Shown piece by piece: positions 1 through 64,000 of a stretch of DNA of 64,000 nucleotides (positions are counted from its first letter, which is position 1; the number at the start of each line of letters is the position of its first letter). Below the pieces are notes generated by a model. The model worked only from the letters and a program-made list of their open reading frames with translations. It was not told the DNA's origin and did no database searches. The position numbers and the translations under genes are program-made. The DNA lies in the IMG/VR virus record IMGVR_UViG_3300046542_000332, positions 1-64,000 of that record; one strand, 5' to 3'. This stretch comes from a virus.

Positions 1-436
1 CAACCACCGCCTGCTGATAAGGGAGCAGGGCGACGTTTGCGCCTGCTAACGCAATGCGGTTTCGGGTGTTGTTATCCAGGGTGACAGTGGCCGGAAACTC
101 GCTGATTTCAGGGAGCGCCCACCCGTTCAAAGTTACGGCACTCGCGGTGCCCTCTTCGGCCGTGGTTTGCGTGGTTTTCGCGGCAGTCAGCGCCAGATCC
201 ATGGTCCGGGCTTCGCCTTCAAGCTCGCCCATCACCAGGCTCATCAGATGAGCTGCATCTGCATCCGCTCCGGTGGCGGCATCAGTAGCGCCACCTGGTG
301 GGGTTGTGTTATCAGCGGGCGCGCCAACGCCCGGAAGGGCCGTGGATTGCTCCACGGTTTCCGGGGTCTTAGGGGCCGCTGCGGGTTTAGCGGCAGCGGT
401 TTTCACCGCTGCTTTAACGCCAGTCTTCGCAGCCAT
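1..436 (-). CDS. Partial hypothetical virion-associated protein downstream of the capsid gene (runs off the window)
   Basis: ATG at 436 with AAGGGGG RBS; frame open to the window edge (MAAKTGVKAAVKTAAAKPAAAP...LLPYQQAVV); absent from the ORF track because it has no stop. Confidence 0.7.
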   Translation of the reverse strand, partial: MAAKTGVKAAVKTAAAKPAAAPKTPETVEQSTALPGVGAPADNTTPPGGATDAATGADADAAHLMSLVMGELEGEARTMDLALTAAKTTQTTAEEGTASAVTLNGWALPEISEFPATVTLDNNTRNRIALAGANVALLPYQQAVV

Positions 437-449
437 GACAGCCCCCTTC

Positions 450-2135
450 TTAGCTCAGTGCGTAAACGTTCTTGATGGTGATCAGCGCGCAGCCCAGTGC
501 CGATTGCTTGTGCGGGTTCACTTCGGTCAACTGGCGGGAGTACAGCGCCGCGCCGGTTTTCAGATCCGCGTTCACCGCCAGCGGGATCAGGGTTGGAGAT
601 ACCGCGTCCGAGAACACAATCGGGTTACGCGCCACTTGCGGGGAGCGACCGATGCACAGGATTTCGATATCCAGGTCGGTTTCCTCGACGACGTACGGGC
701 TGTAGATCACGTCGTACTTGTTCTTGTAGCGACCTACACGCCAGATACCCGGCTTGGCCTCGACACCGGATGCCACGAAGTCGGTGCTGTCCATGGACAG
801 GAACTGAGACATGCCGTGGGCACCCACGTACATGAAGCTCAGGCCGAATTCCATGGTCTGGTTGGCCACATCCTGGTCAACAGCAGCGACGAACGAGCCG
901 AAGTCGCGCCAGCCTTGCGCACGGGTTTTTTGCAGCAGCTGCTCAGCGGCGTTGAAGTCGTATTCGCGCTGGGTGTTCTTCGCCAGCTTGCGGACCTTGC
1001 GCAGGGCAGCGATGTAACGCTCGTTCGCCAGTTGGGTACGGGCGGCCTGGACAGCGATGGTCAGGCGGTCAGCGCCCAGTTCCGATTGAGTCGAGCTGCG
1101 CGAATCCGGGGTGGCCTGCATGATCAGGCGAGTCGGCGCACAGTACAGGCTGTAGCTCTGTGCCACGGTGCCGATGTACGGAGCCAGCTCAGGCTTGCCT
1201 TCGAAGTCGATGAAGCCTTGCGCTTCCACGTCGGTATCGACCGGCAGAGCCGGGGCGAACACCAGGGTGCCGGCGCCGGTGGTGACGTTGACGCTACCGG
1301 TGATGACGTAGTTGTTGGCGCCGATCTTGACCTGGCCGGAAATCAGCGAGGTGGCGGTACCGGAATTGTTTTGCTGCTCGAAAGCCACCGGGAAGCCGTT
1401 CACCACAATCGCGGTGCGGTTGCGGATCAGCGGCACGGTGGCGCCAGCGCCGGCAATGCCAGCGGTGAACGCGAAGGTACCGGCATCACGCTCGGCGTCG
1501 AGGGTGACGGGCACCAGACGCTCGGAACGGGTGTACTCACGGCCGCCTGCGGTACCGTCGATGATGTCGCCTTCGGTGTACGCGCCGAAAGTCGAGCCGG
1601 CAATCGAAGTGATGATCGCCAGCTTCGATTCGTTCGAAGACAGGTCGGATGGCAGGTAGGCGCCGAACGGAATCGCCTCGCTCAGGCCGCCGGTGATGGC
1701 TACCGCGATGCGGTTTGGCTGGTGCGACAGGGTGGCCGATTGGTTGTTGGTGCTGATGCTGTCCAGGGTGGTGCCGTTCGGCAGGACGTGGCCGTTTTGA
1801 CCGTCTGCCAGGTTTTCCGCTTGGGAGATAACCGCGTCGATCATGTCAGCGGACGGGGTGAAGCCGTGTTTGCGTTCGAAGTTGCTGATACCGTCCAGCA
1901 TGGAGGTAACCGCCAGGGCGCGGCCAGCGTCGCCGTCGATCTTGTCCAGCAGGCGAGCCATACGCGCCGGCAGGAGGGTTCCGGCGTTGGCTACGGCGTT
2001 TTTCACAACGTCCTGAGCCGGGGCGCTCATGCTGTCGAGCATGTTGCCATTGCTGCGGGCAGCGCCGACCAACGTGCCGATCTTGGCTTCAACTTCACCC
2101 AAACCGGAGTCGGGCGCGTAAACATTCTTAGACAT
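450..2135 (-). CDS. Major capsid protein (P1 gp23-like)
   Basis: About 560 aa, P1 gp23-like size and sequence; likely start MSKNVYAP with GAGG RBS; late promoter upstream. Confidence 0.8.
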   Translation of the reverse strand: MSKNVYAPDSGLGEVEAKIGTLVGAARSNGNMLDSMSAPAQDVVKNAVANAGTLLPARMARLLDKIDGDAGRALAVTSMLDGISNFERKHGFTPSADMIDAVISQAENLADGQNGHVLPNGTTLDSISTNNQSATLSHQPNRIAVAITGGLSEAIPFGAYLPSDLSSNESKLAIITSIAGSTFGAYTEGDIIDGTAGGREYTRSERLVPVTLDAERDAGTFAFTAGIAGAGATVPLIRNRTAIVVNGFPVAFEQQNNSGTATSLISGQVKIGANNYVITGSVNVTTGAGTLVFAPALPVDTDVEAQGFIDFEGKPELAPYIGTVAQSYSLYCAPTRLIMQATPDSRSSTQSELGADRLTIAVQAARTQLANERYIAALRKVRKLAKNTQREYDFNAAEQLLQKTRAQGWRDFGSFVAAVDQDVANQTMEFGLSFMYVGAHGMSQFLSMDSTDFVASGVEAKPGIWRVGRYKNKYDVIYSPYVVEETDLDIEILCIGRSPQVARNPIVFSDAVSPTLIPLAVNADLKTGAALYSRQLTEVNPHKQSALGCALITIKNVYALS

Positions 2136-2189
2136 GTGTAACCTCATTTCTGACAAATGGTGGGCGGCGCCCGATTCGTTTCAGAAATG

Positions 2190-2231
2190 ATGTTAAGTGG
2201 CAAAAACCCCCGTTTTTGGCGGGGGTTTGCA
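2190..2231 (-). promoter_or_regulatory. Late promoter (TGCAAACC ... TAACAT) overlapping a terminator-like hairpin
   Basis: GCAAA-30nt-YANNNT consensus shared by 11 sites; aaacccccg/cgggggttt inverted repeat in the spacer. Confidence 0.65.
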
Positions 2232-2252
2232 TGGTTTTCGCGCTCCGCGAAG

Positions 2253-4913
2253 CTACTTTTTGATCACGATCAAGCGGCCATTTGCGCCGGTTTGCGCCAA
2301 CAGGTCTTTGTCCTTGAAGGTGCCCCCTTCCAGCTTTTCAATCGTGGCGTCATGCGTATCGAGCCAGGTGCGAAAAGCGACAGCCTTCTGGTCGGTACCG
2401 AAAAACACACCCTCCCCCGCAATCGCTACCAAGGTGCCGCCGCTGGCCAGCATGTCGAAGGCGCGCATGATGTGTGCCGCGTCCCGGCGCTGACTGAAAG
2501 GCGGGTTCATGAGGATGGCTTGATACGGCTGCTCGGGCGTGAAGCCGTCAAAGTCGTGATCCACCACGGTGTACCCCTTGGCCGTGAGGATGTTGCGCAG
2601 CTGGCTGGATATCTCGATCACGTCGACTTCGCCGCCGGCGGCCTTTGCAGCGTCCGCCAGGTTGCCGTTACCGGCGCTCGGCTCCAATACCCGCGTGCCT
2701 TGGGTGATACCCGCCAGCCTGGCCATGCGCTGCGCCACGTTTGCAGGCGTTGGGAAAAAGTCGATGCCGACCTTCTGGCCAATGATTGCCCGTTCGGCCT
2801 TCTTGACCGCGCTTTCTTCGGTCTTGGCCACCATCATCGGCAGCAGCTCACGCGCGGCCTCACGCAAGGTCGAGGCGTCGGTGATACCCATCCGCGCCAG
2901 ACGATCCTGGCGGGCCAGGCTTTCCACGGCATCTTGCAGCGTGTACCCCTCTTTCAGCCCCTTGAGCACGTCATAGGCCTTTCGGGTAATCGCGGCATCC
3001 TCGGGGTTCATGGTGAAGCGCTCAGCGCGGGCGCCCATCTTGTACAGGGCAGCAATCAGCCGGGCATTGCCGGTCGGGCTCTTCTTGGCGATGATCTTGG
3101 CGGCGTCGTTGTAGCGGCTCGCCCACGTTACCTGGCTCGGCATTACGACGTTTTTCAAGTCTTCGTCATCGAATGGGCGGCCTTTGCGTTTCAGCTGCTC
3201 GCTATAGCTCAGGCGCCGATCCGTCTCGTATTGCGCCAGGCGCAGCGCTCTTTGCAGCTCTTCCAGTTGGGCGCGGCTGCTGAGTTTGGTCAGCAGGCCA
3301 GCGGCGCCGACTTCGATAGCGTCCGCGATGTTGTTGAGCGTCAGGCCATCGGCCTTGTTGGTGGCGGCCTTGGCGATGGCGCTGGCGGCCATGCCGGCGC
3401 GTCTGGCGGTGTTGGTGAGCCGATCCCGGCCCATGTCCGCATCGCCACCTTCAACGGCCTTGCTCGCCACGCTGCGCAGCTTCTCTACTTGCGTGGCCAG
3501 GGCTTTCTGGCGGCGCTCTTCGGCCAGGCGCTCGTCCGTGGCGGCTTTCTCGGCTTGCTGATCGGGCGACAGCACCACCGGCGCCGGCGCGGCCTGAATG
3601 TGCGCGGTGTCGCCGCTCAGGTGCTTCTCGCGGATGAAATACCCGCCATTCATGCGCCAGGTGTAGGGGTCGATAGCCTTGGCTTCGGCCAGGCTCAAGT
3701 CCGTGCGGATGATCCCGCGCAGAACCTTTTCCTTCTTGGTGGTGTACTCAACGATTTCATGCTGCACCGCTGGCGCTGCGGCCGGCTGGTCAAGCGTGGC
3801 CTCTTCCACCACAGCCACCGGTACCGGCGCTGGCTCAATGGGAGCCCTGGCCGACTTTGCACGCTCCGAAAGGTGCTCATCCGACCATTGGCGAATGTAG
3901 GCGGTCGCTTTGGCGTTCCAGGCATCACGCGCCGACCCATTCGTGTAAGGCATTGGTTCTACGCCGGTGGCCCGGTATTCGGTCAGGCGCGCTTGCACCC
4001 AGCCCATATACCCGACTTGCACCATGGTGCGGCCAATGGCGTGAATATCCTCAAGGGTGTCCAAGTAGGCTTGATAGCGTGAGTTATTCACCCGCCCTTG
4101 CCCTATGGTTTCCTCCCAATCAGCTTGGCTCTGAGCTTCCCATTCGGCAGCGAATGCGTCGTTCTCGGCCTTGATGGCGGCCTTTTCATCATCCGTCAAC
4201 GCGGTGCTGTCGCCGGTACGCTTGGCATAAGCCATTCGTTCGGCGTCCTCGCGCGCTGCATTGTCGGCCTTGCGTTGCGCAATTGTGTCCTGCTCGGCCT
4301 GGTACGCCTCAACGTCGGCAGGCGCCGCATCTTCACCAAACACAGCCTTGTACTTCTCGGCGCCCCACTCCTGCGCCATCAGGCTTTTCAGCCTTGGCAG
4401 GTCGTTGGCAATCCCTGATAGCTTGCCCTCGACCGCCACCGAAACCCCGCCGATATCGGCATAGCTGTAAATCACCGCGCCCGACGCCAACGTCTCTTGG
4501 GTGCTCGGCAGATACTGCGCCAGCCGCGCCTGGCTCTTGGTCAGCAGCAGGCCGGTAGGCGCCTTGGTGTATTTGGCTTGGTCGAGATAGGTCCGCGCGT
4601 AGGTGTCCAGCGCGTCCGGGTCACCAACCACCAGCAGCCCGCCGTTTTTCTGCGGGATCTTGTCCGTGACCAGTTGCGTAGGCGCGGACTGTACCGGCTC
4701 AAGCGATGCCCCAGCATTGCGGCGACGTGTAGGCCGTCGAGAAACGCCAGCAGAGCCCAGCAGACCGCGCAGCTCCAAACCCCTGGCGCTGGCCCGTACC
4801 CGCTCAATCGGATTGAGCTTGTCGGCTTGCAGGGTGGCGCGCACCTCCAGAAGCTCAGCGCTAAAGCGCATTAGCTCCATGGCGCTAAAGTGGTTTCCTG
4901 CTAAATCAGTCAT
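2253..4913 (-). CDS. DarB-like polyvalent protein with C-terminal N6-adenine methyltransferase domain
   Basis: FFPTP, VLEPSAGNG (motif I) and ILMNPPF (motif IV); ATGACTGA overlap with the upstream gene; no SNF2 helicase visible. Confidence 0.75.
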   Translation of the reverse strand: MTDLAGNHFSAMELMRFSAELLEVRATLQADKLNPIERVRASARGLELRGLLGSAGVSRRPTRRRNAGASLEPVQSAPTQLVTDKIPQKNGGLLVVGDPDALDTYARTYLDQAKYTKAPTGLLLTKSQARLAQYLPSTQETLASGAVIYSYADIGGVSVAVEGKLSGIANDLPRLKSLMAQEWGAEKYKAVFGEDAAPADVEAYQAEQDTIAQRKADNAAREDAERMAYAKRTGDSTALTDDEKAAIKAENDAFAAEWEAQSQADWEETIGQGRVNNSRYQAYLDTLEDIHAIGRTMVQVGYMGWVQARLTEYRATGVEPMPYTNGSARDAWNAKATAYIRQWSDEHLSERAKSARAPIEPAPVPVAVVEEATLDQPAAAPAVQHEIVEYTTKKEKVLRGIIRTDLSLAEAKAIDPYTWRMNGGYFIREKHLSGDTAHIQAAPAPVVLSPDQQAEKAATDERLAEERRQKALATQVEKLRSVASKAVEGGDADMGRDRLTNTARRAGMAASAIAKAATNKADGLTLNNIADAIEVGAAGLLTKLSSRAQLEELQRALRLAQYETDRRLSYSEQLKRKGRPFDDEDLKNVVMPSQVTWASRYNDAAKIIAKKSPTGNARLIAALYKMGARAERFTMNPEDAAITRKAYDVLKGLKEGYTLQDAVESLARQDRLARMGITDASTLREAARELLPMMVAKTEESAVKKAERAIIGQKVGIDFFPTPANVAQRMARLAGITQGTRVLEPSAGNGNLADAAKAAGGEVDVIEISSQLRNILTAKGYTVVDHDFDGFTPEQPYQAILMNPPFSQRRDAAHIMRAFDMLASGGTLVAIAGEGVFFGTDQKAVAFRTWLDTHDATIEKLEGGTFKDKDLLAQTGANGRLIVIKK

Positions 4914-7227
4914 CGTGAGCCCCAAATATCGAGTCGAGTAAAGCGGTGTTTTCTAGCGCCTTCTCAAAGGCTTTTTCGTCGCGCAACGCCTGGAATACCT
5001 GGTCGAAAGCGGCATTTATGCGGGTGCGTTCTTCGCCCTCGGGGTAGGGCTTGAAGGGCTCCCCCAGTGCGGGGAAGTAGTGGTGTTTGTTGTCGGCCAG
5101 GCTGCTCAGGTAGTCGTTTTGGCGGTCCTTTTCCGCCAGCTTGTCCTCCAGGTAGCTTTGAAAGGCGCGGGCCGATAGCTCGTCATGACTGGACCAGTAT
5201 TCTTTGCTCTTGGCGCCATCGAGCAGCTTGGCCTCGGCCATGAACTTGGAAACGCCCCGGCCGGTGTTGAGCTGGATGTCGTTGGTACCCTCGGGGGCGT
5301 AGTAGGCGGCGGCCAGGGTTCGCCATTGCTTCTTGAGTTTCAGCAGGCGCTCGCTGTCGATCCCTGAGAAATGGGCGTCCACGGCGAGCACAGCGGCCTC
5401 AGCGCTACCGGCGGCCTTGATCTTGCGGCTTACCTCGTTGTGCGGGCTGTCGATGTTGTGCCGGGCGTTGGCGCGGTTCTTGTCGGTGAACTTGATCAGC
5501 TCTGGCAGGCGGTGGTCACCCTCGCTGATGGATTTCTTGAGCGCGGTGAACGCGTCACGAATTGGCCCCTCAGGCATCAGGCTCGGGTTTGCGCTGGCGA
5601 AGTCTTCGGCGCCGCCTTCCTCACCGCGCAGCACGCTGTGCAGGATGTTGTCGACCGCGTGCCAGCACTCGTGCCCCAGGCTGCCCCCGCCGTTCATCTT
5701 GGTGATGTTGATAACGCGGTGGATCGGCTCGTAATGCCCCTTCGCGGTGGCGCCGCCAGCGTTGCCGGTACCGCGCGCACCGAACGCCATGCCCAGGCGC
5801 CCGCCAAAACCCAAGGCCTTTTCGCTGATCCCCAGCATGTCGGCCATGTCCATCATGGCGCCAGCGGCCTGCTCGACGTGCCACTTGGCGCTGTCGATAT
5901 CCTTCTGTACCCAGTTGCCGGTTTGCACGGCGCGGAATCCGCACAGGGTTTCCAGATCCTTGGTCGAATTGATCGGTACCGTGCGCCCACCCTTGCGCTC
6001 AAAGACATCGATCACCTTGAGCGCGAAGGTCCGGCGCTTCTGCGTCACCTTCTTTTCAACGGTGGCCACGTCCTTCTCTGCCCACTCCCAGGTCTTGGGC
6101 TCGCCCGCCAGCGCATTGGCCGCGTGGTCGCGGAACGTGCTCGATCCGGCACGACTGCGGAACATGGTCGCCTTTATGAAACGCTCGCCCAGCGATAGCC
6201 ACGCCTGCGTCTCGGGCGACTTGAGGTTGCGCACCTTGGCGATATCAACGATTTCGCGCTGCTGCTTGTTGAGGGCCTGGCGCTGGCTATCCATGGCGTC
6301 GAGGCTGTCGCGGTTTTGCTCCAGGTTCGCCCGCCAAGCTTCGGTAGCCTTGCGCGACTCGGCTTCGGCGTCGGTTACGGCCTTTTCATGCTCGCCCGTC
6401 AGTTTCCAGCCACGGCTCAAACGCTTTTCAATGTCGTACTTGGCCGTGCGCGCCGTCGAACTGGCCAGGCTCATCGCGTTGTAAAACACGTTCTGATCGT
6501 CGCGGATCGCCTTGGCCTTTAGCGCCAGGTCGTGCGATTGCTGCCCCAGCGCCTTGTATTGGTCCGCTTCGTCGGCGTTGAGCTTGGCACCCATCAGCTC
6601 TTCGCGGATTTCATCCATCACCGCCAGCACGTCCTTACTGGTCTTGCACGACTCCATGCGGGTGCGCAGCGTCTCCAGGCCCAGCACAAACGATTTGCGG
6701 GCCTCTGGGGTATTCTCGCCAGGCTCTTTGCCTACGGCCGCGTAGGCGCGATCCAGGAGGAAACCGGCGGCCGGCTCCATACCACCGGCTTGTAGCGCGG
6801 ACCAATCAACCACGCCGAACAGGTTCGACTTGGTGATCAGCTTCTTGGCTTCGCGGGGGTTCGCTTCGATAGCGGTAAAATCGATGTCGCTGGCGCGCAG
6901 CATGGTGCCGGATTCACGAGCGCCACGGATCAGCTCGGTGGCTTCCTCTTTACGGCTGCCAGCGATATACCCGGTGTCTTTGTAGCGGTAGTTTTCGGCG
7001 TTCGGATCGTCGCTCAGGCCATCGTCAGCGGCGAACTCAGCGGCCTGCTCGGCATCGACGGGCTTGGCACCGTCCATAGGGGCGCCACCTAACGCGGTGT
7101 ACAGCGCCAGCGCCTCAGCAGTCACGCGAACTTGTGCAATGGGGTTGAGCGTGCCCGACTGTAGCTGCTCGCGAAGCTGTAACAGCTTGGCGGCGCTCCG
7201 GGCCTGTTCAAGGGGAGTGAGGGGCAT
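4906..7227 (-). CDS. Large polyvalent protein (HExxH metallopeptidase plus LPD1-like domain), probable internal head/anti-restriction protein
   Basis: GGSLGHECWHAVD zincin motif; C-terminal YWSSHDELSARAFQSYLEDKL...YPEGEER typical of LPD1. Confidence 0.7.
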   Translation of the reverse strand: MPLTPLEQARSAAKLLQLREQLQSGTLNPIAQVRVTAEALALYTALGGAPMDGAKPVDAEQAAEFAADDGLSDDPNAENYRYKDTGYIAGSRKEEATELIRGARESGTMLRASDIDFTAIEANPREAKKLITKSNLFGVVDWSALQAGGMEPAAGFLLDRAYAAVGKEPGENTPEARKSFVLGLETLRTRMESCKTSKDVLAVMDEIREELMGAKLNADEADQYKALGQQSHDLALKAKAIRDDQNVFYNAMSLASSTARTAKYDIEKRLSRGWKLTGEHEKAVTDAEAESRKATEAWRANLEQNRDSLDAMDSQRQALNKQQREIVDIAKVRNLKSPETQAWLSLGERFIKATMFRSRAGSSTFRDHAANALAGEPKTWEWAEKDVATVEKKVTQKRRTFALKVIDVFERKGGRTVPINSTKDLETLCGFRAVQTGNWVQKDIDSAKWHVEQAAGAMMDMADMLGISEKALGFGGRLGMAFGARGTGNAGGATAKGHYEPIHRVINITKMNGGGSLGHECWHAVDNILHSVLRGEEGGAEDFASANPSLMPEGPIRDAFTALKKSISEGDHRLPELIKFTDKNRANARHNIDSPHNEVSRKIKAAGSAEAAVLAVDAHFSGIDSERLLKLKKQWRTLAAAYYAPEGTNDIQLNTGRGVSKFMAEAKLLDGAKSKEYWSSHDELSARAFQSYLEDKLAEKDRQNDYLSSLADNKHHYFPALGEPFKPYPEGEERTRINAAFDQVFQALRDEKAFEKALENTALLDSIFGAHDD

Positions 7228-7261
7228 GGGAATGGGCCTACATAGTGGTATGCAAGCCCAT

Positions 7262-7303
7262 ATTTTGAGGCGCTAAAACGGGGTTACTCGGCGGCGCTTT
7301 GCT
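7262..7303 (-). promoter_or_regulatory. Late promoter (AGCAAAGC ... CAAAAT)
   Basis: Matches the GCAAA-30-YANNNT consensus upstream of the 773-aa gene. Confidence 0.55.
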
Positions 7304-7955
7304 CAGCGGCCGGGCGCTCGTGGAACACGTACTGCGCCATAAACTGCTTGAGCGTCATCAGCTCGGTGGTGGTGGTGTTCGGGCTTCTGATTTGAACGTC
7401 CATCCCGGTGAGGGTGTCCAGGTCGCCAACGTCAAGCATGTCGAGAATCCACTTGCGGCGCTTGTGCGGGAGCGTCACGCGCGGATTGGAGATAAAGACA
7501 TCGCCCAATTTCCAGTTCTTCGGCTTACTCATGTCCAGGCCGTGCACGTCGACCACGGCGCGCTCCGGCTCGGGCTCGGCGGGCTCGGGCTCTGAATTGA
7601 TCACGGCGGGCGTATCGTCCGAGAGAAGGTGATACGGCAGAAGGGAACGGCTCGCCTCGGTCAGGCTTGGCGGGGGCGGCACAGGCGCAACAGGTGCCGG
7701 CTCGCTTGCCAGCAGCGGCGCCAACGACGGACACGCCAGCAGATCCGCAAATGTCTTGTACAGGCCTTGCGCGGGCTCCATTGGCACGCACACATAGCCC
7801 AGCTCGGCCAGGCTGGTGTTTAACTCCCCCAGCAGCTTGGGGAGAGCACCGGCGCCGACGATCAGCACCCGTTGAGCTTCGATCACGGATGCCTTCGTCT
7901 GCGCCAGCTCGCGCATTACTTCGTCACTACCACGCACCGCTAATACTTCGCTCAT
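7284..7955 (-). CDS. Hypothetical protein
   Basis: 223-aa ORF with AAGGA/AGGG RBS, co-oriented with its neighbours. Confidence 0.6.
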   Translation of the reverse strand: MSEVLAVRGSDEVMRELAQTKASVIEAQRVLIVGAGALPKLLGELNTSLAELGYVCVPMEPAQGLYKTFADLLACPSLAPLLASEPAPVAPVPPPPSLTEASRSLLPYHLLSDDTPAVINSEPEPAEPEPERAVVDVHGLDMSKPKNWKLGDVFISNPRVTLPHKRRKWILDMLDVGDLDTLTGMDVQIRSPNTTTTELMTLKQFMAQYVFHERPAAEQSAAE

Positions 7956-7999
7956 GCCCTACGTCCTTAATGTCCGGTCGGCCCGAATGGCCGTAGGGC

Positions 8000-8047
8000 A
8001 AACTCTAAAGCACCAAAACGCTTAGCCGCTTTGGTGCCTTTGCGTCA
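8000..8047. repeat. Array of six degenerate 8-mers (RHH/ParG-type binding array)
   Basis: aaactcta aagcacca aaacgctt agccgctt tggtgcct ttgcgtca. Confidence 0.5.
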
Positions 8048-8048
8048 T

Positions 8049-8522
8049 TTACGCGGCGCGCTTGAGCATGCGCGGGCGCTTTGATACCTCCCCGGTTTTT
8101 TTCAGTGTGGCCTGGTACGCCTCGACCTTGGCCCGGATCACTTGCAGCTCTTCGGGCGTATGCGCCAGATCCACCGTGCCGTGGGTGGCCACGGTAAAGG
8201 CAATGTCCTCATTGTTCTTTCGACGCACCCCATGCAGCCGCACGCGGCGAGTAGGCCCGACATTCAGCTCTATGCGCAGTACGGTGCTGGCGACCTTCAT
8301 GCCACTCACCGGAAACCACACAACATCCCCCACGACCACTTGGCGCGCGGGCTTTTCCAGTAGCGTTTGCATATACGCCCGCGCGGCCTGGCCTCGCTTG
8401 GTCAGGAACGAGCCGCTACCGTGGCAGCGCGCACAATCAACGCCCGCGCGCAGGCCGGTACCGATGCAGTGGGCGCATTTGGTGGCCTCAAGCCGTGGCG
8501 CTTCCATAAGTGTCTTTGTCAT
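8049..8522 (-). CDS. CxxCxGxG zinc-finger protein
   Basis: CAHCIGTG...CARCHGSG. Confidence 0.7.
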   Translation of the reverse strand: MTKTLMEAPRLEATKCAHCIGTGLRAGVDCARCHGSGSFLTKRGQAARAYMQTLLEKPARQVVVGDVVWFPVSGMKVASTVLRIELNVGPTRRVRLHGVRRKNNEDIAFTVATHGTVDLAHTPEELQVIRAKVEAYQATLKKTGEVSKRPRMLKRAA

Positions 8523-8599
8523 ACGTTTTCTCTGGCGGTTTTAGTAATTCGTTCAAGGTATTGAGCTGGGGCTACCCTTCGGCACCCAGCTCGGCCCCT

Positions 8600-8812
8600 T
8601 TACTGATCGCGGCGAGGAATGCACGCCAGCTTCATGGAAAAGGACCCGGTGGTGGGTTCAGCACAAAAGGCCGCCAGTTCGGCCGCACGCTCACGCGCCG
8701 CGCGTTCTTGATACTGCACCGCCGCGATAGCCAGTAGCGGCAGGCCCACGACCAGCAGCGCGAAACCTAAGCGGCGGGTGATAGAGCGGGCTGGTGTGTT
8801 TGTAGTGGTCAT
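8600..8812 (-). CDS. Small membrane protein
   Basis: Single hydrophobic helix LGFALLVVGLPLLAIAAV; AAGGA RBS. Confidence 0.6.
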   Translation of the reverse strand: MTTTNTPARSITRRLGFALLVVGLPLLAIAAVQYQERAARERAAELAAFCAEPTTGSFSMKLACIPRRDQ

Positions 8813-8845
8813 GCGGATGATTCCTTTCAGATGTGTGCGAATTGT

Positions 8846-9064
8846 TTACGGCTTGGTACGCGCAGCCTTTAGATTTGCCTGGCATTTCGGGCAAACATCC
8901 TCCATGTACCCGTCCTTGGCCCGACGGCGAATCCATCCACCCTTCTTGGCCTCGGCCTTCATTTCCTTAGCCAAGTCCCGGCCAAGTGGCGTCATGGGCT
9001 TATCGCGCTCAATAATTTCATGGCAAATGTCACAGCCAATATCGCATTGATAAAACAGGGTCAT
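8846..9064 (-). CDS. Small zinc-ribbon protein
   Basis: CDIC...GWIRR...DVCPKC. Confidence 0.65.
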   Translation of the reverse strand: MTLFYQCDIGCDICHEIIERDKPMTPLGRDLAKEMKAEAKKGGWIRRRAKDGYMEDVCPKCQANLKAARTKP

Positions 9065-9089
9065 TGGTGGTGCCTTTTGCTCAAATTGG

Positions 9090-9320
9090 TTACAGGTCCA
9101 GCTCGCCTTGCGGGCGAGCCACTATGCGGCGGGTAAACTCGGCATGGCTGATTTGCCGTCCGGTCGCTCGCTCGATGATTACGTCCCCGCTACCGATACA
9201 GCCCTCTGTCGAGTTCAGGCCGCCCGATCCGCTACCGCCGCAATTGGTGCAGTTGCGGCCGTTATCGCGCACGCCATAGCCGGCGCAGCGCGGGCAGGTG
9301 CGAAAGTCGTAGTCGCTCAT
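9090..9320 (-). CDS. Small CxxCxGxG zinc-finger protein
   Basis: CPRCAGYG...CTNCGGSG; AAGGA RBS. Confidence 0.65.
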   Translation of the reverse strand: MSDYDFRTCPRCAGYGVRDNGRNCTNCGGSGSGGLNSTEGCIGSGDVIIERATGRQISHAEFTRRIVARPQGELDL

Positions 9321-9332
9321 GACTGGATTCCT

Positions 9333-9545
9333 TTAGCTTCGGTCGAATTGATCCATGTCCGTCTTGATGCTCTGCCAGCGCAGCACCGTATAGCGCCCAA
9401 GATTCAACTTGGTGTCGGTGGTGATCTGATCAGCATCCCCGCTCGTCTCGATCCACAGATTGATCAGCGGACGACCAAGGCCGCCACGGAACAGGCGCTG
9501 CAACAGGGTGCGTTTTAGCGGCTTTTCGGGTTGCGTGGCGCTCAT
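9333..9545 (-). CDS. Small hypothetical protein
   Basis: ATGA overlap with the upstream gene. Confidence 0.55.
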   Translation of the reverse strand: MSATQPEKPLKRTLLQRLFRGGLGRPLINLWIETSGDADQITTDTKLNLGRYTVLRWQSIKTDMDQFDRS

Positions 9546-10270
9546 TGGTCAGCGTCCTTATTGGTCGGCTCTGCGCTATCAGCGACGACGCGGCGAACAG
9601 CCTTCATCCCCTTGCGCGCATAAGGCATGCCTACAAAGATTGGCGCGCGCGGGGACACTGGCGACCAGGTAGCGGCATCATCCTCAATGAACTGGTCATC
9701 CTTCTCGATGATTTCGCCGTCTTCCAGCAAGCGATATTGCGTAGCGACCAAAACAGTCGGCTCTGCGCTGGCGGATAGGGCGGCTTCGATGTCCTTCGCC
9801 TGATGTCGCAGCAGGCAGGCTATGTCTCCTAGTGATTGAGGGGCGTCATCACCCCTTTGCGTGGCATTCAGCGCAGAATCACACCAGTGAGCCGCAAGTT
9901 TGAGCGCCTTTCGCAGTCGCTCAACCTCGCCCGCATCGGATCGGGTGTAGAGCGGATCACCCTCTTTCAGGGCCAGGCTCGCGCGAGGCTTCCACATGAC
10001 GCAGCCCAAGGCGTCAGATCGAAACCAGGCAACCGGCTGCTTTCCGGCTTCTTTCTGCTCAATCTGATCCTTCAACGCCTCGACCTTGGCCACGTCGCCG
10101 CCGGTTTCCTGCCAGAATTCCCACAGCGCCTGCTGTTTTGGCGGGCCGTATTTCTCAGCGCGCACGCCGTTGTGCATGTCGCGGGTCGGCGCGCCTGTGC
10201 AGTGCTTGGTCTTGTACTGCTCGCAGTGCCACGCCTCGAAGCCTTCGCGCATTTCTTCCTTGCTCATCAC
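9542..10270 (-). CDS. Mosaic phage protein (Ead/Ea22-like)
   Basis: REGFEAW, QPVAW...PLYT and EVERLR modules typical of Pseudomonas phage Ea22-like proteins. Confidence 0.6.
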   Translation of the reverse strand: MMSKEEMREGFEAWHCEQYKTKHCTGAPTRDMHNGVRAEKYGPPKQQALWEFWQETGGDVAKVEALKDQIEQKEAGKQPVAWFRSDALGCVMWKPRASLALKEGDPLYTRSDAGEVERLRKALKLAAHWCDSALNATQRGDDAPQSLGDIACLLRHQAKDIEAALSASAEPTVLVATQYRLLEDGEIIEKDDQFIEDDAATWSPVSPRAPIFVGMPYARKGMKAVRRVVADSAEPTNKDADQ

Positions 10271-10282
10271 TCACCCCTTCGT

Positions 10283-10786
10283 TTATTTGTCGCCGGACTG
10301 CGCGGCCTGTTTTTCCTGAGCAAGCTGCTCAGCTCTTTTGTTCAGCTCGCTTTCGGCTTCCACGCCCAACGCCAGCTCTTCCTCAATGGTCAGGCGGTAA
10401 TCGCGGACAGCGAACTCCAAGACGCCTTGGATATGCGCCATCCCGAGCGCGAGCGCCAGGCGTGAATCGGCCAATTGAAGCGCGTCGATGTGATGGCGCA
10501 CCAATTTATGGATTAGCTCCTTGGTCATCGGTGACGTGTAGCTACTCACCGGCTCCATGTTGGCCGCCAGCTGCTCAAGCGTGTACTGGACCGAATAAGG
10601 CGCCGGCCGGAACGTGGCCGGGTCTTGGCTCAGGTAGTTGCGCATGGTGCGCTCACTGATACCGATAGCCTCGGCGGCCTTGGCCTGAGTTATGCCGCAC
10701 GCCTTCACCAGGCTGCGCAGATAAGCCGCGTCTGGCTTGTGCAGGGCTGCATCAGGCTTGGCGCCATGAAGGTGTTTAAAACTCAT
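10283..10786 (-). CDS. aca1: Anti-CRISPR-associated protein Aca1 homologue with an extra C-terminal domain of about 85 aa
   Basis: KPDAALHKPDAAYLRSLVKACGITQAKAAEAIGISERTMRNYLSQDPATFRPAPYSVQYTLEQLA aligns along its length with Aca1 as recalled (PDASNHDPDPRYLRGLLKKAGISQRRAAELLGLSDRVMRYYLSED...RPAPYTVQFALECLA). Confidence 0.85.
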   Translation of the reverse strand: MSFKHLHGAKPDAALHKPDAAYLRSLVKACGITQAKAAEAIGISERTMRNYLSQDPATFRPAPYSVQYTLEQLAANMEPVSSYTSPMTKELIHKLVRHHIDALQLADSRLALALGMAHIQGVLEFAVRDYRLTIEEELALGVEAESELNKRAEQLAQEKQAAQSGDK

Positions 10787-10851
10787 TGGACTTTTCCCTT
10801 TGTTGGTACCAGAAAACCCCCAATCAAGGGGGCTGTTCTAGTCGCTGGCAG

Positions 10852-11103
10852 TTACGCGCCTACGGCTTCCTCTTCAACAGCGGTGCAATGATCGAGGCAG
10901 ACGCAACCGCTCTTGCCTTCCAGCCAGATAACAGCCGTGTGGCCGCTCAGAACCTGCGCCTCACTCTTCGACTTGCCCCGGAAGGTTTCGCCCTGGCCGA
11001 TAATCGACTCATACGAAACGGTGGTGCCTTCTGGATTGGCGGCGTTCCACTTGTCGCACTGTTTTTGCAGCTGGGCAGCGGACGGGCGTTTTGGTGCTGG
11101 CAT
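10852..11103 (-). CDS. Small hypothetical protein, candidate anti-defence gene directly upstream of aca1
   Basis: Start MPAPKRP with AGGAG RBS; 83 aa. Confidence 0.7.
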   Translation of the reverse strand: MPAPKRPSAAQLQKQCDKWNAANPEGTTVSYESIIGQGETFRGKSKSEAQVLSGHTAVIWLEGKSGCVCLDHCTAVEEEAVGA

Positions 11104-11170
11104 GGGTGAATCTCCTATGTTGGTACTGGAAAATCCCGCACGGGCGGGCTGGGGGCGCAGTGGATGGCGC

Positions 11171-11455
11171 TTAATGCTTGTGATGCTCGATACAAGCCGT
11201 TTCGCTTTCAAAGACCAGCTCAGCGCCAGCCAGGTTAAGCGGAATGCTCAGGTGCTCGGCCAGCCGCACAAAGCCGTTCTTGCTACCCAGAATCAGCATG
11301 TGGCCGGCGCACTGGTGATCCGTCTTCTTGTGGCAGACAAAGGAATCGGCCGCGAGGATTTCCTGCGTCCGTGGCGCCCCAAGCCAACCCTTTTGGGTGT
11401 CCTTTCGAAAAGGGCAGTCACGGCACGGCCGGGCCATGTTGGGCAGCTTTTGCAT
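11171..11455 (-). CDS. Cys/His-rich small protein (DUF6283-like), candidate anti-defence gene
   Basis: PCRDCPFRKD...FVCHK...QCAGH; AGGAG RBS. Confidence 0.7.
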   Translation of the reverse strand: MQKLPNMARPCRDCPFRKDTQKGWLGAPRTQEILAADSFVCHKKTDHQCAGHMLILGSKNGFVRLAEHLSIPLNLAGAELVFESETACIEHHKH

Positions 11456-11525
11456 CTGGTGACTCCTGGCTGTTATCTGGTAACTGGAAAGCCCGCACAG
11501 GGCGGGCTTGGATTGCGGGCTCGGT

Positions 11526-11861
11526 CTACGCCGGGATTTTCCGGCCTTCGGTTTTTATGGTGACTGCCATCTGCTCAGGATCATGACCTTTCTCCACGTA
11601 TTGGGCCTTGATGCCCTCTGCGGTCGCATCATCCGAAACCCAACCCTTGGCCAGGGTGGTCCAGCCGCCAAAGCCAACAAACACGCCATCGATCACCACG
11701 CGCTCGCGCTTCATCACATAGGCCAGCTGAGCCGGCTTGGTGAGATACACGAACCCATCTCCCTTGCACTTGAAGCAAACGCCATTCAAAACGTTACCGT
11801 GCTGCCATAGGCGTTTTTCGCCGGCGCATCGGGAGCAAGGCTTGGTTTTGAATTTGTTCAT
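11526..11861 (-). CDS. Zinc-finger protein, first gene of the aca1 operon, candidate anti-defence gene
   Basis: CSRC...GVCFKCKGDG; GGAG RBS; directly after the promoter. Confidence 0.7.
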   Translation of the reverse strand: MNKFKTKPCSRCAGEKRLWQHGNVLNGVCFKCKGDGFVYLTKPAQLAYVMKRERVVIDGVFVGFGGWTTLAKGWVSDDATAEGIKAQYVEKGHDPEQMAVTIKTEGRKIPA

Positions 11862-11897
11862 GGCGCTGTCTCCGGTGGTTTCGTTCAGCTTGGGAGG

Positions 11898-11926
11898 ATA
11901 ATAGGCACGGACTGCCTACATATCAA
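11898..11926 (-). promoter_or_regulatory. Sigma70 promoter TTGATA-17-TATTAT containing the Aca1-type operator TAGGCACGGACTGCCTA (11902-11918)
   Basis: Near-consensus -35/-10 with exact 17-nt spacing; inverted repeat TAGGCA-N5-TGCCTA resembles the known Aca1 operator TAGGCACAATGTGCCTA. Confidence 0.8.
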
Positions 11927-11934
11927 CAACTTTT

Positions 11935-11982
11935 TAACGTTTTAGCGCTTTAACTCATTTGAGGTATGGCGCTATACCGCCA
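11935..11982. repeat. Array of six degenerate 8-mers (RHH/ParG-type)
   Basis: taacgttt tagcgctt taactcat ttgaggta tggcgcta taccgcca. Confidence 0.55.
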
Positions 11983-11994
11983 TCGGGCGCCCAC

Positions 11995-12020
11995 AAAAAA
12001 GCCCGCGCGCGGCGGGCTTC
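11995..12020 (-). terminator. Intrinsic terminator after darA
   Basis: aagcccgc-gcgc-ggcgggctt stem followed by a U-tract on the minus strand. Confidence 0.75.
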
Positions 12021-12037
12021 TGGTCATGGGTTAAGGG

Positions 12038-15000
12038 TTAGAAGGCGCCAGCGGTGGCCTTGAGCGCGTAGTCCCGGAAGGCATCCGAGGCTTCGATAAA
12101 CAGCTCGCTCAGCTTGTCCTCGCCATAGGCCGCATAGATCCGCTCAAGCTCCTTGAGTACGTCGCCAGGGCTGCCCAGGTCGGTGGTGCCGCCAATGATG
12201 CTGTCCAAGTAGGATTTGGCTTGCTGCAAGCTCTCGTCCTCGTCTGGCTCGGGTACCGGCTCAGGCTCAGGGGCGGGGGAGGCCGCCGGTTGGCTAAACA
12301 TGTCGGTCTGGTCGATGGCAAACAGTCCCTCGCCATACTCCTGCTCAAGTTTGCGGTTGGCCGCGCCCACAATGTCGGTGAAGCTGGCCGGCTCATCACC
12401 AAATAGGCCGGCGGTCTGCTTGCGGATGTTCTCGCTCTCGACGAACTGCGCCATGGCCTTGAACGCGGTGCTCATGCGTTTGGCGCTGCGGTTGTTGGCA
12501 CTGATGAACACGGCCATGGCTGCTACGGCCGGATCGGTACCGCCGAACATGTCGCCTTGGCGCAGGAATTCGTCCAGGCCCATGCCGGCCTCTTTGGCCT
12601 GGCGCAGCACGTTGGTAGCGCCAATGATGGCGTTTACCGCTTCCTGATTCAGCGACAGCTCCAGGGAGTCTGTCACCTGCTCGCCGGCCTTCTCGGCGCC
12701 CACCCGGTCCTGTTCCTTGGCCCGCATGAAGTCAGGCGCGGCGCTGTTCAAGGCCGAAACGATGTTGGCAATCTCAGGCTTGGCCTGGTCCGCCGTCATT
12801 TCCAGCAAGCGGTCATCGGAGTAGGCGCCAGCAAACAGCGCGGCCTGTAGACGGCTGATCAGGCCCGACGTCGGTTTGCCGTCGGTGGTCAGGTACTGCG
12901 CCGCCTCGGCATCGCCCAGCGATTGCAGGAAGGCCGCCACAAAGTCACGGTTTGCCGCGCTGTTGAGGTCGCCGTCTGCCAGCTTGGCCAGCATGGCGGT
13001 GTCCAGGCGCTTGGCATCGCTGCGGGCTTTCTCGGTGGCGGTCATCGCCAGCTTGTCGTCCTGGTTCGCTTCCACGGCGAACTCCACGCGGTTGATGGCG
13101 GTTTTACGGACACGAATCAGCACCGGGGCTTTCATGCGCTGGATCTTGGCCACGTCCACGCCGAAGTATTCCGCGTTTTCCACCAGCCACTCGCGGTATT
13201 CATCCGCCTGGCCGATACGGTAGGCCTCACGGATCGCCATGGCGCGGCCGTTGCCCGACTCGACCACACGGTCAGCGCCAACGATAGGCGCGCCGCTGTC
13301 AGCGCGCTGGGTGCGCCCCAGGCTGTCCGGATCGAGGTTGCGGGCGGTTTTCTGTACCCAGGCCTGCGAAGTGGTGCGCGCACGGTCACGCGGCTGGATT
13401 TCTGGCGGGTACTCCGGGTTTACCGTGCCGTCCGTCTCGTGACTGATGATCAGGTTCTTCGCCTCGATCACCTTGAAGCCGGTCACGACCTTGGAGCCCT
13501 TCGCGGTCTTGACGGTGTTGTCGCGGCCTTCGGCCTCTATAGTGCCAGTGTCTTCGTCAGCGCCTGTATCTGCGGACAACTTAGCTGCTGCGGCTGCCTG
13601 AGCGGCTTCCTCGGCACGCTCTGCCAGATGCGCGGCCAACATGGCCTCTTCTTCTGGCGTCTCAGGCGCCACGGTGGAGGCGGCCTTGATAGCTTTGGCA
13701 GCCTCGGCCGGGGCCACGCCATCGGCGTAGAGCTGTTTCACCAGGGTGTTTTGGCCCAAGGCTACCGAGTCGGCATCACCGGTGCTGATGTCCATCAGTT
13801 CCGCCAGCGCTTCCAGTACATCGCCTTCCCAATCCAGGTAAGACGGCTTGGCGCCGGCGGCAGCTGGCTCACTCACTTCTGGCCCGCGATAGCCGGTGTC
13901 CCATAGCTGTTTGGCCATGTCGACCACATCACGCGACAGGTTGCCGTAGAAAGCATCACCAACGGCCATTCCGGCCAGGCGAGCGCGAGCACCAGTCAGG
14001 GCTCCGATCAAGCGCTGTACCTTTTCCGGGTCCGCGAGTGCTGGAACGGCGAACGGGTCAACAACGCCAGACAGGTCGACCACCTCGCCTACTTTCGGAT
14101 CATACACGTCGGTATTGAGCAACTTCGTCATGTACTGGACGCCATCCTTGACCAGATACACGTTTTCGGAGCCGGTGCTGAGCACTACTGCCTCGCCAAG
14201 GGCTGCAATGTCGGCGTAGTCCTCCAGGATCACGCTCGCGGTGCTTACGGGCGTTACCGGATCAGCTACCGGCGCCGTCTCCACGACTGGGGCAAGGGCA
14301 GGCTCAGCAGCCACCGGTGCGGCCTTCTTCGCCTCAAGCTGTGCGGTCAGGTCGCTGATCTGTGCGTCCAGGCTGGCCAGCTCGCCGGTTTTGGCTTCTA
14401 CCAGCGCCTTTTGCTCATCGAGCGCGGCGGTGCGGGCGGCCTTGCCTTCGTTGGCCTTGATGAACTTTGCGCTGTTCTTCTGGATCAGCGCCATGATGCG
14501 GCGGGCGACGATACGCGGGTTGATGTCCTGGCCGCTCTCGGGCGCCACCACGGCGGTGATGTCCTTCTTGTTCTGTACCCACTTCCAGCTGATCAACTCG
14601 TCGGATGGCGTCAGCTTGTTGGGCGTGCTGTCCGGGTTGTGAAAGAACACCGACACGCTCTGGCCGTCATCCATGGCGAAGAGCATGGCCACTTGAGTGG
14701 TGCCCTTGCTCTTGAATGGCTTGCTCACTTCAACGGTGGCCGCTTGGACTTCACCGCCCACGTTCTGCATCACCTTGAGCAGCTGAGCGGCCTTGCGTTC
14801 AAACTGCTTGTACTCGATCACCATGGCATCGAGCATGGCGGCGTCGTCGGCCAGGTGCTCAGTGATGTCGGCCATGGTGGCGCTGTCCATCAGCAGGCCG
14901 TCTGGATCGGTTCGGCGCAGCTCATACAGCAAGGCGCCCACGGTCTGCCCTTCCGGGAGGTTGTCAGCGCCCCAGCGCGCGAATACATCAGTCATGCTCA

Positions 15001-15538
15001 GTGCCTCGTCTTTTGGGATGTTTGGTAGATCAGGGGAGAGGGGGCGGCTCAAATCCCCATGCTTGAGCCAGTGCTTGAATTGCTTGATGGTGCAGGCGGC
15101 GACACTGCCCAGGCCGGTCCAGCCCTTTTCATAGCTGTTCATGTACGCGGCGCAGGCCTGGTCCTGGTCGGTAAAGCCCAGCATTACCTTGTGCTCGTCG
15201 AACGTGCCGCCCTTGCCGTTCTGATTGATCACGTACACGCGCAGGCTTTCCGGCGCCGGTCCCACGAACACGTCTATCGCGTCACCGTCGGCGCCCTTGG
15301 TGCCGTTCACATAGCCGTAATGCGCCATGCAGGTGATCGACCACGGCTTACCGTCCTGCTTGCCCCGCCGGGACTGGAACATGGGGGTTTCGATGGTGAT
15401 GCGCAGGCCGTGCATGCGAAACGAGCCCTTGGCGTAGTTGCCGGCCCGGATCTGCGCGGGCGTGGGCTGTGCTGTCGAGCCCATGCCAAAAGCGCCGGCA
15501 TGCGCGGCGCTTTGGAGTTTGCTGAAAACGTCGGTCAT
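12038..15538 (-). CDS. darA: DarA-like anti-restriction/head protein fused to an N-terminal inorganic-pyrophosphatase-like domain and a C-terminal DdrB-type ParB domain
   Basis: AGNYAKG...HYGYVNGTKGADGDAIDVF...FDEHKVMLGF (InPase-like); DGQSVSVFFHNPDSTPNKLTPSDELISWKW (DarA N domain); QPRDR...GAPIV...VESGNGR (ddrB-ParB). Confidence 0.8.
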   Translation of the reverse strand: MTDVFSKLQSAAHAGAFGMGSTAQPTPAQIRAGNYAKGSFRMHGLRITIETPMFQSRRGKQDGKPWSITCMAHYGYVNGTKGADGDAIDVFVGPAPESLRVYVINQNGKGGTFDEHKVMLGFTDQDQACAAYMNSYEKGWTGLGSVAACTIKQFKHWLKHGDLSRPLSPDLPNIPKDEALSMTDVFARWGADNLPEGQTVGALLYELRRTDPDGLLMDSATMADITEHLADDAAMLDAMVIEYKQFERKAAQLLKVMQNVGGEVQAATVEVSKPFKSKGTTQVAMLFAMDDGQSVSVFFHNPDSTPNKLTPSDELISWKWVQNKKDITAVVAPESGQDINPRIVARRIMALIQKNSAKFIKANEGKAARTAALDEQKALVEAKTGELASLDAQISDLTAQLEAKKAAPVAAEPALAPVVETAPVADPVTPVSTASVILEDYADIAALGEAVVLSTGSENVYLVKDGVQYMTKLLNTDVYDPKVGEVVDLSGVVDPFAVPALADPEKVQRLIGALTGARARLAGMAVGDAFYGNLSRDVVDMAKQLWDTGYRGPEVSEPAAAGAKPSYLDWEGDVLEALAELMDISTGDADSVALGQNTLVKQLYADGVAPAEAAKAIKAASTVAPETPEEEAMLAAHLAERAEEAAQAAAAAKLSADTGADEDTGTIEAEGRDNTVKTAKGSKVVTGFKVIEAKNLIISHETDGTVNPEYPPEIQPRDRARTTSQAWVQKTARNLDPDSLGRTQRADSGAPIVGADRVVESGNGRAMAIREAYRIGQADEYREWLVENAEYFGVDVAKIQRMKAPVLIRVRKTAINRVEFAVEANQDDKLAMTATEKARSDAKRLDTAMLAKLADGDLNSAANRDFVAAFLQSLGDAEAAQYLTTDGKPTSGLISRLQAALFAGAYSDDRLLEMTADQAKPEIANIVSALNSAAPDFMRAKEQDRVGAEKAGEQVTDSLELSLNQEAVNAIIGATNVLRQAKEAGMGLDEFLRQGDMFGGTDPAVAAMAVFISANNRSAKRMSTAFKAMAQFVESENIRKQTAGLFGDEPASFTDIVGAANRKLEQEYGEGLFAIDQTDMFSQPAASPAPEPEPVPEPDEDESLQQAKSYLDSIIGGTTDLGSPGDVLKELERIYAAYGEDKLSELFIEASDAFRDYALKATAGAF

Positions 15539-15560
15539 AGAGCGCTCCCTGAAAGCCGCC

Positions 15561-15602
15561 ACGATACCGTCCGTTTCCCCCGCTCCCGGCGGGTGGTTTG
15601 CG
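15561..15602 (-). promoter_or_regulatory. Late promoter (CGCAAACC ... TATCGT)
   Basis: GCAAA-30-YANNNT consensus. Confidence 0.6.
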
Positions 15603-15617
15603 CCAAATCGCAGGCAC

Positions 15618-15643
15618 AAAAAAGGGCGCCGCGCGGCGCCCTT
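15618..15643 (-). terminator. Terminator after the par operon
   Basis: gggcgcc-gcgc-ggcgccc plus U6 on the minus strand. Confidence 0.75.
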
Positions 15644-15660
15644 GGGGTAAACCTGAGCCC

Positions 15661-15912
15661 TTAGAACTCTGGTTTTGGTGTCTCGTCGATCAGCACGCCG
15701 ACGACATCAGAAATCGAGCAGCCTTTGGCGATGGCCAGTAGGCGCAGCTTTTTCTTCTGATCCGGCGTCACGTAGCTGTTTAGCCGCTCTTTGGCGCCCA
15801 GCTTGATCACCTTAGGTGCTGGCTTGGCGGGCGCACGACCTGCCGCCGCTTCCACGTCTGCCAGGATGTCCTCCACCGGGCGGGCGCGCTGCTTGATTTT
15901 CAATTCACTCAT
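15661..15912 (-). CDS. Ribbon-helix-helix centromere-binding protein (ParG-like, type Ib partition)
   Basis: 83 aa directly downstream of parA; RLNSYVTPDQKKKLRLLAIAKGCSISDVV RHH pattern. Confidence 0.75.
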   Translation of the reverse strand: MSELKIKQRARPVEDILADVEAAAGRAPAKPAPKVIKLGAKERLNSYVTPDQKKKLRLLAIAKGCSISDVVGVLIDETPKPEF

Positions 15913-15983
15913 AAGTCACCTGCCTGTTTAACGTTACGGCGTTTCGCGCATCATAGTGCATCTGACACCTTAACGTCTATTCA

Positions 15984-16619
15984 CTACGCCAACAGCGCCA
16001 GCACTTCGTCACGCAGCGCGCGTAACTCACGGGCGGCCAAGCCATTGGGTTGGGTATCGAGCGGGGTTTGCCCGGTCAGCTGCGCGTTCGGGTGTGCGGT
16101 ACGCGCCACGAGGCGCGATTGCAGCACCGGGAAGCCGTAGCCCGCCAGCGTCTTGGCAATGCTCTTGCTCAGTTTCGAGTTACCGAGGGCACGATTCACC
16201 ACGAAATACGCTCTCAGCGTCTGGCCGGTGCCTTCCAGCTCGTCCATGCGGTCTTGGATCATAGCCACGATGTCGCTGGTGGCCCACACGTCCAGCGGCG
16301 ACGGCGTGACCGGGATAATGACGATATCGGCCACGGCAATCGTTTTCTTGGCCAAGTCGGCGGCCTTCGCGGTGCCGTCGATGATCACGATGTCGTTGGT
16401 CAGGCGCGGGATCTGCGAAGCCAGCTGAGTGCTGGCGATGGTGTAGAGCGTTACCGGCTGATTCTCGTTCTCCCCGGCACAGTCCTGCATGCTGCCCTGA
16501 GGGTCGGAGTCGACCAGTGCCACGTCGCGGCCATACAGGTGCAGCGCTTGCGACAGCCCAAGGCAGATAGTCGTCTTGCCCACGCCACCCTTTCCGTTCA
16601 ACACCGCCAAAACTGTCAT
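15984..16619 (-). CDS. parA: Short ParA (ParF-like) partition ATPase
   Basis: NGKGGVGKTT deviant Walker A, DSDPQGS, IIDGT; about 211 aa with no N-terminal HTH. Confidence 0.9.
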   Translation of the reverse strand: MTVLAVLNGKGGVGKTTICLGLSQALHLYGRDVALVDSDPQGSMQDCAGENENQPVTLYTIASTQLASQIPRLTNDIVIIDGTAKAADLAKKTIAVADIVIIPVTPSPLDVWATSDIVAMIQDRMDELEGTGQTLRAYFVVNRALGNSKLSKSIAKTLAGYGFPVLQSRLVARTAHPNAQLTGQTPLDTQPNGLAARELRALRDEVLALLA

Positions 16620-16656
16620 GTCCTGCGCTCCATCCAATTGAGTATGGTGCGGATTC

Positions 16657-16720
16657 TAGCGCTATCACGCTATAACGCAATAGGGTTGTCGCGCTATGAC
16701 GCCTTGGCGCTAATGCGCTA
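16657..16720. repeat. Centromere/operator array of eight degenerate 8-mers upstream of parA
   Basis: tagcgcta tcacgcta taacgcaa tagggttg tcgcgcta tgacgcct tggcgcta atgcgcta. Confidence 0.7.
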
Positions 16721-16738
16721 CAGTGTTTATGCAGACGT

Positions 16739-16764
16739 AAAAAAGCCCCGGCTGGCGGGGCTCT
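16739..16764 (-). terminator. Intrinsic terminator
   Basis: agccccg-gctgg-cggggct plus U-tract on the minus strand. Confidence 0.65.
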
Positions 16765-16781
16765 TGTGGATGACGGGATGA

Positions 16782-17069
16782 CTAGCGAATGGTGTTGAGC
16801 GCCAGCGTTTCCAGCGGCGCCGGGCAATGAACGGACGGATCAGGCGGCCATACCCCCTCACTGATCATCTGGCACTTCCATTCGTGATCTACCACGGCTT
16901 GATCGTAATCACTGCCACCCAGCAGGCTTACCAAAAACAGATACAGCGCAACCATCAGCAAACAGCCGACCCAAATGGCCTGGCGTTGACGCTTAAGATT
17001 TCTAGCTCTCATCGGTCTTGTCCTTTCTCTGGCGTTTGTCGAAAGCCTCGACGAAAAAGACATTATCAT
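16782..17069 (-). CDS. Small membrane protein
   Basis: Transmembrane helix followed by a DYDQA...KCQMISEGVWP motif seen in phage proteins; true start may be internal. Confidence 0.55.
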   Translation of the reverse strand: MIMSFSSRLSTNARERTRPMRARNLKRQRQAIWVGCLLMVALYLFLVSLLGGSDYDQAVVDHEWKCQMISEGVWPPDPSVHCPAPLETLALNTIR

Positions 17070-17095
17070 TTGATTGTTCTATCTGTAAACATCAC

Positions 17096-17114
17096 TACAT
17101 CAATTTTATGTTTT
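17096..17114. promoter_or_regulatory. Putative operator TACATCAATTTTATGTTTT
   Basis: 17/19 identical to 59326-59344; lies between divergent genes. Confidence 0.4.
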
Positions 17115-17124
17115 ATATGGAGAA

Positions 17125-17613
17125 ATGCGCATGTCAGAAGCACCGGCAGGAATGAAAATCATGGTGTCCATAGGTGGCTACGGCGCCGCTGGGGCTGAGC
17201 CTATCACCCTGGTAGCGTTCAAAAGTAACGCCTTGGGCACTCTGACTGTTTTGCAGAAGGTAACGTATAGGGAGATTGCAGACGAAGGCTTTGCCTTTGT
17301 GACGAACCTTCGCCTAAAGGACTATGACTGCCTGTTCAAGGAGGAACACTTGGCGGACGCAATCACCGCGTACAAGGAGGCCGAAGGTATGGGCACGATC
17401 ATGCTGGCCGACGACGTAGCCCGCTGGCGCCCCCGGATCGAATCGGATGGTGTAGACACGCAGGGACAGAAATACCGCCTGGCGGCGGATATCGGAAACG
17501 CAGAGGTGGCGATACTGGCGCTGGCGCACTTCATGTCACGCCAACGCGGTATCGAGTCACTGGGGCGAATGACTGACGACATCGCCCGGCTGTATCAAAT
17601 CACGTCGATTTAA
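17125..17613 (+). CDS. Hypothetical protein of P1-like phage-plasmids
   Basis: GGAG RBS; one of only two convincing plus-strand genes. Confidence 0.7.
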   Translation: MRMSEAPAGMKIMVSIGGYGAAGAEPITLVAFKSNALGTLTVLQKVTYREIADEGFAFVTNLRLKDYDCLFKEEHLADAITAYKEAEGMGTIMLADDVARWRPRIESDGVDTQGQKYRLAADIGNAEVAILALAHFMSRQRGIESLGRMTDDIARLYQITSI

Positions 17614-18806
17614 TCCTCAGCGGCAAAGGGCTCGCCGTAGGCATCAAAGCCAGCGTCTTCCAGGGCGGCGCGGCCCTTGTCGGTCAACATGTAAAGGCCC
17701 TCGGCTGTCTCGACCATGCCCAGCGCCAGCAGCTGCGCCAGCGCATCCTGGTCCTTGATATCGCTCTCGTCCGCCGCCGACACAATGGCGATGTTCACCA
17801 GCTCCGATAGGCCCGAGTCCCCGAAGTCAGGCGACACGCTGTCGAGCATGGCAATGGCGGTGATAAAGGACTTGGCCAGGCTGCGCTCAAGTTGGGCCTG
17901 GTCGTGATTGCCTTCCGCCTCATTGATCGGTGCATTCGTTTCGACCACGTTCAAGGCCTGGCGCAGCTGCTCGATGGCGCCAGCGGTGGCCAGGCTGTCC
18001 AGCATCGCCGGATCGGCCAGAACAATCTCACGCGCAGCCACGTAGGCGCCGGCAATGCCCAGCTCTTCGACTTGTGGTGACTCGATACCATCCAGCAGCG
18101 AATCAGCTACCGGGACGGCGCCGTCAATAAGCGTCCACGCACCCGGCAATTCGCCATGCTCATCGGCTGGCACCAGCTTGAACTGATCGAAGTTGTACAG
18201 CTTGCCTCCCCACTTGCGCGGGAATCCCTTCGGCTGCCCATTGATCGCATCGAGCAATGCAGCGGCTTTGGCGGCTTCGTCCAGCTCGGCTGTGCTCAGC
18301 GGCTCCAGGCTGTCGGTCATGGCGCCCAGCTGCTGCTGTAGGTCCGCTACCGTGGCGCGGCGCTCGGCAATCTGCGTATCCAGCTGCGCCACGCGCTCGG
18401 CGTACACCGCCGTCTGTTTCGGCGCCGGCGTGCTCATACCCTTGGGCAGGACAATCGCCTTGCGGGCCTGAGCCTTCTGGAACGCTACCTGACCCTTTTC
18501 CAGCAGACCGGCAATCTCCTGCACGGCCTTATCCGAATCGGTCTGATTCTTGAGCGGTACCACCGAATTGTTGATCAGCACCTGGAAGATGTCGCCGGTC
18601 GCGTTCACGCGCAGCACGACAACCTGCCCACTGGCCACCGTCAACGAGGCTTCGCGGTAGGTGATGCCAGACGTGCGCTTTGCGGCCTGGTTGAATTCAG
18701 ACGACACCACGGGCTGGCCCGCGCGGATCATGATCGTGCTGACTTTCTTGAGCGCCTTGGCGGCGGCCTGAGCGTTGGAAAAATCGAGCGTGTTCGTTGC
18801 TGGCAT
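17610..18806 (-). CDS. hdf: Hdf-like protein (DarA-related head/anti-restriction factor)
   Basis: AKRTSGITYREASLTVASGQVVVLRVNATGDIFQVLINN matches the DarA/Hdf N-terminal fold; coiled coil; late promoter. Confidence 0.65.
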   Translation of the reverse strand: MPATNTLDFSNAQAAAKALKKVSTIMIRAGQPVVSSEFNQAAKRTSGITYREASLTVASGQVVVLRVNATGDIFQVLINNSVVPLKNQTDSDKAVQEIAGLLEKGQVAFQKAQARKAIVLPKGMSTPAPKQTAVYAERVAQLDTQIAERRATVADLQQQLGAMTDSLEPLSTAELDEAAKAAALLDAINGQPKGFPRKWGGKLYNFDQFKLVPADEHGELPGAWTLIDGAVPVADSLLDGIESPQVEELGIAGAYVAAREIVLADPAMLDSLATAGAIEQLRQALNVVETNAPINEAEGNHDQAQLERSLAKSFITAIAMLDSVSPDFGDSGLSELVNIAIVSAADESDIKDQDALAQLLALGMVETAEGLYMLTDKGRAALEDAGFDAYGEPFAAED

Positions 18807-18838
18807 GACTGCCCCCATGGATTGGATTTACTGGGGAC

Positions 18839-18880
18839 ATTGTGAGGGCGCGAAAGGGCATGGCTCGGGCTGGCTTTGCG
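18839..18880 (-). promoter_or_regulatory. Late promoter (CGCAAAGC ... CACAAT)
   Basis: GCAAA-30-YANNNT consensus. Confidence 0.65.
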
Positions 18881-19122
18881 CGGGAAATGGGTCACAAGTG
18901 AGCTAGGGGTAGCTCATCTGTGCTCGCTAACGATCAGGCGTGACCTACCCCTAGCTCACCCACCCGCAAGCCGGTTGGGCGCGGGTGACTAGCGCCGGCG
19001 CCAGCCAAGTCTGTCACCCGTGAACAACTGGCCGCCGCCGGCAGGCGACTTTTGCCATTATTTACACCCTTAATATAATAGAAGGGGAGAGCCTTACAGG
19101 CCGTGGCCTGGAGAGGTTTTTT

Positions 19123-19186
19123 GTACCGTCCAGAGAGTACGCCGCGTACCGTCCAGAGAGTACAAGTCGTACCGCCTAGACGGTAC
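19123..19186. repeat. Three iteron-like 18-mers GTAC-N10-GTAC
   Basis: gtaccgtccagagagtac twice and gtaccgcctagacggtac, period 23. Confidence 0.75.
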
Positions 19187-19363
19187 ATCGAGACAAAACA
19201 AGCAAGCCGGTTGCCCACGGGTGATTAGCAAAGGCGAAGCCCAGTCTGTCACCCGTGGGCAACTGGCCGCCGCCGGCGGGCGATGCTGGGCCTATCGCGG
19301 TGGGTCAGTAGATCATTAGAAGGCAGAATTTTCCGACCCTTTAAAACCGGGCCTCTCAGCGAG

Positions 19364-19479
19364 GGGGTTCGTTCATCCAGGTGAACGAACCCCTGTTCAC
19401 TCAGATGAACGAACCCCCCACCTAAAAACGCCATCAAAAGAACGAGGTTCGTTCATCCAGGTGAACGAACCCCTGTTCA
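19364..19479. repeat. Palindromic Rep-binding sites
   Basis: ggttcgttcatccaggtgaacgaacccc twice plus gttcactcagatgaacgaac; an inverted copy lies after rep at 20143-20164. Confidence 0.75.
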
Positions 19480-19541
19480 TCCGTGAGCTGTAGCGCTACC
19501 ATCTGCGACAGATACAGAACACAAAGGAGTGCTTACGGAAC

Positions 19542-20087
19542 ATGAAACCTCAAAAGCTTCATCAGCCAGCGAACCGTGGTACTTGGGTTCAAACCGAGCG
19601 GGCTGGCCACAAGGCTTGGGCGGCCTTGATAAACAGCCACCCAAAGGCCGGACAACTTCTGCACGTCCTGATCGCCCACATGGACGAAAAGGCCGCACTG
19701 GTCGCCAGTCACAAACTGTTATCAGAGTTGTGCGGGGTATCAGTTATGACCATTCGGCGATCCCTGGCGGTGCTAACTGAGCAGAACTTTGTCCAGACTG
19801 TGCGTCTTGGGGGCGAGCGCGGCGGTGTGCTCGCGTACATCGTCAATTCCCGCATAGCGTGGGCCGACTCCCGCGACAATCTCAAGTACGCGGCATTCAG
19901 CGCCCGTGTGCTGGTCACGTCGTCGGAACAAACCGAACCACTGGAAGGGGAGGAACTGCATCGGCTTCCGCTTATGTCACCGGGAGAGCATCAGCTACCC
20001 CACGGACTAGAGCCGCTTGACGGGCCGGAAGATCTTCCAGACCTGCCAGCCATACACCGAGGCGAGCAAATGAAGCTTATCTCTTAG
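19542..20087 (+). CDS. rep: Plasmid replication initiator, IncP-9/pBBR1 Rep-like (winged HTH)
   Basis: WVQTERAGHKAWAAL...ALVASHKLLSELCGVSVMTIRRSL...AYIVNSRIAW signature; flanked by iterons. Confidence 0.8.
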   Translation: MKPQKLHQPANRGTWVQTERAGHKAWAALINSHPKAGQLLHVLIAHMDEKAALVASHKLLSELCGVSVMTIRRSLAVLTEQNFVQTVRLGGERGGVLAYIVNSRIAWADSRDNLKYAAFSARVLVTSSEQTEPLEGEELHRLPLMSPGEHQLPHGLEPLDGPEDLPDLPAIHRGEQMKLIS

Positions 20088-20134
20088 TTGGCGCGTTCCG
20101 TATCTGACTCCGCTTGTTCCGTATCACGCCCCGA

Positions 20135-20170
20135 ATGAACGAGGGTTCGTTCATCTGAGTGAACGACCCC
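20135..20170. repeat. Downstream Rep-binding palindrome
   Basis: atgaacgagggttcgttcatctgagtgaac, containing the reverse complement of 19395-19416. Confidence 0.7.
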
Positions 20171-20179
20171 CCCCCACCA

Positions 20180-20701
20180 TCAGGGAATCGGCCCGCTGAC
20201 CGGGCCAGACGGTGCACTAGGGTGCTTGTGGGTTTGCAGGCCAATGCCGTCACTGGTGATGTCGCCACCGGTCTGAGTGACCGGACCTTGCACCTTGTGC
20301 GCAGCTGCAATGCTGGCAATCTCGGCACCGGTGAGCTTGATCGATGTCCCGCCCACTATGAGGTTGATCGCCTCCCCGGCATTGATCGTAAACACGCTGT
20401 CGGCATTTAGCTCAAAGTTGTCGTGATTCCAGCGGCGGGTGCCCACCACGTTGCCGGTGTTCGGGTTACGAAAGCCGGTGATGAGCGGCCGGCGCGGATC
20501 GCCCGCCAGGAACTCAATGTACACCTCGCGCCCCACGACCAGCCGAATCTCAGTGTCCCGCGAGTCATCACCAATCGGATACTCGATTTCAGCGATAGGC
20601 AGCTCGCTGGCGCCATCGGTGAAGGGCGGTATCTCTACGCGAACTTCGCGGCGGTCCCGATCCACTGCCCGGATGAATCCAGGGTATTTGTTACTGGGCA
20701 T
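20180..20701 (-). CDS. Baseplate spike (P1 gp5/gpV-like)
   Basis: OB-fold N-terminus, beta-helix and the GLQTHKH apex metal-binding motif; start MPSNKYPG. Confidence 0.85.
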   Translation of the reverse strand: MPSNKYPGFIRAVDRDRREVRVEIPPFTDGASELPIAEIEYPIGDDSRDTEIRLVVGREVYIEFLAGDPRRPLITGFRNPNTGNVVGTRRWNHDNFELNADSVFTINAGEAINLIVGGTSIKLTGAEIASIAAAHKVQGPVTQTGGDITSDGIGLQTHKHPSAPSGPVSGPIP

Positions 20702-21590
20702 TGACCAGACTCCCAAGCCATAGGCGGCTGCGGCTTTCCTGCGCCCCCTCATTGTTTTCAAAGGCGTGGGCGGCGGTGATCACCACCAGGTTCTCCCCCG
20801 CCACGCGGAGCACGTCACCGGCCTGGATCTGTTGGCATATGGTGCTGTCGACGGTCTTGCTGCGCACCAGCACACAGCTGGCGTTGCGCAACTGGCGCTC
20901 ATCGGCGCGGGCCAGGAACGCCACGCGCCGGGCCTGGCCCATCTGCCCCCGGATGATCGCGGCCTGGTCGTTGACCGAATAGAACGACGGGATGTCTTGC
21001 AGTTGCAGGAACTCGCTTTCGATATTGGCGCTGCTGTCCACCTGGCCGATATCCGCCACCGGTGCCTGCTTGGCCATGTCCGTCAGGCGCATGGCCATGA
21101 TATTGCCGCCCCTGAGCACCAGCGCCGCGCCTTCCTCTTGCAGCACCTGCGCCAGCTGGTAACTGGGCTCCTTACCCTTGAAACAGGTAAAGCGCGGGAC
21201 CGCGAAGTCGCTGGCCACCGGCATGAACGCCCCACAGGCCCTATAGATGGCGCCCAAGGTCGTATTGGTGAGCACCACCGCGCTATTGAGCGGGCGCGCC
21301 ACTGAGGCGCAGCGATGCAGCAAGGCGGTCACTTTCATGGCCTGCTGCTGATTCTTGCCCTGCACCTGGCCCAAGGGCTGCGCGCGGTCAGTTTTAACGA
21401 TCTCAAAGCGCAGATTCTCCCGCCCCGCCCATACCGACGTGCCGACCTTGAGCTTTTCCTGTACGCCGTCGATCAGCTTCACCGTGAACTCAAGCGAGCG
21501 CGGAATAGGCGTCAGGTCGGAGCGCCCCACCCACTTGAGCAGCACGTCGGTAGGGAGCAGGTCGCCCCCTTCGCGCAGGTAGACGTTCAC
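20691..21590 (-). CDS. Baseplate hub/tail protein (P1 gp6-like)
   Basis: RSDLTPIP motif and synteny 24-6-5 as in P1. Confidence 0.6.
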   Translation of the reverse strand: MNVYLREGGDLLPTDVLLKWVGRSDLTPIPRSLEFTVKLIDGVQEKLKVGTSVWAGRENLRFEIVKTDRAQPLGQVQGKNQQQAMKVTALLHRCASVARPLNSAVVLTNTTLGAIYRACGAFMPVASDFAVPRFTCFKGKEPSYQLAQVLQEEGAALVLRGGNIMAMRLTDMAKQAPVADIGQVDSSANIESEFLQLQDIPSFYSVNDQAAIIRGQMGQARRVAFLARADERQLRNASCVLVRSKTVDSTICQQIQAGDVLRVAGENLVVITAAHAFENNEGAQESRSRLWLGSLVNAQ

Positions 21591-22369
21591 TGCGGCTTAC
21601 CCCAAATGGTGCCGGCGGCGGTGGTTGTCGAGCCGGTGTTGGTGAACTTGTCGGCGTGTTCCACCACAATGACGTTTGGATAGCCTGGCGGCACCTTGTC
21701 TGAGCCGTCGTTGGGCTCGCCCTCGCCCGGCGCGTCAAAGTAGGGAACTGAGCACTTGAGGGTGACGTCGGCAATCAGGATCTTGATGTTCTTGATGCCG
21801 TCGGGCTTGACGTCCATCCAGTCGATGCGCACCGACTCCAGGGTCTGCGGCATGGGCACCTTGTACTGGCCGAACTCATACACCGCGTCGAAATAGCGGT
21901 TTCTCGGCTCCTTGATGAACGACGACAGTTGCGCGGCCAGGCTCTGCGCGGATCCGCCCTCGCTGGCGATGATCACCATCTGTAGGCGCCGATCCAGCAT
22001 GACGTGCTTGTAACCGTACCAGGAGCCACCTTCTTCGATCTGCACCATCTGCCGGCCGATGTGATCGCCGCCCCAGTCCGCGCCGGTACCGACAAACGTG
22101 TCATCCATGGCCAGCAGCAGCACGGGAAACAGCGTGCTTTGGCCGGGCTCGCCGTTGGTGTTCTTCGCGTAGGCGCGCAGCATGCTCTCGGCATCGTCGA
22201 CCATACGCCCGGCCACCCACTTCACCGCCTCATTGAGCGGCTTGGCCATGAACGCCTTTACCGCCTTCGTGTCGGCGTAATCGGGGTAGAGGCCGTCCCG
22301 CCAGCGTTTCAGGTAATGGGCAAAGCCGATCTTGATCTGGTCGAAACTGCCGTTCATAGGTTTGTTCAT
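21587..22369 (-). CDS. Tail completion/terminator-like protein (P1 gp24-like)
   Basis: Synteny and size; start MNKPMNGS with GAGGTG RBS. Confidence 0.55.
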   Translation of the reverse strand: MNKPMNGSFDQIKIGFAHYLKRWRDGLYPDYADTKAVKAFMAKPLNEAVKWVAGRMVDDAESMLRAYAKNTNGEPGQSTLFPVLLLAMDDTFVGTGADWGGDHIGRQMVQIEEGGSWYGYKHVMLDRRLQMVIIASEGGSAQSLAAQLSSFIKEPRNRYFDAVYEFGQYKVPMPQTLESVRIDWMDVKPDGIKNIKILIADVTLKCSVPYFDAPGEGEPNDGSDKVPPGYPNVIVVEHADKFTNTGSTTTAAGTIWGKPQ

Positions 22370-22403
22370 AGCCACCTCGATACTTTTCCGGGCGTACCCG
22401 GAA

Positions 22404-22420
22404 AAAGTATCCCTATACAT
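22404..22420 (-). promoter_or_regulatory. 17-bp operator-like site ATGTATAGGGATACTTT (copy 1)
   Basis: Identical to 54110-54126 and 16/17 identical to 43796-43812. Confidence 0.6.
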
Positions 22421-22422
22421 CG

Positions 22423-22905
22423 TTATGCCAAATTAATGAGCGAAAGAGGCGTTCCAGCCTTCACCGTGGGCGCTGGAAGCATCCAAAGGTGCTGCGGGGT
22501 CACGCGACCGATAATCTCCGGGCGAATCAACGGGGTACCCGCCTTTTCAAATGCCCAGGCCACGAACTCGCTACAGAAGAAACGCGCCTTGCGGTCGAAT
22601 CGGTCGGAGTGCACCAGGATCCCAAGCAGCCCCAGGTAATCGTAACCGGCGCCGACCATGCTCAATGCAGCCTGCTTGACGGCCTGCGCATCCTGACAAG
22701 GGATGTTGACCAGGGCGGCGTAGCTGGATTTCTCCAAGCGTTCCTTGAGCGGGGTCAGGCCGACACCGGTGAGCATGTTGGCGCCTATCACCTGATCGCC
22801 CACCACGATTTCAACGTGACTGAATGCGGACCAGGTAACGCCCCGGATCAGCAGGCTGCCGATCATGCGCCGGCGCGTGAACAGGATCTGTACCGATTGC
22901 ATCAT
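22423..22905 (-). CDS. Permuted papain-like amidase (YaeF/YiiX, NlpC/P60 superfamily)
   Basis: FSHVEI...GAGYDYLG...FFCSEFVA...RVTPQHLW. Confidence 0.85.
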   Translation of the reverse strand: MMQSVQILFTRRRMIGSLLIRGVTWSAFSHVEIVVGDQVIGANMLTGVGLTPLKERLEKSSYAALVNIPCQDAQAVKQAALSMVGAGYDYLGLLGILVHSDRFDRKARFFCSEFVAWAFEKAGTPLIRPEIIGRVTPQHLWMLPAPTVKAGTPLSLINLA

Positions 22906-23672
22906 TGCGCGCCCACCTCAGCCCACTCGGCATAGGATTGTGGCCAGTAGGCGGTGAAGTCGTAGTCGGTCGGCACTTCGGCGGCGCGCATGGCGGCGTT
23001 GTGCTGCTCGGCCACGGTAAAGATCGCGATGTCGGAGCATTTGACCGCCGCCACGACGTCGAACGCCAGCTGTGCGGTCACCGTGACAAAGGTACCGCCC
23101 AACGTTTTCCAGTTAATGGCCTGGCCCTCGTCGTCGATCAGGGTGTCAGTCATGGCGCCACCAGCGGCCAGCACGTCACGCGCGTCGTCCTTGAGCCCCA
23201 GCCACTGGTTACGGCTGAATAGGTCGGAGTGCACCCACAAGGTTCCGACCTTGACGCCCGCAATGCTACGGCGATCGCGCTCGTCCTTGATCGCCAACCA
23301 CGCACGGGCCTGCTCAGTGGCGTGCTTGGTGGCCACCAGCTCGGCGCTGACCTGCCAACTGCCATCAATCCAGGCATGGGTAGCGGATGGCCGCGGCTCG
23401 CGCGTCAAACCCTCAGGCAGCTCGCCCAGCACAGTGAATTGTTCCGCAGCACCGGTGGCGGTGCTGTAGACCACGCCCCGGTGGTCGAGCCGCAACGCCG
23501 GTTTGTCGTCCACCAAGGCCCACACGTAGCCATCGGGCGCCGCATCGAGCGGCAATCTCAGCGTGAGTGTGTTTTCGGGCACCTGCGGGCCGATACCGGG
23601 CACGACAGGGAAAGTTACAGGGCCGAACAACGCGCCGGCCGGGTCCACCAGATAAATCACGTTCATAGTCAC
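22902..23672 (-). CDS. Tail fibre assembly protein with DUF4376-like domain
   Basis: DHRGVVYSTATG...GELPEGLT...W.DGSW and IKDERDRR...HSD...WKT motifs. Confidence 0.75.
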   Translation of the reverse strand: MTMNVIYLVDPAGALFGPVTFPVVPGIGPQVPENTLTLRLPLDAAPDGYVWALVDDKPALRLDHRGVVYSTATGAAEQFTVLGELPEGLTREPRPSATHAWIDGSWQVSAELVATKHATEQARAWLAIKDERDRRSIAGVKVGTLWVHSDLFSRNQWLGLKDDARDVLAAGGAMTDTLIDDEGQAINWKTLGGTFVTVTAQLAFDVVAAVKCSDIAIFTVAEQHNAAMRAAEVPTDYDFTAYWPQSYAEWAEVGAQ

Positions 23673-23673
23673 C

Positions 23674-24627
23674 TCAGATCAGTTTGATTCGGCCGGGATA
23701 GGCAATGTTTCGGCTTCTGAATCGAATCCAGTTGTTAAACCCTTGGGTGTCTACCGTCACCGAACCCATGACCGCGTTATCGGTAGTCGACGGGTCATAC
23801 GAACCGGATCCGGAAGGAGGGAGTGCACCGCTAGGTACCGCTCCTCCAACACCCGCACTAGAAATCCTGCCGTCTGCTTGAGCGTGCGCATTACCAAGAA
23901 CATACGTGCCAGCCCCCATGTCAGAGCCAGTCCATTCCTGCGCGACGGTGCGCAACCATGTGCCGTCCTGCCATGAGCCCGCTGCCCGCGCCGCATCCAC
24001 TCCGCGCGACTCATCGAGCATACGAATGAATTCGCCGCGTCCCTCTGGACTACGGAAGGTCGTTGAGCCGTTGCCGGATGTCCACATGCCCTCTTTGCCG
24101 GCGCGCAAGGCTTCGGTGGTCAGCATTCCTGAGGCTTGCGCGTGATCCCACAACCACGGCCATTCCGCGCGGTTGTAGAGAAGGCCGTTATGACCCGCCC
24201 AGCCGCCGGGCTGAAACGCGGTCGTGGTTTCGAACACCGGGCGACCCAGTGGCGTGCCGTCCAAGCGATCCAACACGCGCCAATTGCCATTGCCATCGCT
24301 GCGTAGGTGCCAGAAGTCACCCGCCCCCATCAGGACGAAGAACTGGTAGCCCTCGGGGCGCAAATGGGTATGAAACAGGATCTTGTCGGCGCCGACAGCA
24401 GCGATCACCAGGCGGTTGCCGCTGTTGTCGACGCGCTGCACTCGGACATCCATCGAGCGCGAAGCGGCCGGCAAGTAGATGTTAAAGGGGATGGCGCTGG
24501 CGTCTGCCAGTAGGAAACCCGTCTCACTGTCGGTCAGTGTCTTGCCGGCGGTGATGATGGCGTTGTCCATGCCACGCATGGCCAGCAAGCCGCTTTCGAT
24601 ATCGGCTAAATCGTTGGCGCGACTCAT
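23674..24627 (-). CDS. Second, short tail fibre protein with collar domain
   Basis: GNGSTTFRSPEGRGEFIR...RGVD...RSRNIAYPGRIK collar motifs. Confidence 0.75.
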   Translation of the reverse strand: MSRANDLADIESGLLAMRGMDNAIITAGKTLTDSETGFLLADASAIPFNIYLPAASRSMDVRVQRVDNSGNRLVIAAVGADKILFHTHLRPEGYQFFVLMGAGDFWHLRSDGNGNWRVLDRLDGTPLGRPVFETTTAFQPGGWAGHNGLLYNRAEWPWLWDHAQASGMLTTEALRAGKEGMWTSGNGSTTFRSPEGRGEFIRMLDESRGVDAARAAGSWQDGTWLRTVAQEWTGSDMGAGTYVLGNAHAQADGRISSAGVGGAVPSGALPPSGSGSYDPSTTDNAVMGSVTVDTQGFNNWIRFRSRNIAYPGRIKLI

Positions 24628-25169
24628 TGGGCAGCTCCAGCGGAATCAAAGGTTTGGGATGGCCAGTCGGTGGCCAGCATGTGATCGGCGTAGGTGCCGA
24701 CCTTTACAGCGGCCAGCAACGCCGCCTCACGGTCAAAGCAGGCCTGTACGTAGGCGCTGATAGCGCGCCAAATAGCCAGGATCTGCGGCGCGGTCAGCTC
24801 AACAAACCCGTCCGGGGCCTTGAGGTTGCAGACATAGGCGGGATCGAGCATGGCGCCCATGGCCTTGTCCAGAATCGTCGCTCGCGTATCGCGGTCGGTG
24901 GCGATGGCCAGGCCCTTGACGGTAACGCCAGCCACCTCGCGGGCATAACGCTCGGCCTTGATGATCGCCGGATAATCTGGCGGGGCTTCGGGGAATGGCT
25001 GCTTGGTGATTTCACCGTCAGCCCCAAGTGTCCATACGCCGTCTGTTTCTTGGGTGATCCGTAGAAACAGGGCGTCTTTGATAGCGACAGCGGTGCTCGG
25101 GATGTCGTGAAGGCCTTCGATAAGGCAGGTCTTGAGCGTCGAGTCAGCGTTAAATTCAGCGTATTTCAT
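24624..25169 (-). CDS. Tail fibre chaperone (DUF4376-like)
   Basis: ERYAREVAGVTV...TDRDT...YVQACFDREAAL. Confidence 0.75.
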   Translation of the reverse strand: MKYAEFNADSTLKTCLIEGLHDIPSTAVAIKDALFLRITQETDGVWTLGADGEITKQPFPEAPPDYPAIIKAERYAREVAGVTVKGLAIATDRDTRATILDKAMGAMLDPAYVCNLKAPDGFVELTAPQILAIWRAISAYVQACFDREAALLAAVKVGTYADHMLATDWPSQTFDSAGAAQ

Positions 25170-25178
25170 AAGCCCCCC

Positions 25179-27134
25179 TTAGTGGCCGATGGCGATGTAG
25201 CGCGCGTTGGATGTGCCTAAGCCATCTGAGCCGTGAACTCGGACGTTCAACGTGGTTTTTGAGATATTTGCCTCGACGACATACGGGGTGATGCCGGCAA
25301 GCGCGCCAGTCGTCTTATCAGACATTGAAACGACGGCCTGAAGCACTGCATTCGGAAACCCAATCGGATACGGAAACGCCAAATCCCCCGTAGTCCCGAT
25401 GATGGTGCCCCACTGGATAATCAGCCCCCCCAGCCAACTGGGGAAAACGATGTAGCCGTTTCGCGCCTTGAGGATCTGAAAGCCCCAGCGCAGTTTCTTT
25501 GGGGTCACAATGGTGGCGTCGTCGGCGCCGGCGTCGGTTTGCGTCTGCGTTGCGACCTTGGCCGTACCTTGGGCCAGCTCCGTCGCTTGCGCGGCCAGCA
25601 CGGAGAGCGCGGCAATATCAATGGTTCCCTGGTTGATCGGCGCGTTCCAGGCCTTGATGCACCACATCACCGACAAGTTGCGCGGGCGGGTTTCGGTGCC
25701 GACGTTGGAGTCGGTGTTGCTGGTCATGCTGCGCGTCACGCCGCCCAGTAGGCCGCCAGCGGAGCTTTTGACGCCATTGGAGCCAAAGCTCGTGCCGGCG
25801 GTGTTATCGACCAGGATGCCGTGGCTGTGCGCCTTGGTAAGGTCGCTTTGCAGAGTGCCAATCTCGCGGCCAATGTCGACGCCGCGCCCGTGGTCCCAAC
25901 CGCGCAGGAACTCGCCACGCGATTCTGGCAGGGTGCTTCCACCCAAGAAGGCAGCCAAATCCGGGTATACCGCTGGATTAAAGGCGCTGCCGTTGACCTC
26001 AAGGAAGCCCGGCGGAACGACGCCCCTCGGGAATGGCAGCATGGCGCCAACGGGCAGGCCGCCGGCGGTGGTCAGCAGCGCGGTAATTTCCGCCTTGGTG
26101 TAGCTGTCGGCCACCTTGAACGATTTGAAGGCCAGGATTTCCAGGCTGTCGCCCAAGTTGCAGGGAGTCGCCAGGGTGATCTTGGAACCGTTGGCGGCCG
26201 AGGTGAATTCGGTGATTTCCCGGCCGTTGCGCAGCACGATGGCGCTACCGACGATGTGAGGCGCGATGAATTCCGCCTGAGCCACAGACGCGACGAACGA
26301 ATAGCGCTCAAACGCCTTGCCGCTGCCTACGCCGCCACCCAATTGGAAAAACGTACCGTCGTAGTTGAGGTCGTACAGAGAGCCCGCTTTGATGTCGCCC
26401 GCTTCCAGGTCCACCAGGCCGGTATCGCCGCCACGCTTCACGGCAATGAGCGCGAAGTCTTCAACCTTGGCCGTGACGGCGCCGGTATTGGTGAGCGGCG
26501 CCAGGAACTGGAAGCGCTGGCCGGCGCGCAGGCTCGGCAATGCCGTCTCAAGGGTGTCGAATTTCAGGATCAGGGCGTTGGCGGTGCTGCTGGTTGTGCT
26601 CAGGTACGCCAGCGGGCCGCTGTCATAGGCCATGTCTTCGCGCAGCATGTATTGCGGGTGTGCGTCGGGCGATCCTTCGTGATCAGTCAGGGCCGCCAGC
26701 GCCACGCTTTCCAGCGGGTCAATGGTGAAGCTGATCGAGTTGCCCGGTACCTGCGTAAACGCCAGGTCGTTGAACATCACATAGGGGGTGCCGTCAGTTT
26801 TGTAGACCGCCACCTGCCCATTGGCCTTGGACCAGACGAACACCAGAACATTGCCCGCCCACCAAGCAATCTCACCGACCGGGACCGTCCCGACATCCTC
26901 GCGCCAGGCACTGGTAATGCGCAGCTGGTAGGGCGTGGGGCGACTGCCACCGGCCACCGGAATCTTGCTGCCCACCGGATCGACCAGCGCCACCTCGTTG
27001 CCCGTAGGGTCATAGTGGGCGCGGCCGAAAGAGACGTGCGTGATTTTGAGTTCAATCCCAACGCTGTCGGCGTTGAACGCAGCCGCTTGGCCCGCCAGCG
27101 TCAGCGATGGATTGATGATTACAGGATCTGCCAT
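25179..27134 (-). CDS. Long tail fibre protein
   Basis: DAHPQY, LPVGAMLPF...RGEFLRGWDHGRGVD collar, GLIIQWG gp53-like C-terminus. Confidence 0.85.
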   Translation of the reverse strand: MADPVIINPSLTLAGQAAAFNADSVGIELKITHVSFGRAHYDPTGNEVALVDPVGSKIPVAGGSRPTPYQLRITSAWREDVGTVPVGEIAWWAGNVLVFVWSKANGQVAVYKTDGTPYVMFNDLAFTQVPGNSISFTIDPLESVALAALTDHEGSPDAHPQYMLREDMAYDSGPLAYLSTTSSTANALILKFDTLETALPSLRAGQRFQFLAPLTNTGAVTAKVEDFALIAVKRGGDTGLVDLEAGDIKAGSLYDLNYDGTFFQLGGGVGSGKAFERYSFVASVAQAEFIAPHIVGSAIVLRNGREITEFTSAANGSKITLATPCNLGDSLEILAFKSFKVADSYTKAEITALLTTAGGLPVGAMLPFPRGVVPPGFLEVNGSAFNPAVYPDLAAFLGGSTLPESRGEFLRGWDHGRGVDIGREIGTLQSDLTKAHSHGILVDNTAGTSFGSNGVKSSAGGLLGGVTRSMTSNTDSNVGTETRPRNLSVMWCIKAWNAPINQGTIDIAALSVLAAQATELAQGTAKVATQTQTDAGADDATIVTPKKLRWGFQILKARNGYIVFPSWLGGLIIQWGTIIGTTGDLAFPYPIGFPNAVLQAVVSMSDKTTGALAGITPYVVEANISKTTLNVRVHGSDGLGTSNARYIAIGH

Positions 27135-27162
27135 AAAGCCCCCACGGGTTTAGTTATGGCGA

Positions 27163-27204
27163 ATCGTAACGTTCGAAAATCGCCCTAAATCGGGCGACTT
27201 TGCA
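27163..27204 (-). promoter_or_regulatory. Late promoter (TGCAAAGT ... TACGAT)
   Basis: GCAAA-30-YANNNT; hairpin tcgccc/gggcga in the spacer. Confidence 0.65.
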
Positions 27205-27207
27205 TGC

Positions 27208-27999
27208 CTAAAGGAGGGCATCCATGACGACAGGAATACCGTTGAACACCACCGAGGTATCGCCCATCACCACAAAGGTATGTTTCGGGAAACGCTCAGG
27301 CGGCCTGACGCGCTGGCGGCGGCTGTAGAACAGATTGGTACCGCCCGACAGCATGGCCGCGCCCATCGTCATGCGTGCCTGGATGATCGGCGGCACAAAC
27401 TGGGCGTTACCCCTGGCGCGCCCCACCGATACGCCGCGCCCGATGTAGCCTATGGGGATGGTGAGGCGTGAGCGCTGGGCTGCGCGCAGCTCCAGGACAA
27501 ACCGCGCCGCCACGGCCGTGCGGGCGGCCTTGAGGATCCGCGCCGGGACAATCTGCGTCTCGATGTCCACGCGCAGGCGGCTGGTCAGGAAGTAGTCCGC
27601 CTCATTCTCGCCGGCCGCGCGGATCTCGGCCTCAGTCATGACGTCTACCGGGTACTCGCCGGCCTTCTTGCACCACAGCTGATCGATGGTGAACACCGGA
27701 CCAAACAGGGTTTTGAGATAGGCGGCCAGAAACGTGGTGCCGCGCTGGGGGTTGCGGTAGCGCCAGGCATGGAACAGATGGCGGATCTGTTCCATGGTGG
27801 TAGTGCGCAGGACGGCCAGGCCATCGCCGACCAAGCTTCGCTCAACGAGGGAGTCCGGGCCGATATGCGGCATGCCGTACAGCCCCACCTCAGTGACCTG
27901 ATCGTCGATGTGCTGCTTGTACAGGCTCAGAAACAGCGCCTTGAGTTCGCTTTCTACCTCATCGAACTCGGCACTGCGGACAAGGGGCTTTAACTCCAT
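27208..27999 (-). CDS. Baseplate wedge protein (P1 gp16-like)
   Basis: RGTTFL...QLW...YP...FLTSRLRV; synteny bplA-16-fibre. Confidence 0.65.
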   Translation of the reverse strand: MELKPLVRSAEFDEVESELKALFLSLYKQHIDDQVTEVGLYGMPHIGPDSLVERSLVGDGLAVLRTTTMEQIRHLFHAWRYRNPQRGTTFLAAYLKTLFGPVFTIDQLWCKKAGEYPVDVMTEAEIRAAGENEADYFLTSRLRVDIETQIVPARILKAARTAVAARFVLELRAAQRSRLTIPIGYIGRGVSVGRARGNAQFVPPIIQARMTMGAAMLSGGTNLFYSRRQRVRPPERFPKHTFVVMGDTSVVFNGIPVVMDALL

Positions 28000-28001
28000 G
28001 A

Positions 28002-29396
28002 TTAACCCGCCTCTTGCAGGAGGACTTGCAGGCTGTCGGCGGTGATGTAGCGGTATTGCTCAGGCAGTGGTGTGTCATCGTCCCCGATGCTGTTGACGAT
28101 CATGTTGCCCAGGCGCGACGACAAGGCCGTCACGGCGTTGTCTCTCATCAGCCGGTAAACATCCTTCTCCAGAATCTGCGCCTCGCCGCGCTTGGCCCAC
28201 GCTGATTCAGGACCGTACTCATTGAGCAGGATGGTGCGCACTTGCTGCGTGACGGCGCCGGCCTCATACACCGACGGGATGGTCAGCGTCACCACCATGG
28301 GCACCACGACATCGACAACCGGCACGTATTTGATCTTGTAGCTGTCGTCGGCGCGGCGAATCACCGCCGTTATCTGCGATTCCAAAACTGCTTGCGTGGT
28401 CCCGGCCTTGCGTACCGCCACGAACAGCGTGTTGATGTTGTCCAGGCTCGGGCCGCGTACAGCTTCCTCTTTGGCTTCGTTCCAGATGCTGAGGAACGTC
28501 ACCGGGGATATGGCCTTGCGCACCACAAAATCGAAGTTAGAGCCAAAGACGGCGCTGTCGTCGTAAATGCCGGGGTAGGAACACACCTCGCGCATGGTCG
28601 AGATATCCATGGGGTCGGCGCCGGTCTGGCTGACTTCGAACAGCTCCATGGCCAGCAGCGCGTCAGCGGCGCCACCGGTGTACTCAAAATAGAACTTGAG
28701 GCCAGCAGCCAGCGCCACAGCGCCCTCAGTGTCCTGCACCGTGACCGCGATCTGCTCGCCCACGGCCGGTTGATAGCCCGACAGCCCGTCGATGCCGAAT
28801 TGCAGGCTCAGCTCACCGGTTTCGTCCGACTTGATGTTGTAAACGCGCTCCCCGTCTTCGATGTTGGCGAAGTCGGTTGAGTATTCAAACCCGTCGACCA
28901 GCACGGCCGCGATAAATCCCACCTCGGGCTGACTCAGCGGCACCGAGTAAAACGGGCGATAGGTCGCCACCTGGCGGGTGAAAATGCGGGAGCTGACTTG
29001 CTTGGCGGTCAGATAGCCAATGGCGCCGGCGGCCAGGGTCACGCCAGTGGTCACCAGCCAATAGCGCCCGGCGGCATCTTGTAGCGATCTGCCGGCCGCC
29101 ACCTGCACCGTCACCAGTGACGCGTTGGTCACCTTGATCGCAGCAATGGAAGGCGTACCGAACGGCAAAATGCCTTTGACCGCCGCGTCACTGCGTACTG
29201 TCACGTCGCGGGCCATGGTGAACGGCTCGCCGGCGGTGACTTCCACCTGGTTGCTCACGTCCGCCAGCATGGCCGCCATGGATCCCAGGCTTTGAATAAT
29301 CAGTGGGTCGCCAATCTGATAGCGCAGGGCAATCGTGGGGTAGCTGGCAATCTCATCGACCGCGCTTTGCACGAATTCTGTTTTAGTAACTGCCAC
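28002..29396 (-). CDS. bplA: Baseplate J-like protein BplA
   Basis: 464 aa; EPF.MARD.TV..DAA.KGILP and SIWNE motifs; synteny. Confidence 0.7.
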   Translation of the reverse strand: MAVTKTEFVQSAVDEIASYPTIALRYQIGDPLIIQSLGSMAAMLADVSNQVEVTAGEPFTMARDVTVRSDAAVKGILPFGTPSIAAIKVTNASLVTVQVAAGRSLQDAAGRYWLVTTGVTLAAGAIGYLTAKQVSSRIFTRQVATYRPFYSVPLSQPEVGFIAAVLVDGFEYSTDFANIEDGERVYNIKSDETGELSLQFGIDGLSGYQPAVGEQIAVTVQDTEGAVALAAGLKFYFEYTGGAADALLAMELFEVSQTGADPMDISTMREVCSYPGIYDDSAVFGSNFDFVVRKAISPVTFLSIWNEAKEEAVRGPSLDNINTLFVAVRKAGTTQAVLESQITAVIRRADDSYKIKYVPVVDVVVPMVVTLTIPSVYEAGAVTQQVRTILLNEYGPESAWAKRGEAQILEKDVYRLMRDNAVTALSSRLGNMIVNSIGDDDTPLPEQYRYITADSLQVLLQEAG

Positions 29397-29703
29397 GGTT
29401 CACGTCCCCCAGGTCCGCCAGACTCACGTAGGAGCCGTTAATTTCGATATAGATGGTCTTGCGGTCGAGCCCATCATTGGTCGTGTACATGTTGATGGTG
29501 CCCGGTGGCAGGGAGGCGATAACGGGAATGTCCTCTCGCATCTTGGCCAGGTAGGCGTCAGCAATGGGCGAGCTGAGGGGTTTCTGTAGCAAGTCCTCAG
29601 TCGGCGCCCCATAGGTCGAGCCGTAATAGGTGTACGGCCGGGTACCCACCCAATGCGCAATCATGCGAAAGAGCAGGTCCGTGTTTAGCGTGTCGTCAGC
29701 CAT
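29383..29703 (-). CDS. Baseplate wedge initiator (PmgA / T4 gp25-like)
   Basis: HWVGT...YGS.YG...AKMREDIPV; between the tape-measure gene and bplA. Confidence 0.65.
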   Translation of the reverse strand: MADDTLNTDLLFRMIAHWVGTRPYTYYGSTYGAPTEDLLQKPLSSPIADAYLAKMREDIPVIASLPPGTINMYTTNDGLDRKTIYIEINGSYVSLADLGDVNRGSY

Positions 29704-29731
29704 AAGGCACCGGTAGCGGTTTATTGATCAC

Positions 29732-29773
29732 ATGATGGCAAACAAAAACCGCCCAATAAGTGGGCGGTTTGCA
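29732..29773 (-). promoter_or_regulatory. Late promoter (TGCAAACC ... CATCAT) overlapping a terminator hairpin
   Basis: GCAAA-30-YANNNT; aaaccgccca/tgggcggttt inverted repeat. Confidence 0.65.
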
Positions 29774-29789
29774 GTGAAACGACGGCCTG

Positions 29790-32171
29790 TCAGCCCATAC
29801 CAATCCCCCCGCTGGCGGCGTGGGCAATCTGCCGATCGTCAACGTTCTGGCTCAGCGGTACCGAGAATTGAACGCTCGGCGCGGCGGCCTTGCTCGGCGT
29901 CAGCAGCGGCTTTTCCACGGCCGGCGTGGGCGGGATCTTGAACTGAGACGCATCCGGCGCCGGTGCCGAGTAACGCGGCGCCATCATCGAGCTGGCGCTG
30001 ATCGGCTTGATCGCGGCCGTCCCTATGGCAGGCGTCGACACCGTGGGCGCCATCACCCCCACGGTTTGGGCGCCAGGCATGGCCGGAGCACCCGCCGAGT
30101 GCGGGCCTATTGGCATCACGCCCACGGCCGGGCCACCCTTGAGTGCTGCCATGGTACTGGCCAACGCGGCATTGGCTCCCTCGGGGGCTTGCACCTTGCC
30201 CTGATCGGCGCGCCGGGTAGGCGTCAGGTCGCCGGCTTGGGCCTGAGCCAGGTACCCGTCGTATTTGCCCTGGACGTCGGCCAGGCCGTTGGTACCGCCG
30301 TTGGTGAGCTTGCGGGCGCGCACCTGGTCGCCGGCCATGGCGGCCTTGTCGGCACCGGAACTCTTCCAATGCTGCACCGCGATCTGCGCCGAATACTTCG
30401 GATCCATGGCCAGGTCCGGGTTGTTCACCAGGTCGATGCCCAACTTCTTACCCATTTCAGCGTATTGAGCCTTGCCCGTTAGCTGGATGTTGCCGCGCCC
30501 CCGGTACTTGAAGCCGTCGCCCGCCTCGGTGTTGCCCATCCGCCCGCCATAGACCTTGTTGGCGATGGCTTCCGGGTTGTTGGCGTCGGTGCGCGCTTCC
30601 TCGGGGCTCTTGTAATACTTGGGGAATACCTCCTGTAGGCGCTTGGCGCTGTAGTTCAGGTTTTCCTCGTTCTTGGTGAAGCCGCCCGACTCGTGGTCGA
30701 CGTTGGCCATCAGCATCGCCTTGGACTTCGGATCGGTGATCCCGCCGGCGTCCATGGCCTTAATCAGTTCATCCTTGCGCGCATTGGAGCCGCCCGTGTA
30801 GCGCCCGCTGGTGACCTTGTTTAGAACGTTCTGGCCGGCATCCTTGATCGAGGTGGCCTTGTCGCCCACGTAGTCCTTGGCGGTCTGGATCTTGTCCGCC
30901 ACGGCGTCCACGGCCTTGGTAAACGAATCCTTGATACTGTCGGTCATCCCCGCCAGCAGCTTGGTACCCGTTGTGACCATGCCGTCCCAGGCGTCTTTGA
31001 CCGAATCGAAGGTTTTACTGATTTTCGCGGTGATCGAGGACAGGTCGACGGTAGCCAGCCACTCGCCCACCATGCCGCCAATCTGGTCACCGATCATCGC
31101 GCCGGCAATGGCGCCCGCCGGGCCACCAAACATCCCTACCGCGCCGCCTACCAGCCCGCCGATGCCGCTCCCGACGTTCCCGTAACGCTGTTTCTTGTTC
31201 TGCTCTGGTGTCAGGTTGGGGTCATCGGACGCCAGCACATCGCTGGCCAGCATCCCGCCGCCGATCAGCGCCCCGATCAAGGGAAGCTTTTTCAGAAACT
31301 TCTTGAACTTGCTGGCGGGCGGGCTCGGGCCAGGCCCCGGACCAGGGCCGCCGCCAGGACCACCACCAGGGACAGGCGGGATCGGAGGATTCTTTTTAAA
31401 TACACTGGCCACACCCTTGGCAGCCGCCGCAATCAGGCCGGTTGCCCCCGTCATCTTGCCGAGTGCCTTGATCGGCGCCAGCAGCAGGCCCAGCGTCGAC
31501 AGCAAGGCCGTCATGAGCAGGCCCATACCGCCACCGCCCCCACCGGTGCCTCTTACGGCGTTCCAGATACGGCGGTACCAGCTGACGTTTTCGCGCTGCT
31601 CAGACTTGCGGCCGATGCCAAACAGGCGACCCATCGGCCTGAGGACACCCATCAGCGGCTGGAAGATGCCACCAATCTCCTTGACGGCCTGGACAGTCGG
31701 ATCAATCCCGTCGGCGCCGGCTGCGACCGCACTGGCCGCGCCTTTCATGCTCTCAGCGGCATCACCCATGGCTTGGGACGCTCTAGAGGCTCTGTCGCCG
31801 CTGCCAAACCGGCCGTTCTCATCGCGCTCGGGCGGTGGCGCAGGGGGCGGCCCTGGCGGAACAGGTGCCGGGGTCGGGCCTGGCGGTACGGGGGTTGGTG
31901 GCGGACTTGGCGGCGCCGGTGGCAGTGGTGCAGGGCCGGGGGGTGGGCCTGGTGGCACGGGCGGCAAGGGCGGCGGATTGGGGGCAGGACCTGGCGGTAC
32001 CGCTGGCGGGATATTCGCCATCGAGTTGGCAATCGAGGCCAAGTGCGCCAGGGACGCTGCCGTGTCCACTTGAATCGCCCTCAGCACCGCCAGCTCTTCG
32101 GCCATCCGGTCCAAGTTTTCTTTCATGGCCGCTATCAGGAAGCCATTAGGATCCGAGGGAAGAGTGCTCAC
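29790..32171 (-). CDS. Tape-measure/injection protein (Sit-like) with GH19 lysozyme domain and Pro-rich segments
   Basis: HESGGF...ENLNYS...IANKVYGGRMGN...DGFKYRGRGNIQLTG is GH19-like; Gly/Ala-rich hydrophobic segments. Confidence 0.75.
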   Translation of the reverse strand: MSTLPSDPNGFLIAAMKENLDRMAEELAVLRAIQVDTAASLAHLASIANSMANIPPAVPPGPAPNPPPLPPVPPGPPPGPAPLPPAPPSPPPTPVPPGPTPAPVPPGPPPAPPPERDENGRFGSGDRASRASQAMGDAAESMKGAASAVAAGADGIDPTVQAVKEIGGIFQPLMGVLRPMGRLFGIGRKSEQRENVSWYRRIWNAVRGTGGGGGGMGLLMTALLSTLGLLLAPIKALGKMTGATGLIAAAAKGVASVFKKNPPIPPVPGGGPGGGPGPGPGPSPPASKFKKFLKKLPLIGALIGGGMLASDVLASDDPNLTPEQNKKQRYGNVGSGIGGLVGGAVGMFGGPAGAIAGAMIGDQIGGMVGEWLATVDLSSITAKISKTFDSVKDAWDGMVTTGTKLLAGMTDSIKDSFTKAVDAVADKIQTAKDYVGDKATSIKDAGQNVLNKVTSGRYTGGSNARKDELIKAMDAGGITDPKSKAMLMANVDHESGGFTKNEENLNYSAKRLQEVFPKYYKSPEEARTDANNPEAIANKVYGGRMGNTEAGDGFKYRGRGNIQLTGKAQYAEMGKKLGIDLVNNPDLAMDPKYSAQIAVQHWKSSGADKAAMAGDQVRARKLTNGGTNGLADVQGKYDGYLAQAQAGDLTPTRRADQGKVQAPEGANAALASTMAALKGGPAVGVMPIGPHSAGAPAMPGAQTVGVMAPTVSTPAIGTAAIKPISASSMMAPRYSAPAPDASQFKIPPTPAVEKPLLTPSKAAAPSVQFSVPLSQNVDDRQIAHAASGGIGMG

Positions 32172-33074
32172 TTACACCCCCCCGATCACTTTACGCACCA
32201 GGTCGACGGCGTTGGCCAGCACACCGGCTTTCTTGTCCGCCTCTACGGCCTCGGGAGCCGGCTCAAGGTCTGGCAGGTCGGCTTTCATGAAACGATCAGC
32301 ACTGTCGAGCATGGCCGCCGCGCGATCTGGCAGGAACTCGGCACCGCGTTGCAGCGTGTCCGGATTGAGGCTGTCGAGCATCGCGCCACCGCCATCCTTG
32401 AGGCGCTGCATCAGGCGCGCATTCTGCTCGACCAGGTCGTCATTGAGCCTGCACTGATACAGGTAGGCCTCACTGATCCCGGCCGCCTGAGCGTCGTTCT
32501 CAGCCATGATCGCGTCCACGCTGTCCATCATGGCGGCGCACTCGCCCGCGAAGCCCAGCGACTCGATGGCGCCCGGCTCGATGCCATCCAGCATCGCGTC
32601 ATAGCCCTTGTTGGTGTTGTAGTTCGGGACACGGACGAAATCCATCCCGTGGAACGTCCGGGGCGTGCGCTTGCCGTTCTCATCGGGCGCGTGGAACACT
32701 GAACTGAATCCGTAGGCCTTGCTGTCGAACAGGCGACCACCGATCCGGCCTGGCGCGTTGTTCAAAAACTCCTGCTCGTGCTCCACCGTGCCGTCGGGCA
32801 GACACTTGATGTACACCGTGCGCACGCAGGGTTCCAACACCACCACCTTTCCGCCCTCGTTAACGCTCTCAGGGACGTTGAGGCCGTATTTCTCGCGGAA
32901 CGTGTGGCCGATGTAGCCGTATACGTCGCCCTGGCGCACCAGTTCCTGTACCGACGGGCCGTTGATCAGGCGCATGGCCGCGTCGATATCGACGTCACGA
33001 TCCTGGCCGTTGAAGTCGCGCCCGCGCTCGTTCAAGTTGTATCTGATAACCCCTGTGCGCTTAAGCATGATCAC
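32172..33074 (-). CDS. pro: Prohead protease (P1 Pro-like)
   Basis: YNLNERGR...YGYIGH...GFSS...GMDFVRVPNY; directly after the portal gene. Confidence 0.75.
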   Translation of the reverse strand: MIMLKRTGVIRYNLNERGRDFNGQDRDVDIDAAMRLINGPSVQELVRQGDVYGYIGHTFREKYGLNVPESVNEGGKVVVLEPCVRTVYIKCLPDGTVEHEQEFLNNAPGRIGGRLFDSKAYGFSSVFHAPDENGKRTPRTFHGMDFVRVPNYNTNKGYDAMLDGIEPGAIESLGFAGECAAMMDSVDAIMAENDAQAAGISEAYLYQCRLNDDLVEQNARLMQRLKDGGGAMLDSLNPDTLQRGAEFLPDRAAAMLDSADRFMKADLPDLEPAPEAVEADKKAGVLANAVDLVRKVIGGV

Positions 33075-34675
33075 TCTTCCTCGTCTTTATCTGGCTTGCC
33101 GCCTGGTGGTGGTAACTGGAGCGGATCGGTGTCATCACCGCCGCCGAATCCCCCACCACCCATGTCAGGCGCAGGCGGTTTTGCATCCTTGATGCCCTGG
33201 GCGAAAATCTTCGCCTTCTCGGCGTCTACCTCCATCATCGTGGCCATGAATTCTTCCATCATGGGCGCTGGCAGCCCCATGTTGCGCATCATGTCCATAC
33301 CCTGGAGCAGCATCACGCCGCCACTGATCGCGCGTTCTCGGCTGGCCTGTTTCTCGGCCTCAAGCGCGGCAATCGAACCGAAGAAATTCACGTCATAGGG
33401 GCGCTCATCGTCCGCCCAGCATTTGCCGGTCTTGGCCAGCATGTGACGATCGATCGTATCGTTCACCGTCTGCATAAAGGCGGTGCGGATGATCCGGGAA
33501 CGCTCGGCGGCTTGGCTGCTGGTGCGGTTAAACCCGCCCTCACCCAACCCCCCCGCCATCTGGTCGGCAAAGCCCACCATGGACAGGTCAATGCCCAAGG
33601 TGCCCGCCAGCTTGCGCGCGCAAAACATCACGTCTTCGATGTTGGCGCCGGCGCCGGAATTGGAGCTGCCATTGAACGAGGTGATCGCGGTCAGCTGCTT
33701 TTCGTTGAAGGTCGGCATGATGTGGAAATTGCGCGACGTGGCGTATTGGCCCGTCCTCACCGCTTCCTCTGCGCGCGTCTTCATGCTCTTGAGCATCTTT
33801 TCCAGCGAGTCCATGAACAGCTTCTGTTGGGCGGCTGTCATGTCCGACAGGTTGGCGCCCAGCATCGTCTCGTCAATCGATCCGGTGATGCGCTGGCCGA
33901 TCATCCCGCGCAGGGCAGAAATTAGGTTGTCATAGTCAACCTCGGCCGCTTCCAGGAACGAACCACCCACCAGCGCCGGCAATGGCCGAAAATCGCGTGG
34001 ATCTTTGGCTTCCATGTTGATCTTTTGGGCGTTCTCGATGGCGCGCATCTGCGGCAGGTACACCATGCGCGGCATGCGCATACGCACCATGTCCAGATGG
34101 TTGAAGCGGCTTTGCATCTTCGGCCCTTTACTGACGATGTAACCCACCGTCTGGCCAACCTCTTCATAGGCCTGCACCAAAGGGGCGAAAGGTTCCTCGC
34201 TGTCGAAGGCAAACATTCCCTCGTTCTTTTTGGTGTAGAGCCTGGCGTAGGCGTCCCCGAAGGCGCACGCAGTGAAGCACATCCCATGCGCGTGCTTGTT
34301 GAGGATCTTGGCGATAAATTGCAGCTCATCGACCAGCTTTTTATCGGCCGCCGAAATACCGGGCTTGGGCTCGATAAAGATCGTTTCCCCGGTCGTCTCG
34401 TGGCCGCCCAGCGCCATCTGGACGTGCAGCCTCAGGATGGTGCTGATCAGCCCGTCCTGAATCATGTAGTGCCACTTCTGATAGATCGCCGACCGGGAGC
34501 GCGCCGGGCGATCGCTCGACCCCAGCAGCATTTCAACGCCAACGTAGTCGGCGTCAAACGTGCTGATACCTTCCATTCGGTTTTCGGGCGCCGTGCTCAC
34601 CTCGCCCAGCAAAAGCTTGGCATGGCCGCTAAGCGACCCCAGCCAGCTCTTTTTCGGTTTCTTTTCGTCGGCCAT
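33071..34675 (-). CDS. prt: Portal protein (P1 Prt-like)
   Basis: 534 aa; ALGGHETTGE, GGSFLEAAE and LGIDLSMVGFADQMAGGLGEGGF motifs. Confidence 0.8.
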   Translation of the reverse strand: MADEKKPKKSWLGSLSGHAKLLLGEVSTAPENRMEGISTFDADYVGVEMLLGSSDRPARSRSAIYQKWHYMIQDGLISTILRLHVQMALGGHETTGETIFIEPKPGISAADKKLVDELQFIAKILNKHAHGMCFTACAFGDAYARLYTKKNEGMFAFDSEEPFAPLVQAYEEVGQTVGYIVSKGPKMQSRFNHLDMVRMRMPRMVYLPQMRAIENAQKINMEAKDPRDFRPLPALVGGSFLEAAEVDYDNLISALRGMIGQRITGSIDETMLGANLSDMTAAQQKLFMDSLEKMLKSMKTRAEEAVRTGQYATSRNFHIMPTFNEKQLTAITSFNGSSNSGAGANIEDVMFCARKLAGTLGIDLSMVGFADQMAGGLGEGGFNRTSSQAAERSRIIRTAFMQTVNDTIDRHMLAKTGKCWADDERPYDVNFFGSIAALEAEKQASRERAISGGVMLLQGMDMMRNMGLPAPMMEEFMATMMEVDAEKAKIFAQGIKDAKPPAPDMGGGGFGGGDDTDPLQLPPPGGKPDKDEEE

Positions 34676-34710
34676 TGTCTGTACGTACGCAGTAGTCCCA
34701 TTTACCGGTC

Positions 34711-34752
34711 AGCGTACAGGCGGTTTTGAGCCCTTCCGGACGGCGCTTTGCA
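34711..34752 (-). promoter_or_regulatory. Late promoter (TGCAAAGC ... TACGCT)
   Basis: GCAAA-30-YANNNT consensus. Confidence 0.65.
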
Positions 34753-34772
34753 CCATCTGGAGGGCGTGCGCG

Positions 34773-35282
34773 TTAGGGTTCCAGGTCAGCGGTGACGACC
34801 TCATCAGGGCGCGGATTGACCAGGTACTTGCGGGTGTATGGCGATATGTTCACGCTACCGGTGACGTCGACGATCTCGTAATTGATGATCAGGCCGTCAC
34901 CCATCAGCAAGGCCACCAGCATGCGCTTGGCGGGCTGCACGTAGCCGGCGGCACCAGGCTCAAGGATTGGCTCGATGGACGCCTCTGTCACCCCTTCGGC
35001 GTAGTCCAGGCGCGCCCCGTTGTCGGCGGTGTTGCCCAGCGGCGCCGCATAGCCTTGAGCAAAGTGGATCTTGGCGTCACACGCATACACCCACGAGTAA
35101 TTCACCTCGTCCTCATCGCTGATCACGCCCACGCCCCCCAGGTCGGGATAGCCGTCAACGCTGGCGCCCTCCGACACCCGGTCGACCTGCTTGGTGAACA
35201 GCACACAGTCGATGGCGTTTGGCTCGCGTAGCGTGCGCTGGCGGTTGGCCCGGTTGATCTGTATTGCGACGTTGTTGAGCAT
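34773..35282 (-). CDS. Neck/tail-stability protein (P1 gp7-like)
   Basis: Synteny 26-25-7; LGGVGVISDEDE motif. Confidence 0.5.
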   Translation of the reverse strand: MLNNVAIQINRANRQRTLREPNAIDCVLFTKQVDRVSEGASVDGYPDLGGVGVISDEDEVNYSWVYACDAKIHFAQGYAAPLGNTADNGARLDYAEGVTEASIEPILEPGAAGYVQPAKRMLVALLMGDGLIINYEIVDVTGSVNISPYTRKYLVNPRPDEVVTADLEP

Positions 35283-35285
35283 GTC

Positions 35286-36359
35286 TTAACCCTGTGCGTT
35301 GTCGGCGGCGGTGATGGCGATACGGGCGGCCTGTTCGGAGTAGCCCAGCTTCATCATGGCCTTGATTTTCTTGTCCAGCGGCACCGGCTTGTTGACCTTC
35401 GCCGCGTGCGTTTTGCGCAACTGATCGTTCGCCGCCTTGACCTTGGCCGCCTCGACGGCTTTGCGCTGCTGTGCGGGCTGCGCGGCACGCTCCAGGCGCT
35501 TCTCTTCGGTGGTCTTGATCGTGCGGTCCCGCTTGCGGACGCTGGCGGCCTTGTCGAGGAACGCCTGCTGCTCTTTGACGGTCATCACCTGCTGTTTGCC
35601 GCTCAGCGTCTTGCGTCCGTACTCGATCATGCGTTGGGCGAAGTTGTTGAACGTCCCGCTATGCCCCAGCGTGCCCATCACCTTGACGACGTGCTTGCAG
35701 GCCACCCCGTACAGCTTGGGGTTGCGGATACGCGGGAAACCGTCCTCGGCCCGGCCATAGTTGAAGTTGCCAATGCTGGCGATGAACCGAAACCAGAAGG
35801 TGTGACGGTTGCAGCTGCAATCGTATTTGACCTTACCGCGCGCCAGCAGCTTTGCCGCCTCGTGCGCCGGCTGGCCACCCGACAGCGCCGCGTCGTAGGC
35901 GAGGAACTGCACCATCACCGTATGGCGCGCGACGTTGGAGTTTGGCCCGGAGTTGGTCTGAAACTGCACCACGCCGCCCCGGTTGACGATCGGCATCACC
36001 GAATGGATTTGCCGGTTGGCGCGCTCCCTGTCCTGCGGCGTGGACAGGTCGATCACCTTCTTGACCAGGATCCCGCCAGACGCCTGCTTGCTGTGCTGGC
36101 CGTGCATGCGCTGAATGTCTTTGACGGCAGCCTTAAACGCCAGGATGTCGTCAAAGGTGAGCATGCGGGGCTTGCCGTCAATCGTGGTGAACAGCGCCCG
36201 CTTCGGATCGTACAGGCCGCCCATGTCGTCGGCCGACAGAATCCGGTCCTGGTCGCCAAGCCGGCGCTTTAGATCGAACTCAAACGCCTCGCGGGCCTCC
36301 TTGGCGGCCTTGCGCGCATCCTGTACCAGATTCGACCGCTGATCATTGGCCGCCATCAA
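35286..36359 (-). CDS. SWIM zinc-finger morphogenesis protein (P1 gp25-like)
   Basis: YDCSC...PRIRNPKLYGVACKH. Confidence 0.6.
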   Translation of the reverse strand: MMAANDQRSNLVQDARKAAKEAREAFEFDLKRRLGDQDRILSADDMGGLYDPKRALFTTIDGKPRMLTFDDILAFKAAVKDIQRMHGQHSKQASGGILVKKVIDLSTPQDRERANRQIHSVMPIVNRGGVVQFQTNSGPNSNVARHTVMVQFLAYDAALSGGQPAHEAAKLLARGKVKYDCSCNRHTFWFRFIASIGNFNYGRAEDGFPRIRNPKLYGVACKHVVKVMGTLGHSGTFNNFAQRMIEYGRKTLSGKQQVMTVKEQQAFLDKAASVRKRDRTIKTTEEKRLERAAQPAQQRKAVEAAKVKAANDQLRKTHAAKVNKPVPLDKKIKAMMKLGYSEQAARIAITAADNAQG

Positions 36360-36664
36360 CGAACCGTCCTAACAGCCGTCGTGATCCCGCACCGCTCCTT
36401 GAGATAGCGCAGATACGCCACCGTAGGCAGCACAAGATCCTGCTCCTTGAGCGGCGCGTCGACATTGGGTAGACCAGCAGCGGCCAGGATCACGCGCGTC
36501 TCTGTCGGATCACCAAAGGCCCGCCGCGCCACCGCCGACAGATTGTGTCGGTCAGCGGGTAGCGTGCGGATCACCTGGCAGTTGGCGGAATAGCTCGGCT
36601 CAGTGGTGGCGAACCGGCGCACCTCGCGATAAAACCGTGACTCTTCGATCATGTCCCACCCCAT
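36356..36664 (-). CDS. LysM/tail-X-like baseplate protein (P1 gp26-like)
   Basis: LSAVARRAFGD...ILAAAGL...LVLPT. Confidence 0.65.
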   Translation of the reverse strand: MGWDMIEESRFYREVRRFATTEPSYSANCQVIRTLPADRHNLSAVARRAFGDPTETRVILAAAGLPNVDAPLKEQDLVLPTVAYLRYLKERCGITTAVRTVR

Positions 36665-36680
36665 GGAATGCTAGGGCGGT

Positions 36681-36723
36681 AGTGTCACATGCAGGGAAAG
36701 GGGGGAGAGATTCCGGGTTTGCA
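36681..36723 (-). promoter_or_regulatory. Late promoter (TGCAAACC ... GACACT, 31-nt spacing)
   Basis: One-base variant of the consensus. Confidence 0.5.
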
Positions 36724-36809
36724 CGCCCGCCGCGCAGGGCGAAAGTCTAAGTTTTACAGGGTAATTTGGACGTAATGACCAATCGATTTAGACAAGCGCG
36801 CGGCGGGGT

Positions 36810-37034
36810 TTATTCAGTGGTCAGCTGGTGGCGCAGCGCTTTGGCTTCGTTGGCCAGCAATTTGGAGCGCTCAGCGGCTTCTACAGCCTTCGTCTCAAGG
36901 GCGATGAGCACGGCCGGCAACTGCCTCGGCGGAACGTTCTTACCCCAGCAATACACCGTCTGATACGCCACGCCCAAGGCCTCAGCAATCACTTTCTTGT
37001 TGCCCATCAGCTCAACCAATCGTGCTACTTCCAT
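36810..37034 (-). CDS. Cro-like HTH protein
   Basis: MGNKKVIAEALGVAYQTVYCWGKNVP. Confidence 0.7.
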   Translation of the reverse strand: MEVARLVELMGNKKVIAEALGVAYQTVYCWGKNVPPRQLPAVLIALETKAVEAAERSKLLANEAKALRHQLTTE

Positions 37035-37137
37035 ACATCTCACCCTGAATTAAACGCCATGCACCTATAAGATTTATTCAGCATACCACAAGGTTGATCA
37101 GCGCTATGCGGCCGGTGCTCTGGCGTTTCTTCCAGAC

Positions 37138-37166
37138 AAAAAGAAGCCCGCACAGGGCGGGCTTTG
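37138..37166 (-). terminator. Terminator after the tailspike gene
   Basis: aagcccgc-acagg-gcgggctt plus U-rich tail. Confidence 0.7.
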
Positions 37167-37244
37167 GTCTATTTAGTTGCCTGCTGATTGATATCCGCAC
37201 GGCCACCTGAATCAGCAGCCGTATTCATTGGAATTTCCCAAGCG

Positions 37245-39668
37245 TCAGTACAGCCTGAACCAGTTGAGACTAGATGCGCGCCATATGTAGGCGAAGCCAG
37301 CACCCGCCGAGAGCGTCGTTGGCTTGGCGTTGACCGTGTGGCCGGTCGTGCCAGTGCCTGCCGAGACGGTCAGGGCAGTGATGATTCGGTTTGTCGCAAC
37401 TTTCACCTCCATGCCATCAACAGGGTTGACGGGCAGCAATACGGTGTACGCGGCCAGGGTCGCGGCTGGGTTCAGGATCACGGTCGGGGCGTTATCGGGA
37501 ACCTGGAAACTACCGCCATCAGCGGCAACGATTGCCGAATATTGCCGGTCAGAGTTTGCAGAGTCGCCGCTGTAGCCAATCACGCGAACGTTGCCTAACT
37601 TACCCCCGCTATTGTCTTTCCATTCGCCGGTCACGTTGCCGCGCAGGCTGCCGCCGAGCCAGTTACAGTCAACGGCCCCGGCCGCCGCTTCAAACCCATA
37701 CTTATGCTTCGGCGTACCTACGCCAGGCCCTGAGCTTGCTCCGGTTTCGCAACCAATAGCGTTAAACGTATTGGCGGTGGTATCACAGAACACAGCAGAG
37801 TACGCAGCAGAGCCCGACTGTGAGTTGCCGCCCATGTTAACGCCGTTCAGTTTTACCTTACTGCCTGCGTTGTACAGGCCGCATTTGAAGTTACCGGAAA
37901 TCTTGCGGCCTTTGGCTGAAACGTTTACAACGCCAGCGCCGACATACAGCCCGTGTCCACTAACGCTGCCATGTAGGTAGCTGTCAGTGAAGTGGATGTC
38001 TTGACCTGACTCGATGCGCGCCGTGTCACCATAGACAAACTCCACCTCTGCATCGTAATACGCTGCAAATCCGCCAGCCGTAGTGGCCGCACTGTTGACG
38101 TGATGAATACCGGTGCTGGTCTTTAGTACCACCAGACCAAACGCCTGGATCGTGTTGAAGTTACCGTCAATGGTAAAACCGCGCGGACGCGAAGCAGCAT
38201 CAATCGACTCATTAGCGGTCAGTGTCAGGCCAAAAATCTTCAACAGGTCTGAACGCTCGACAGTACCATCACCCAAGAACAGGTCAGTACCTCGGTAATA
38301 GGCCATCTGCGTGTTCATGATAACAGTTGTATTGGCCTTCTTAACCCTGATCCCGTTCCAGCCATTGGCGCCGCGCACGTTGGCGATGGTGCAGATGTTG
38401 GAGCCGTTGACGACCAAAGAATAGCCGCCCGTCATCAGGGCCGCATCAATGCGCAGAGTGTCAACCCCGCACCCATTCCCGCTGTTAGAAGCGAAAGTGA
38501 GAATGTCGAATGTCCCGCCCAGGGCTTTAATTGTGCTGCGAATGCTCGCACCGCGAACGCTCTGATACTGCGCGGCACAAGTCAAACCTACCGTTGTGCC
38601 GTATGTTTTTTCACCCAGATACATCGACAAACCGGTAGCCAAGTGCGCCGTCAGCGCCGCGCCGTCGTCGGAGCCATCACCTTTTGCGCCAAACCACTCC
38701 GGGCACGGAGCGCGGTCAAATACACGCAGCCAGCGGCGACCATCACTGCCAACGATAGTGGTGCCGCCATTGTCTACGGCCAGACTGCCGGCATCCCAGT
38801 AAAACACACCATACAAGCCAGATTGCGTCAACCAAACCCGCGTAGCCGGCCCCGTGTAGTTTCGCAGGTCGGTGTAATTCCCCATCTTCTTGGACAGGTT
38901 CATCTGCGCGCCGACTGTTGAGCCATCCCAACTGACCTCAGCCGCACCCTTAGCAGGATCATTGCCGTCGGCCAAGTCCTGACGCAACGCCATGTCGTTG
39001 GCCACGACGAACTTGGTAACGTCCGTCACCCACTCGGTGGTTTCAAACGGCAAGGCCTCAGCCCGTGGGCGGTACAGGACGTCGTTTTGCGTCACCGTCT
39101 GCGCTGGGCGAATGACCGCGATTCCAGGCGCATAAGGCACCGACATTTCAAGCGCCAGACCACCAAGGTAGGTGTGATAGTCCGCTGTGCGCTCGGCTTT
39201 CTCGGCTTGATAGTTCGCCGCGTTCTCGGCAGCGAGCCCATCCTGTAGGTCGTCGAAATTCTGAATCAGGTCGTCAAAGCGGGCGTTAACGACAATGCGC
39301 ATCGGCGCGCCGTTGACGTAACTCCCTGGAGCGTCGAGCGTGAATTTCTTCGCGTCGTTGATGGTGAAGGCATAGTCAAGCAATCCGCCGGTGATCAAGG
39401 CCATGCTGGCGGTCGTTACCGTACTGTCGCCACTGATCACGCCGACATCGTATTGCGCCTGGCCGGTCACAAACGTGAACGGATACTGCTTGTTGACCTT
39501 GTTGAGGCTGGCCACTGATGCAGCGGCGGCGGCGGCGTCTGTAGCGGCCTGCTGCGCCTCTGTAACGGCTTCATCGCTGCGATCCACGGCATCGACAGCA
39601 GCCAGGCGCAGAGCCTCGTTAGAAATCGCCAGCGCATCCACTGACTGCGCAAGCTGTAAATAGGACAT
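37245..39668 (-). CDS. Tailspike / right-handed beta-helix polysaccharide depolymerase
   Basis: DNGGTTIVGSDGRRWLR, PEWFGAKGDGSDD pectate-lyase-like start; start MSYLQLAQ with GGAGG RBS. Confidence 0.8.
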   Translation of the reverse strand: MSYLQLAQSVDALAISNEALRLAAVDAVDRSDEAVTEAQQAATDAAAAAASVASLNKVNKQYPFTFVTGQAQYDVGVISGDSTVTTASMALITGGLLDYAFTINDAKKFTLDAPGSYVNGAPMRIVVNARFDDLIQNFDDLQDGLAAENAANYQAEKAERTADYHTYLGGLALEMSVPYAPGIAVIRPAQTVTQNDVLYRPRAEALPFETTEWVTDVTKFVVANDMALRQDLADGNDPAKGAAEVSWDGSTVGAQMNLSKKMGNYTDLRNYTGPATRVWLTQSGLYGVFYWDAGSLAVDNGGTTIVGSDGRRWLRVFDRAPCPEWFGAKGDGSDDGAALTAHLATGLSMYLGEKTYGTTVGLTCAAQYQSVRGASIRSTIKALGGTFDILTFASNSGNGCGVDTLRIDAALMTGGYSLVVNGSNICTIANVRGANGWNGIRVKKANTTVIMNTQMAYYRGTDLFLGDGTVERSDLLKIFGLTLTANESIDAASRPRGFTIDGNFNTIQAFGLVVLKTSTGIHHVNSAATTAGGFAAYYDAEVEFVYGDTARIESGQDIHFTDSYLHGSVSGHGLYVGAGVVNVSAKGRKISGNFKCGLYNAGSKVKLNGVNMGGNSQSGSAAYSAVFCDTTANTFNAIGCETGASSGPGVGTPKHKYGFEAAAGAVDCNWLGGSLRGNVTGEWKDNSGGKLGNVRVIGYSGDSANSDRQYSAIVAADGGSFQVPDNAPTVILNPAATLAAYTVLLPVNPVDGMEVKVATNRIITALTVSAGTGTTGHTVNAKPTTLSAGAGFAYIWRASSLNWFRLY

Positions 39669-39685
39669 GCTGCCTCCACGGTGCT

Positions 39686-39750
39686 CGAAAGCCACTTAAT
39701 TAGGCGCCAGTTTATGGCGCCAAAAAGTGGCTCCGAGGCCGGGGTTTGCA
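39686..39750 (-). repeat. About 65-bp promoter repeat shared with 42752-42816, containing the late promoter TGCAAACC...TAAACT
   Basis: cgaaagccacttaattaggcgccagtttatggcgccaaaaagtggctc versus cgaaagccacttagttaggcgccagtttatggcgccgaaaagcggctc. Confidence 0.8.
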
Positions 39751-39775
39751 GGGTTTCAGGCGGTTTTCAGACAAA

Positions 39776-39800
39776 GAAAAGCCCGCACTTGGCGGGCTCT
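39776..39800 (-). terminator. Terminator after the SGNH gene
   Basis: agcccgc-acttg-gcgggct plus U-rich tail. Confidence 0.65.
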
Positions 39801-39851
39801 CATTGCAACTACAAAAAACTGCTTAGTGGCGACCTGGAACCGCTTTCAAAC

Positions 39852-42659
39852 TCACGATTCCAAGATAGCCGACCGAATGTTATCGAACATCAAACCATAG
39901 CCATAGTCATTGGGGTGAAGCCCGTCTGCTGTCCAGGTTTCACCTTTGATCTTGGCCATGACCGTCGCTTCATGGTTGTTGATGAAGGCCAACCCTAACT
40001 CACTGGCAACCTGCTTAGTCACCATCGCCACCTCACGTTGGCCATATACCTTGCCGCCATTAGGGCTCTCCCCAGCGGCCGGGATCGCATTAGCCGCCAT
40101 CATCACCACATCTTTCCCGGCGGCTACTAACGTCTTGGCTATACTGGCCAGGTTGAGATAGGTGACGTGCGGGCCTTTGGCGGATCTATCGTTCGTCCCA
40201 AGCTGCACAAAAACAAACTCGCTTGTTTTGGCAATCACACCAAGAAGGTTTGGCGACGTGGCCAGCCATGTCCCTGTACTCGTTCCGCTTAGACTGTCAT
40301 TGATCAGCTTAACCGTCTTGTTAACCTTAAAGCCTTCCAGCCTAAAGGTGTTCAAGCCCGATTTATTGACCAGGCTCATCTGGTATTTCCCGAAGGGGAA
40401 CGTGATGTTCGCCAGCTGCGAAAAAGACTCAGCCCCGTAATACGAAAAGCTTCCAAGGAGGGCGCCATTTCCCCACAGCTCAACAATTGAGCCTGCCGGG
40501 TCCGCCGTGTTAATAGCGCAGTACATTACCGATAAATTATCACCTGTCAGCTCAAACTGAATCGGCTGATTGTAATGTCCTGATGCGCCGGCCGAGACCG
40601 CATCAAAGGCATAGTAATACCCTGTATAGGCAGCGGCATTAAATTTGCTGACCGGCACGACCTTGGCGCCATTGTTATAAATATGGAAATACGGGCCGTC
40701 GCCAGGATAGAACGGATTATCGAAGGCCACGAAACGGTTAGCCGAATACGACGCCACACCATCCCCGGCAACAAGAACGCCATCGGCGAAGCTTTCGCCC
40801 AGCCAGCGATGAAGTAAATTGGCCCAAGTGTTATTGGTCAGGATATTGCGGGTATCGCCCAAGTCTCCGTTGTTGACGCCCCCGGTCAGCGACCCTGTAG
40901 CACCCACACCCCAACCAATAGAATCTGCGACCAGATGAAGCGTCGGCGAATGCAATGGGTTGTAGAGCGCCGCCTTAAGCCGGTTGAGGGCGGTCGTGAC
41001 CACTGGGGCTGGCACTGGAAGGGCATTCACTTGGGTCGCCAAGCGCAAGAGTTCGCTATTGGGAATCAAGTTATGCAGCGGCTTGCCCACCACCAGCCAG
41101 TCTAGACTCCAAGACGTTTCGCCCGTACCGGCGGACAGTGACAGGTAAATCTGGTCAATGACCGCCCCGGCCCAAGCCGTGCCGTCTGGCTTCTTGCTGA
41201 TGTCGACCTCATAGGTCACCCACGACGTATCATCGACCAGGGAATACTTTGCGCTGGCCGCCACATTGTAGTAGTAGCCTGCCGCGCTTGTGGCGTCATG
41301 CAGATAGATCATGTACGCCCGCGCTGCACTGCCCGTTCGCTTAATTCGATACTTCAGCGAGGTATAGACGGTCGGATCGAATTTTTCGGAAACGCTTAGC
41401 GATCTTGCCGCAAAGCCATTTGTTGCAGTCGCCCCGTCGGGGGAAAACACAGTAACGCCACCGACCACACTTTTGGTAAAGCCTGACAGCGCCGCCCAAA
41501 AAGTCGAATAGGCACTGTTGGCCTCGATAAAAGGCAGGTAGCCGTAAGTGTCCCGTTTTGTCGCGCTGGTATCTACCAGGGTGCGGGCGGTTACCTCGGC
41601 CGCTAGGCCGGCGGCGCTCAAGGCAGCTTGGCGCTTAAGGTCGGCGTTTGGCGCCACATCAGATCGAGCCTGACCCACAATGAGCCAGTCCAGCTGCCAC
41701 GTAGAGTTGCCGTTCCCATAGGACAACGAAACGTAAATTTGATCCAGCAATATACCTGGCGTCCATTCCGTGCCGTCAGGCTTACGAGTCAGGTCAACCT
41801 CGTATGTCACCCACCCCCCATCATCCACCAGGTTGTTTGGTGTTGCGGAGTACGGGTAGTAGTCTGAATACACGCCCAGGCTATCCCGAACTTTAACCAC
41901 ATACAGACGATTCAGCGTGCCGGCCGTCCGGCGAATCCGATAGCGGAGCTTACCGTTTACGGTCGGGTCAATTCTTCCGGCGCCGGATAGCGTTCTTGCA
42001 AAATACCCAACCGTTGCAGTTACGCCATCGGGGGCAAATTGAATTCTTCCATTAACCACGGTCCTCACAAATCCCGATAACGAGTTAAATGAAGTGGGGT
42101 TATTGGCGTTGTAGGTTATGAACGGGAGCAAACCATAGTGGGCCTCGTCACCCACCACAGAGCCAGGGTAGCGCTTTACTTCAACGGCCACTCCGGCAGC
42201 GTTTTGATACAGGACCAGGTACTCGCTCGCGTCTGGACTCGGCACGCTGAAATATCGGTCGACCGGCGTCGCGAGCAGGCCCGCCGCCGTGGTCGCGTAT
42301 ACGCCCGCAGAGAGCTGGGCAGCATCAGCCGCCTGCTGAGACGCCAGCCGGTCGGCGCTCACCTCTTGCGCCACCGACAGCACGTCGGCAGCAAACGCCT
42401 CGGCCGCATCACGAGCGTTAATCACTCCCAAAGCGTTCGGGTAGCGATCAACCTCAACCGCTGCGCCAGCGTCGTTGCGGTACAGGACCAGGTACTCGTC
42501 CGCCTCAGCAGATGGCACGCTGAAATACGGCTCGCCCGACAGCAACCCTAAATCCGTATCGGCGAAGATGTTGGCGGTAGCCATGGCCTGAACCACCTCA
42601 GACCGCCGCGCCACCTGGAGAATTTCAAGCGCGCTGTCCAGCTCAATGATGCCCGCCAT
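39852..42659 (-). CDS. Virion-associated SGNH/GDSL esterase (probable polysaccharide deacetylase) with tandem carbohydrate-binding-like repeats
   Basis: ADSIG, SLSG, QLGTND and DGLHPN blocks; duplicated YFSVPS...YLVLY.N..G.AVEV.RYP head motif. Confidence 0.8.
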   Translation of the reverse strand: MAGIIELDSALEILQVARRSEVVQAMATANIFADTDLGLLSGEPYFSVPSAEADEYLVLYRNDAGAAVEVDRYPNALGVINARDAAEAFAADVLSVAQEVSADRLASQQAADAAQLSAGVYATTAAGLLATPVDRYFSVPSPDASEYLVLYQNAAGVAVEVKRYPGSVVGDEAHYGLLPFITYNANNPTSFNSLSGFVRTVVNGRIQFAPDGVTATVGYFARTLSGAGRIDPTVNGKLRYRIRRTAGTLNRLYVVKVRDSLGVYSDYYPYSATPNNLVDDGGWVTYEVDLTRKPDGTEWTPGILLDQIYVSLSYGNGNSTWQLDWLIVGQARSDVAPNADLKRQAALSAAGLAAEVTARTLVDTSATKRDTYGYLPFIEANSAYSTFWAALSGFTKSVVGGVTVFSPDGATATNGFAARSLSVSEKFDPTVYTSLKYRIKRTGSAARAYMIYLHDATSAAGYYYNVAASAKYSLVDDTSWVTYEVDISKKPDGTAWAGAVIDQIYLSLSAGTGETSWSLDWLVVGKPLHNLIPNSELLRLATQVNALPVPAPVVTTALNRLKAALYNPLHSPTLHLVADSIGWGVGATGSLTGGVNNGDLGDTRNILTNNTWANLLHRWLGESFADGVLVAGDGVASYSANRFVAFDNPFYPGDGPYFHIYNNGAKVVPVSKFNAAAYTGYYYAFDAVSAGASGHYNQPIQFELTGDNLSVMYCAINTADPAGSIVELWGNGALLGSFSYYGAESFSQLANITFPFGKYQMSLVNKSGLNTFRLEGFKVNKTVKLINDSLSGTSTGTWLATSPNLLGVIAKTSEFVFVQLGTNDRSAKGPHVTYLNLASIAKTLVAAGKDVVMMAANAIPAAGESPNGGKVYGQREVAMVTKQVASELGLAFINNHEATVMAKIKGETWTADGLHPNDYGYGLMFDNIRSAILES

Positions 42660-42739
42660 TACTGAGCACCCGACAAGGCTGGCAGGTCACTCGAAAGGGG
42701 CTCGTTTGTACCTGTCGCCAAAATTAATGCAGTCGTCAT
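42659..42739 (-). CDS. 26-aa leader ORF coupled (TAATG) to the SGNH gene, or a frameshifted N-terminus of it
   Basis: GAGG RBS, ATG at 42739, MTTALILATGTNEPLSSDLPALSGAQ-stop. Confidence 0.45.
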   Translation of the reverse strand: MTTALILATGTNEPLSSDLPALSGAQ

Positions 42740-42751
42740 GCTATGCCTCTA

Positions 42752-42816
42752 CGAAAGCCACTTAGTTAGGCGCCAGTTTATGGCGCCGAAAAGCGGCTCA
42801 GATTACTTGGTTTGCA
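42752..42816 (-). repeat. Second copy of the 65-bp late-promoter repeat
   Basis: See 39686-39750. Confidence 0.8.
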
Positions 42817-42828
42817 GGCTTTCGGGCA

Positions 42829-42856
42829 CAAAAAACCCGCCATGTAGGCGGGCTCT
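42829..42856 (-). terminator. Intrinsic terminator
   Basis: cccgcc-atgta-ggcggg plus U6. Confidence 0.65.
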
Positions 42857-42868
42857 TTAGGGGGTGGG

Positions 42869-43363
42869 TTACTGGCCCGGATCGTCCTCGTCTTCATCCT
42901 CAAAGCCGTCGGTCACGGTCATCTGTAGCGGGAACTTGTCCAGTAGCTGGCGAACCACCAGAAGGCCGGCGCGCATGCCCTTGGCGAAGTCCTCGCTGAT
43001 CGCTACAGGCTCGGCACCATCACCAAGGACCACCTGGTTGCCCGCCTTGGCGTGCGCCAGCAGCAACTCGACTTGCTCCATACGGTTGGCGTGCCAGCGC
43101 TCCAGGAAGCGAATACCCTCGACGGAATCGGGCAAATGGATCACGCGCCGGATCAAGCCCTTGAACTCTTCGGTGGCCAGCACGTAGTCGTCTTTGGCGT
43201 CATCCGTGGAATATGGGTGATCGATCTTGCTGAATTGCCCGGCCAGGGCCTGCTGAGAGGTCATCACCTCCGTTAGAAGGCGCTCACGGGCCTGCTCAGG
43301 CGTTTCCTTGGGTGTAGTCGATACAAGCCCGGAAAGGTCCGGGGTTTCATTTTCAAAGCTCAT
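42869..43363 (-). CDS. Hypothetical phage protein
   Basis: 164-aa ORF overlapping the end of the LytTR gene. Confidence 0.65.
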   Translation of the reverse strand: MSFENETPDLSGLVSTTPKETPEQARERLLTEVMTSQQALAGQFSKIDHPYSTDDAKDDYVLATEEFKGLIRRVIHLPDSVEGIRFLERWHANRMEQVELLLAHAKAGNQVVLGDGAEPVAISEDFAKGMRAGLLVVRQLLDKFPLQMTVTDGFEDEDEDDPGQ

Positions 43364-43745
43364 CTGGCGATTTGTCCATGGGGTAAGTGGGAGAGCGTTC
43401 GCGCCTCAGGTTGTGCTCGATCAGCTCGACTATGGTGTCCACGCAGCTACGGCGCGCCAGCTTGTACTCGCCCACCGTTGTCACAACGGTGATGAGGATA
43501 CTTCCGCCCTTGCGGGACCGAATCAGTCCGGTGACGTGGGAGCGCTTGACCAGCACGCCCCGATTGATCCGGATCAGGTCAGGCAACACCGTCTCAAGAG
43601 ACTTGAGTGTCGAGCCATCCGACAACAAGAACTCGCGACCATCCGGGGTGATACCTATCACATACTTGCTGTCTGCCTTGAACACCGCAAAATCGCGGGC
43701 CTTGATGTAATGAAATTGCCCGTCCCTGTACGCTTTCAAAATCAT
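43353..43745 (-). CDS. Stand-alone LytTR DNA-binding protein
   Basis: FKADSKYV...TLKSLE...LIRINRGVLV...KLARR. Confidence 0.8.
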   Translation of the reverse strand: MILKAYRDGQFHYIKARDFAVFKADSKYVIGITPDGREFLLSDGSTLKSLETVLPDLIRINRGVLVKRSHVTGLIRSRKGGSILITVVTTVGEYKLARRSCVDTIVELIEHNLRRERSPTYPMDKSPDEL

Positions 43746-43795
43746 CGGGTTAGATCCTTTTCCTTATTGCTGTTTGAGGCCGGGATAGCCGTAAA

Positions 43796-43812
43796 AAACT
43801 ATCCCTATACAT
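43796..43812 (-). promoter_or_regulatory. 17-bp operator-like site ATGTATAGGGATAGTTT (copy 2)
   Basis: 16/17 match to the other two copies; upstream of the LytTR gene. Confidence 0.6.
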
Positions 43813-43865
43813 TTTTCAGGCCGAAAAACGGCTTTTGTGGCGCCAAAACACCATCGCGCCACACT

Positions 43866-44063
43866 TCACGATTCTGACTTAATTACATCCCGCAATGGAA
43901 TCAGGCCCACCGAATCAGGCAGGCGGACGACCTCCAAGGTTCCGCCCTCACACAAGCCCTGCATCAGCCTGAGCAAGACCGGCTTGCACTCTTGCGGGAT
44001 CACCACACGACATAATGCGCCGTCGACACTGACAACGACCTGAACAAGCTCCACGTCACTCAT
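43866..44063 (-). CDS. Small hypothetical protein
   Basis: [11 protein letters not shown], overlapping the upstream stop. Confidence 0.55.
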   Translation of the reverse strand: MSDVELVQVVVSVDGALCRVVIPQECKPVLLRLMQGLCEGGTLEVVRLPDSVGLIPLRDVIKSES

Positions 44064-44586
44064 GAGCGCCACTGCTCGGTTTGTTATACGCGCCCGGGAA
44101 CATCTGCTGAGCCATTTCAGGCCCTACCATCGCTTCGGTACCCGAACGAACTATAGCCTTGAACTCGGCATCTGCTGCCTCGCTCATTGGTGTGCGCACC
44201 ATCATCCGCCGCGCTCGCTTGATCGCCTCCAACCACTGCTCATCGCTGAGCTGATAGGCACCTATTTCGGCGAACGACATCACGACCTTATCCGCCAGTG
44301 CCTCGCGGGCCTTCTTGAGGTCGTATTCTAGGTAGAACACAAACTCATGCGCGCCCGCCAACCGATCGATCTTGTCGCACACCTCGGAATCGGCGCCCAC
44401 GAGCTTGCGCAGCGCGTCCACATTCCAATAGCTGCTGTAGTCGCCTGAGTCACCGTTAGGGGAGCAGCTTATGTACTGATCAAGCCCATCCTCAGGGCAA
44501 ATGCTGCTAAAGATCGTGACGGCCTCAGCGCGGCCCTGTGCTCGGGCCCGGCGGATCACCGCTTGAATTGATTTGCTCTTTTTCAT
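44056..44586 (-). CDS. Hypothetical protein
   Basis: ATGA overlap with yejK. Confidence 0.6.
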
Positions 44587-45599
44587 GCCTTGGCATCCTG
44601 TGCGCGCTTGAGCTGGTCGGTGAGCTGAGTCGGCAGACCTTTAATCATCAGTGTGCCGGCGGCCTGGTCGTATTCAATCTTGTCGCCCATCAGGTGCGCC
44701 TCAAAGCTGATTGACAGGCCGTCAGAGCGCCCGGTGAAGCGGCGGAACTGATTCAGGGTGCGCTTATCGGCCGGAATCACAGGGGACAGGCCATAGTCCT
44801 TGTTGCGGATGTGATCGTAGAAGGCTTTCGGGCGCTCTTCGTCGATCAGCTCCGACAGCTCAGCCAGGCTCATAGGCTCGCCCAGCTTCGTCTGGCTGGT
44901 GGCGTAATCGATCAGGGTCTTGGTCCGCTCGCGCGCCGACTCTTCTGGCAGATCCTCGCTTTCCACGAAGTCACTGAATGCCTTGAGCAGCGTGCGGGTT
45001 TCGCCAGGGCCGTCGACACCTTCCTGACAGCCAATGAAGTCGCGGAAATACTCGGTAGCCTTCTTGCCGTTCTTGCCCTTGATGTAAGAGACGTATTGCT
45101 TCGACGCAGAATTACTCTTCCACTCGCTCAGGTTGATCCGGGCGGCCAGGTGGATCTGGTCCAGGTCCAGCCGGCGGATCGGCGTTACCTCAAGGCTGTC
45201 GCTCACCGTCACCGCATCGCTTTGCTGTAGGAGCGCGATTGTCAGGTATTCCGTCATGCCTTGCAGGTAGTGGGCAAACAGCACATGGCCGCCCGTGGAC
45301 AGGTTCGACTCTTCCAGTAGCTGGGTCAGATGCTCAACGGCGGACCTGGTGAACTCGGTAAACGTCTTGTCACCGGCGCAATAGCCTTTCAGCCAGCCAC
45401 TGAATGGGTAGGCGCCAGACTCAGGGTGAAAGAACCCCCAGCCCTTGCCGGCCTTGGCGTTGTAACTAGTGTTCAAATCAAGCAACAGATGATCGGTCGC
45501 CAGCGTCTCGACCAGCGGCTTATCGCTGATATGCAGGATGGCAGGCGTGCCGTCTGGCTTCTTGTCGATCTTGTGAATGGCGCTATTGATTACAGGCAT
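44583..45599 (-). CDS. yejK: Nucleoid-associated protein YejK/NdpA
   Basis: [15 protein letters not shown]...[13 protein letters not shown]...[10 protein letters not shown]...YFRDFIGC closely resembles Pseudomonas YejK. Confidence 0.9.
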
Positions 45600-45623
45600 G
45601 GTGATTCCTCAGGGTTGTGGGGG

Positions 45624-46013
45624 TTAGATGAATGTTTTCAGTTCGGTGTCTTTGCCGGTGCGGCGGTAAAACTCGGAGCGCTTGAGATACATTACGTGCA
45701 AGCACTCTTCGCACGCGTCGGCGGTGTTCGCCTCGTTGCGGGCGGCCTTGTTGGTTCGGATGACGTAGGCGCCACAATCGCAGCGCATCACCCATTTGAG
45801 CGCGGCGCCCTCTGACAGGCCTATAGCGACCAAGCGCCCGCGCCGCACGCCAGCCAGATCGCTGTAGCCCGGCACGCTTCTATCGCGCCTTGTCGCTTGA
45901 CGGATCGGCGGGCACACCTCGAAAACCTGCGAGCCGTGGCGCTTGTTCGGCCTGTAGTGAGTGCCAGCGGATACCACGCGGGCGGCGGTGGCGTTAACAG
46001 GGCGACGGTTCAT
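45624..46013 (-). CDS. Cys-containing protein resembling the N-terminal domain of AP2/HNH homing proteins
   Basis: DLAGVRRGRLVAIG...WVMRCDCG; no nuclease domain. Confidence 0.55.
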   Translation of the reverse strand: MNRRPVNATAARVVSAGTHYRPNKRHGSQVFEVCPPIRQATRRDRSVPGYSDLAGVRRGRLVAIGLSEGAALKWVMRCDCGAYVIRTNKAARNEANTADACEECLHVMYLKRSEFYRRTGKDTELKTFI

Positions 46014-46195
46014 CGCCGCACCTCATGCGCCAGCATGAAACCCATCTTTACGAGCAGATAGGCCCAGTACAGCGGCCACACGGCGATACGACGAAACAGA
46101 TAGGTTTCATGGCGTGGCATGTCCATTGACAGCAGGGTGATAAGACAGCCGGCCATGTAGCCGACTACCAGCGCCGCCAGTGCGTCCTCACTCAT
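46010..46195 (-). CDS. Small membrane protein
   Basis: Two hydrophobic segments, WPLYW. Confidence 0.55.
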   Translation of the reverse strand: MSEDALAALVVGYMAGCLITLLSMDMPRHETYLFRRIAVWPLYWAYLLVKMGFMLAHEVRR

Positions 46196-46455
46196 TGCGC
46201 GCCACCATCGACGAACACGATTGCGTTATTGGTCATGCGGACAAACACCGCTGTATCACCCACCAGCTCAGCGAGCGTCGTCATGTACTGGGCTACGCGC
46301 GCCAGCGGCAACCCGGCGAAGCCGATGCCCTCCAGCACGAAAGAAAGCTCGCCAGCGATAGGAGCGGCGACAGGAGCCGGACACCCGCCGTGGGGCGAGC
46401 ACATACCCGGCGTCTGGCAGGGCTGCATTGATTTGCGGCAGATCATGGCGCTCAT
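46192..46455 (-). CDS. Small hypothetical protein
   Basis: Prophage-type CQTPGMCSPHGGC motif. Confidence 0.6.
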   Translation of the reverse strand: MSAMICRKSMQPCQTPGMCSPHGGCPAPVAAPIAGELSFVLEGIGFAGLPLARVAQYMTTLAELVGDTAVFVRMTNNAIVFVDGGAQ

Positions 46456-47075
46456 GGCTTCCTCCCGCGCACTGAGTGGTCGATAGCTTGGTCAATATGC
46501 TTGGCGCGTAGGTGCTCATCGCATACGTGCAGGTTTACCCAGTTGTCCAGATAGCCGCCATCGCGCAGCTTCTGGTAGCGCTCAGCGTTAGCCTCAGCCT
46601 CTACGCGGCACTGGTGCGGCGTCTTGCCCTCTACCCGTTGCAGGGTGACAACCAGCGAGCCGAGTTCCGGGTGCGTGGCACTGTCAAAGCGCAGCTCCAG
46701 ATAGTTGATGGCCTTGCTCTCATAGAACTGATCGCCGAACACCTGAGCCAGCATGCCGCATGCGCCGCCTTCAAAGCCCAGCGTCATACCGCCATCGCCC
46801 GGAACCAATCCGGTCAGCATGGTGGAGGTCACGACCTTTTCGGCGAGCAGATTGCGCAGGCGTTCGTTCTCAGCCTTGAGCTGATCGCGTTCCTGCATTG
46901 TTTCCATGCGGAATGCACCATGGGCGCCATACGCAACGGCGGTCATTCTCTTTGTCTCGGCGAGCAGATGCAGGGTATCGCCGGAACTGGCGCCTATGCC
47001 GCGCTCGGCGTCTTGCTTGATTCTGGCCAGGTGGTCGGTTGTGATCGGCGCCGGCGCTGAGGTGGACTTACTCAT
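46452..47075 (-). CDS. Ead/Ea22-like phage protein
   Basis: ERDQLKAENERLR, NYLELRF...VTLQRVEGKTPHQ, NAERYQKLRD; start MSKSTS. Confidence 0.6.
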   Translation of the reverse strand: MSKSTSAPAPITTDHLARIKQDAERGIGASSGDTLHLLAETKRMTAVAYGAHGAFRMETMQERDQLKAENERLRNLLAEKVVTSTMLTGLVPGDGGMTLGFEGGACGMLAQVFGDQFYESKAINYLELRFDSATHPELGSLVVTLQRVEGKTPHQCRVEAEANAERYQKLRDGGYLDNWVNLHVCDEHLRAKHIDQAIDHSVRGRKP

Positions 47076-47145
47076 AAGGTTTATTCCGAGTATGTGGGGC
47101 GGGCGCCAGCATATCAGCGGAATAGCCATTATCAAAACATTGTTT

Positions 47146-48711
47146 TTAAGTGATTCCGGCAAGAGCCTCGCGGGCAGCATCAAGTGCGGCCTGTCGCCTG
47201 TCCGTACTGAGGCTGACGGCTTCGCCTTGCGCAGGAACGTAGTCCGCCGACTCCAGGAACGCCATGGCGATGGTGTCCAAAAGGTCGGGGGATGGTAGAC
47301 CCTCGGCGGCCATGTCCTGCTTGCGGGCGATGTGGTACCGCCCCAGCTCGTCCAGGAAGTAAGGAATACGGCTGCCCTGGTCGATCAGATCCTTTTTGTA
47401 CTGGCTCGACAGGCGTACCACGCCGTCCTTGATCGCCTCGACCGCGTGCACGGTGCACTGCGCCCGCTGGTTGAGGAATCGCTTGCGGTAGTCGTTGGAG
47501 AACGGCAGTTCGCCCCAGCGCACGCCCTTGGCATGGATACCGCCGCCCGACAGCTCTATCAGCCGCTTGAGGAACTGGTTACCCATGCCGTTGGTGTCGA
47601 CGATGATCGTCACGTTGGAGAATTGCGCGGCGTAGTCCAGCACCTTGACCGCCACCGGTGTCCAGTCCTCGGTGTTGGTGTAGACCGGCACGCCCACCAC
47701 TTCAATCCGGCGCCGGTCGGCGGTCATTCGATCCCCGTTGCCGATCACCTTCATATGCGTGGCCACGGTCTTGTCTCGCCCTACGCCAGCCGCCACGTCG
47801 ACCACGATCAGGTGACCGTATGCCTCGCCCGGCAGGATGACGTTCGGGCCTTCAATGACGCGCTCAAGGGCTGCCTGGCTGAGCAGGTACTTGCTTGAGT
47901 TTGTCGGGAACATGCCCCGGACCTTGATCTGGTATTCCATTTCATCGCGCCCACCGTACTGAATGAGCTTTTCCTTGATGAACTCGATCCCCACGAGCGT
48001 GCTCTCTTCGGAGCTGAACGTGAGGCTTGTCCACGCCCCGCCCTGGCGCTTGCTCTTGCTATGGTGCGAGTCACGGAAGAACCCGCTACTACGGGTTGGC
48101 TGGCTGGCCATGATGAACCGGTTACGCGGGTCCGTGAGGGCGCCGCCGATAACGCCGAAGTTTTCGTCCGGGATGCCTGAGGCTTCGTCCGCCATCCACA
48201 TCAGATAGTCGCCGTGGGTACCGGCCAGGTTCTCAGGCGAGCCGCGTGGCGCTGTACGGGTGGTGACGTACCAGATCGCCGACTTGGTGTTGATGTAGAC
48301 CTTTTCGGCCTGGATGGTGATGTACTGCGCGATCCAGGCGTGCGGGCCTTTCTCGATCTGCGCCTTGAGGGTGGTGATTTCCTTCCACACACCCTCTCGC
48401 ACCGTCTTGAGCTTCGGCGCGGTGATGTAGGTGTTGGAGTTGCGATAGCAGAGCAGGTGCCACAGGGCGATAACGCCGAAGGATCTCGTTTTTCCAGTCC
48501 CGTGGCCAGACGCCACCGACACCCGGCAACCATAGGGCGATGCCTCGTCGAATAGTTCCTTCTGCTGGTGCGTTACAGGCTTGCCCACAATGCCCATGCC
48601 GCAGACTTCGACCGCGAACTTGTACTGTTCGAAGGCGTACCGGGCGACGAACGCGGGCCAACGCGGATCCGCGTCGAGCACCAACTGTTTTTCTTTCTTC
48701 GCCTTGGCCAT
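47146..48711 (-). CDS. pacB: Terminase large subunit PacB
   Basis: Walker A SGHGTGKT, Walker B WMADEASG, nuclease VDVAAG and SPDLLD. Confidence 0.9.
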   Translation of the reverse strand: MAKAKKEKQLVLDADPRWPAFVARYAFEQYKFAVEVCGMGIVGKPVTHQQKELFDEASPYGCRVSVASGHGTGKTRSFGVIALWHLLCYRNSNTYITAPKLKTVREGVWKEITTLKAQIEKGPHAWIAQYITIQAEKVYINTKSAIWYVTTRTAPRGSPENLAGTHGDYLMWMADEASGIPDENFGVIGGALTDPRNRFIMASQPTRSSGFFRDSHHSKSKRQGGAWTSLTFSSEESTLVGIEFIKEKLIQYGGRDEMEYQIKVRGMFPTNSSKYLLSQAALERVIEGPNVILPGEAYGHLIVVDVAAGVGRDKTVATHMKVIGNGDRMTADRRRIEVVGVPVYTNTEDWTPVAVKVLDYAAQFSNVTIIVDTNGMGNQFLKRLIELSGGGIHAKGVRWGELPFSNDYRKRFLNQRAQCTVHAVEAIKDGVVRLSSQYKKDLIDQGSRIPYFLDELGRYHIARKQDMAAEGLPSPDLLDTIAMAFLESADYVPAQGEAVSLSTDRRQAALDAAREALAGIT

Positions 48712-48756
48712 GCCATCCCTTAAAACGCAAAAAGGGCCGAATTACCGGCCCTTGAC

Positions 48757-48798
48757 ACCTTAACGCTCGATTTGTTGGCGCTTACCGCCCGCTTTGCG
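48757..48798 (-). promoter_or_regulatory. Late promoter (CGCAAAGC ... TAAGGT) directly upstream of pacB, initiating inside a terminator hairpin (48729-48753)
   Basis: GCAAA-30-YANNNT consensus. Confidence 0.5.
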
Positions 48799-49471
48799 CG
48801 CCTTCCAGGGTGCAAACGTCCCACGGCCCGCCCTGGTCCTTGCTCAGCTTTCCGCGTGTGGCGGCCGCATACCCCGACTCACGCCAAGGCCTATTGGTGA
48901 GCACCATGCCGTTGCCCGGATCGGTCATATGGGCGCACGCCATGTAGAAACACGCATCAGGGATGTCGTGGGCTTCCTCCATCAGCCAGCAAACGTGCTC
49001 ACCGTAGAAGCCGGCCAGCGCCTCGGGCATTCTCGCGTCGGCACAGAGGAACCGGATTTTCGCGCCCATGGACTGGCGCCTCAGGTGGATCTGGTGAGCG
49101 TCAAGGCTGATATAGGCGCGCAACCAGCTATGGGAGCCCTCGACCATCCAAGTCAGCAAGCGCACGTATTGCTGCTTACGTGCACGGCCGCCTCCATGAG
49201 GAATGACCACCAGGGTTTGGGATTCGGGGCGACACAGCAGGCGCCAGATCGCGATAGGCGCCATCGGGCTGATGCCATCCCATCCATGCAGGTCGATGTC
49301 GGTGGCGATGGACACACGGCAGCCAGGGAGCGAGGCAAGGCAGTAGACGTGGGCGAGTGCTGGCGTTACCTCCATGCCGAAGACATCAGCGGCAAACGCG
49401 CACAGGTCGTTGGCGTAACGCTCGATGAACGCTGGCCACCGCGCATCCTCATAGAGCGGTGTCAGGCTCAT
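48782..49471 (-). CDS. Truncated PacB paralogue (ATPase domain only, Walker A lost)
   Basis: Colinear similarity to about the first 235 residues of the adjacent PacB; GHGTGKT replaced by DIDLHG. Confidence 0.8.
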   Translation of the reverse strand: MSLTPLYEDARWPAFIERYANDLCAFAADVFGMEVTPALAHVYCLASLPGCRVSIATDIDLHGWDGISPMAPIAIWRLLCRPESQTLVVIPHGGGRARKQQYVRLLTWMVEGSHSWLRAYISLDAHQIHLRRQSMGAKIRFLCADARMPEALAGFYGEHVCWLMEEAHDIPDACFYMACAHMTDPGNGMVLTNRPWRESGYAAATRGKLSKDQGGPWDVCTLEGAQSGR

Positions 49472-50058
49472 CGGGACGCCTCCAGCAACTTGGCGCGCTC
49501 CAGCTCGGAAAAGATCAGCGCCACCGCCTTGGTCAGCGCCTCAGCTGGCGGGCACACTTTGATTTTCGACTTGAACGGCCAGAAGCTGGTGTAGCGCATC
49601 GGGTACACACCGCCCGCCTGCATCGCGTAGCACGCCGCTGCACGCGCCAGCTCGCCGGCCTGGTACTGCTCCAGGTCGGTGGCCAGCGTATAGCCCTCTT
49701 CCTCGCGCTGGCGCTTGTGCTCATTGAGCGCCGCCATCACTTCCGGGCTCACCCCCGGAACGTTCGCATGCAGCGGCATGGCCGGCTCATAGCCCAAGGC
49801 TCGACGCTTTGGCCAGCTCGGCGACTCGGGACCGGTCGGGCGCTGTAGGACGATGCCCACCGCCTTGCCGCCGCGACGGTTCACCCACGCCAGCGGCGGC
49901 TCGCCACGGTCGCCAAACGGAAACGCCACGCTCTTCCACACCGCATAGGCCGCTTGTGTGTGGTCGTTGACGTACTCGGGGCCGACCTGCTCCAGGTCCG
50001 TGATACCGGCCTGGCGCGCGGCATACTCAAAATCAGCCCGGTTCAAGAAGAGCGACAT
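49468..50058 (-). CDS. Conserved phage protein
   Basis: EHKRQREEEGY...GELARAAACYA...WPF...LTKAVALIFSELER family motif. Confidence 0.7.
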   Translation of the reverse strand: MSLFLNRADFEYAARQAGITDLEQVGPEYVNDHTQAAYAVWKSVAFPFGDRGEPPLAWVNRRGGKAVGIVLQRPTGPESPSWPKRRALGYEPAMPLHANVPGVSPEVMAALNEHKRQREEEGYTLATDLEQYQAGELARAAACYAMQAGGVYPMRYTSFWPFKSKIKVCPPAEALTKAVALIFSELERAKLLEASR

Positions 50059-50510
50059 CAGCTGCGCCCCTCTTCCACCAGGATCGGGACGAACTTCAAC
50101 CGATCCTCAATCAACGCCACGTCGGCGGCGGTATAACCTCGCGCCAGACGCCCGTTTACCAGCGGCACCAGTAACGTGCGGTGAATCTTGGTCCCGTGCG
50201 CCACATAGTCACGCAGGCCGCGCAGCACCACCGCCTCGGAGCCCTTGTAGGGGAACCCCAGCCAGAAGCCGTTGGCGCCCTTGGCAGTGCTGTGCAGGTC
50301 GATGGTCGGCGTTTCCGGGTTGTGGTCGCGGAAATGGACGCGGCCGTCCACGGTCAGGCGCAACCGGCACAAGTCGCCGTCGGTGTTCGCCCACATCTTG
50401 GTGCCGACCTTGGCTATCTCGGCCAGCACCGTGTTGGCGTGGCGCAGGCGCATCAGGCGAGTTTCCCGGTGCAGGTTGGTGGCGCGTGGCTTGCTCTCTG
50501 GCTGACTCAT
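50058..50510 (-). CDS. Hypothetical phage protein
   Basis: GRVHFRD...WLGFPYKG...LRDYV; TGATG coupling to the next gene. Confidence 0.65.
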   Translation of the reverse strand: MSQPESKPRATNLHRETRLMRLRHANTVLAEIAKVGTKMWANTDGDLCRLRLTVDGRVHFRDHNPETPTIDLHSTAKGANGFWLGFPYKGSEAVVLRGLRDYVAHGTKIHRTLLVPLVNGRLARGYTAADVALIEDRLKFVPILVEEGRS

Positions 50511-50712
50511 AAGGGACTCACTGCATTTTCAATTGAAGTTGGGCGCGGGTGCATTCGTGGGCGCCGTGAGGCAGGGCGCTGGTGCCCCGCTCACAGTTCC
50601 GACGCTTGCAGTCCTGGCAAAGGGTATGGGGACCGCGCGAACGCCCCGCAGGGCGCCACACGACCCTATCCCCGCCGCAGTAACGGCAAAGCATGGGTTT
50701 GTATACTCCCGG

Positions 50713-51333
50713 TCAATCCCCGGCCTGGGTGGTGCGATGTTTGATCATCAAGTCCGCGTACTCCCAGCGGCGAATAACATGCTGCTCCAGCTCTTGCTCA
50801 GTGGGATGCTTCCCCAAAGGAGGGATAGGCGCATGCAGGGCGAAGTCGTCGCGCAGGTCGCTCAGGTACTGCGCATCGCCCGTCGACTTGAGCGACACAC
50901 CTTGAGTGCTGACCAGCTGAGCAGTGGTTGTCTTGAGTGATTCACGAAAGGCCTTACGTTGCTCATGGAGCGGCTGGTGCTCAGGGGCTGGTGCGCACTC
51001 ACGCGGCAAGTCCAAGGCCGCACGCGCCACGGCACGCTCGGCCGCTTGACGCTCGGCGCGGACCTGGCCAACGGCGGTATTCAATGGCGTTCTGAGAAAG
51101 CCGTCAACATAGGAGCGCAGCAGCTGGGGGGTTACCGGCGCACCCGCACGGCCGCGCTCAATCGGCAGCCAGCGAGTACCACCGGGCACCTGAACGTGGA
51201 AAAACTGTCCAGCCCCCGAATCGCGCACCCGCAGGCCGCTTTCCACCAGGTATGCACGGAATGCCGGGATCTGCTCCGCACTCACCAGGCCGGTATCATT
51301 AACAATGGTCGTTGTAGCCGCTACGTTCTGCAT
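50713..51333 (-). CDS. Hypothetical protein
   Basis: AGGAG RBS; C-terminal LRDDFA...YADLMI motif. Confidence 0.65.
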   Translation of the reverse strand: MQNVAATTTIVNDTGLVSAEQIPAFRAYLVESGLRVRDSGAGQFFHVQVPGGTRWLPIERGRAGAPVTPQLLRSYVDGFLRTPLNTAVGQVRAERQAAERAVARAALDLPRECAPAPEHQPLHEQRKAFRESLKTTTAQLVSTQGVSLKSTGDAQYLSDLRDDFALHAPIPPLGKHPTEQELEQHVIRRWEYADLMIKHRTTQAGD

Positions 51334-51338
51334 TGTTA

Positions 51339-51620
51339 CTACTCCTGTGACTTAGCCTTGAATGGCGTTAAGTTTTCTCGCCTGCCTTGGCGTAATGTCG
51401 CCCGCTTCTCTGCCTTCAACGGCAGCGGACGAACCCATATTTGTCCGGTTTTGAACTGGTACAGCTCCCACAGGCCGATCTTCATCGGTACAGAGCCGTC
51501 TTCGTAGGTCTGCCAGGCGCGACGGCTGACATGGATCAGCGCGGCGCTGGCCCGCTGACTCAGGCCGGTGGTAGAGCGCGATTGCTTCACCTGGTCCGCT
51601 GTAGGGCTGCAAGGCTTCAA
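51339..51620 (-). CDS. XRE/KorC-like HTH regulator
   Basis: PTADQVKQSRSTTGLSQRASAALIHVSRRAWQTYEDG...GLWELY. Confidence 0.7.
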   Translation of the reverse strand: MKPCSPTADQVKQSRSTTGLSQRASAALIHVSRRAWQTYEDGSVPMKIGLWELYQFKTGQIWVRPLPLKAEKRATLRQGRRENLTPFKAKSQE

Positions 51621-52702
51621 TTCACGATCCCTATCTTGGCCAGCTCTTCGGCCCGACCGGCCATGGCTGCGCGGTTGGCCTCGGTGTTCGCCTGGGCCTT
51701 AGCCAGGATTTCGTCCAGCTGCTCGTCGCTGACGGCCAATGTCACAGCTACGGCCGGCTCTACGTTCATGTTGAACAGCTTCGCCAGGGAGTCGCGGTAG
51801 CCTTTCTGACTGGCCACCTTGAGTTCGGTCCCGTCCTTGCCTTCCTTCACGCCTTCAAACAGCGTCAGGGCGGCTGGTGACAGGTTGCTGGTGTCCTTGA
51901 ACAGCGCCCGGCCTTCGCCTTCACCGTCGCACTCAGGGCAATCGTAATTGGGTGGCTTGCGGCCGTCGTAGCCAATGCCCCCCAGCTCATCAAACTCGCC
52001 AATGGTCTTGCTCTCGGCCTCGGCGGCGGCTTTATCGGCCTCGTACTGCTGGCGGCGGCGCTCCATTTCACTCGGGCGCAAGTGAAACTTGTGGTCGATG
52101 CCGTAGCAGTAGCGGCAGCACCGACGCACGTACTCGACCAGCTCACGCGGATCGGCAAACGACGCCGCGTGATAGGTGGCAATGAGCTGGTTTTGAACGT
52201 CGGCCGTGCGTGCAAACAGCTCGACCTGGCGCGCCAGGGTATAGGGGTGGTTCTTAACCTTACTTAGCAGTCGACTGGCAGCCGCTGAGGCCACGTTGTC
52301 GTTCTTGCAGGTAAAGCCCGCATCCCGGTAGGACTGGCTCGCGTTGTAGGTCACTAACCACAGGTCGACAAACTTCGCCTGGCGAGCGTCCAACCCTTGG
52401 AAAGCCGCCATTTCCATGGCTTTGCGCTCTTTCAGGCTGAGCTTTACCGGGTTCTTTATCGCGGTCGTGCCCACCTTGGGCTTGGTGCCCTTAGTCGCCG
52501 GCTTTGCAGCCTTTGCCCCTGGCTTCGCCGCCGCTTTAACCGGCTTTTTGGCTTCCGTGGTGGCCGGCTTTTTGCTGCTTTCCACCTTGTTAGCCTTAAC
52601 TCCACGCGGTTTAGCAGGTTTGCGAGGGCGCGCAGTAGCCACGGACGGGGATAAATCATCCCTCGACACGGCAGGTTTATCAGTCTCTGGCTTGCGCGGC
52701 AT
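51617..52702 (-). CDS. pacA: Terminase small subunit PacA
   Basis: RQAKFVD...NASQSYRDAG...AASRLL; RRCCRYCYG and CPECDGEG zinc motifs; GVKEGKDG. Confidence 0.85.
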   Translation of the reverse strand: MPRKPETDKPAVSRDDLSPSVATARPRKPAKPRGVKANKVESSKKPATTEAKKPVKAAAKPGAKAAKPATKGTKPKVGTTAIKNPVKLSLKERKAMEMAAFQGLDARQAKFVDLWLVTYNASQSYRDAGFTCKNDNVASAAASRLLSKVKNHPYTLARQVELFARTADVQNQLIATYHAASFADPRELVEYVRRCCRYCYGIDHKFHLRPSEMERRRQQYEADKAAAEAESKTIGEFDELGGIGYDGRKPPNYDCPECDGEGEGRALFKDTSNLSPAALTLFEGVKEGKDGTELKVASQKGYRDSLAKLFNMNVEPAVAVTLAVSDEQLDEILAKAQANTEANRAAMAGRAEELAKIGIVN

Positions 52703-52773
52703 CCCTACACCTCATGCGTAATAAGTTCGCTATCAGCCGTGGCAACACGGCCAACCTCTTGCGCTTCACGTTA

Positions 52774-52804
52774 AAAAAATAGCCCGCAGGGCGGGCTATT
52801 CTTT
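52774..52804 (-). terminator. Strong intrinsic terminator
   Basis: aatagcccgc-agg-gcgggctatt with U7 on the minus strand. Confidence 0.8.
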
Positions 52805-53280
52805 TGGGCGTGGATCCTGGATCCCCACCACTATCAGCCAACGGAACGCTGCTGACCGGCGCCGCAAAGGCAGGTAAGTGCCCTCCTCCTGTCGGTTATC
52901 CATGCTGTGATGTTCCGGCGCACTGTCTAAAGGCACCATAGCCCGGTGCGAACCACACACCCGACCACCACAACGAGCGACCGCATAACGCTTTTGAATG
53001 CGCCCCTTAAGCGGGCCAGGCTATTTGCCGAAGCAAATTAGGGTGCAGCAGGTAACGCGCTTAGGCGCATGGTCAACCCGCGTTACTGGCGCCTCAACGG
53101 GTCAAAGATAACCCCGCCATGCTTGCCGCCTTTCGGCCTACTGCATACCGCAGCGCTCTTTTTCAAAGCGCTCCGGTATGCGTAACCCCGTTAAAGACCC
53201 CTCAAACCGCCGAAGTTCGGTTTGAGGGGGTACCACTGCCACCGTTGACAAGCTGGTCACGCCAGTAGGGGCCACGCATG
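52774..53280 (-). ncRNA. Candidate large structured non-coding RNA
   Basis: No ORF in the track; many stems with cUUCGg and GAAA tetraloops on the minus strand, a possible pseudoknot, and a terminator at the end. Confidence 0.45.
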
Positions 53281-53315
53281 GCTATACACCCCCACCTCTC
53301 CAGCACCTGATACCT

Positions 53316-54068
53316 CTAGAACAAAATCTGCTGCACCTGCTTTGCAATCTGTTCCGGCGCAGGATGGATGGGCTCGTAATCAGCCATCGCTTCCTCCCGC
53401 GCTCGGCGGCGTATCTGTTCCGACATACTCCCATGCAGTTCACCCACCAAACGGACGAGCTTTGCACCTCCCCGAATCTCTTCGAACTCGGGGGCATGGG
53501 TTCTGACAACGTTTAGAGCACTGACCAGATCCGTGGCGACGACGGCCAGGTTGGACAAAAGAGCGCGATCCAGGCTCAGTGCCTCGATCATGATGGCGTT
53601 GCGGCGAGTCAGGCCGTCGACGAACTGCCCGAACTGGCCCATTAATGCGGTGCTGATAATCCCCCTGAGTACCGCCTGATTGCCTTCTTCCGGCTCAGCC
53701 AGAATGTCGTCGTGCATGTCAAGAAGGTAATCAGTCGTCACCCCGTACAATTGTGCCATTAAACGCAGGTTCGCCAGGGACGGCAGACGATGGCCATTCT
53801 CGTACAAGCTGATCATCGTTACGCCTTGTTGCGCGAGCGCCAAAGCAGCGGCACTTTCACTGTAGCCGGCCACCTTGCGCGCTCGGCGCAATTTGCACCC
53901 CATGATGCCCATCAGGCGGGTTTCCTCGGCGCGCCGGCGCTCATTCATGCCAGCGCCAACCCCCAAGTCTTCCGACTCATCAAACAACGAAAGAGCCGCG
54001 CCTGGGGCGGTGCCCGGCTGTTCGGCTTGCTCTGTCGCCTTCGAAGCGGTTGGTTTATCCCCGTCCAT
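53316..54068 (-). CDS. XRE-family transcriptional regulator
   Basis: KLRRARKVAGYSESAAA...ISLYENGHRLPS...YGVTTDYLL. Confidence 0.85.
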   Translation of the reverse strand: MDGDKPTASKATEQAEQPGTAPGAALSLFDESEDLGVGAGMNERRRAEETRLMGIMGCKLRRARKVAGYSESAAALALAQQGVTMISLYENGHRLPSLANLRLMAQLYGVTTDYLLDMHDDILAEPEEGNQAVLRGIISTALMGQFGQFVDGLTRRNAIMIEALSLDRALLSNLAVVATDLVSALNVVRTHAPEFEEIRGGAKLVRLVGELHGSMSEQIRRRAREEAMADYEPIHPAPEQIAKQVQQILF

Positions 54069-54109
54069 CTAAAGCACCCTCCCCGGCACGTTTCAACGTC
54101 GGCGATTAG

Positions 54110-54126
54110 AAAGTATCCCTATACAT
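54110..54126 (-). promoter_or_regulatory. 17-bp operator-like site ATGTATAGGGATACTTT (copy 3) filling the spacer of TTGCCA-17-TCTAAT
   Basis: Identical to copy 1; upstream of the XRE gene. Confidence 0.6.
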
Positions 54127-54181
54127 TTGGCAAGCGAGAAAGGCGTAAGTAGTTGGCTATTGGCGCCGCAATATTGACAAC

Positions 54182-54460
54182 TTATTGCGCTTTTTCGACA
54201 GTCTCGTTGTACAGCTCTATCACGCGGGCCTTGAGCCCTTCGGCGTTTGCGGGGTTTTGGTAGGTTTCGCGGTACAGCAGCTCTCGGCGCCGCCGAACAT
54301 CGGAAATTGCCATTAAAAAATGCGCGTCGTACTCAATGCGCAACGGCAATCCTGTAAGACAATGGCGCTTTTTTGGTGCAAAACAATCTCGGCAAAACAT
54401 GATATGGCTAACATATTTTTCGTGGGCCTCGACCACCACCGCCGGCAAGGGCTCACTCAC
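54182..54460 (-). CDS. Small zinc-binding protein
   Basis: HIMFCRDC...C..G..LR..Y; GTG start overlapping the upstream stop. Confidence 0.6.
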   Translation of the reverse strand: MSEPLPAVVVEAHEKYVSHIMFCRDCFAPKKRHCLTGLPLRIEYDAHFLMAISDVRRRRELLYRETYQNPANAEGLKARVIELYNETVEKAQ

Positions 54461-54990
54461 GCGCCAACCTCTTCGATGATCCAACCCCCGCCATCCTTCT
54501 TGGCCTTCGGGAACACCACGCGGAACACAAACGGGTAATCCTTGGCGGCGACCTTCATTTTGACCTTGGCGTCATCCTCATAGATCGCCTTCGCCCCCTT
54601 CACGTCGTGCAGCTCAACCGTACCGTCCGCCAGCTGCACCATGAAATCAGGCGTCAGCGTTGTGAGCGGAGCCAACAGCAGCTTTACGGGTTCGAAACGC
54701 CACCACACCACATCCCCGGCCAGCTTCAACTCGTCCAGGTGCGCCGCGTATTTCGTTTCGGTGGCGTTCATCACTCCTTTCGGCAAGCGCCCCTTGGCCT
54801 GCATACGCTGCTTGGCTGTAGGAGCGGGCTTGCTGGCCGTCACCGGCTCGGGAATCTGCACAGCCTTGGCCGCGCCCCTGCTCGGGGCTTTCCGGACTGT
54901 AGGAGCGGGAGCAGCACCGCCCAGCGCCCGCCGCGTCATGTCCGCCGGGAGGCTCTTCAAATGCTCTTCGCTGATCCATCGTTTCGTCAT
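54457..54990 (-). CDS. DUF1064-like PD-(D/E)xK nuclease
   Basis: MNATETKYA...FEPVKL...TPDF...HDVKG; start MTKRWISE. Confidence 0.7.
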   Translation of the reverse strand: MTKRWISEEHLKSLPADMTRRALGGAAPAPTVRKAPSRGAAKAVQIPEPVTASKPAPTAKQRMQAKGRLPKGVMNATETKYAAHLDELKLAGDVVWWRFEPVKLLLAPLTTLTPDFMVQLADGTVELHDVKGAKAIYEDDAKVKMKVAAKDYPFVFRVVFPKAKKDGGGWIIEEVGA

Positions 54991-55051
54991 GTCCGTATTT
55001 TCCCCACAAAAAAGGCGCCAGCACGGGCGCCCTTTGCATGAATCGAGCGAG

Positions 55052-55333
55052 TCACGCCGCCGGCCTGGCCACCGGCCCCCACTCGACATGGCGCGTCCGG
55101 CCGGTATAGCCACACTCCCGACACCCACCATTGCCACACCCACACCCGCCCATTTCACAGCCACAGCAGCAACCGGAGCAGCGCAGGGTGAACCGGCCTT
55201 GCTCCTGTACCTCGCTACCATCGATCAGGTAATGCCTGCGACGATCCAGGCGGAACCCGGCCAGCTTCTCGGCGTCCTCATAGGTGGCCAGCGTCATAGG
55301 CTTGCCTCGGGTGTAGCGGTAAACGTTACGCAT
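55052..55333 (-). CDS. Small Cys-rich protein
   Basis: CSGCCCGCEMGGCGCGNGGCRECGYTGR. Confidence 0.6.
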   Translation of the reverse strand: MRNVYRYTRGKPMTLATYEDAEKLAGFRLDRRRHYLIDGSEVQEQGRFTLRCSGCCCGCEMGGCGCGNGGCRECGYTGRTRHVEWGPVARPAA

Positions 55334-55649
55334 CGAGCACCGCCGGACTGGCTGAAAACATGTCCACGGTGCTCTCACAGCGATACGGCGCGGTCGGATC
55401 GAATGGCAGCAGATCGACGATCAGGCGCTGATCACCAGACGGCAGGCCATACGGGCAGGCATCGTTCCACTGGCCGTTCTCTACCGTGTCCAGGTCGGCG
55501 CGGGTCTTGATTTCACGGCTGCTTGTGGTTTGCGTAGTCAGCTCACTGCAAATCGAGGACATGTTCCGTTCCGCCCACAGCTCAGCCGCGCTTTCGCTCT
55601 CAGCCGCCACCACCGCCGTTACGGTCACTTCAATTTCAAACACTTTCAT
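55326..55649 (-). CDS. Hypothetical protein
   Basis: Start MKVFEIEV overlapping the NinX stop; C-terminal RCESTVDMF. Confidence 0.6.
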   Translation of the reverse strand: MKVFEIEVTVTAVVAAESESAAELWAERNMSSICSELTTQTTSSREIKTRADLDTVENGQWNDACPYGLPSGDQRLIVDLLPFDPTAPYRCESTVDMFSASPAVLDA

Positions 55650-56080
55650 GGCAGCACCAGGCAGGCAGGGACTTTGACGATATCGCCAAGCTTTGCGGCG
55701 ACAATGGCGCGGCAGGCGGCAATAAGCGGTGTCGCATCCATGGCGGTCAGTGGATTGTCCTGCGAGTGAGTACCAGCCTGAGCCCACCACCCTCGACCTG
55801 GAAGGCCATGCGGATAATGCAGGTCAACACGGTACTTCTCGATCAGCGGGCCTCCAATGCGCCATTCCGTAGACGGGCAATAGCCATACCCACGGTGCTG
55901 CAACATGTACGGGTTGTTTACTTGGCCAGGCGTGTAGTCCACCTCATACCCACCAACCACCCACTGTAAGCGACCATCCGCCAGCGGCGTGGCGCCTTCG
56001 ATCACGCCCACTACCCAATCAAGCGCAGCCCCTGATAGATCCTTGGTGGCAACGTCCACAAGCACGGTATCGGTAATCAT
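55646..56080 (-). CDS. NinX-family protein
   Basis: LSGAALDWVVG...PSTEWRIGGPLIEK...TPLIAACRAIVAAKLG. Confidence 0.8.
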   Translation of the reverse strand: MITDTVLVDVATKDLSGAALDWVVGVIEGATPLADGRLQWVVGGYEVDYTPGQVNNPYMLQHRGYGYCPSTEWRIGGPLIEKYRVDLHYPHGLPGRGWWAQAGTHSQDNPLTAMDATPLIAACRAIVAAKLGDIVKVPACLVLP

Positions 56081-56469
56081 AGTTTCGCCTTGCCGCCAGC
56101 CTTCTGGATGGCAGTCATACAGTCGAGAATTGCAGCACCAGCAACGTCTGGCACCGTGTAGGAATGAGCATCAGGCATCTGCACCACGAAATGGCGCGGC
56201 TCTACTTGGAGTCTCACTTTTTCGGCCATCGCCTTGATTCGATCCTCAAGGCCGGAAAGGTCTGGCGGATCGATAGAAATCACCGGCTCTGCCTCCATAG
56301 CTGCCTGCCAGCCAATCCATGCGCCATCTACCCAGTCAATCGCGTAGGCGCCATCGGTGCGGCGTTCGAATAGCGTTCTCAGCGCCGTCTCACTCTGCGC
56401 ATAGCGGTAATGCTTCACAGCCAGCACCCGGCACCGGGCCTCAAACTCTTCACGGGATTTATCGGTCAT
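56077..56469 (-). CDS. Hypothetical phage protein
   Basis: MTDKSREEFEA...AWIGWQA. Confidence 0.65.
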   Translation of the reverse strand: MTDKSREEFEARCRVLAVKHYRYAQSETALRTLFERRTDGAYAIDWVDGAWIGWQAAMEAEPVISIDPPDLSGLEDRIKAMAEKVRLQVEPRHFVVQMPDAHSYTVPDVAGAAILDCMTAIQKAGGKAKL

Positions 56470-56897
56470 TGCGACACCCCCACCAGCTCGACCGGCACTT
56501 CCACCGACGTCCCCAGCTTGGACAGCACCACAGCACGACACACCGCGACACGTTTTGTCGCGCCAGTGGCGAACTCGTTGTTATGCGCCATCGCAAAGTA
56601 TTGCTTGCCCTCGGGGATCGCATCCCAGCCATTCACAGGCGCGGAACAGTCACCCATGCGCTTGATATGGTCGTCAGCCAGATCACCGGCCTGGCGCCAG
56701 TCGTTGGTAGGCATCCAATCAATTTTGGCGATGCGAGCACAGAATGGCGCTTTTAACGGATCGGTGTACCACCAGCGGCCTTGCTCTATCGAGTCCTCGG
56801 GGTAGTCCACCCAGCCCAGCGCCTTAGCTACAGCCCAATTCAGCGCCAGCCCTTCCAGATTTTCCGTCTCGACAACAGCCGTCTTCACAGTGGTCAT
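56466..56897 (-). CDS. NinX-family protein (second copy)
   Basis: LEGLALNWAVAKA...PTNDWRQAG...AVCRAVVLSKLG. Confidence 0.75.
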   Translation of the reverse strand: MTTVKTAVVETENLEGLALNWAVAKALGWVDYPEDSIEQGRWWYTDPLKAPFCARIAKIDWMPTNDWRQAGDLADDHIKRMGDCSAPVNGWDAIPEGKQYFAMAHNNEFATGATKRVAVCRAVVLSKLGTSVEVPVELVGVSQ

Positions 56898-57202
56898 TGC
56901 GCTTTCTCCGGTCTATCAAGCATCCAATCAGGCAGGCAGGACAGCGAGCGGTCGTAGTCGGAAGGGGACCAGCAGGTAACGCCGTTCGCCTTGTCCCGAG
57001 TGACAACCAGAGCCCGCGAAGTGGTCAGAATCTTGGAGCCCGGCATGGCCTCATATTGCTCTTGGTACCGCTTAAGCTCTTCCATCATCCGATCAGGTTT
57101 GGCGCCAGCGCTGGACACCTCAGGAGGGGGCTCGACCTTGCAGCCAACCAAGGCCCAAGAAATAGCCGTGATCACCAGTAGCCGCTTAATGGCAATGCTC
57201 AT
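56894..57202 (-). CDS. Small lipoprotein
   Basis: Signal peptide with LVGC lipobox; GVTCW...LSCLP. Confidence 0.7.
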   Translation of the reverse strand: MSIAIKRLLVITAISWALVGCKVEPPPEVSSAGAKPDRMMEELKRYQEQYEAMPGSKILTTSRALVVTRDKANGVTCWSPSDYDRSLSCLPDWMLDRPEKAQ

Positions 57203-58293
57203 GCCGCCACCTCGGCTTCCAGGGTCTTGCGGTACGCCTCACCGGCGGCCACGTCCTCAGCTGTCACGACATAGGACTCAATGCTATCGCCGGCGACGTT
57301 GTAAAAGTTCACATCGCAGGTACGGTCGGCCCAGGCTTGCAACGGCTTCAACAGGCGCTCAAGCTCGGCTTCCTGCTTTTTGGTGGTGTCGGGAAAGTTG
57401 TCGGCAAACTCACTGTTATCGTCATGAGCTGCGTTCGCCATGTGCTGAATCACGTCACTGGCATCAGGCAGGAAGCTGCTTGCGCTCCTTCGGGAAATCA
57501 CCCCGCGACGGATCACAGTGCCCATAGTTAATTCATGGTCACTCACATATGCCGCCAGCCCGTCGTCACTCCAACGCTCATCAGTCGTCATGGAGTAGCA
57601 GTATTCTGGTGCCAGTGCAGCGTCCTCGGCAGCAGCCTTCTGAGCCATGATTGCGTTGGCAGCGTGGCGGACGTAGAACAGTTTGCGCCAGACGTGATCG
57701 GAGGGCTTGGCGAATGTCGATTCCCATAGGTCGCTGGTGCGCAACAGATCTTCGCTTTCGGATAGCAGGTCAAAGGCCGGCACGATGTCGCGGCCAGTGC
57801 CCTCGTCGAAGCGACCAATACGCTCCAGCAGATCAGACCACTCATCAAATGGTAAATCCGAGTCTTCGCGCCCCTTGGTCATAGCGTCCAACCAACCAAT
57901 CAACGCCTGGATATCCATCCCACCTGGATATTCGAACTCTTCCTCATCCAGCGCCTCATAGATGCAACCGCTGACCGTCTCAAGGATCGCGTCCTTGTCT
58001 ATCCATTCTTCCTTGCAGGACGCCGCCAGCTTCCCGTGCAGGTTGTGCATGCAGGTATTAGCGAGGTACCGAAGGCCATAGCTGGCGTCGATATCGAATG
58101 TCAGGTGCCCGATATCGCCAAATACCGCCGTGCCGTAGCGGGTCACACAGATATCAAATGCCAGATTGTGGCTACCGGGCTTCTGGCAGCGCCACACCTC
58201 AACGCCATTCGCATTGGTTAATTCAGTGTAAGCGTGGTCTTTCAGCCAATCGGAAACATTGGCCTCCAGCTTGGCGCGTTGTTCGTCGTTCAT
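57199..58293 (-). CDS. Conserved acidic phage protein
   Basis: 364-aa ORF in operon context. Confidence 0.7.
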   Translation of the reverse strand: MNDEQRAKLEANVSDWLKDHAYTELTNANGVEVWRCQKPGSHNLAFDICVTRYGTAVFGDIGHLTFDIDASYGLRYLANTCMHNLHGKLAASCKEEWIDKDAILETVSGCIYEALDEEEFEYPGGMDIQALIGWLDAMTKGREDSDLPFDEWSDLLERIGRFDEGTGRDIVPAFDLLSESEDLLRTSDLWESTFAKPSDHVWRKLFYVRHAANAIMAQKAAAEDAALAPEYCYSMTTDERWSDDGLAAYVSDHELTMGTVIRRGVISRRSASSFLPDASDVIQHMANAAHDDNSEFADNFPDTTKKQEAELERLLKPLQAWADRTCDVNFYNVAGDSIESYVVTAEDVAAGEAYRKTLEAEVAA

Positions 58294-58328
58294 GGTGGTA
58301 TCAGCTCGTTCGGTTGGTTGATTGGTTG

Positions 58329-58538
58329 TTATGCGGTCCAGCGGGTGCGAAGTAGAACAATGTCCCGCACTGTCGAGACTCCGCAGCCATACACACCGGC
58401 CAACTTGGCATAGCTCCAGCCCCCGGTGCTGTAGGCGGCACGGATAGCCTTGACCTGTGTGGTGGTCAGCTTGGCGTGTTGGTGACAGGCGCCCACTCGG
58501 TGGCCAGTGTGGTTACGGGTAATGACTGGGGAGGTCAT
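58329..58538 (-). CDS. Small HTH protein
   Basis: HQHAKLTTTQVKAIR...SYAKLAGVYGCGVSTVRDIV. Confidence 0.7.
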   Translation of the reverse strand: MTSPVITRNHTGHRVGACHQHAKLTTTQVKAIRAAYSTGGWSYAKLAGVYGCGVSTVRDIVLLRTRWTA

Positions 58539-59263
58539 AGCGTTTCAGCCCGTGGGCGCTTCTCTTTGACGCCAGCCCCATCAGCAGGCGCCAGCGTAGT
58601 GCCGGCGAATTCACTCATGGAGCCGCTGTGATATTCGCTCGAAACCTCAAAGGGCTCGATCTGGTGCCACGCCCAACGGCCCTTAACGTCGCCTGTGAGC
58701 CATTCGGCCCAAGCCGGGGCGTTGGCCCACACCGGACGCGGTTTCACCTTGGAGCGCGGTTTGGGGGCGACTCTCTTGGCTTTGGCTGGGGGCTTGCCCG
58801 GTAACAGCTTCGCCACATGCGGCAAACCCTGCGCAATGCTGTCGGCGCGCTCACGATCCCGCAGACCTTCCTCAAACCGGCGCTGTACCGTGGCGCCGCC
58901 AAGGTTGTCATGGGGAAAGATGCCGCGACGGCAGTGCGGGCAGCTCGGCACCGTCGTTTTGCTGCGCCAAGCCGCCTCGACCTTCTTGGCCGCCGTCAGG
59001 TGCAGGACCGCGCCACGCTCTTCCTGTACCGCCTCCAGCTCGCGCTTGTACTTCTTCGAATGATCGCCCCAAAACTTCCGGAGCTTTTCGAGAGCCCAGT
59101 ACGCGGATACTTGCTTGTTACAGTCCAAACACATGACTGTTTCGCCCACTTCGTCCATTTCCAGACGGTGGTGCTGGCAGCCTTCGCGCTGGCGAATGTA
59201 GCCCGCCTCAATCCTTGCAAGCCTTAGCTCGCCTATCTCTACGACGTTTTTGGTATCCGACAT
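58535..59263 (-). CDS. Zinc-finger phage protein
   Basis: CQHH...CLDC...CPHC; C-terminal WANAPAWAEW domain. Confidence 0.65.
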   Translation of the reverse strand: MSDTKNVVEIGELRLARIEAGYIRQREGCQHHRLEMDEVGETVMCLDCNKQVSAYWALEKLRKFWGDHSKKYKRELEAVQEERGAVLHLTAAKKVEAAWRSKTTVPSCPHCRRGIFPHDNLGGATVQRRFEEGLRDRERADSIAQGLPHVAKLLPGKPPAKAKRVAPKPRSKVKPRPVWANAPAWAEWLTGDVKGRWAWHQIEPFEVSSEYHSGSMSEFAGTTLAPADGAGVKEKRPRAETL

Positions 59264-59325
59264 GCCCTTGTACCTGACTGGCTAATCCTGGCTTGGCGTC
59301 ACTATACACAACCCTCAAATATCAA

Positions 59326-59344
59326 TACATCATTTTTATGTATT
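59326..59344. promoter_or_regulatory. Putative operator TACATCATTTTTATGTATT in an AT-rich promoter region
   Basis: AATACAT/ATGTATT inverted repeat; near-identical to 17096-17114. Confidence 0.45.
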
Positions 59345-59361
59345 TATCTGATTGCAGGGCA

Positions 59362-59398
59362 TAAAAAAGCCCCGGCACCAGATCGGGCGGGGCTCCTT
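59362..59398 (-). terminator. Intrinsic terminator
   Basis: agccccg...cggggct stem plus U6. Confidence 0.55.
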
Positions 59399-59411
59399 TC
59401 GTTATCAGTTG

Positions 59412-59645
59412 TTACCCAGCAGCGCGCTCAGCCTCGGAAATCTCGCGGCCCACCATGAACGCCAGGGTCGCGGCCTTCTCGTGGAAAACCTTGGTAGCCG
59501 CTTCGCTAGCCGCAATAGCCTCCTTTGCCCCCTCCCCATTGGCGCCTGTACCTCTCAGAACATCCGCTGTTCGTCTCATCACCACCATAGCGGCGTCTAC
59601 CTCATTGCTGGCCTGCTTGAATTTGTCGCTGTCGATCATTGGCAT
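59412..59645 (-). CDS. Small hypothetical protein
   Basis: AAGGA RBS, 77 aa. Confidence 0.55.
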   Translation of the reverse strand: MPMIDSDKFKQASNEVDAAMVVMRRTADVLRGTGANGEGAKEAIAASEAATKVFHEKAATLAFMVGREISEAERAAG

Positions 59646-59663
59646 TGCAGTACTTCCTTATCA

Positions 59664-59882
59664 TTAATCAGTCGGGCGGTAATCGCCATCAGCACGGTGG
59701 CGGCGGACTTCTTGGCCCACCAGGTCGAAGCCATCAACCGAGTAAAACGCCTGAGCCTCATGGTCGAACTCAATGCGCGTTTCTACCCACTCGCCAGACA
59801 TCAACACCGCTACGCATTCACCGGTAAAGAATTGCTGGTCGCCGCACTGGATACGGCCCCTTTCATTGACGTATGCACTCAT
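59664..59882 (-). CDS. Small protein (DUF5348-like)
   Basis: FTGECVAVLMSGEWVETRIE; AGGAG RBS. Confidence 0.6.
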   Translation of the reverse strand: MSAYVNERGRIQCGDQQFFTGECVAVLMSGEWVETRIEFDHEAQAFYSVDGFDLVGQEVRRHRADGDYRPTD

Positions 59883-59935
59883 TGCGAAACTCCTACGCCC
59901 GCCTTTACACCTGGTGGAAAGACGGGCTTTCGTTG

Positions 59936-59975
59936 TGACGTTAAGGCGCTTTAACTCTATAACTTCTTGGCGCCT
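59936..59975. repeat. Array of five degenerate 8-mers
   Basis: tgacgtta aggcgctt taactcta taacttct tggcgcct. Confidence 0.55.
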
Positions 59976-60607
59976 TCAGCCTCGCCGGCCTCCACGTAGC
60001 TGGCGTGGATCTGGTCGGCCTGCTCCTGGCTGGTAACGATCACCGTGGGCGGCAAGCCTCGCTGGCGTATGGTCGTCAGCTCAGCCATGGCCGCCGCGTT
60101 CTGTTCCGCCAGCGCGATCACCATCAGCTCCAGCGCATCCTCATAGCAAACGCTCGGGTCGCGCTGCATATCCAGGCAACCCTTAACGATAGGATTGGTT
60201 TGCGCCAGCTGCTGCATTTTCTCTTGCTGAGGTGACGACTTACCCTCGGGCGTGTAGCCGTCCGCCAGCGCCGTCTGTAGCCTCGCAACCAACCCCCGCA
60301 CGTCGTCACGCTCCCACACTGCGAAAAGCTGATCAGGGTCAAACTCGCCGTCACGGCACAGCGTATTGAAGTGCAGGGCGAAAGGCGCGCCCTCAATCTC
60401 GGCCAAATCCATGATGCCGTCACGCTCAAACGATCCGCTGCAATCCACCTCATCGGTAAGGCTCGTATAGCGAAAGTCGATCAGCTTGCCCTCTGATCCG
60501 ATGGACTCAGCCTTAACCATGGGCTCCCGGATGATGCTCGGGTCGTACTTTGAGAACACCGTACCCTCGGGCATGGCCAGGAATGTCTCGCGATTAACGA
60601 TTCTCAT
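59957..60607 (-). CDS. Hypothetical phage protein
   Basis: MRIVNRETFLAMPEGTVFSKY...RDGEFDPDQLFAVWE. Confidence 0.7.
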   Translation of the reverse strand: MRIVNRETFLAMPEGTVFSKYDPSIIREPMVKAESIGSEGKLIDFRYTSLTDEVDCSGSFERDGIMDLAEIEGAPFALHFNTLCRDGEFDPDQLFAVWERDDVRGLVARLQTALADGYTPEGKSSPQQEKMQQLAQTNPIVKGCLDMQRDPSVCYEDALELMVIALAEQNAAAMAELTTIRQRGLPPTVIVTSQEQADQIHASYVEAGEAEGAKKL

Positions 60608-61365
60608 TGTTCACCCTTCTCAGCCAAGGCCTTCTCAAGCGCCCGCGACAGCCACCGAATGCGATCCTTGGCAGCGGTCAAATATACGGTAGAGGTCGGC
60701 AGCCCCGACAGCATGCAGTGCAATCGCTCTTCTTGGCTTTGATCGCCACTCAGGTACACAGCATTGGCCAGCTCATCGTCCGTCAGATGTCCCATGCATA
60801 GATCGGCGCGCTCACAGTCGTATCTATCCCCATGAGGATCAGAGGCACCATCAGCGCGCCACTTGGATGCGGGCGCTGGTGGTGGGCTAGCGGCGAACTC
60901 ACTGGCACTGAAAGTTCTCAAAATGGCGTCTTGCCGCTCGGCGGCTTCCATTTCGGCCTCCGAGGCCTTGCGGGACGAAACCCACCCGCCATCCGCATGC
61001 TTGTAGAGCACCCGCCCGTAATGCCCATTCTTCGGATCAATCATCACCGCATGGGTAGCCGGGCCGGCGTGCTCTTGTGATTGCAGCAGCGCTTTCAAGT
61101 GCCATAGCGCCGCCATGCGGTGGTTGTCGAATTGGAGCGCCAAGTCTCTCCAGTGTTGCAGGACTGCCAGCTCTTCCCGCAGGGCAGCCTCACGCGCCAC
61201 CGACTCGTCCAGCAGCTGCTTGGGCGACTTGTACGGCGTCGGGCACTCACCTGGCGGGGTTTCGGTAAGGTTGCCGTAAACAAACTGGCGACAGCCAAGG
61301 CAGCGGCGGCTTCCGCCATCGTCCATTTCTACGCCGACCATCACATGCTTATTCGATTCACTCAC
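60604..61365 (-). CDS. Mosaic Ea22-like phage protein
   Basis: REAALREELA, DPHGDRYDCERADLCMG...AAKDRIRWLSR modules. Confidence 0.65.
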   Translation of the reverse strand: MSESNKHVMVGVEMDDGGSRRCLGCRQFVYGNLTETPPGECPTPYKSPKQLLDESVAREAALREELAVLQHWRDLALQFDNHRMAALWHLKALLQSQEHAGPATHAVMIDPKNGHYGRVLYKHADGGWVSSRKASEAEMEAAERQDAILRTFSASEFAASPPPAPASKWRADGASDPHGDRYDCERADLCMGHLTDDELANAVYLSGDQSQEERLHCMLSGLPTSTVYLTAAKDRIRWLSRALEKALAEKGEQ

Positions 61366-61708
61366 TGACAGTTACCCCTTCGGATTCGATAATGGTGCGG
61401 ACTTCATCAAGCGCCGCGTTTCGGCCTTCGCCGCTCATGCTGTAAATCGGTTGGCCTTGGTAGTTGATCGGTTGGGCGCGCGCCGGCAAGGTGATCACCA
61501 GCGCCTCCCGCGACAGCTTCCAGGCCGCTTGGAAGGCGGGCCACTGCTCCCCGCCTTCAATAAAGCTGTAATACGGGCGCCCCTGCTCCAACTGGCGCGT
61601 CAGGTTCTGGCGCATCGAGTCGGTGAACGCGTGGCCAGCGGCTTTCATCAGCTCACTGTGCTGGTCGATCAACAACGCCTCAAAGGCGCAACGCATACGG
61701 TCGCTCAT
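61358..61708 (-). CDS. Hypothetical phage protein
   Basis: MSDRMRCAFEA...WPAFQAAWKLSREALVITLP. Confidence 0.65.
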   Translation of the reverse strand: MSDRMRCAFEALLIDQHSELMKAAGHAFTDSMRQNLTRQLEQGRPYYSFIEGGEQWPAFQAAWKLSREALVITLPARAQPINYQGQPIYSMSGEGRNAALDEVRTIIESEGVTVSE

Positions 61709-62562
61709 ATGGACACCGCACGGGCAGGGCTGGCCAGACGGCGAAGGTACTCGACAGCCATCACCACCGGGAAAATCGCGAACAGACCGGCCTCGCAACT
61801 TTCATCCTTGCGCATCTGCATAGAGCCCTCTTCGATAAAACACCAGCCCCCGCGCTTGCCATTGCCTGCTTGGTAACCGTAGAAGAACAGGAAACCGTCT
61901 TTGCTCAGCACAAAGTGCGAAGCGTGGCGGGCGTCGGTCAGCATGCGTTCCAGTTCCGGGAGGTGATCAAGGCTCAGCTCCCCCGGCAGCGCCCGGTCAT
62001 CACCAATCAGGATCGGCGGCAGACGGTTTTCCTGCTCACACCGCCAGCGCACCCACGTATGGCTCTTTACCGGGCCGTTATCGTTGGGGATATGGGCGCG
62101 CAATACCTGCTCGCGGCCACTTGGCGCCCGGTACTTGGGCTGCTTGATCGGCGGCGGGTTCTTTTTGCGCGGTACCAGCTTTTCAGGGCTGATAGCCGAA
62201 ACCGTCGGGGCCGGCGCAGTTGTGGCCACCGGCTCAGGCTTTGGGGGAGTGTCGACCACCGGCGCCGGCGTGGCGGCCTTCACAGGGGCCGCGATTGACT
62301 GCGGGCGCGGCGCCGGCTTCAACAGCTCCGGGCGCTCTTCCAGCTCGATCACATCCTCGGGGATGTCATCACCAACGGTCAGGGCAGCAATGCAGCGACC
62401 TTGGCCCTGCTGATCCTCAACCCATTGCACCAGCGCCAGACCGCGCGCCAGCAACAGATTGAGGTTGGTGTGGCCGCACTGGCGCAGCAGGCCGTCCACG
62501 CGCGCCTTGGATGCGTCGGACATGCTGAACATGATGTCGTGGCGCACTGGTCCGGTACTCAT
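61705..62562 (-). CDS. Hypothetical protein with possible N-terminal RHH
   Basis: 285-aa ORF, ATGA coupling. Confidence 0.6.
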   Translation of the reverse strand: MSTGPVRHDIMFSMSDASKARVDGLLRQCGHTNLNLLLARGLALVQWVEDQQGQGRCIAALTVGDDIPEDVIELEERPELLKPAPRPQSIAAPVKAATPAPVVDTPPKPEPVATTAPAPTVSAISPEKLVPRKKNPPPIKQPKYRAPSGREQVLRAHIPNDNGPVKSHTWVRWRCEQENRLPPILIGDDRALPGELSLDHLPELERMLTDARHASHFVLSKDGFLFFYGYQAGNGKRGGWCFIEEGSMQMRKDESCEAGLFAIFPVVMAVEYLRRLASPARAVSI

Positions 62563-62909
62563 AACTCACCCCCACGGTGCGCAGTCTTCAAAAAACGCTC
62601 TACAGCGTCCGTCACAGATCCCGTCTCGACGTAGCGACCACCCTCGACGATCAGCGGCAAGGCGCGGCGCAGCAAACGCTCGGCATGGCGCAGGCGCTCG
62701 GTCTGCTCGGCCATTTGCCGTTGCACTTCCTCAGAGGTGGCCGGTACCGGACGGGCATGGATCGATTCGTCACCCTTGAGAATCAGACGGATCAGGTTGC
62801 GCCGGGCGCCGGGGTCAGACTTCAAAGGCGGCATTTCAGGCACGGCGCACTCAAGGTCATTGAGCAGCCCGGCCAGCAGCTCGCGGGTGATCAGCAGATA
62901 TTTAGCCAT
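62559..62909 (-). CDS. Hypothetical protein
   Basis: AAGGA RBS. Confidence 0.6.
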   Translation of the reverse strand: MAKYLLITRELLAGLLNDLECAVPEMPPLKSDPGARRNLIRLILKGDESIHARPVPATSEEVQRQMAEQTERLRHAERLLRRALPLIVEGGRYVETGSVTDAVERFLKTAHRGGEL

Positions 62910-62956
62910 TTGCGGGTGTTCCTTATCTCTGGCGGAGTAACGGCATAATTACATAA

Positions 62957-63005
62957 AAGCGCTAATGTGTCATTAACGTTTTGACGCTATAGAGTTTTGC
63001 CGTTA
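62957..63005. repeat. Array of degenerate 8-mers
   Basis: aagcgcta atgtgtca t taacgttt tgacgcta tagagttt tgccgtta. Confidence 0.5.
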
Positions 63006-63746
63006 TTCCCAGTCAGGCAGCAACTCCGGCCGCGCAGCGGGGAACGTGGCCAGCGTGGAAAGGTCCAGTAGCGTGAAATACCCCCGGTCATCACTGCGCC
63101 AGCCGCCCGTATCAATGTGATGGACGTTGCCCAGCACCAGCGGCGCCAGCAGTGGGTTGTGACCGACCACCAGCGCCCGCACCCCTTCAACCGGCGTCGT
63201 GTCGGCCAGCTCTACACGTCGGCGCGACCACATGCAGGTGTTGTGAACCAGGCGCAGCTGTTTTTTGCTCTCGGGCGCTTCCAGTTCGTGGCGCAATTGA
63301 TCCCATGACGGGAACGGGCAATCAGCGTGCACTACCCCCACCAGGCCGCCAGGCGTCTCGACTTCAATGGCGAAAGGAATCTCGGCAAACTGGACGGCGA
63401 ACTCTCGCTGTTCATCCCACGCCAGTCCCGCGAACCACGAGCCGCCGTTATAGATCCAGTTATCCATGTCGCAGGTGTCGAATCGGCATACGTAGTCGTC
63501 GTGGTTGCCGCGCACCGGGTGAAACCATGGTTTGGCCAGCCATTCCAGAACGTCGCGGCACTCCGGGCCACGGTCCACCAGGTCGCCAGCGCTGAATAGC
63601 CGATCCCGCTCCGGATCGAAGCCCGCCGCGTCCAGGGCCTTTTGCAGGCGGGTGAAGTGGCCGTGAATGTCGCCCACGGCAAAGTCTCGCCCCGCCGTGT
63701 TGGCCGCGAAACGCTTCATTCGCACTGTTCCTATTACCTCAAGCAT
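63003..63746 (-). CDS. Ser/Thr protein phosphatase (lambda NinI / P1 Ppp / PphA family)
   Basis: GDIHG, GDLVDRG, RGNHD, VVGHN and HIDTGG motifs. Confidence 0.9.
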   Translation of the reverse strand: MLEVIGTVRMKRFAANTAGRDFAVGDIHGHFTRLQKALDAAGFDPERDRLFSAGDLVDRGPECRDVLEWLAKPWFHPVRGNHDDYVCRFDTCDMDNWIYNGGSWFAGLAWDEQREFAVQFAEIPFAIEVETPGGLVGVVHADCPFPSWDQLRHELEAPESKKQLRLVHNTCMWSRRRVELADTTPVEGVRALVVGHNPLLAPLVLGNVHHIDTGGWRSDDRGYFTLLDLSTLATFPAARPELLPDWE

Positions 63747-63776
63747 GCCGCCCGCCCTTTCCTATGACTCAAATGA

Positions 63777-63824
63777 AAACGGCAAAGCGTTATGGCGCTT
63801 TGCCGTTAAGATGTTATAGCGCTT
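63777..63824. repeat. Array of six degenerate 8-mers
   Basis: aaacggca aagcgtta tggcgctt tgccgtta agatgtta tagcgctt. Confidence 0.55.
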
Positions 63825-63837
63825 TTAGATTGCTCTG

Positions 63838-64000
63838 TCAGGGCGCGTTGTCCGCCCCGCAGTGCGAGCAGTCGGCATACACCGGGGATGGCACAAAACG
63901 CCCGCACCCGCCGCAGTTCTGAATGCTTGACCGCGAGCGCGACCGATAGCGGGGCGCCTTGGCCAGCATAATCCCGGTACCGCGCAGCGCTTCCCGGTGG
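63838..64000 (-). CDS. Partial zinc-ribbon protein (3-prime end)
   Basis: ...QNCGGCGRFVP...ADCSHCGADNAP-stop; open to the window edge. Confidence 0.6.
   Translation of the reverse strand, partial: HREALRGTGIMLAKAPRYRSRSRSSIQNCGGCGRFVPSPVYADCSHCGADNAP

Follow-up and report, generated by a model that had tools for sequence, protein, structure and literature searches.

A likely Aca1-autorepressed operon of early cargo genes in a Dar-carrying Pseudomonas phage-plasmid

The window analysed here is a stretch of 64,000 nucleotides (positions 1 to 64,000) of the 84.7-kb IMG/VR virus record IMGVR_UViG_3300046542_000332. On its minus strand, a sigma-70-type promoter precedes three small ORFs (ORF1 to ORF3), a gene coding for a helix-turn-helix (HTH) protein homologous to Aca1 (ORF4), and further closely spaced ORFs, so that the operon continues beyond aca1. 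The features of the locus are collected in Table 1.

Table 1. Coordinates of the features of the operon and its surroundings in the window.
Feature	Coordinates	Strand	Description
Intrinsic terminator after the DarA-type gene	11995..12020	-	GC hairpin then T6 run; -23.8 kcal/mol, z -3.0
Sigma-70-type promoter	11898..11926	-	TTGATA-17-TATTAT; 10/12 consensus positions matched
Putative Aca1 operator, 17 bp	11902..11918	.	7-3-7 inverted repeat TAGGCAG-TCC-GTGCCTA (minus strand); covers spacer positions 3-17 and the first two -10 bases
Short 5' UTR	11862..11897	-	weak GCUG...CAGC hairpin only, z -0.54
ORF1, 111 aa	11526..11861	-	N-terminal CxxC...CxxCxGxG zinc ribbon and C-terminal part without assignment; variable cargo
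Junction J1	11456..11525	-	GC hairpin, T run, CCAGTTACCA tail, RBS; -14.3 kcal/mol, z -2.9
ORF2, 94 aa	11171..11455	-	DUF6283 zinc protein; variable cargo
Junction J2, before ORF3	11104..11170	-	hairpin, TTTTCCAGTACCAACA, RBS; common to L018, L019 and L036
ORF3, 83 aa	10852..11103	-	N-terminal helix and SH3/Tudor/Sm-like barrel; core partner of aca in the lineage
Junction J3, before aca1	10787..10851	-	-21 kcal/mol, z -4.4, T4 run; conserved in L036
ORF4, 167 aa	10283..10786	-	HTH protein
Aca1 domain of ORF4, residues 1-76	10559..10786	-	E 2e-18 to PDB Aca1
C-terminal extension of ORF4, residues 77-167	10283..10558	-	91 aa, helical; begins at in-frame ATG
ORF5-ORF10 (241, 70, 76, 72, 70, 157 aa)	8049..10267	-	tight spacing, gaps 0-77 nt
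Terminator-like hairpin after ORF10	7990..8048	-	-25.4 kcal/mol, z -3.0, then UUUAGAGUUUG
ORF11, 223 aa	7284..7955	-	conserved in sister elements

The surroundings of the operon are those of a P1-type Dar region, with PF18788, PF18763, PF18823, an Hdf-like gene (phrog_1620) and methyltransferase matches (phrog_15406 and PF13489). Upstream lies a gene for a DarA_N, InPase and ddrB-ParB polyvalent protein, with the Hdf-like gene further upstream, and LPD1 and methyltransferase polyvalent proteins are encoded downstream. The placement between darA and darB-like genes in the preliminary description of the locus thus agrees with the DarA-type and polyvalent DarB-like genes found here. Its assignment to a phage-plasmid is supported as well: the record encodes ParA alongside tail and terminase genes, and close relatives have been deposited as plasmids of Pseudomonas isolates, one of them circular. 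The host is probably a fluorescens-group Pseudomonas. We compared the window with five members of this lineage of ~80-85 kb phage-plasmids, L009, L018, L019, L034 and L036. Searches for near-identical DNA in phage and plasmid collections gave nothing useful, and no related loci were found in viral contigs with ORF1 or ORF4 as queries. Two sequencing runs (X2 and X3) contain short diverged parts only, and no RNA run was found among the runs containing the locus.

ORF4 is homologous to the Aca1 repressor of JBD30. Its residues 10-75 match the solved Aca1 chains 7vjn, 7c0g and 7fa3 (E 2e-18 to 5e-18; 1.9e-18 for 7vjn and 4.6e-18 for 7c0g), the protein matches phrog_3865 (E 1e-24), and the HTH domain shares 52-58% identity with the Aca1 proteins of DMS3, JBD24, D3112 and related phages. 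In Aca1, the GGCAC half-site and the DNA backbone are read by R44, R47, R59, Y48, V45, S42, Y49, Q32 and R22, and alanine mutants at R44, R47 or R59 lose DNA binding (PMC8633003). Alignment to the solved Aca1 showed that ORF4 keeps R22, Q32, S42, R44, R47, Y49 and R59; the half-site- and backbone-reading residues are conserved despite two changes in the recognition helix relative to JBD30 Aca1, V45T and Y48N. The initial call of a clear Aca1 homologue is therefore borne out, but the protein has twice the normal Aca1 length: in place of a single domain of ~80 aa it comprises 167 aa, its DNA-binding domain still being a member of the family.

The additional C-terminal tail is absent from the sister Aca1 proteins, which end ...EQLAAN(T). 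It has no detectable homologue: a tblastn search against phages was empty at E values up to 1, and the ESM Atlas yielded no usable feature match, its own ORF4 model showing a tail that resembles generic helical hairpins or bundles only. An independent Logan contig at 51x depth confirms the extension with no difference. We propose that a gene once located downstream of aca1 has here been joined to it in frame at its start codon. The tail may be an oligomerisation add-on only, or the fusion may be recent and accidental. PADLOC, which models defence proteins and not anti-defence proteins, matched only the HTH protein ORF4, so weakly (E 0.005-0.016) that we attribute it to chance, and none of the cargo.

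The TTGATA-17-TATTAT promoter noticed initially is present and is the sole sigma-70-like site between positions 7000 and 12300. The terminator after the DarA-type gene insulates it from upstream. The palindrome reported in its spacer is present too (plus strand TAGGCACGGACTGCCTA), but one half-site reads GGCAG instead of GGCAC. The operator lies one mismatch away from the published IR2, TAGGCAC-N3-GTGCCTA (PMC8633003), and with at most one mismatch allowed this motif occurs once in the window, compared with 0 in 100 shuffles, and once in the whole record. The IR2 of the DMS3 acr promoter is that published for JBD30. Aligning the DMS3 acr promoter, TTGCGA-AT-TAGGCAC-AAT-GTGCC-TAATCT, with that of the window, TTGATA-TG-TAGGCAG-TCC-GTGCC-TATTAT, showed that the two share the same layout, with a 17-nt spacer and an identical register of the repeat. 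Thus, the cognate GGCAC-N3-GTGCC inverted repeat, with one mismatch, lies inside the operon's own core promoter. The Aca1 RNA motif reported in 2026 was not evident in the 39 nt folded (5' UTR and start codon, 11859-11897), which fold no better than shuffles.

The three small ORFs upstream of aca1 are present as first described. All contain Cys residues, although those of ORF3 are not conserved in its family. ORF1 gave no family above cut-off in Pfam, PHROGs and PDB/NCBIfam searches and has only 4 homologues among 5.8 billion proteins, one of them, with 67% identity, encoded on a 182-kb compost contig. Its zinc ribbon recurs in a 104-aa gene of L036 directly upstream of the ORF3 homologue. ORF2 belongs to DUF6283 (PF19800; 30.5 bits, gathering cut-off 27), a family of 170 clusters at 50% identity for which our literature search found no paper. 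C11, C14 and C49 are invariant in this family and C41 and H42 are ~90% conserved. The AlphaFold2 model of ORF2 has a pLDDT of 97.1, and a PDB fold search with it returned no match. ORF3 matches phrog_9165 (E 1e-16); its model (pLDDT 79) retrieved generic barrels only (best Z 6.0), with weak similarity to Hfq and the Rho inhibitor YaeO. The ORF3 family is common on Pseudomonas plasmids and phages, with 150 plasmid records and many phages carrying it, and other phages have homologues of ORF2 and ORF3 in their early regions. Both families are widespread and mostly located away from aca genes.

The genes after aca1 have few recognizable features. Family searches gave nothing above cut-off for ORF5 to ORF10; ORF7, ORF8 and ORF10 are Cys-rich and zinc-finger-like, and ORF10 has a weak match to an anti-TRAP/DnaJ zinc finger. 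These genes are probably co-transcribed with aca1. The seven ORFs following aca1 had been tentatively assigned to the same unit, which is consistent with homologues of ORF6, ORF10 and ORF11 following aca1 in sister elements (ORF6 and ORF10 in L034 and L036; ORF11, which found no match in family searches, is 64% identical to its homologues in both). The first strong terminator-like hairpin is located 3' of ORF10 and is the probable 3' end of the operon, ORF11 possibly being a separate transcription unit. Because the hairpins with T runs at the gene junctions might terminate part of the transcription, all ten genes are only putatively co-transcribed.

Analyses of the sister elements revealed a conserved core with variable surroundings. 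ORF3 lies directly upstream of aca in 6/6 lineage members, over two Aca1 subtypes and operators. L036 and L034 have a perfect TAGGCAC-N3-GTGCCTA at the place of the operator, with aca1 genes coding for 77- to 82-aa proteins that are 87% and 59% identical to the window Aca1, respectively (for L036, 77 aa compared with the Aca1 domain of ORF4). In the second sub-lineage, L009, L018 and L019, a diverged Aca1-family HTH protein is accompanied by a different spacer palindrome, GGGCTAG-AAA-CTAGCCC or GGGCCAG-AAT-CTGGCCC, in which a change in one arm is compensated in the other from element to element. Apart from ORF3 and aca, the cargo is exchanged, the sisters harbouring PAPS-reductase-family genes, one weak C5-methylase-like gene and unassigned genes. 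A 123-aa protein of L036 resembles DUF6283 (pairwise E 1e-4 and a CxxCPF...CHK motif), although Pfam gives no DUF6283 call.

The exchanges coincide with conserved junctions between genes, each composed of a GC hairpin, a short T run, a CCAGTACCA tail and an RBS. J1 aligns with junctions in L009 and L018, and L018, L019 and L036 have an element of the J2 type, with different stem sequences, in front of their ORF3 homologue. Compensatory changes were found in 2/6 pairs of the junction hairpins, and the tail is conserved; outside the operon, the tail motif gives only chance-level matches in the rest of the window. In contigs of a relative, homology ends at 11478, directly after the J1 tail, and is lost a second time at 10557, the end of canonical Aca1. 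A role of the junctions in recombination is inferred solely because the breakpoints of homology coincide with them; the repeated element may account for the exchange of cargo.

Based on the homology of ORF4, the identity, register and uniqueness of the operator and the lineage comparison, we consider it likely that the locus represents an operon of early cargo genes, autorepressed by Aca1, on a Dar-carrying Pseudomonas phage-plasmid of ~85 kb. Autorepression by Aca1 is very probably how the operon is regulated. On entry, host RNA polymerase would fire the strong promoter, and the cargo genes and aca1 would be transcribed together, probably to the hairpin after ORF10. As Aca1 accumulates, its dimer would bind the operator between the -35 and -10 elements and exclude polymerase, switching the operon off as shown for acrIF1-aca1 of JBD30. 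The genes would be cassettes set apart by the junctions, with ORF3 and aca as the core that stays constant among the sister elements and ORF1 with its zinc ribbon and ORF2 as the cargo swapped into the window. The cargo most likely has an early role, either in countering host defences or in establishment.

The genes directly upstream of aca1 in JBD30/DMS3-type phages are Acrs, and ORF1 to ORF3 had been taken for new Acrs or inhibitors of other defence systems. In a classical acr-aca1 locus, at least one of them would act against a type I-F, I-E, I-C or IV CRISPR-Cas system of Pseudomonas, with Aca1 limiting expression after an initial burst. This would fit the promoter-operator-repressor module, the small size and position of the three ORFs, and the rarity of ORF1, which is shared by many Acrs. 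We nevertheless regard it as quite unlikely. Searches of Pfam, PHROGs annotation, NCBIfam, PDB sequences and PDB folds revealed no known Acr among the operon genes, matched none of the cargo to a known anti-defence family, and linked ORF1 to ORF3 to no solved structure, Acrs included, and no NCBIfam model. ORF2 is 55-62% identical to proteins in Flavobacterium, Vibrio and Pseudoalteromonas phages, whose hosts belong to different phyla, and has no aca neighbour in the three phage contexts inspected; only 5 of 95 loci of the widespread ORF3 have an Aca1-family gene nearby, every one in this phage-plasmid lineage. In the contexts inspected, ORF2 and ORF3 thus do not recur beside aca or acr genes in unrelated elements. 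Furthermore, among the 201 species genomes covering the genus to which the L019 host belongs, Cas1 was found in 12, and it was not found in that host itself. Cargo functions against other defences are plausible, and non-CRISPR targets are more likely than a particular CRISPR-Cas type.

Aca homologues also occur without acr genes (PMC9410906, PMC8633003), as expected if an Aca1-family repressor here controlled genes for early host takeover, DNA metabolism or plasmid establishment, the likeness to acr loci reflecting a reused burst-then-off module. Several properties of the cargo point that way: members of the ORF2 family are fused to DUF1643 or to a weak methyltransferase domain and lie amid genes for replication and recombination in phages of Flavobacterium and Pseudoalteromonas, the F116p24-type paralogue of the Sm/SH3-like ORF3 carries the annotation carbon storage regulator in the record of one F116-like phage, and plasmid-borne ORF3 genes belong to small-gene arrays close to par and MvaT genes. 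Nevertheless, the operon is embedded among Dar/Hdf-type anti-restriction genes, its content is swapped between close relatives in the manner typical of arms-race cargo, and sister cargo includes DNA-modification-type enzymes, which makes a purely non-defence role unlikely. Rather than being cargo, ORF3 could also work together with Aca in regulation, for example as an anti-repressor, a co-repressor or a modulator that binds RNA. That would explain why it alone stays beside aca while the rest changes, types of aca and operator included, and its Sm/Tudor/SH3-like barrel with weak likeness to Hfq and YaeO would suit such a role; with ~90 of the 95 ORF3 loci devoid of an Aca1-family neighbour and fold matches that are generic (Z at most 6), it is highly improbable. 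Finally, a doubtful extension of our preferred reading, the Aca1-autorepressed cargo operon, is that the hairpin-CCAGTACCA junctions are cassette-exchange joints swapping counter-defence genes under an Aca-controlled burst promoter, that the DUF6283 protein acts broadly by inhibiting a conserved defence or host factor, and that the tail turns Aca1 into a bifunctional repressor. ORF1, DUF6283, the ORF3 family and the Aca1 tail are candidates for testing, and the six sister operons with their different cargo represent a natural comparison set.

The closest known systems are the acrIF1-aca1 and acrIE3-aca1 loci of JBD30 and DMS3, with which the window shares the Aca1 HTH domain, the TA-flanked operator in the same register and the small genes upstream of aca1. 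In contrast with these Mu-like phages, the window belongs to a large Dar-type phage-plasmid, its promoter lacks IR1 and has one imperfect half-site, its three upstream genes are separated by hairpin junctions and include no known Acr, and its longer Aca1 is followed by at least six further genes. The combination of an autorepressor domain and a second domain in one polypeptide recalls the bifunctional HTH-Acr fusions AcrIF24, AcrIIA1, AcrIIA15 and AcrIE10, but the helical tail of ORF4 shows no sign of inhibitor activity. The Dar locus of phage P1 resembles the flanks of the operon in its DarA_N, ddrB-ParB and Hdf-like domains and polyvalent methyltransferase proteins, but domain fusions differ in the window, and P1 dar is not known to contain an Aca-controlled operon. 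Small genes are also separated by regulatory or recombination joints in the T4 PeSL elements and in integron cassettes. There, too, short structured repeats mark the borders of genes and the breakpoints at which genes are exchanged; the junction sequence of the window is nevertheless unrelated to them, and integrase or attC features are absent.

Anti-defence islands beside aca genes and in the leading regions of plasmids were reportedly described by Pinilla-Redondo et al. in 2020. The operon shares with such islands the clustering of diverse genes under predicted early expression, but it lies between capsid-delivered Dar-type proteins and has no member of a recognised anti-defence family. Such islands are also the subject of Samuel & Burstein (2024, PMC11541004). 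Our analyses extend the JBD30-type module of promoter, operator and repressor from Mu-like phages of P. aeruginosa to large Dar-carrying phage-plasmids of environmental Pseudomonas. Its presence there, in a genus where CRISPR is rare, speaks for Aca1 control being a burst-then-off switch of general use for early cargo genes, and hence no reliable flag for anti-CRISPRs.

The IMG/VR record comprises 84,719 bp, with an estimated completeness of 98%. The flanks of the operon harbour DarA_N, InPase and ddrB-ParB, an Hdf-like gene, LPD1 and methyltransferase polyvalent proteins, as well as ParA, tail-fibre and terminase genes. Two close relatives are deposited as plasmids of Pseudomonas isolates, a circular 80,993-bp plasmid of P. 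fluorescens DR133 and an 81-kb plasmid of P. atacamensis, and an 82.7-kb contig of P. azerbaijanoccidentalis represents a third relative. Given these flanking genes and relatives, the proposals of the preliminary description that the element is a phage-plasmid and that the operon is located in its Dar-type (defence against restriction) locus both hold. In sister elements, i.e. ~80-85 kb phage-plasmids with an ORF3 homologue and an aca gene, parA and a partner directly follow the aca operon (L009 6050-6754, L018 6557-7252). The ParA gene of the window (15984-16637) is upstream of darA, and ORF5 to ORF11 fill its sister-element place; the maintenance module is rearranged between them.

The operon is likely to end at the hairpin that follows ORF10, which was overlooked by the automated terminator scan, probably because of the stem/loop bounds of the latter. 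ORF11 and a 773-aa polyvalent protein are encoded beyond it. Paired CxxC zinc-finger-like motifs are present in four small operon proteins (ORF1, at 11526-11861, and those at 9090-9320, 8846-9064 and 8049-8522), and DnaJ/anti-TRAP-type CxxCxGxG signatures in ORF1, ORF7 and ORF10. Around 50 bp at the end of ORF4 and start of ORF5 (10259-10308) are common to several contigs of the probable source metagenome, with high summed depth there and divergence beyond. This segment resembles a mosaic breakpoint between elements that occur together.

Features of the operon and of its counterparts in sister elements
Feature	Position	Strand	Remarks
Intrinsic terminator after DarA-type gene	about 12020-11995	minus	-23.8 kcal/mol, strong
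Sigma-70-like promoter TTGATA-17-TATTAT	11926-11898	minus	sole such site in 7000-12300
ORF1	11526-11861	minus	111 aa
ORF2	11171-11455	minus	94 aa
ORF3	10852-11103	minus	83 aa
ORF4	10283-10786	minus	167 aa, Aca1 homologue
ORF5 to ORF10	down to 8049, 3' of ORF4	minus	six tightly spaced genes
Terminator-like hairpin 3' of ORF10	7990-8048	minus	-25.4 kcal/mol, strong
Junction elements, window	11456-11525, 11104-11170, 10787-10851		
Junction elements, L009	3856-3934, 4138-4215, 5250-5323		
Junction elements, L018	4601-4680, 5640-5710, 5950-6031		
Spacer palindrome, second sub-lineage	L009 about 3603-3631; L018 about 4385-4413; L019 1351-1379		

Residues 10-75 of ORF4 match solved Aca1 chains (E 2e-18 to 5e-18) and share 52-58% identity with the Aca1 proteins of DMS3, JBD24, D3112 and a further 120 Pseudomonas phage records. 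In the structure of Aca1 bound to its IR2 operator, the GGCAC half-sites are read by R44, R47 and R59, alanine mutants of each of which abolish binding, with the assistance of V45, Y48, S42, Y49, Q32 and R22 (PMC8633003). Based on alignment to solved Aca1, ORF4 retains equivalents of R22, Q32, S42, R44, R47, Y49 and R59, and V45 and Y48 are replaced by Thr and Asn. The predicted operator, TAGGCAG-TCC-GTGCCTA, has the 7-3-7 geometry of IR2 (TAGGCAC-AAT-GTGCCTA), with one mismatch. The DMS3 acr promoter, TTGCGA-AT-TAGGCAC-AAT-GTGCC-TAATCT, aligns with that of the window, TTGATA-TG-TAGGCAG-TCC-GTGCC-TATTAT, and the register of the palindrome is therefore identical. Allowing at most one mismatch, the palindrome occurs once in the window, compared with none in 100 shuffles, and once in the whole 84.7-kb genome. 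The window promoter lacks an upstream IR1, as do about 60% of acr-aca1 operons (PMC13551039). The short 5' UTR of the operon shows no evident sign of the RNA motif reported in the same study.

In the sister elements L036 and L034, a perfect TAGGCAC-N3-GTGCCTA operator occupies the same register of the promoter. The aca1 products of these two elements (77-82 aa) are 87% and 59% identical to ORF4, respectively, and homologues of ORF6, ORF10 and ORF11 are found 3' of aca1 in L036/L034. In the second sub-lineage (L009, L018 and L019), the HTH protein is a diverged member of the Aca1 family (38-43% identity to ORF4; PDB Aca1 match, E 5e-8), and the spacer palindrome is GGGCTAG-AAA-CTAGCCC or GGGCCAG-AAT-CTGGCCC. 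These two palindromes differ on both arms together, which preserves the repeat symmetry. Aca1-type regulation of the operon through the predicted operator is strongly supported at the sequence level: by homology, by the identity and register of the operator, by its single occurrence and by its co-variation among the sister elements. This is in line with the initial proposal of an Aca1 homologue with a cognate promoter palindrome.

The Aca1 proteins of the sister elements terminate at ...EQLAAN(T), and in L036 the aca1 stop codon overlaps the ATG of the following gene. In the window, ORF4 reads through to an ATG in the same frame (10558-10556), from which a tail of 91 residues extends (10283-10558). 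An independent Logan contig (9,124 nt, 51x depth), from a rhizosphere metagenome that is probably the source sample, shows zero differences across 10272-12000. An assembly error confined to IMG/VR thus does not account for the fusion. No homologues of the tail were found; in the ORF4 structure predicted by the ESM Atlas itself, it resembles helical-hairpin or helical-bundle models. It could add oligomerisation, serve as an effector or be neutral.

The gaps upstream of ORF2, ORF3 and ORF4 are alike, with a GC hairpin, a run of 3-4 T, a (C/G)CAGTACCA tail and the RBS. Gene boundaries of the sister operons have a matching layout with other stem sequences, pairing being kept, and two of six junction stem pairs show compensatory changes. 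In contigs of a relative (run X2), homology to ORF1 stops at 11478, directly past the junction tail, and that to aca1 at 10557, the end of canonical Aca1. The junction elements mark exchange points; they may also be partial terminators or RNA stabilisers.

ORF3 directly precedes aca in 6/6 elements, and the remaining cargo varies. L034 has kept a 26-codon remnant of ORF2, and L036 harbours a weakly DUF6283-like gene 3' of aca1. PAPS-reductase-family genes are part of the L009 and L018 operons and are absent from the window. They lie just upstream of the ORF3 homologue (L009 4213-4980, L018 4677-5441; also L017 5191-5949), with a short unannotated ORF in between in L018. The L019 cargo includes a 382-aa protein with a sub-threshold C5-methylase match, and other sister cargo belongs to families without assigned identity.

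ORF1 to ORF3 had been proposed to be new anti-CRISPRs or inhibitors of other defence systems. Searches of Pfam, PHROGs, PADLOC, NCBIfam and PDB sequences revealed no match to known Acr or anti-defence families, and the anti-CRISPR assignment lacks support. ORF2 belongs to the DUF6283 family (30.5 bits, cut-off 27). ORF1 has an N-terminal CxxC...CxxCxGxG zinc ribbon; a search of 5.8 billion proteins yielded only four homologues. A similar ribbon is present in a 104-aa gene product encoded directly upstream of the L036 ORF3 homologue.

Proteins 55-62% identical to ORF2 are encoded by Vibrio, Pseudoalteromonas and Flavobacterium phages, and Croceibacter and Erythrobacter phages gave additional matches. 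In the three contexts inspected, the homologues are located among early, replication or recombination genes. In the DUF6283 family (170 clusters at 50% identity), C11, C14 and C49 are invariant and C41 and H42 nearly so; longer relatives are fused to DUF1643 or a weak methyltransferase domain. The very confident AlphaFold model of ORF2 (pLDDT 97.1) has no PDB match by Foldseek, nor by VIA-align (Z ≥ 2 for none of 48,161 chains), and shares its fold with uncharacterised viral proteins only. ORF2 may represent a new zinc-stabilised fold.

The ORF3 model (pLDDT 79) is composed of an N-terminal helix and an SH3/Tudor/Sm-like barrel with generic structural matches only (best Z 6.0). Its family, in which Cys residues are not conserved, is represented on 150 plasmid records and in many phages. 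F116-like phages encode the homologue next to the repressor within their early region, adjoining a paralogue. A second ORF3-like domain forms the C-terminus of the neighbouring F116-like phage protein (L002 3709-4080, F116p24; L003 3769-4140), which annotations describe as a transcriptional regulator or a carbon storage regulator. Using an HMM built on five Aca1-family sequences, we searched the ORFs of 95 loci with ORF3 homologues. In only five of these loci is an Aca1-family gene located immediately 3' of ORF3, namely L019, L034, L036, L035 (a contig identical with L009) and L037 (an element identical with L018), and each of the five is a member of this phage-plasmid lineage. The linkage of ORF3 to aca is therefore real but lineage-specific.

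Among 201 species genomes from the genus hosting L019, 12 had a detectable Cas1, and none was found in the genome of the L019 host itself, which lowers the prior for cargo targeting CRISPR-Cas. Based on genomic context and cargo turnover, a role of the cargo in counter-defence or establishment is plausible, if unproven. The system is unusual for its fused Aca1, its cassette junctions and the DUF6283 fold.

Follow-up and report, generated by a model that had tools for sequence, protein, structure and literature searches.

The window, the 64,000-nucleotide stretch of DNA that was analysed, is part of an 84.7-kb virus record with a P1-like organisation, the source being a Pseudomonas phage-plasmid. 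Its packaging (pac) genes form a string on the minus strand, in which PacA is followed by a 93-aa ORF, then by ORFs for proteins of 206, 150, 196 and 229 aa and, after a 70-nt spacer, by pacB (Table 1). PacB of the window has an intact Walker A motif (GHGTGKT), Walker B motif (ADEA) and nuclease domain, and it is 35% identical to the PacB of an E. coli D6-type element. The subject of this analysis is the 229-aa ORF, which the original prediction had described as an ATPase-dead, nuclease-less terminase paralogue lying directly upstream of pacB.

Pfam searches returned no match for the 229-aa protein, PacB or their neighbours, with PacA as the sole exception. The gene directly upstream of the paralogue encodes the 196-aa protein p196, and a p196 homologue was present in all relatives, including those that lack the paralogue. 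p196 itself had no Pfam match, and an Atlas search for it returned just unnamed phage clusters below 0.9. Its C-terminal ~85 aa matched the C-terminal ends of eight PHROG families without assigned function, which vary widely in length, from 186 to 685 positions; the match suggests that this part may be a mobile small phage domain.

Table 1. Positions of the features of the pac gene string in the window and of single-domain PacB copies in other loci.
Feature	Position	Strand	Basis or remark
PacA-type small terminase, first gene of the string	51617..52702	-	Pfam Terminase_2 E 2e-12; phrog_51 E 4e-23
206-aa protein	50713..51333	-	ORF; same gene-order position as the 426–431-aa proteins of sister elements
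196-aa upstream partner gene (p196)	49468..50058	-	ORF; product of unassigned function
GGAGG Shine-Dalgarno box, 7 nt 5' of the paralogue start codon	49479..49483	-	Read from sequence
ATGA start/stop overlap of the paralogue with p196 (translational coupling)	49468..49471	-	Read from sequence
229-aa pseudo-ATPase paralogue of the PacB/TerL ATPase domain	48782..49471	-	ORF; BLASTP to PacB; phrog_5902
Conserved box GT(T)A[AGC][AG]GTG, directly 5' of the hairpin	48756..48764	-	Best-conserved columns of the spacer alignment
GC-rich hairpin (9 pairs) plus T-run, terminator-like, pacB leader	48722..48753	-	Between paralogue and pacB
PacB-type large terminase, 521 aa	47146..48711	-	phrog_2 terminase large subunit E 3e-29; phrog_5902 E 5e-70
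Dead PacB copy of E. coli pE2863-2, 364 aa, WP_000201931.1	L019:7001-8095		Annotated hypothetical protein
426–431-aa nuclease-copy proteins	L001:2173-3468, L004:4192-5472, L007:4133-5425, L008:4173-5459, L009:4178-5473
239-aa nuclease-domain copy, directly 3' of pacB	L012:8557-9276		45% identity

Homology to PacB and loss of the catalytic motifs

BLASTP aligned the 229-aa protein with the adjacent PacB at 33% identity (E 1e-36), colinear with PacB residues 15–237, and all the peptide pairs listed in the original prediction were present in this alignment. Both proteins match phrog_5902 (E 2e-17 for the 229-aa protein). In addition, a tblastn search with the 229-aa protein found the annotated pacB or terminase genes of D6, P1, RCS47 and Xanthomonas Rb1. 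The protein is homologous to a bona fide TerL ATPase domain by these comparisons.

The catalytic motifs were compared in a joint alignment of the short family with 17 PacBs. At the Walker A position, the GHGTGKT of PacB is replaced by DIDLHGWDG and no G.G.GK[ST] motif is found; GK[ST] occurs in none of the 19 aligned short-family members. At Walker B, the WMADEA of PacB corresponds to WLMEEA, so that the hhhhDE pattern is missing. The position of the Walker B Asp is an invariant Glu across the short family and is followed by E, D, N, A or G, and the PacB-type DE is absent from all 19 members. The adenine-binding Q motif (T.QQ) and the C motif (SQPTR), which are kept in all PacBs, are missing or variable in the short family, and the conserved PacB segment TAPK...REG is also gone from the 229-aa protein. 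Furthermore, the protein stops at about PacB residue 237, some 35 residues short of the nuclease domain (start ~270), and lacks both the RNase H-like nuclease domain and the lid/linker. Colinearity and motif losses together bear out the description of an ATPase-dead, nuclease-less PacB paralogue, including its replaced Walker A, the change of the Walker B DE to EE and an end near the ATPase/nuclease boundary. Since neither a nucleotide-binding nor a nuclease motif remains, the paralogue would be unable to bind or hydrolyse ATP, to translocate DNA or to cut it, and we infer from these motifs that it acts by binding only.

An AF2 model of the 229-aa protein, built with 15 sequences, had a pLDDT of 72.5 and a pTM of 0.75. 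The best Foldseek matches to this model in the PDB were the TerL ATPase domains of T4 gp17, P74-26 and Sf6, with TM scores of 0.44–0.57 and E values of 6e-4 to 3e-3. The 229-aa protein is predicted, with moderate confidence, to keep the ASCE/TerL-type ATPase fold.

The similarity to PacB is unevenly distributed along the protein. The short family and PacB share 57% of their residues in the N-terminal helices (residues 9–35), 12% in the P-loop segment and 19–38% elsewhere, whereas the P-loop is the most conserved segment (97%) within PacB. The N-terminal segment is also the best kept among the short subfamilies (58%), and it retains the motif of the PacB N-terminal helical arm, D.RWPAF..RYA...FA..V.G. 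Therefore, selection keeps the fold and the N-terminal arm, with the nucleotide site discarded. The N-terminal helices could be kept for folding, however, and not as an interface. Gene conversion or co-evolution of the copy with its own PacB was also considered and rejected: identity between copy and PacB from the same locus equalled that between loci, with no sign of gene conversion or pairwise co-adaptation.

Maintenance, origin and loss of the paralogue

The short start/stop overlap between the paralogue and the p196 gene is a conserved property of the locus. An overlap of 4 nt is kept in seven related loci and one of 8 nt is found in L010, in agreement with the translational coupling to the upstream gene that had been proposed for the window. 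A word-indexed protein search found 14 homologues of 228–240 aa with 40–95% identity, all of them without Walker A. The same gene occupies the same place, between the p196 homologue and pacB, in 11 independent elements besides the window. Cultivable carriers of the gene include pKF715C of P. putida KF715 and a plasmid of P. fluorescens DR133. When related loci were drawn from virus, genome and plasmid collections, several subfamilies were recovered, down to 29% identity, and across this range more than 30 divergent homologues had an intact ORF whose length stayed constant.

Nei–Gojobori estimates gave a dN/dS of 0.19–0.31 for the paralogue in the window's subfamily and 0.11–0.26 in a second subfamily (Fisher p ≤ 3e-8), with dS up to 0.74. 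For the same pairs, pacB had a dN/dS of 0.04–0.09 at similar dS, and neighbouring accessory genes ranged from 0.14 to 0.42. The paralogue is under purifying selection and is not decaying. The original prediction held that the gene is maintained and named frameshifted or neutrally evolving homologues as grounds for giving it up; the homologues are intact and evolve non-neutrally. That the paralogue is a relic of a partial duplication, without function and simply yet to decay, is highly improbable. Its dispensability in two relatives and a constraint more relaxed than that on pacB would fit such a leftover, but dN/dS values of 0.11–0.31 at this divergence, the constant-length ORFs of dozens of homologues, the conserved coupling and Shine-Dalgarno box and the region-specific conservation pattern all argue against it. 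The reading as a pseudogene or relic was rejected on dN/dS and ORF integrity.

Between the paralogue and pacB, the original prediction had placed a terminator hairpin and a separate late promoter, from which earlier expression of the paralogue was proposed. The terminator-like hairpin, a 9-bp GC-rich stem with a T-run behind it, is indeed present at 48753–48732 on the minus strand. GC-rich hairpins lie 15–25 nt 5' of the pacB start in 14 of 14 related loci, with differing stem sequences at a fixed position; the T-run that follows the stem is missing in L010, L002 and L012. The RNAalifold consensus of the 14 spacers was weak (−0.9 kcal/mol), since MAFFT does not align hairpins correctly when their register differs, and the hairpins are visible sequence by sequence. 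Two relatives without the paralogue (L014 and L017) carry the hairpin ahead of pacB as well; therefore, it is part of the pacB leader, where it may terminate, attenuate or stabilise transcripts. The box directly 5' of the hairpin occurs as GTA[AGC][AG]GTG in all relatives, with or without the paralogue, and is possibly a −10-like or protein-binding element. When this box was sought as a shared late promoter, no second occurrence was found within the window, and a sigma-70 consensus scan of the 70-nt spacer found no promoter. The separate late promoter was thus not confirmed by the scan. The proposal of earlier expression also lost its footing, as it relied on a hairpin that belongs to the pacB leader and is uninformative on the timing of the paralogue.

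Two relatives that are 96–97% complete by CheckV, and whose PacB is 87% and 97% identical to that of the window, have no paralogue anywhere in the record; PacA of the paralogue-lacking relatives is 64–80% identical. The paralogue is dispensable. Where it is missing (L014 and L017), the p196 gene runs directly into the conserved pacB leader.

A short repeat, GCGCAARG...R stop, was observed at the 3' ends of both the p196 gene and the paralogue (window 49471–49500 and 48782–48800, minus strand; L017:6120-6150). The arrangement of the paralogue-less relatives would fit a clean deletion between such repeats.

The short proteins group as a single clade (100/100) in a maximum-likelihood tree; the stem of this clade measures 1.3 changes per site and lies within the Pseudomonas PacBs, and the internal branches of the short family are ~10 times longer than those of PacB. 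A single clade on a long stem within the Pseudomonas PacBs points to one old partial duplication of pacB, followed by divergence and at least two losses, although the exact nesting may reflect long branches. By the same topology, the short family arose once, in the ancestor of a Pseudomonas P1-like phage-plasmid group.

Set against the window's own PacB, a P1/D6-type pacase B, the paralogue shares the homology of the ATPase domain, the predicted fold, the N-terminal arm motif and phrog_5902. It differs in being 229 instead of 521 aa long, in evolving ~10 times faster, in being dispensable, and in lacking the Q motif, Walker A, the Walker B Asp, the C motif, the lid, the linker and the nuclease domain.

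Single-domain PacB copies in other lineages

A profile of the family was compared with 1.84 billion representative proteins and gave 744 matches, ~54 of which were 180–310 aa long and without Walker A. In a FastTree phylogeny, these ~54 representatives fell into at least three groups, each beside a different PacB lineage, although their separation into clades could reflect long branches. Each group has its own way of Walker A and Walker B degeneration.

One of the groups comprises E. coli and Salmonella D6/P1-type plasmids. The copy of E. coli pE2863-2 is 37.6% identical to its own PacB and 18% identical to the window's copy. Like the latter, it consists of the ATPase domain without the nuclease domain and overlaps the stop codon of its upstream gene, and its Walker A (PHGIGRP) and Walker B (VDSA) are degenerate. 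Unlike the window's copy, it keeps the Q motif and the linker, carries an extra C-terminal domain of ~100 aa, belongs to a separate clade and lies in a different operon. This operon (L019:4264-8095) is ~5 kb from pacAB and beside phd-doc; the dead copy is its last gene and is accompanied by dut and a gene for a DUF2829 protein, DUF2829 being the family of the anti-Thoeris protein Tad2. For the third group (P0058/P0074 type), a search based on P0058 returned 48 loci with full-length terminases only, some of them with inteins, and a search based on P0074 returned none.

Copies of the other TerL domain were found in sister elements. In five Pseudomonas sister elements, a 426–431-aa protein encoded between pacA and pacB holds a copy of the PacB nuclease domain (30–37% identity), and a 239-aa nuclease-domain copy occurs in a further locus (Table 1). 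The first catalytic Asp is replaced in the nuclease copies, with VDVA changed to VRVG or VVVA. The window's 206-aa protein was matched to the 426–431-aa proteins by tblastn, with the match confined to the C-terminal ~45 aa, and it is without the nuclease-like middle. By eye, the N-terminal ~100 aa of the 206-aa protein also resemble those of the longer proteins in the alignment. The window's lineage may either have lost the nuclease insert or never have gained it.

Possible roles of the paralogue

The best explanation, to which we assign a probability of roughly 0.5, is that the paralogue is a non-catalytic mimic of the N-terminal arm and ATPase surface of PacB, with an accessory, conflict-type role. 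The PacB-like N-terminal helices are the best kept part of the protein and the P-loop is the worst kept, so the paralogue is read as a mimic of PacB that binds without catalysis. Because the gene is optional and fast-evolving, and has separate-clade counterparts near other P1/D6 PacB lineages, it is read as an accessory 'conflict' gene (phage–host or phage–phage) and not as a core packaging subunit. The degenerate nuclease copies in the gene string of the sister elements were also counted towards a conflict role. Dispensability fits a role in conflict and fits equally well a mild, condition-dependent role in packaging.

A possible course of events starts with the partial duplication of pacB, which would have yielded a pseudoenzyme with the TerL ATPase fold and the N-terminal arm. 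The paralogue is probably made together with PacA and p196 from the pac gene string. It would then occupy a site meant for the N-terminal arm or ATPase surface of PacB, whether on PacA, on the PacB ring, on the portal or on a foreign protein directed against PacB, and by occupying this site would modulate or shield packaging.

A regulator of the phage's own packaging is an unlikely alternative role. The paralogue would then be a dead subunit that binds PacA or joins the PacB ring and restrains or times pac cleavage and motor assembly, for example in protection of the plasmid prophage or of early replicating DNA. The location inside the string from pacA to pacB, the translational coupling and the kept N-terminal arm of PacB speak for this role. 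A precedent by analogy may be phage lambda, where the large subunit uses its N-terminus to bind the small one. The gene was, however, cleanly lost from relatives with 87–97% identical PacB and 64–80% identical PacA, it evolves ~10 times faster than PacB without tracking it, and the enterobacterial counterpart lies ~5 kb from pacAB in a different operon. The original prediction had suggested a subunit that times packaging; an essential timer of this kind is unlikely, as the gene is missing from close relatives whose PacB is 97% identical.

The original prediction had also raised a terminase mimic that titrates terminase-sensing defences such as the Avs proteins. What SeAvs3 and EcAvs2 read is the active site of the terminase in its ATP-loaded state, and this includes a bridging ATP on the terminase gamma-phosphate (PMC13601566). 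The TerL ATPase domain alone activates EcAvs2, both EcAvs2 and Upx sense the ATPase domain, and Upx binds an unfolded ATPase core independently of catalysis (PMC13601566); a sensor of the Upx kind is therefore a conceivable target of the paralogue. T4 vs.8, a stand-alone TerL-ATPase-like protein of unknown role with Walker A and Walker B, activates EcAvs2 and is toxic on co-expression (PMC13601566). Like the window's paralogue, vs.8 is encoded apart from the terminase of its phage, is homologous to the ATPase domain of that terminase and lacks the nuclease domain; its Walker A and B are intact, whereas those of the paralogue are lost, and the two are related solely at the level of the TerL superfamily. 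Simple titration of Avs is poorly supported against this background (PMC13601566). A terminase look-alike would be expected either to activate the sensor or, if it has no nucleotide site, to be a poor ligand; therefore, simple titration is left without a mechanism.

An immune decoy or shield in a wider sense appears doubtful as well. Here the dead ATPase copy, or the dead nuclease copy in the sister elements, would bind Avs1–3, Upx or other sensors without activating them, or block their oligomerisation, so that PacB is spared. Optional presence, fast evolution and separate clades in several lineages are typical of conflict genes, sister elements carry dead stand-alone versions of both TerL domains, and the E. 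coli D6-type equivalent sits in an accessory operon with dut and the DUF2829 gene, beside phd-doc and away from pacAB. That EcAvs2 and Upx respond to the ATPase domain alone adds to these points (PMC13601566). Conversely, the paralogue has no nucleotide site for SeAvs3 or EcAvs2 to read, and the motif-intact vs.8 triggers EcAvs2 and does not block it (PMC13601566). Because Avs is activated by the binding itself, a ligand that titrates it would require some additional device. Moreover, the known anti-Avs proteins, ORF55 and ORF83, are not terminase mimics but a ligase and a DprA-like protein, and no account of a dead terminase paralogue or of a terminase mimic turned up in our literature searches. 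Databases annotate members of the family as 'hypothetical protein'.

Quite improbable is a weapon or shield against rival phages or satellites, in which the paralogue poisons the terminase of co-resident phage-plasmids or soaks up TerL-binding inhibitors of rivals. Such a role would account for the presence or absence of the gene, and for its rapid diversification, among elements that otherwise resemble one another, and there is a satellite precedent: Gpi of the satellite PLE reportedly inhibits the TerL of its helper ICP1 by direct binding. SaPI Ppi and PICI Rpp affect packaging through binding to TerS. Non-enzymatic binding that modulates the packaging motor may be a mode common to these three proteins and the paralogue; they are satellite-encoded and not terminases, whereas the window's gene is itself paralogous to a terminase and belongs to the pac operon of the phage. 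Against this role, we know of no satellite or inhibitor for these Pseudomonas elements, and a poison subunit would hit the phage's own PacB unless specificity had evolved, of which no same-locus signature was seen.

Few phage proteins are as conserved as the large terminases, which several bacterial immune sensors recognise. The dead motor-domain copies in several P1/D6 lineages, together with the degenerate nuclease copies of sister elements, point to an undescribed layer of packaging control or of terminase-centred conflict. A more general proposal, which we regard as speculative and rather unlikely, is that P1-type phage-plasmids have repeatedly split off dead single-domain terminase copies, of the ATPase alone or, in sister elements, of the nuclease alone, as mimics that blunt Avs/Upx sensors or the TerL inhibitors of rivals. 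If true, this would be the first counter-defence by mimicry of the sensed viral protein itself. A paralogue that acts as a mimic would explain how phages protect a target that is unable to mutate, and one that modulates packaging would give a well-studied motor a new, pseudo-ATPase subunit.

An intein-related origin of the paralogue was considered and rejected, as the paralogue is colinear with PacB across the P-loop region and far beyond and only 33% identical to it. Insertions with the hallmarks of inteins do occur in PacBs of the group. The PacBs of two close relatives, L005:7757-10051 and L017:6197-8509, carry an insertion of ~243 aa inside the P-loop (GHG in front of the insertion, which starts with C and ends with HN, and TGKT behind it), and a related plasmid record annotates a Hint-domain homing endonuclease at this site. 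More distant TerLs of 654–659 aa (L030–L034 and L042–L043) have the same intein-like appearance.

Follow-up and report, generated by a model that had tools for sequence, protein, structure and literature searches.

Introduction

Several described RNAs bear on the locus analysed here. EAR, the subject of work by Irnov and Winkler in 2010, reportedly sits inside an operon, where it favours read-through at distal terminators. The put RNA of HK022 binds the zinc-binding domain of the RNA polymerase beta' subunit and suppresses terminators without protein factors. Its architecture, of ~70 nt, comprises two stem-loops and a triplex (PMC9378689). DicF is a small RNA derived from a 3' UTR and matured by termination and by RNase E and RNase III (PMC9438474).

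Here we describe an RNA encoded in a stretch of 64,000 nt (the window) that belongs to a virus record of 84.7 kb. It contains a core domain of ~115 nt that belongs to a wider family, and further conserved structure adjoins this domain where the packaging and late genes begin. In lambdoid prophages, the segment directly upstream of DicF is homologous to this core. In the window, a stretch of ~290 nt with an unrelated structured domain takes the place of DicF, the DicF covariance model (RF00039) finds no match, and the next gene is terS rather than dicB.

Results

The region between the regulator gene and terS

The structured region lies on the minus strand in a gap bounded by two ORFs:

53316-54068, minus strand: upstream gene for an HTH regulator of 250 aa (ORF; Pfam HTH_3, 2.5e-7; phrog_7396 and transcription-regulator PHROGs)
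52703-53315, minus strand: the gap, 613 nt
52703-52772, minus strand: 5' UTR of terS, with an apparently conserved long-range stem pairing GCGCAAGAGGUU with AACUUAUUACGC (read by eye from the sequence and its relatives)
51617-52702, minus strand: downstream gene for the small terminase subunit, terS (Pfam Terminase_2, 2e-12; phrog_51, 4e-23)

The stop codon of the regulator gene adjoins the structured region. At the other side, terS is the first gene of an array of ~50 kb in which, judging from ORF orientations, all genes lie on the minus strand. The terS leader is itself structured and ends at the start codon (52702). At least three more strong intergenic terminators are found on the coding strand of the array, at 48753-48732, 39801-39777 and 37164-37144. 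A scan for sigma-70-type promoters across the gap found none.

The folding energy differs greatly between the two strands. The minus strand has a minimum free energy of -260 kcal/mol, compared with -219.5 ± 6.8 in dinucleotide shuffles (z = -5.96), whilst the plus strand gives a z of just -2.44. An asymmetry of this kind is expected of G-U pairing in a minus-strand transcript.

The arrangement of regulator, gap and terS was also found in four IMG/VR contigs of 77-86 kb (L003-L006), in an 81-kb plasmid of Pseudomonas atacamensis (L001) and in two short metagenome contigs (L177 and L178). A stem equivalent to the long-range stem of the terS 5' UTR is present as a closing stem in the P. atacamensis sequence, as read by eye. 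Scanning viral contigs by TerS yielded only the four known contigs and one distant relative (28% identity), and a metagenome scan for further family members gave three short contigs.

The window and its seven relatives were aligned (alignment A5), the RNAalifold consensus was corrected in the core and the pairs were then counted. In A5, 93.3% of the cells are paired. Changes on both sides are seen in 29 of the 119 pairs, against 11.6 ± 2.5 in shuffles (none of 500 reaches 29) and 3-13 in controls slid out of register; with only eight sequences, five of them closely related, these counts are indicative rather than definitive.

No ORF on either strand is conserved in position and frame among the eight family sequences. 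The region had originally been called ORF-free, and this is correct in substance, although mechanical ORFs of 34-54 aa exist. A reading of the region as small ORFs was rejected, the 54-aa ORF at 52796-52960 and the others not being conserved in frame. From the folding, the compensatory pairs and the lack of a conserved ORF, we conclude that the gap encodes a conserved structured non-coding RNA that is read on the minus strand.

This bears out the original prediction of a densely structured minus-strand RNA, and every hairpin that it listed is present in the sequence (53198-53229, 53143-53181, 53128-53137, which reads GCC-GAAA-GGC, and 53023-53038). Compensatory changes exceed those of shuffles both in the family (29/119 pairs) and in the core (19/31). 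At gathering thresholds, no family of Rfam 15 (including ROOL, GOLLD, EAR, riboswitches and ribozymes) matched anywhere in the window; at E ≤ 10 all matches were sub-threshold, the best being mir-660 with 21.9 bits against a gathering score of 73.3 bits. ARAGORN detected no tRNA or tmRNA in the window, and the Rfam tRNA model did not match.

The core domain

The most widely conserved part of the RNA is a compact domain with the following elements:

53039-53152, minus strand: core domain of ~115 nt with closing stem P1, hairpins Pa, Pb and Pc, and pseudoknot PK1 (covariance model R1)
53117-53122, minus strand: 5' strand of PK1, GCAUGG, at the Pa/Pb junction, pairing with CCAUGC at 53067-53072
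53052-53086, minus strand: hairpin Pc, GUAACGCG/CGCGUUAC (covariation)
53060-53078, minus strand: Pc loop of 19 nt, GGUUGACCAUGCGCCUAAG, which contains the 3' strand of PK1 at 53067-53072 (alignment A3, 24 sequences)

The covariance model R1 was built from 24 representatives (alignment A3). It matches the window at 53039-53152 with 87.5 bits (E = 1e-25), all helices being present, and the core occurs as a single copy in the genome. The topology of P1, Pa, Pb and Pc is cloverleaf-like, with a 3' strand that runs unbroken from Pc to P1. Pa is optional in the family and is absent in L067.

Covariation in the core was assessed in 100 matches to R1, of which 63 are distinct, with PK1 added by hand. 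Among the distinct homologues 94.5% of cells are paired and 19 of 31 pairs show compensatory change, compared with 8.6 in shuffles and 3-7 in slid controls; the alignment was fitted to the nested helices of R1 and so favours these, whereas PK1 lies outside the model. Hairpin Pc has compensatory changes in eight of its nine pairs. For PK1, 98.9% of cells are paired and three of the six pairs are compensatory across the same 63 sequences.

These counts also bear on the position of the pseudoknot. An H-type pseudoknot had been proposed from two interleaved stems, and both are present in the sequence (53089-53094 with 53063-53068, and 53079-53086 with 53052-53059). The second of these is the stem of Pc, which covaries. 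The other, AGGCGC/GCGCCU, shows no compensatory change: it is a perfect 6-bp helix in the family of the window, but across the 63 distinct homologues it is paired in only ~65% of cells. The supported pseudoknot is thus PK1, 53117-53122 with 53067-53072, and not AGGCGC/GCGCCU.

Nearly all positions of the Pc loop are invariant in A3, the family form being GGUUGACCRURYGCYURAG, and the Pa/Pb junction carries GYAAGYAUGG. Unpaired loop nucleotides barely vary between E. coli phages, Pseudomonas phage-plasmids and an AT-rich prophage. The loop of Pb is pyrimidine-rich and resembles an anti-Shine-Dalgarno sequence (UCCU). The idea that this loop pairs with GGAGG in the 3' domain, or with ribosome-binding sites located downstream, was considered and rejected, no covariation being found for it.

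Parts of the RNA outside the core

The original prediction listed a large ornate non-coding RNA among its options. The RNA is more aptly called a modular leader, or a modular 3'-UTR RNA, made up of several hairpins, the core, a second domain of ~125 nt and a terminator. In transcript order, the elements outside the core are:

53265-53295, minus strand: hairpin P0 (GUGGGGG/CCCCUAC) with a conserved loop (helix 1 of A5; 4 of 9 pairs compensatory)
53198-53229, minus strand: 12-bp hairpin followed by a weakly U-rich tail (seen in the sequence)
53143-53181, minus strand: hairpin c, 8 + 6 bp with a 1x1 mismatch, abutting the core (helix 2 of A5)
53023-53038, minus strand: hairpin d, AUUUGC-UUCG-GCAAAU (seen in the sequence)
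53017-53002, minus strand: small hairpin between hairpin d and the second domain
52857-52983, minus strand: second multi-branch domain of ~125 nt, closed by CGGUCGCU with GGCGCCG (RNAalifold helices 9-15 of A5)
52833-52856 and 52807-52829, minus strand: two further hairpins (helices 16-18 of A5)
52773-52799, minus strand: strong intrinsic terminator with an 11-bp stem (5 A-U/G-U and 6 G-C pairs) followed by U7 (terminator scan; tail UAUUUUUU)

On the 5' side, P0 and the 12-bp hairpin are missing from both distant relatives (L001 and L178), which keep hairpin c, the core and the second multi-branch domain. The 12-bp hairpin was misaligned by MAFFT and is therefore outside the RNAalifold consensus and the pair count of A5. 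By eye, its stem in L003-L006 has an entirely different sequence with complementarity kept; the hairpin may serve the regulator gene as a weak terminator. Hairpin c has 12 pairs in A5, four of them with compensatory change, and 93.5% of its cells are paired. Its apical loop is GAAAA in the window and GUGA, GGGA, GGAUU, GGAUC or longer in relatives. A lambda-type nut site (boxA plus boxB) was rejected since this GAAAA loop is not conserved and no N-like gene is adjacent. The stem of hairpin d varies among relatives yet remains complementary, again by eye.

On the 3' side, the second multi-branch domain, in which several pairs are compensatory in A5, is found only in the window's own family. It holds a conserved single-stranded stretch, CAUGGAUAACCGACAGGAG (52882-52904), with two GGA motifs 12 nt apart that are conserved in 8/8 family sequences and predicted to be largely single-stranded. 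The GGA-containing motifs originally noted here and at about 52812-52822 are present, as is the terminator hairpin with its U7 tract at 52773-52799, and a third GGA motif, CCAGGAU, is conserved in most relatives. The terminator is helix 19 of A5 and is 100% paired; it lies 257 nt past the core. Weak, sub-threshold matches to Thr- and Trp-leader terminators in Rfam fall in the terminator region.

The core domain in other genomes

A stretch of 71 nt in the window is 82% identical to a P1-like plasmid of E. coli. (A 73-nt match near the P1-type tRNA cluster was considered as a tRNA and rejected.) The copy of the core in P1 coincides with a segment annotated as a 'dicF-like region' and scores 83.7 bits with R1. 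It begins ~35 nt past the -10 element of the ban promoter, whose operator is annotated as controlling ban; the C1-controlled promoters P1ban and P2ban closely precede it, and tRNA genes and ban come after it. Past the core there is a strong terminator at a distance of 33 nt, and ban itself lies 2.4 kb farther on.

Copies with scores of up to 130 bits are found in lambdoid phages and prophages, in the early-left operon, for example in mEp460 and cdtI. In mEp460 the core ends 15 nt ahead of the Rfam match to DicF. In the lambdoids, dicB, recE, xis and int all come after the DicF-type terminator. No N is annotated in the early-left operon of the core-bearing lambdoids examined, which as an absence from annotation is weak evidence, and Q is annotated in mEp460, the one core-bearing lambdoid record examined in full. 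In L067 the core lies 20 nt before the start codon of a replication initiator, with no nearby terminator.

The genes around the core differ from one context to another: HTH regulator and terS in the window; dmt, tRNAs and ban in P1; ydfABC, DicF and dicB in lambdoids; RecT and the replication initiator in L067. In every context the core reads in the same direction as the genes downstream of it, and an intrinsic terminator nearly always comes after it, at these distances from the core:

P1-type elements: 23-33 nt
Lambdoid variants (DicF-type segment): 47-80 nt
P. atacamensis plasmid: 243 nt
Window: 257 nt
L067: no terminator

Of 5426 complete E. coli genomes, 4308 (~80%) carry the lambdoid form of the core, in up to eight copies each, and no annotated feature underlies it in these genomes. 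A degenerate pattern for the Pc loop was found in at least 120 IMG/VR contigs, with 74 distinct variants among the matches listed. A further 39 pattern matches in genome contigs were mostly confined to the loop or scored 22 bits or less; six full-length ones (18-28 bits) were inspected and none was convincing. In 151 sampled Gammaproteobacteria there was one match, inside a coding sequence. A full-text search of the accessible literature with the sequence of the Pc loop returned no paper, and searches on the 'dicF-like' region and on P1 ban transcriptomes found nothing on the core domain. The review of DicF covers its processing without the upstream core domain (PMC9438474).

Judged by sequence and by covariance-model score, the core of the window, the 'dicF-like region' of P1 and the lambdoid segment that precedes DicF are homologous, and the core domain is a very widespread, uncatalogued family of phage RNA.

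Discussion

The structure of this RNA is well supported, and for its mechanism we offer a ranked hypothesis. The near-invariance of unpaired nucleotides across different phages argues for a conserved host partner, or for a ligand or catalytic centre. Since the core has different neighbours in each context, it is unlikely to depend on a dedicated phage protein or on a metabolite linked to what the downstream genes do.

From its context, we tentatively place first the reading that the RNA is a cis-acting processive antiterminator, similar in action to put or EAR, that gates entry to the ~50-kb late array. The modular RNA would be part of a transcript leading from the regulator gene towards terS. 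On being transcribed, the core domain would fold, and its invariant single-stranded nucleotides would keep it bound to the host RNA polymerase during elongation, perhaps together with general factors of the Nus type. The core-bound polymerase would resist the terminator at 52773-52799 and the later intergenic terminators of the array, such that only transcripts carrying the core would reach the packaging and structural genes.

Several observations favour antitermination. The structure is real (z of -5.96 against -2.44; 29/119 compensatory pairs in the family and 19/31 in the core; PK1 covaries), its near-invariant unpaired loop points to a conserved host partner, and no gene for a partner protein travels with it. 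It stands in sense orientation with a terminator to be passed in nearly every context. In P1, transcripts must cross the terminator 33 nt past the core to reach ban, and in the examined core-bearing lambdoids there are genes beyond the DicF-type terminator, yet no annotated N in the early-left operon. The late array has its three or more further strong terminators. The layout in L067 fits an action that is independent of distance better than it fits a local switch. Antitermination may therefore be the single reading that fits all of the contexts, and we prefer it with less than even confidence. An RNA related to antitermination or packaging that controls read-through into the downstream gene, there called pacA, was among the original suggestions; the antitermination part of this now ranks highest on context, whilst nothing links the RNA to packaging itself.

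Some features fit this reading less well. The core is not homologous to HK022 put, so that the likeness is purely functional. In lambdoids it always precedes a short, variable segment that ends in a terminator, such as DicF, and this resembles a small-RNA gene module, in which efficient read-through would lower the yield of the terminated RNA. In the window, the terminator-like 12-bp hairpin (53198-53229) is upstream of the core and beyond its reach. The sigma-70 scan detected no promoter in the gap. A late promoter could lie between the terminator at 52773-52799 and terS. The model also leaves the second domain of ~125 nt without an explanation.

A broader form of the proposal is possible and is held with still more reserve. 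The core may define a new class of protein-independent processive antiterminators, unrelated to put, that would serve the ban operon of P1, the early-left operon of N-less, Qin-type lambdoid prophages and the late packaging operon of the Pseudomonas phage-plasmids. It would hence be active in most E. coli genomes, and in the window it would be fused to a second structured domain with a separate function.

The main rival, which we consider rather unlikely, takes the RNA to be a stable, processed non-coding RNA acting in trans. It would be the 3' UTR of the regulator operon, released by cleavage (for example by RNase III at hairpin c) and by termination at 52773-52799 as an RNA of ~380 nt. Its 5' core would bind a host factor or stabilise the molecule, and its variable 3' part would act as effector, in the shape of DicF-type small RNAs in lambdoids and of the second domain in the window. 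The layout of core, variable segment and terminator does recur in all lambdoid variants and in P1, where promoter, core and terminator look like a self-contained small-RNA gene. DicF is established as a processed small RNA derived from a 3' UTR (PMC9438474), and the long hairpin c lies directly 5' of the core in the window. This reading has more difficulty with L067, where the core stands 20 nt before a start codon and no terminator follows it. A mere stabiliser, moreover, needs neither ~40 invariant unpaired nucleotides nor a pseudoknot, and RNA structure carries on beyond the terminator into the leader of terS, which suggests a role for read-through transcripts. The two readings are compatible, in that partial read-through could give both a terminated RNA and downstream expression.

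The cloverleaf-like topology raises the improbable alternative of a processing element, either a self-cleaving ribozyme or a tRNA-like substrate of a host RNase, that would cut the polycistronic transcript and set the ends of the downstream RNA or mRNA. Conserved loops together with a pseudoknot are typical of catalytic or enzyme-recognised RNAs, and the core sits between functional units of operons, just 5' of small RNAs with processed 5' ends. However, no ribozyme or tRNA model matched (Rfam, ARAGORN), the published 5' end of DicF relies on RNase E rather than on self-cleavage (PMC9438474), and in P1 there is nothing to release between core and terminator.

A riboswitch-like attenuator, in which the core would sense a metabolite or a protein of phage or host and set the efficiency of the downstream terminator, has less still in its favour and is very unlikely. 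The compact pseudoknotted fold, the invariant junction and loop nucleotides and a terminator only 23-33 nt past the core in P1-type elements would suit it, but the core-terminator distance ranges from 23 to 257 nt, with no terminator in L067, and no conserved alternative pairing between core and terminator was seen. The downstream genes (terS, ban, dicB, replication initiator) are unrelated in function, and no riboswitch family in Rfam matched.

Least probable of all is the originally suggested RsmA/CsrA sponge, in which GGA motifs of the 3' half would tie up the translational repressor of the host while the phage develops, since the two fully conserved, largely single-stranded motifs of CAUGGAUAACCGACAGGAG and the CCAGGAU of most relatives amount to only two or three against the many of RsmY, RsmZ and CsrB, to none of which there was an Rfam match, and since they lie outside the widely conserved core and could explain at most the family-specific 3' domain.

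If antitermination is correct, it would explain how ban is expressed across a strong terminator in P1, how dicB, recE, xis and int are expressed past the DicF terminator in N-less Qin-type prophages, and how this family of phage-plasmids gates a late operon of ~50 kb. Whatever the mechanism, an abundant, unannotated domain that is supported by covariation and lies beside a well-studied small RNA marks a gap in RNA catalogues.

Among the known RNAs, ROOL and GOLLD resemble the gap RNA in being long and dense in hairpins, often borne by prophages, rich in GNRA and UUCG loops and of function not known. Unlike them, the gap RNA is modular, is situated in an operon leader, has only its ~115-nt module widely conserved and matches no Rfam family. 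EAR is pseudoknotted and of similar size (~120 nt), and its position within operons resembles the lambdoid and window contexts; it differs from the core in fold and sequence and belongs to Bacillales, in a different phylum.

Membership of the put family was rejected. Four variants of the core compared by BLAST with HK022 22000-33500 gave chance-level matches only (the best of 14 nt, E = 0.017), R1 found no match in the putL/putR region at E ≤ 1, and the architecture differs, with ~115 nt, a three- or four-way junction and a 6-bp pseudoknot in the core. In other respects put is the closest parallel. Both RNAs occur in temperate phages of gamma-proteobacteria, in early operons with terminators to pass, the action of the core in cis being presumed; both have conserved unpaired nucleotides and no dedicated partner gene nearby; and both put and the P1 core are promoter-proximal, the core starting ~35 nt past the -10 element of ban and putL just after PL. 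If the core does modify RNA polymerase, it would be only the second family of phage RNA known to do so without a dedicated protein, and, with its presence in P1, a phage much used in the laboratory, and in most complete E. coli genomes (4308 of 5426), it is far more widespread than put.

Occurrence and natural variation of the core domain

The lambdoid form of the pseudoknotted core domain, represented by the query L048:2991-3107, is found in 4308 of the 5426 complete E. coli genomes in the ecoli_genomes collection. It occupies 8924 places across these genomes, with at most eight in any one genome, and the RefSeq annotation has no feature underneath it at these places. Three other core-bearing sequences depart from the usual form, and in an AT-rich prophage the core has a different gene setting.

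Core variants and the core of the AT-rich prophage
L066:4668-4805, hairpin Pb with an inserted G run and ~35 extra nt
L064:1634-1750, unrelated sequence in place of the 5' strand of stem P1
L112:5223-5337, unrelated sequence in place of the 5' strand of stem P1
L067:4876-5206, core flanked by a RecT-like gene and a gene for a replication initiator

Since the 5' strand of the P1 stem has been exchanged for unrelated sequence in L064 and L112, the core element itself seems to contain recombination breakpoints. In the AT-rich prophage, a plausible sigma-70 promoter (CCGACA, 16 nt, TTTAAT), picked out by eye, would end a few nucleotides 5' of the P1 stem.

In most family members the loop of hairpin Pb (53099-53115 in the window) is rich in pyrimidines and, with UCCUU or CUCC, looks like an anti-Shine-Dalgarno sequence; the window's own loop reads UUAUCUUUGA. 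No pairing partner for this loop was established.

Elements of the late gene array and of other replicons

Further hairpins lie in the 5' UTR of the small-terminase gene, terS, and, as strong terminator-like elements, within the late array.

Hairpin elements of the window
52703-52772, minus strand, terS 5' UTR 3' of the terminator, conserved long-range stem around a small hairpin (by eye)
48732-48753, minus (coding) strand, strong intrinsic-terminator-like hairpin in an intergenic gap
39777-39801, minus (coding) strand, the same
37144-37164, minus (coding) strand, the same; at 37144-37165 readable as a terminator on either strand

A counterpart of the 5' UTR stem is visible by eye in the P. 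atacamensis plasmid. A few genes 3' of terS, this plasmid also carries an annotated 'Hint domain-containing homing endonuclease' (L001:7978-8418; NZ_CP070504 68468-70744), which may be an intein-type insertion into the packaging module.

In phage cdtI, Rfam matches to C4 antisense RNA (68 bits) and isrK (60 bits) adjoin each other at L049:529-717, in the rightward early region 5' of the antirepressor gene.
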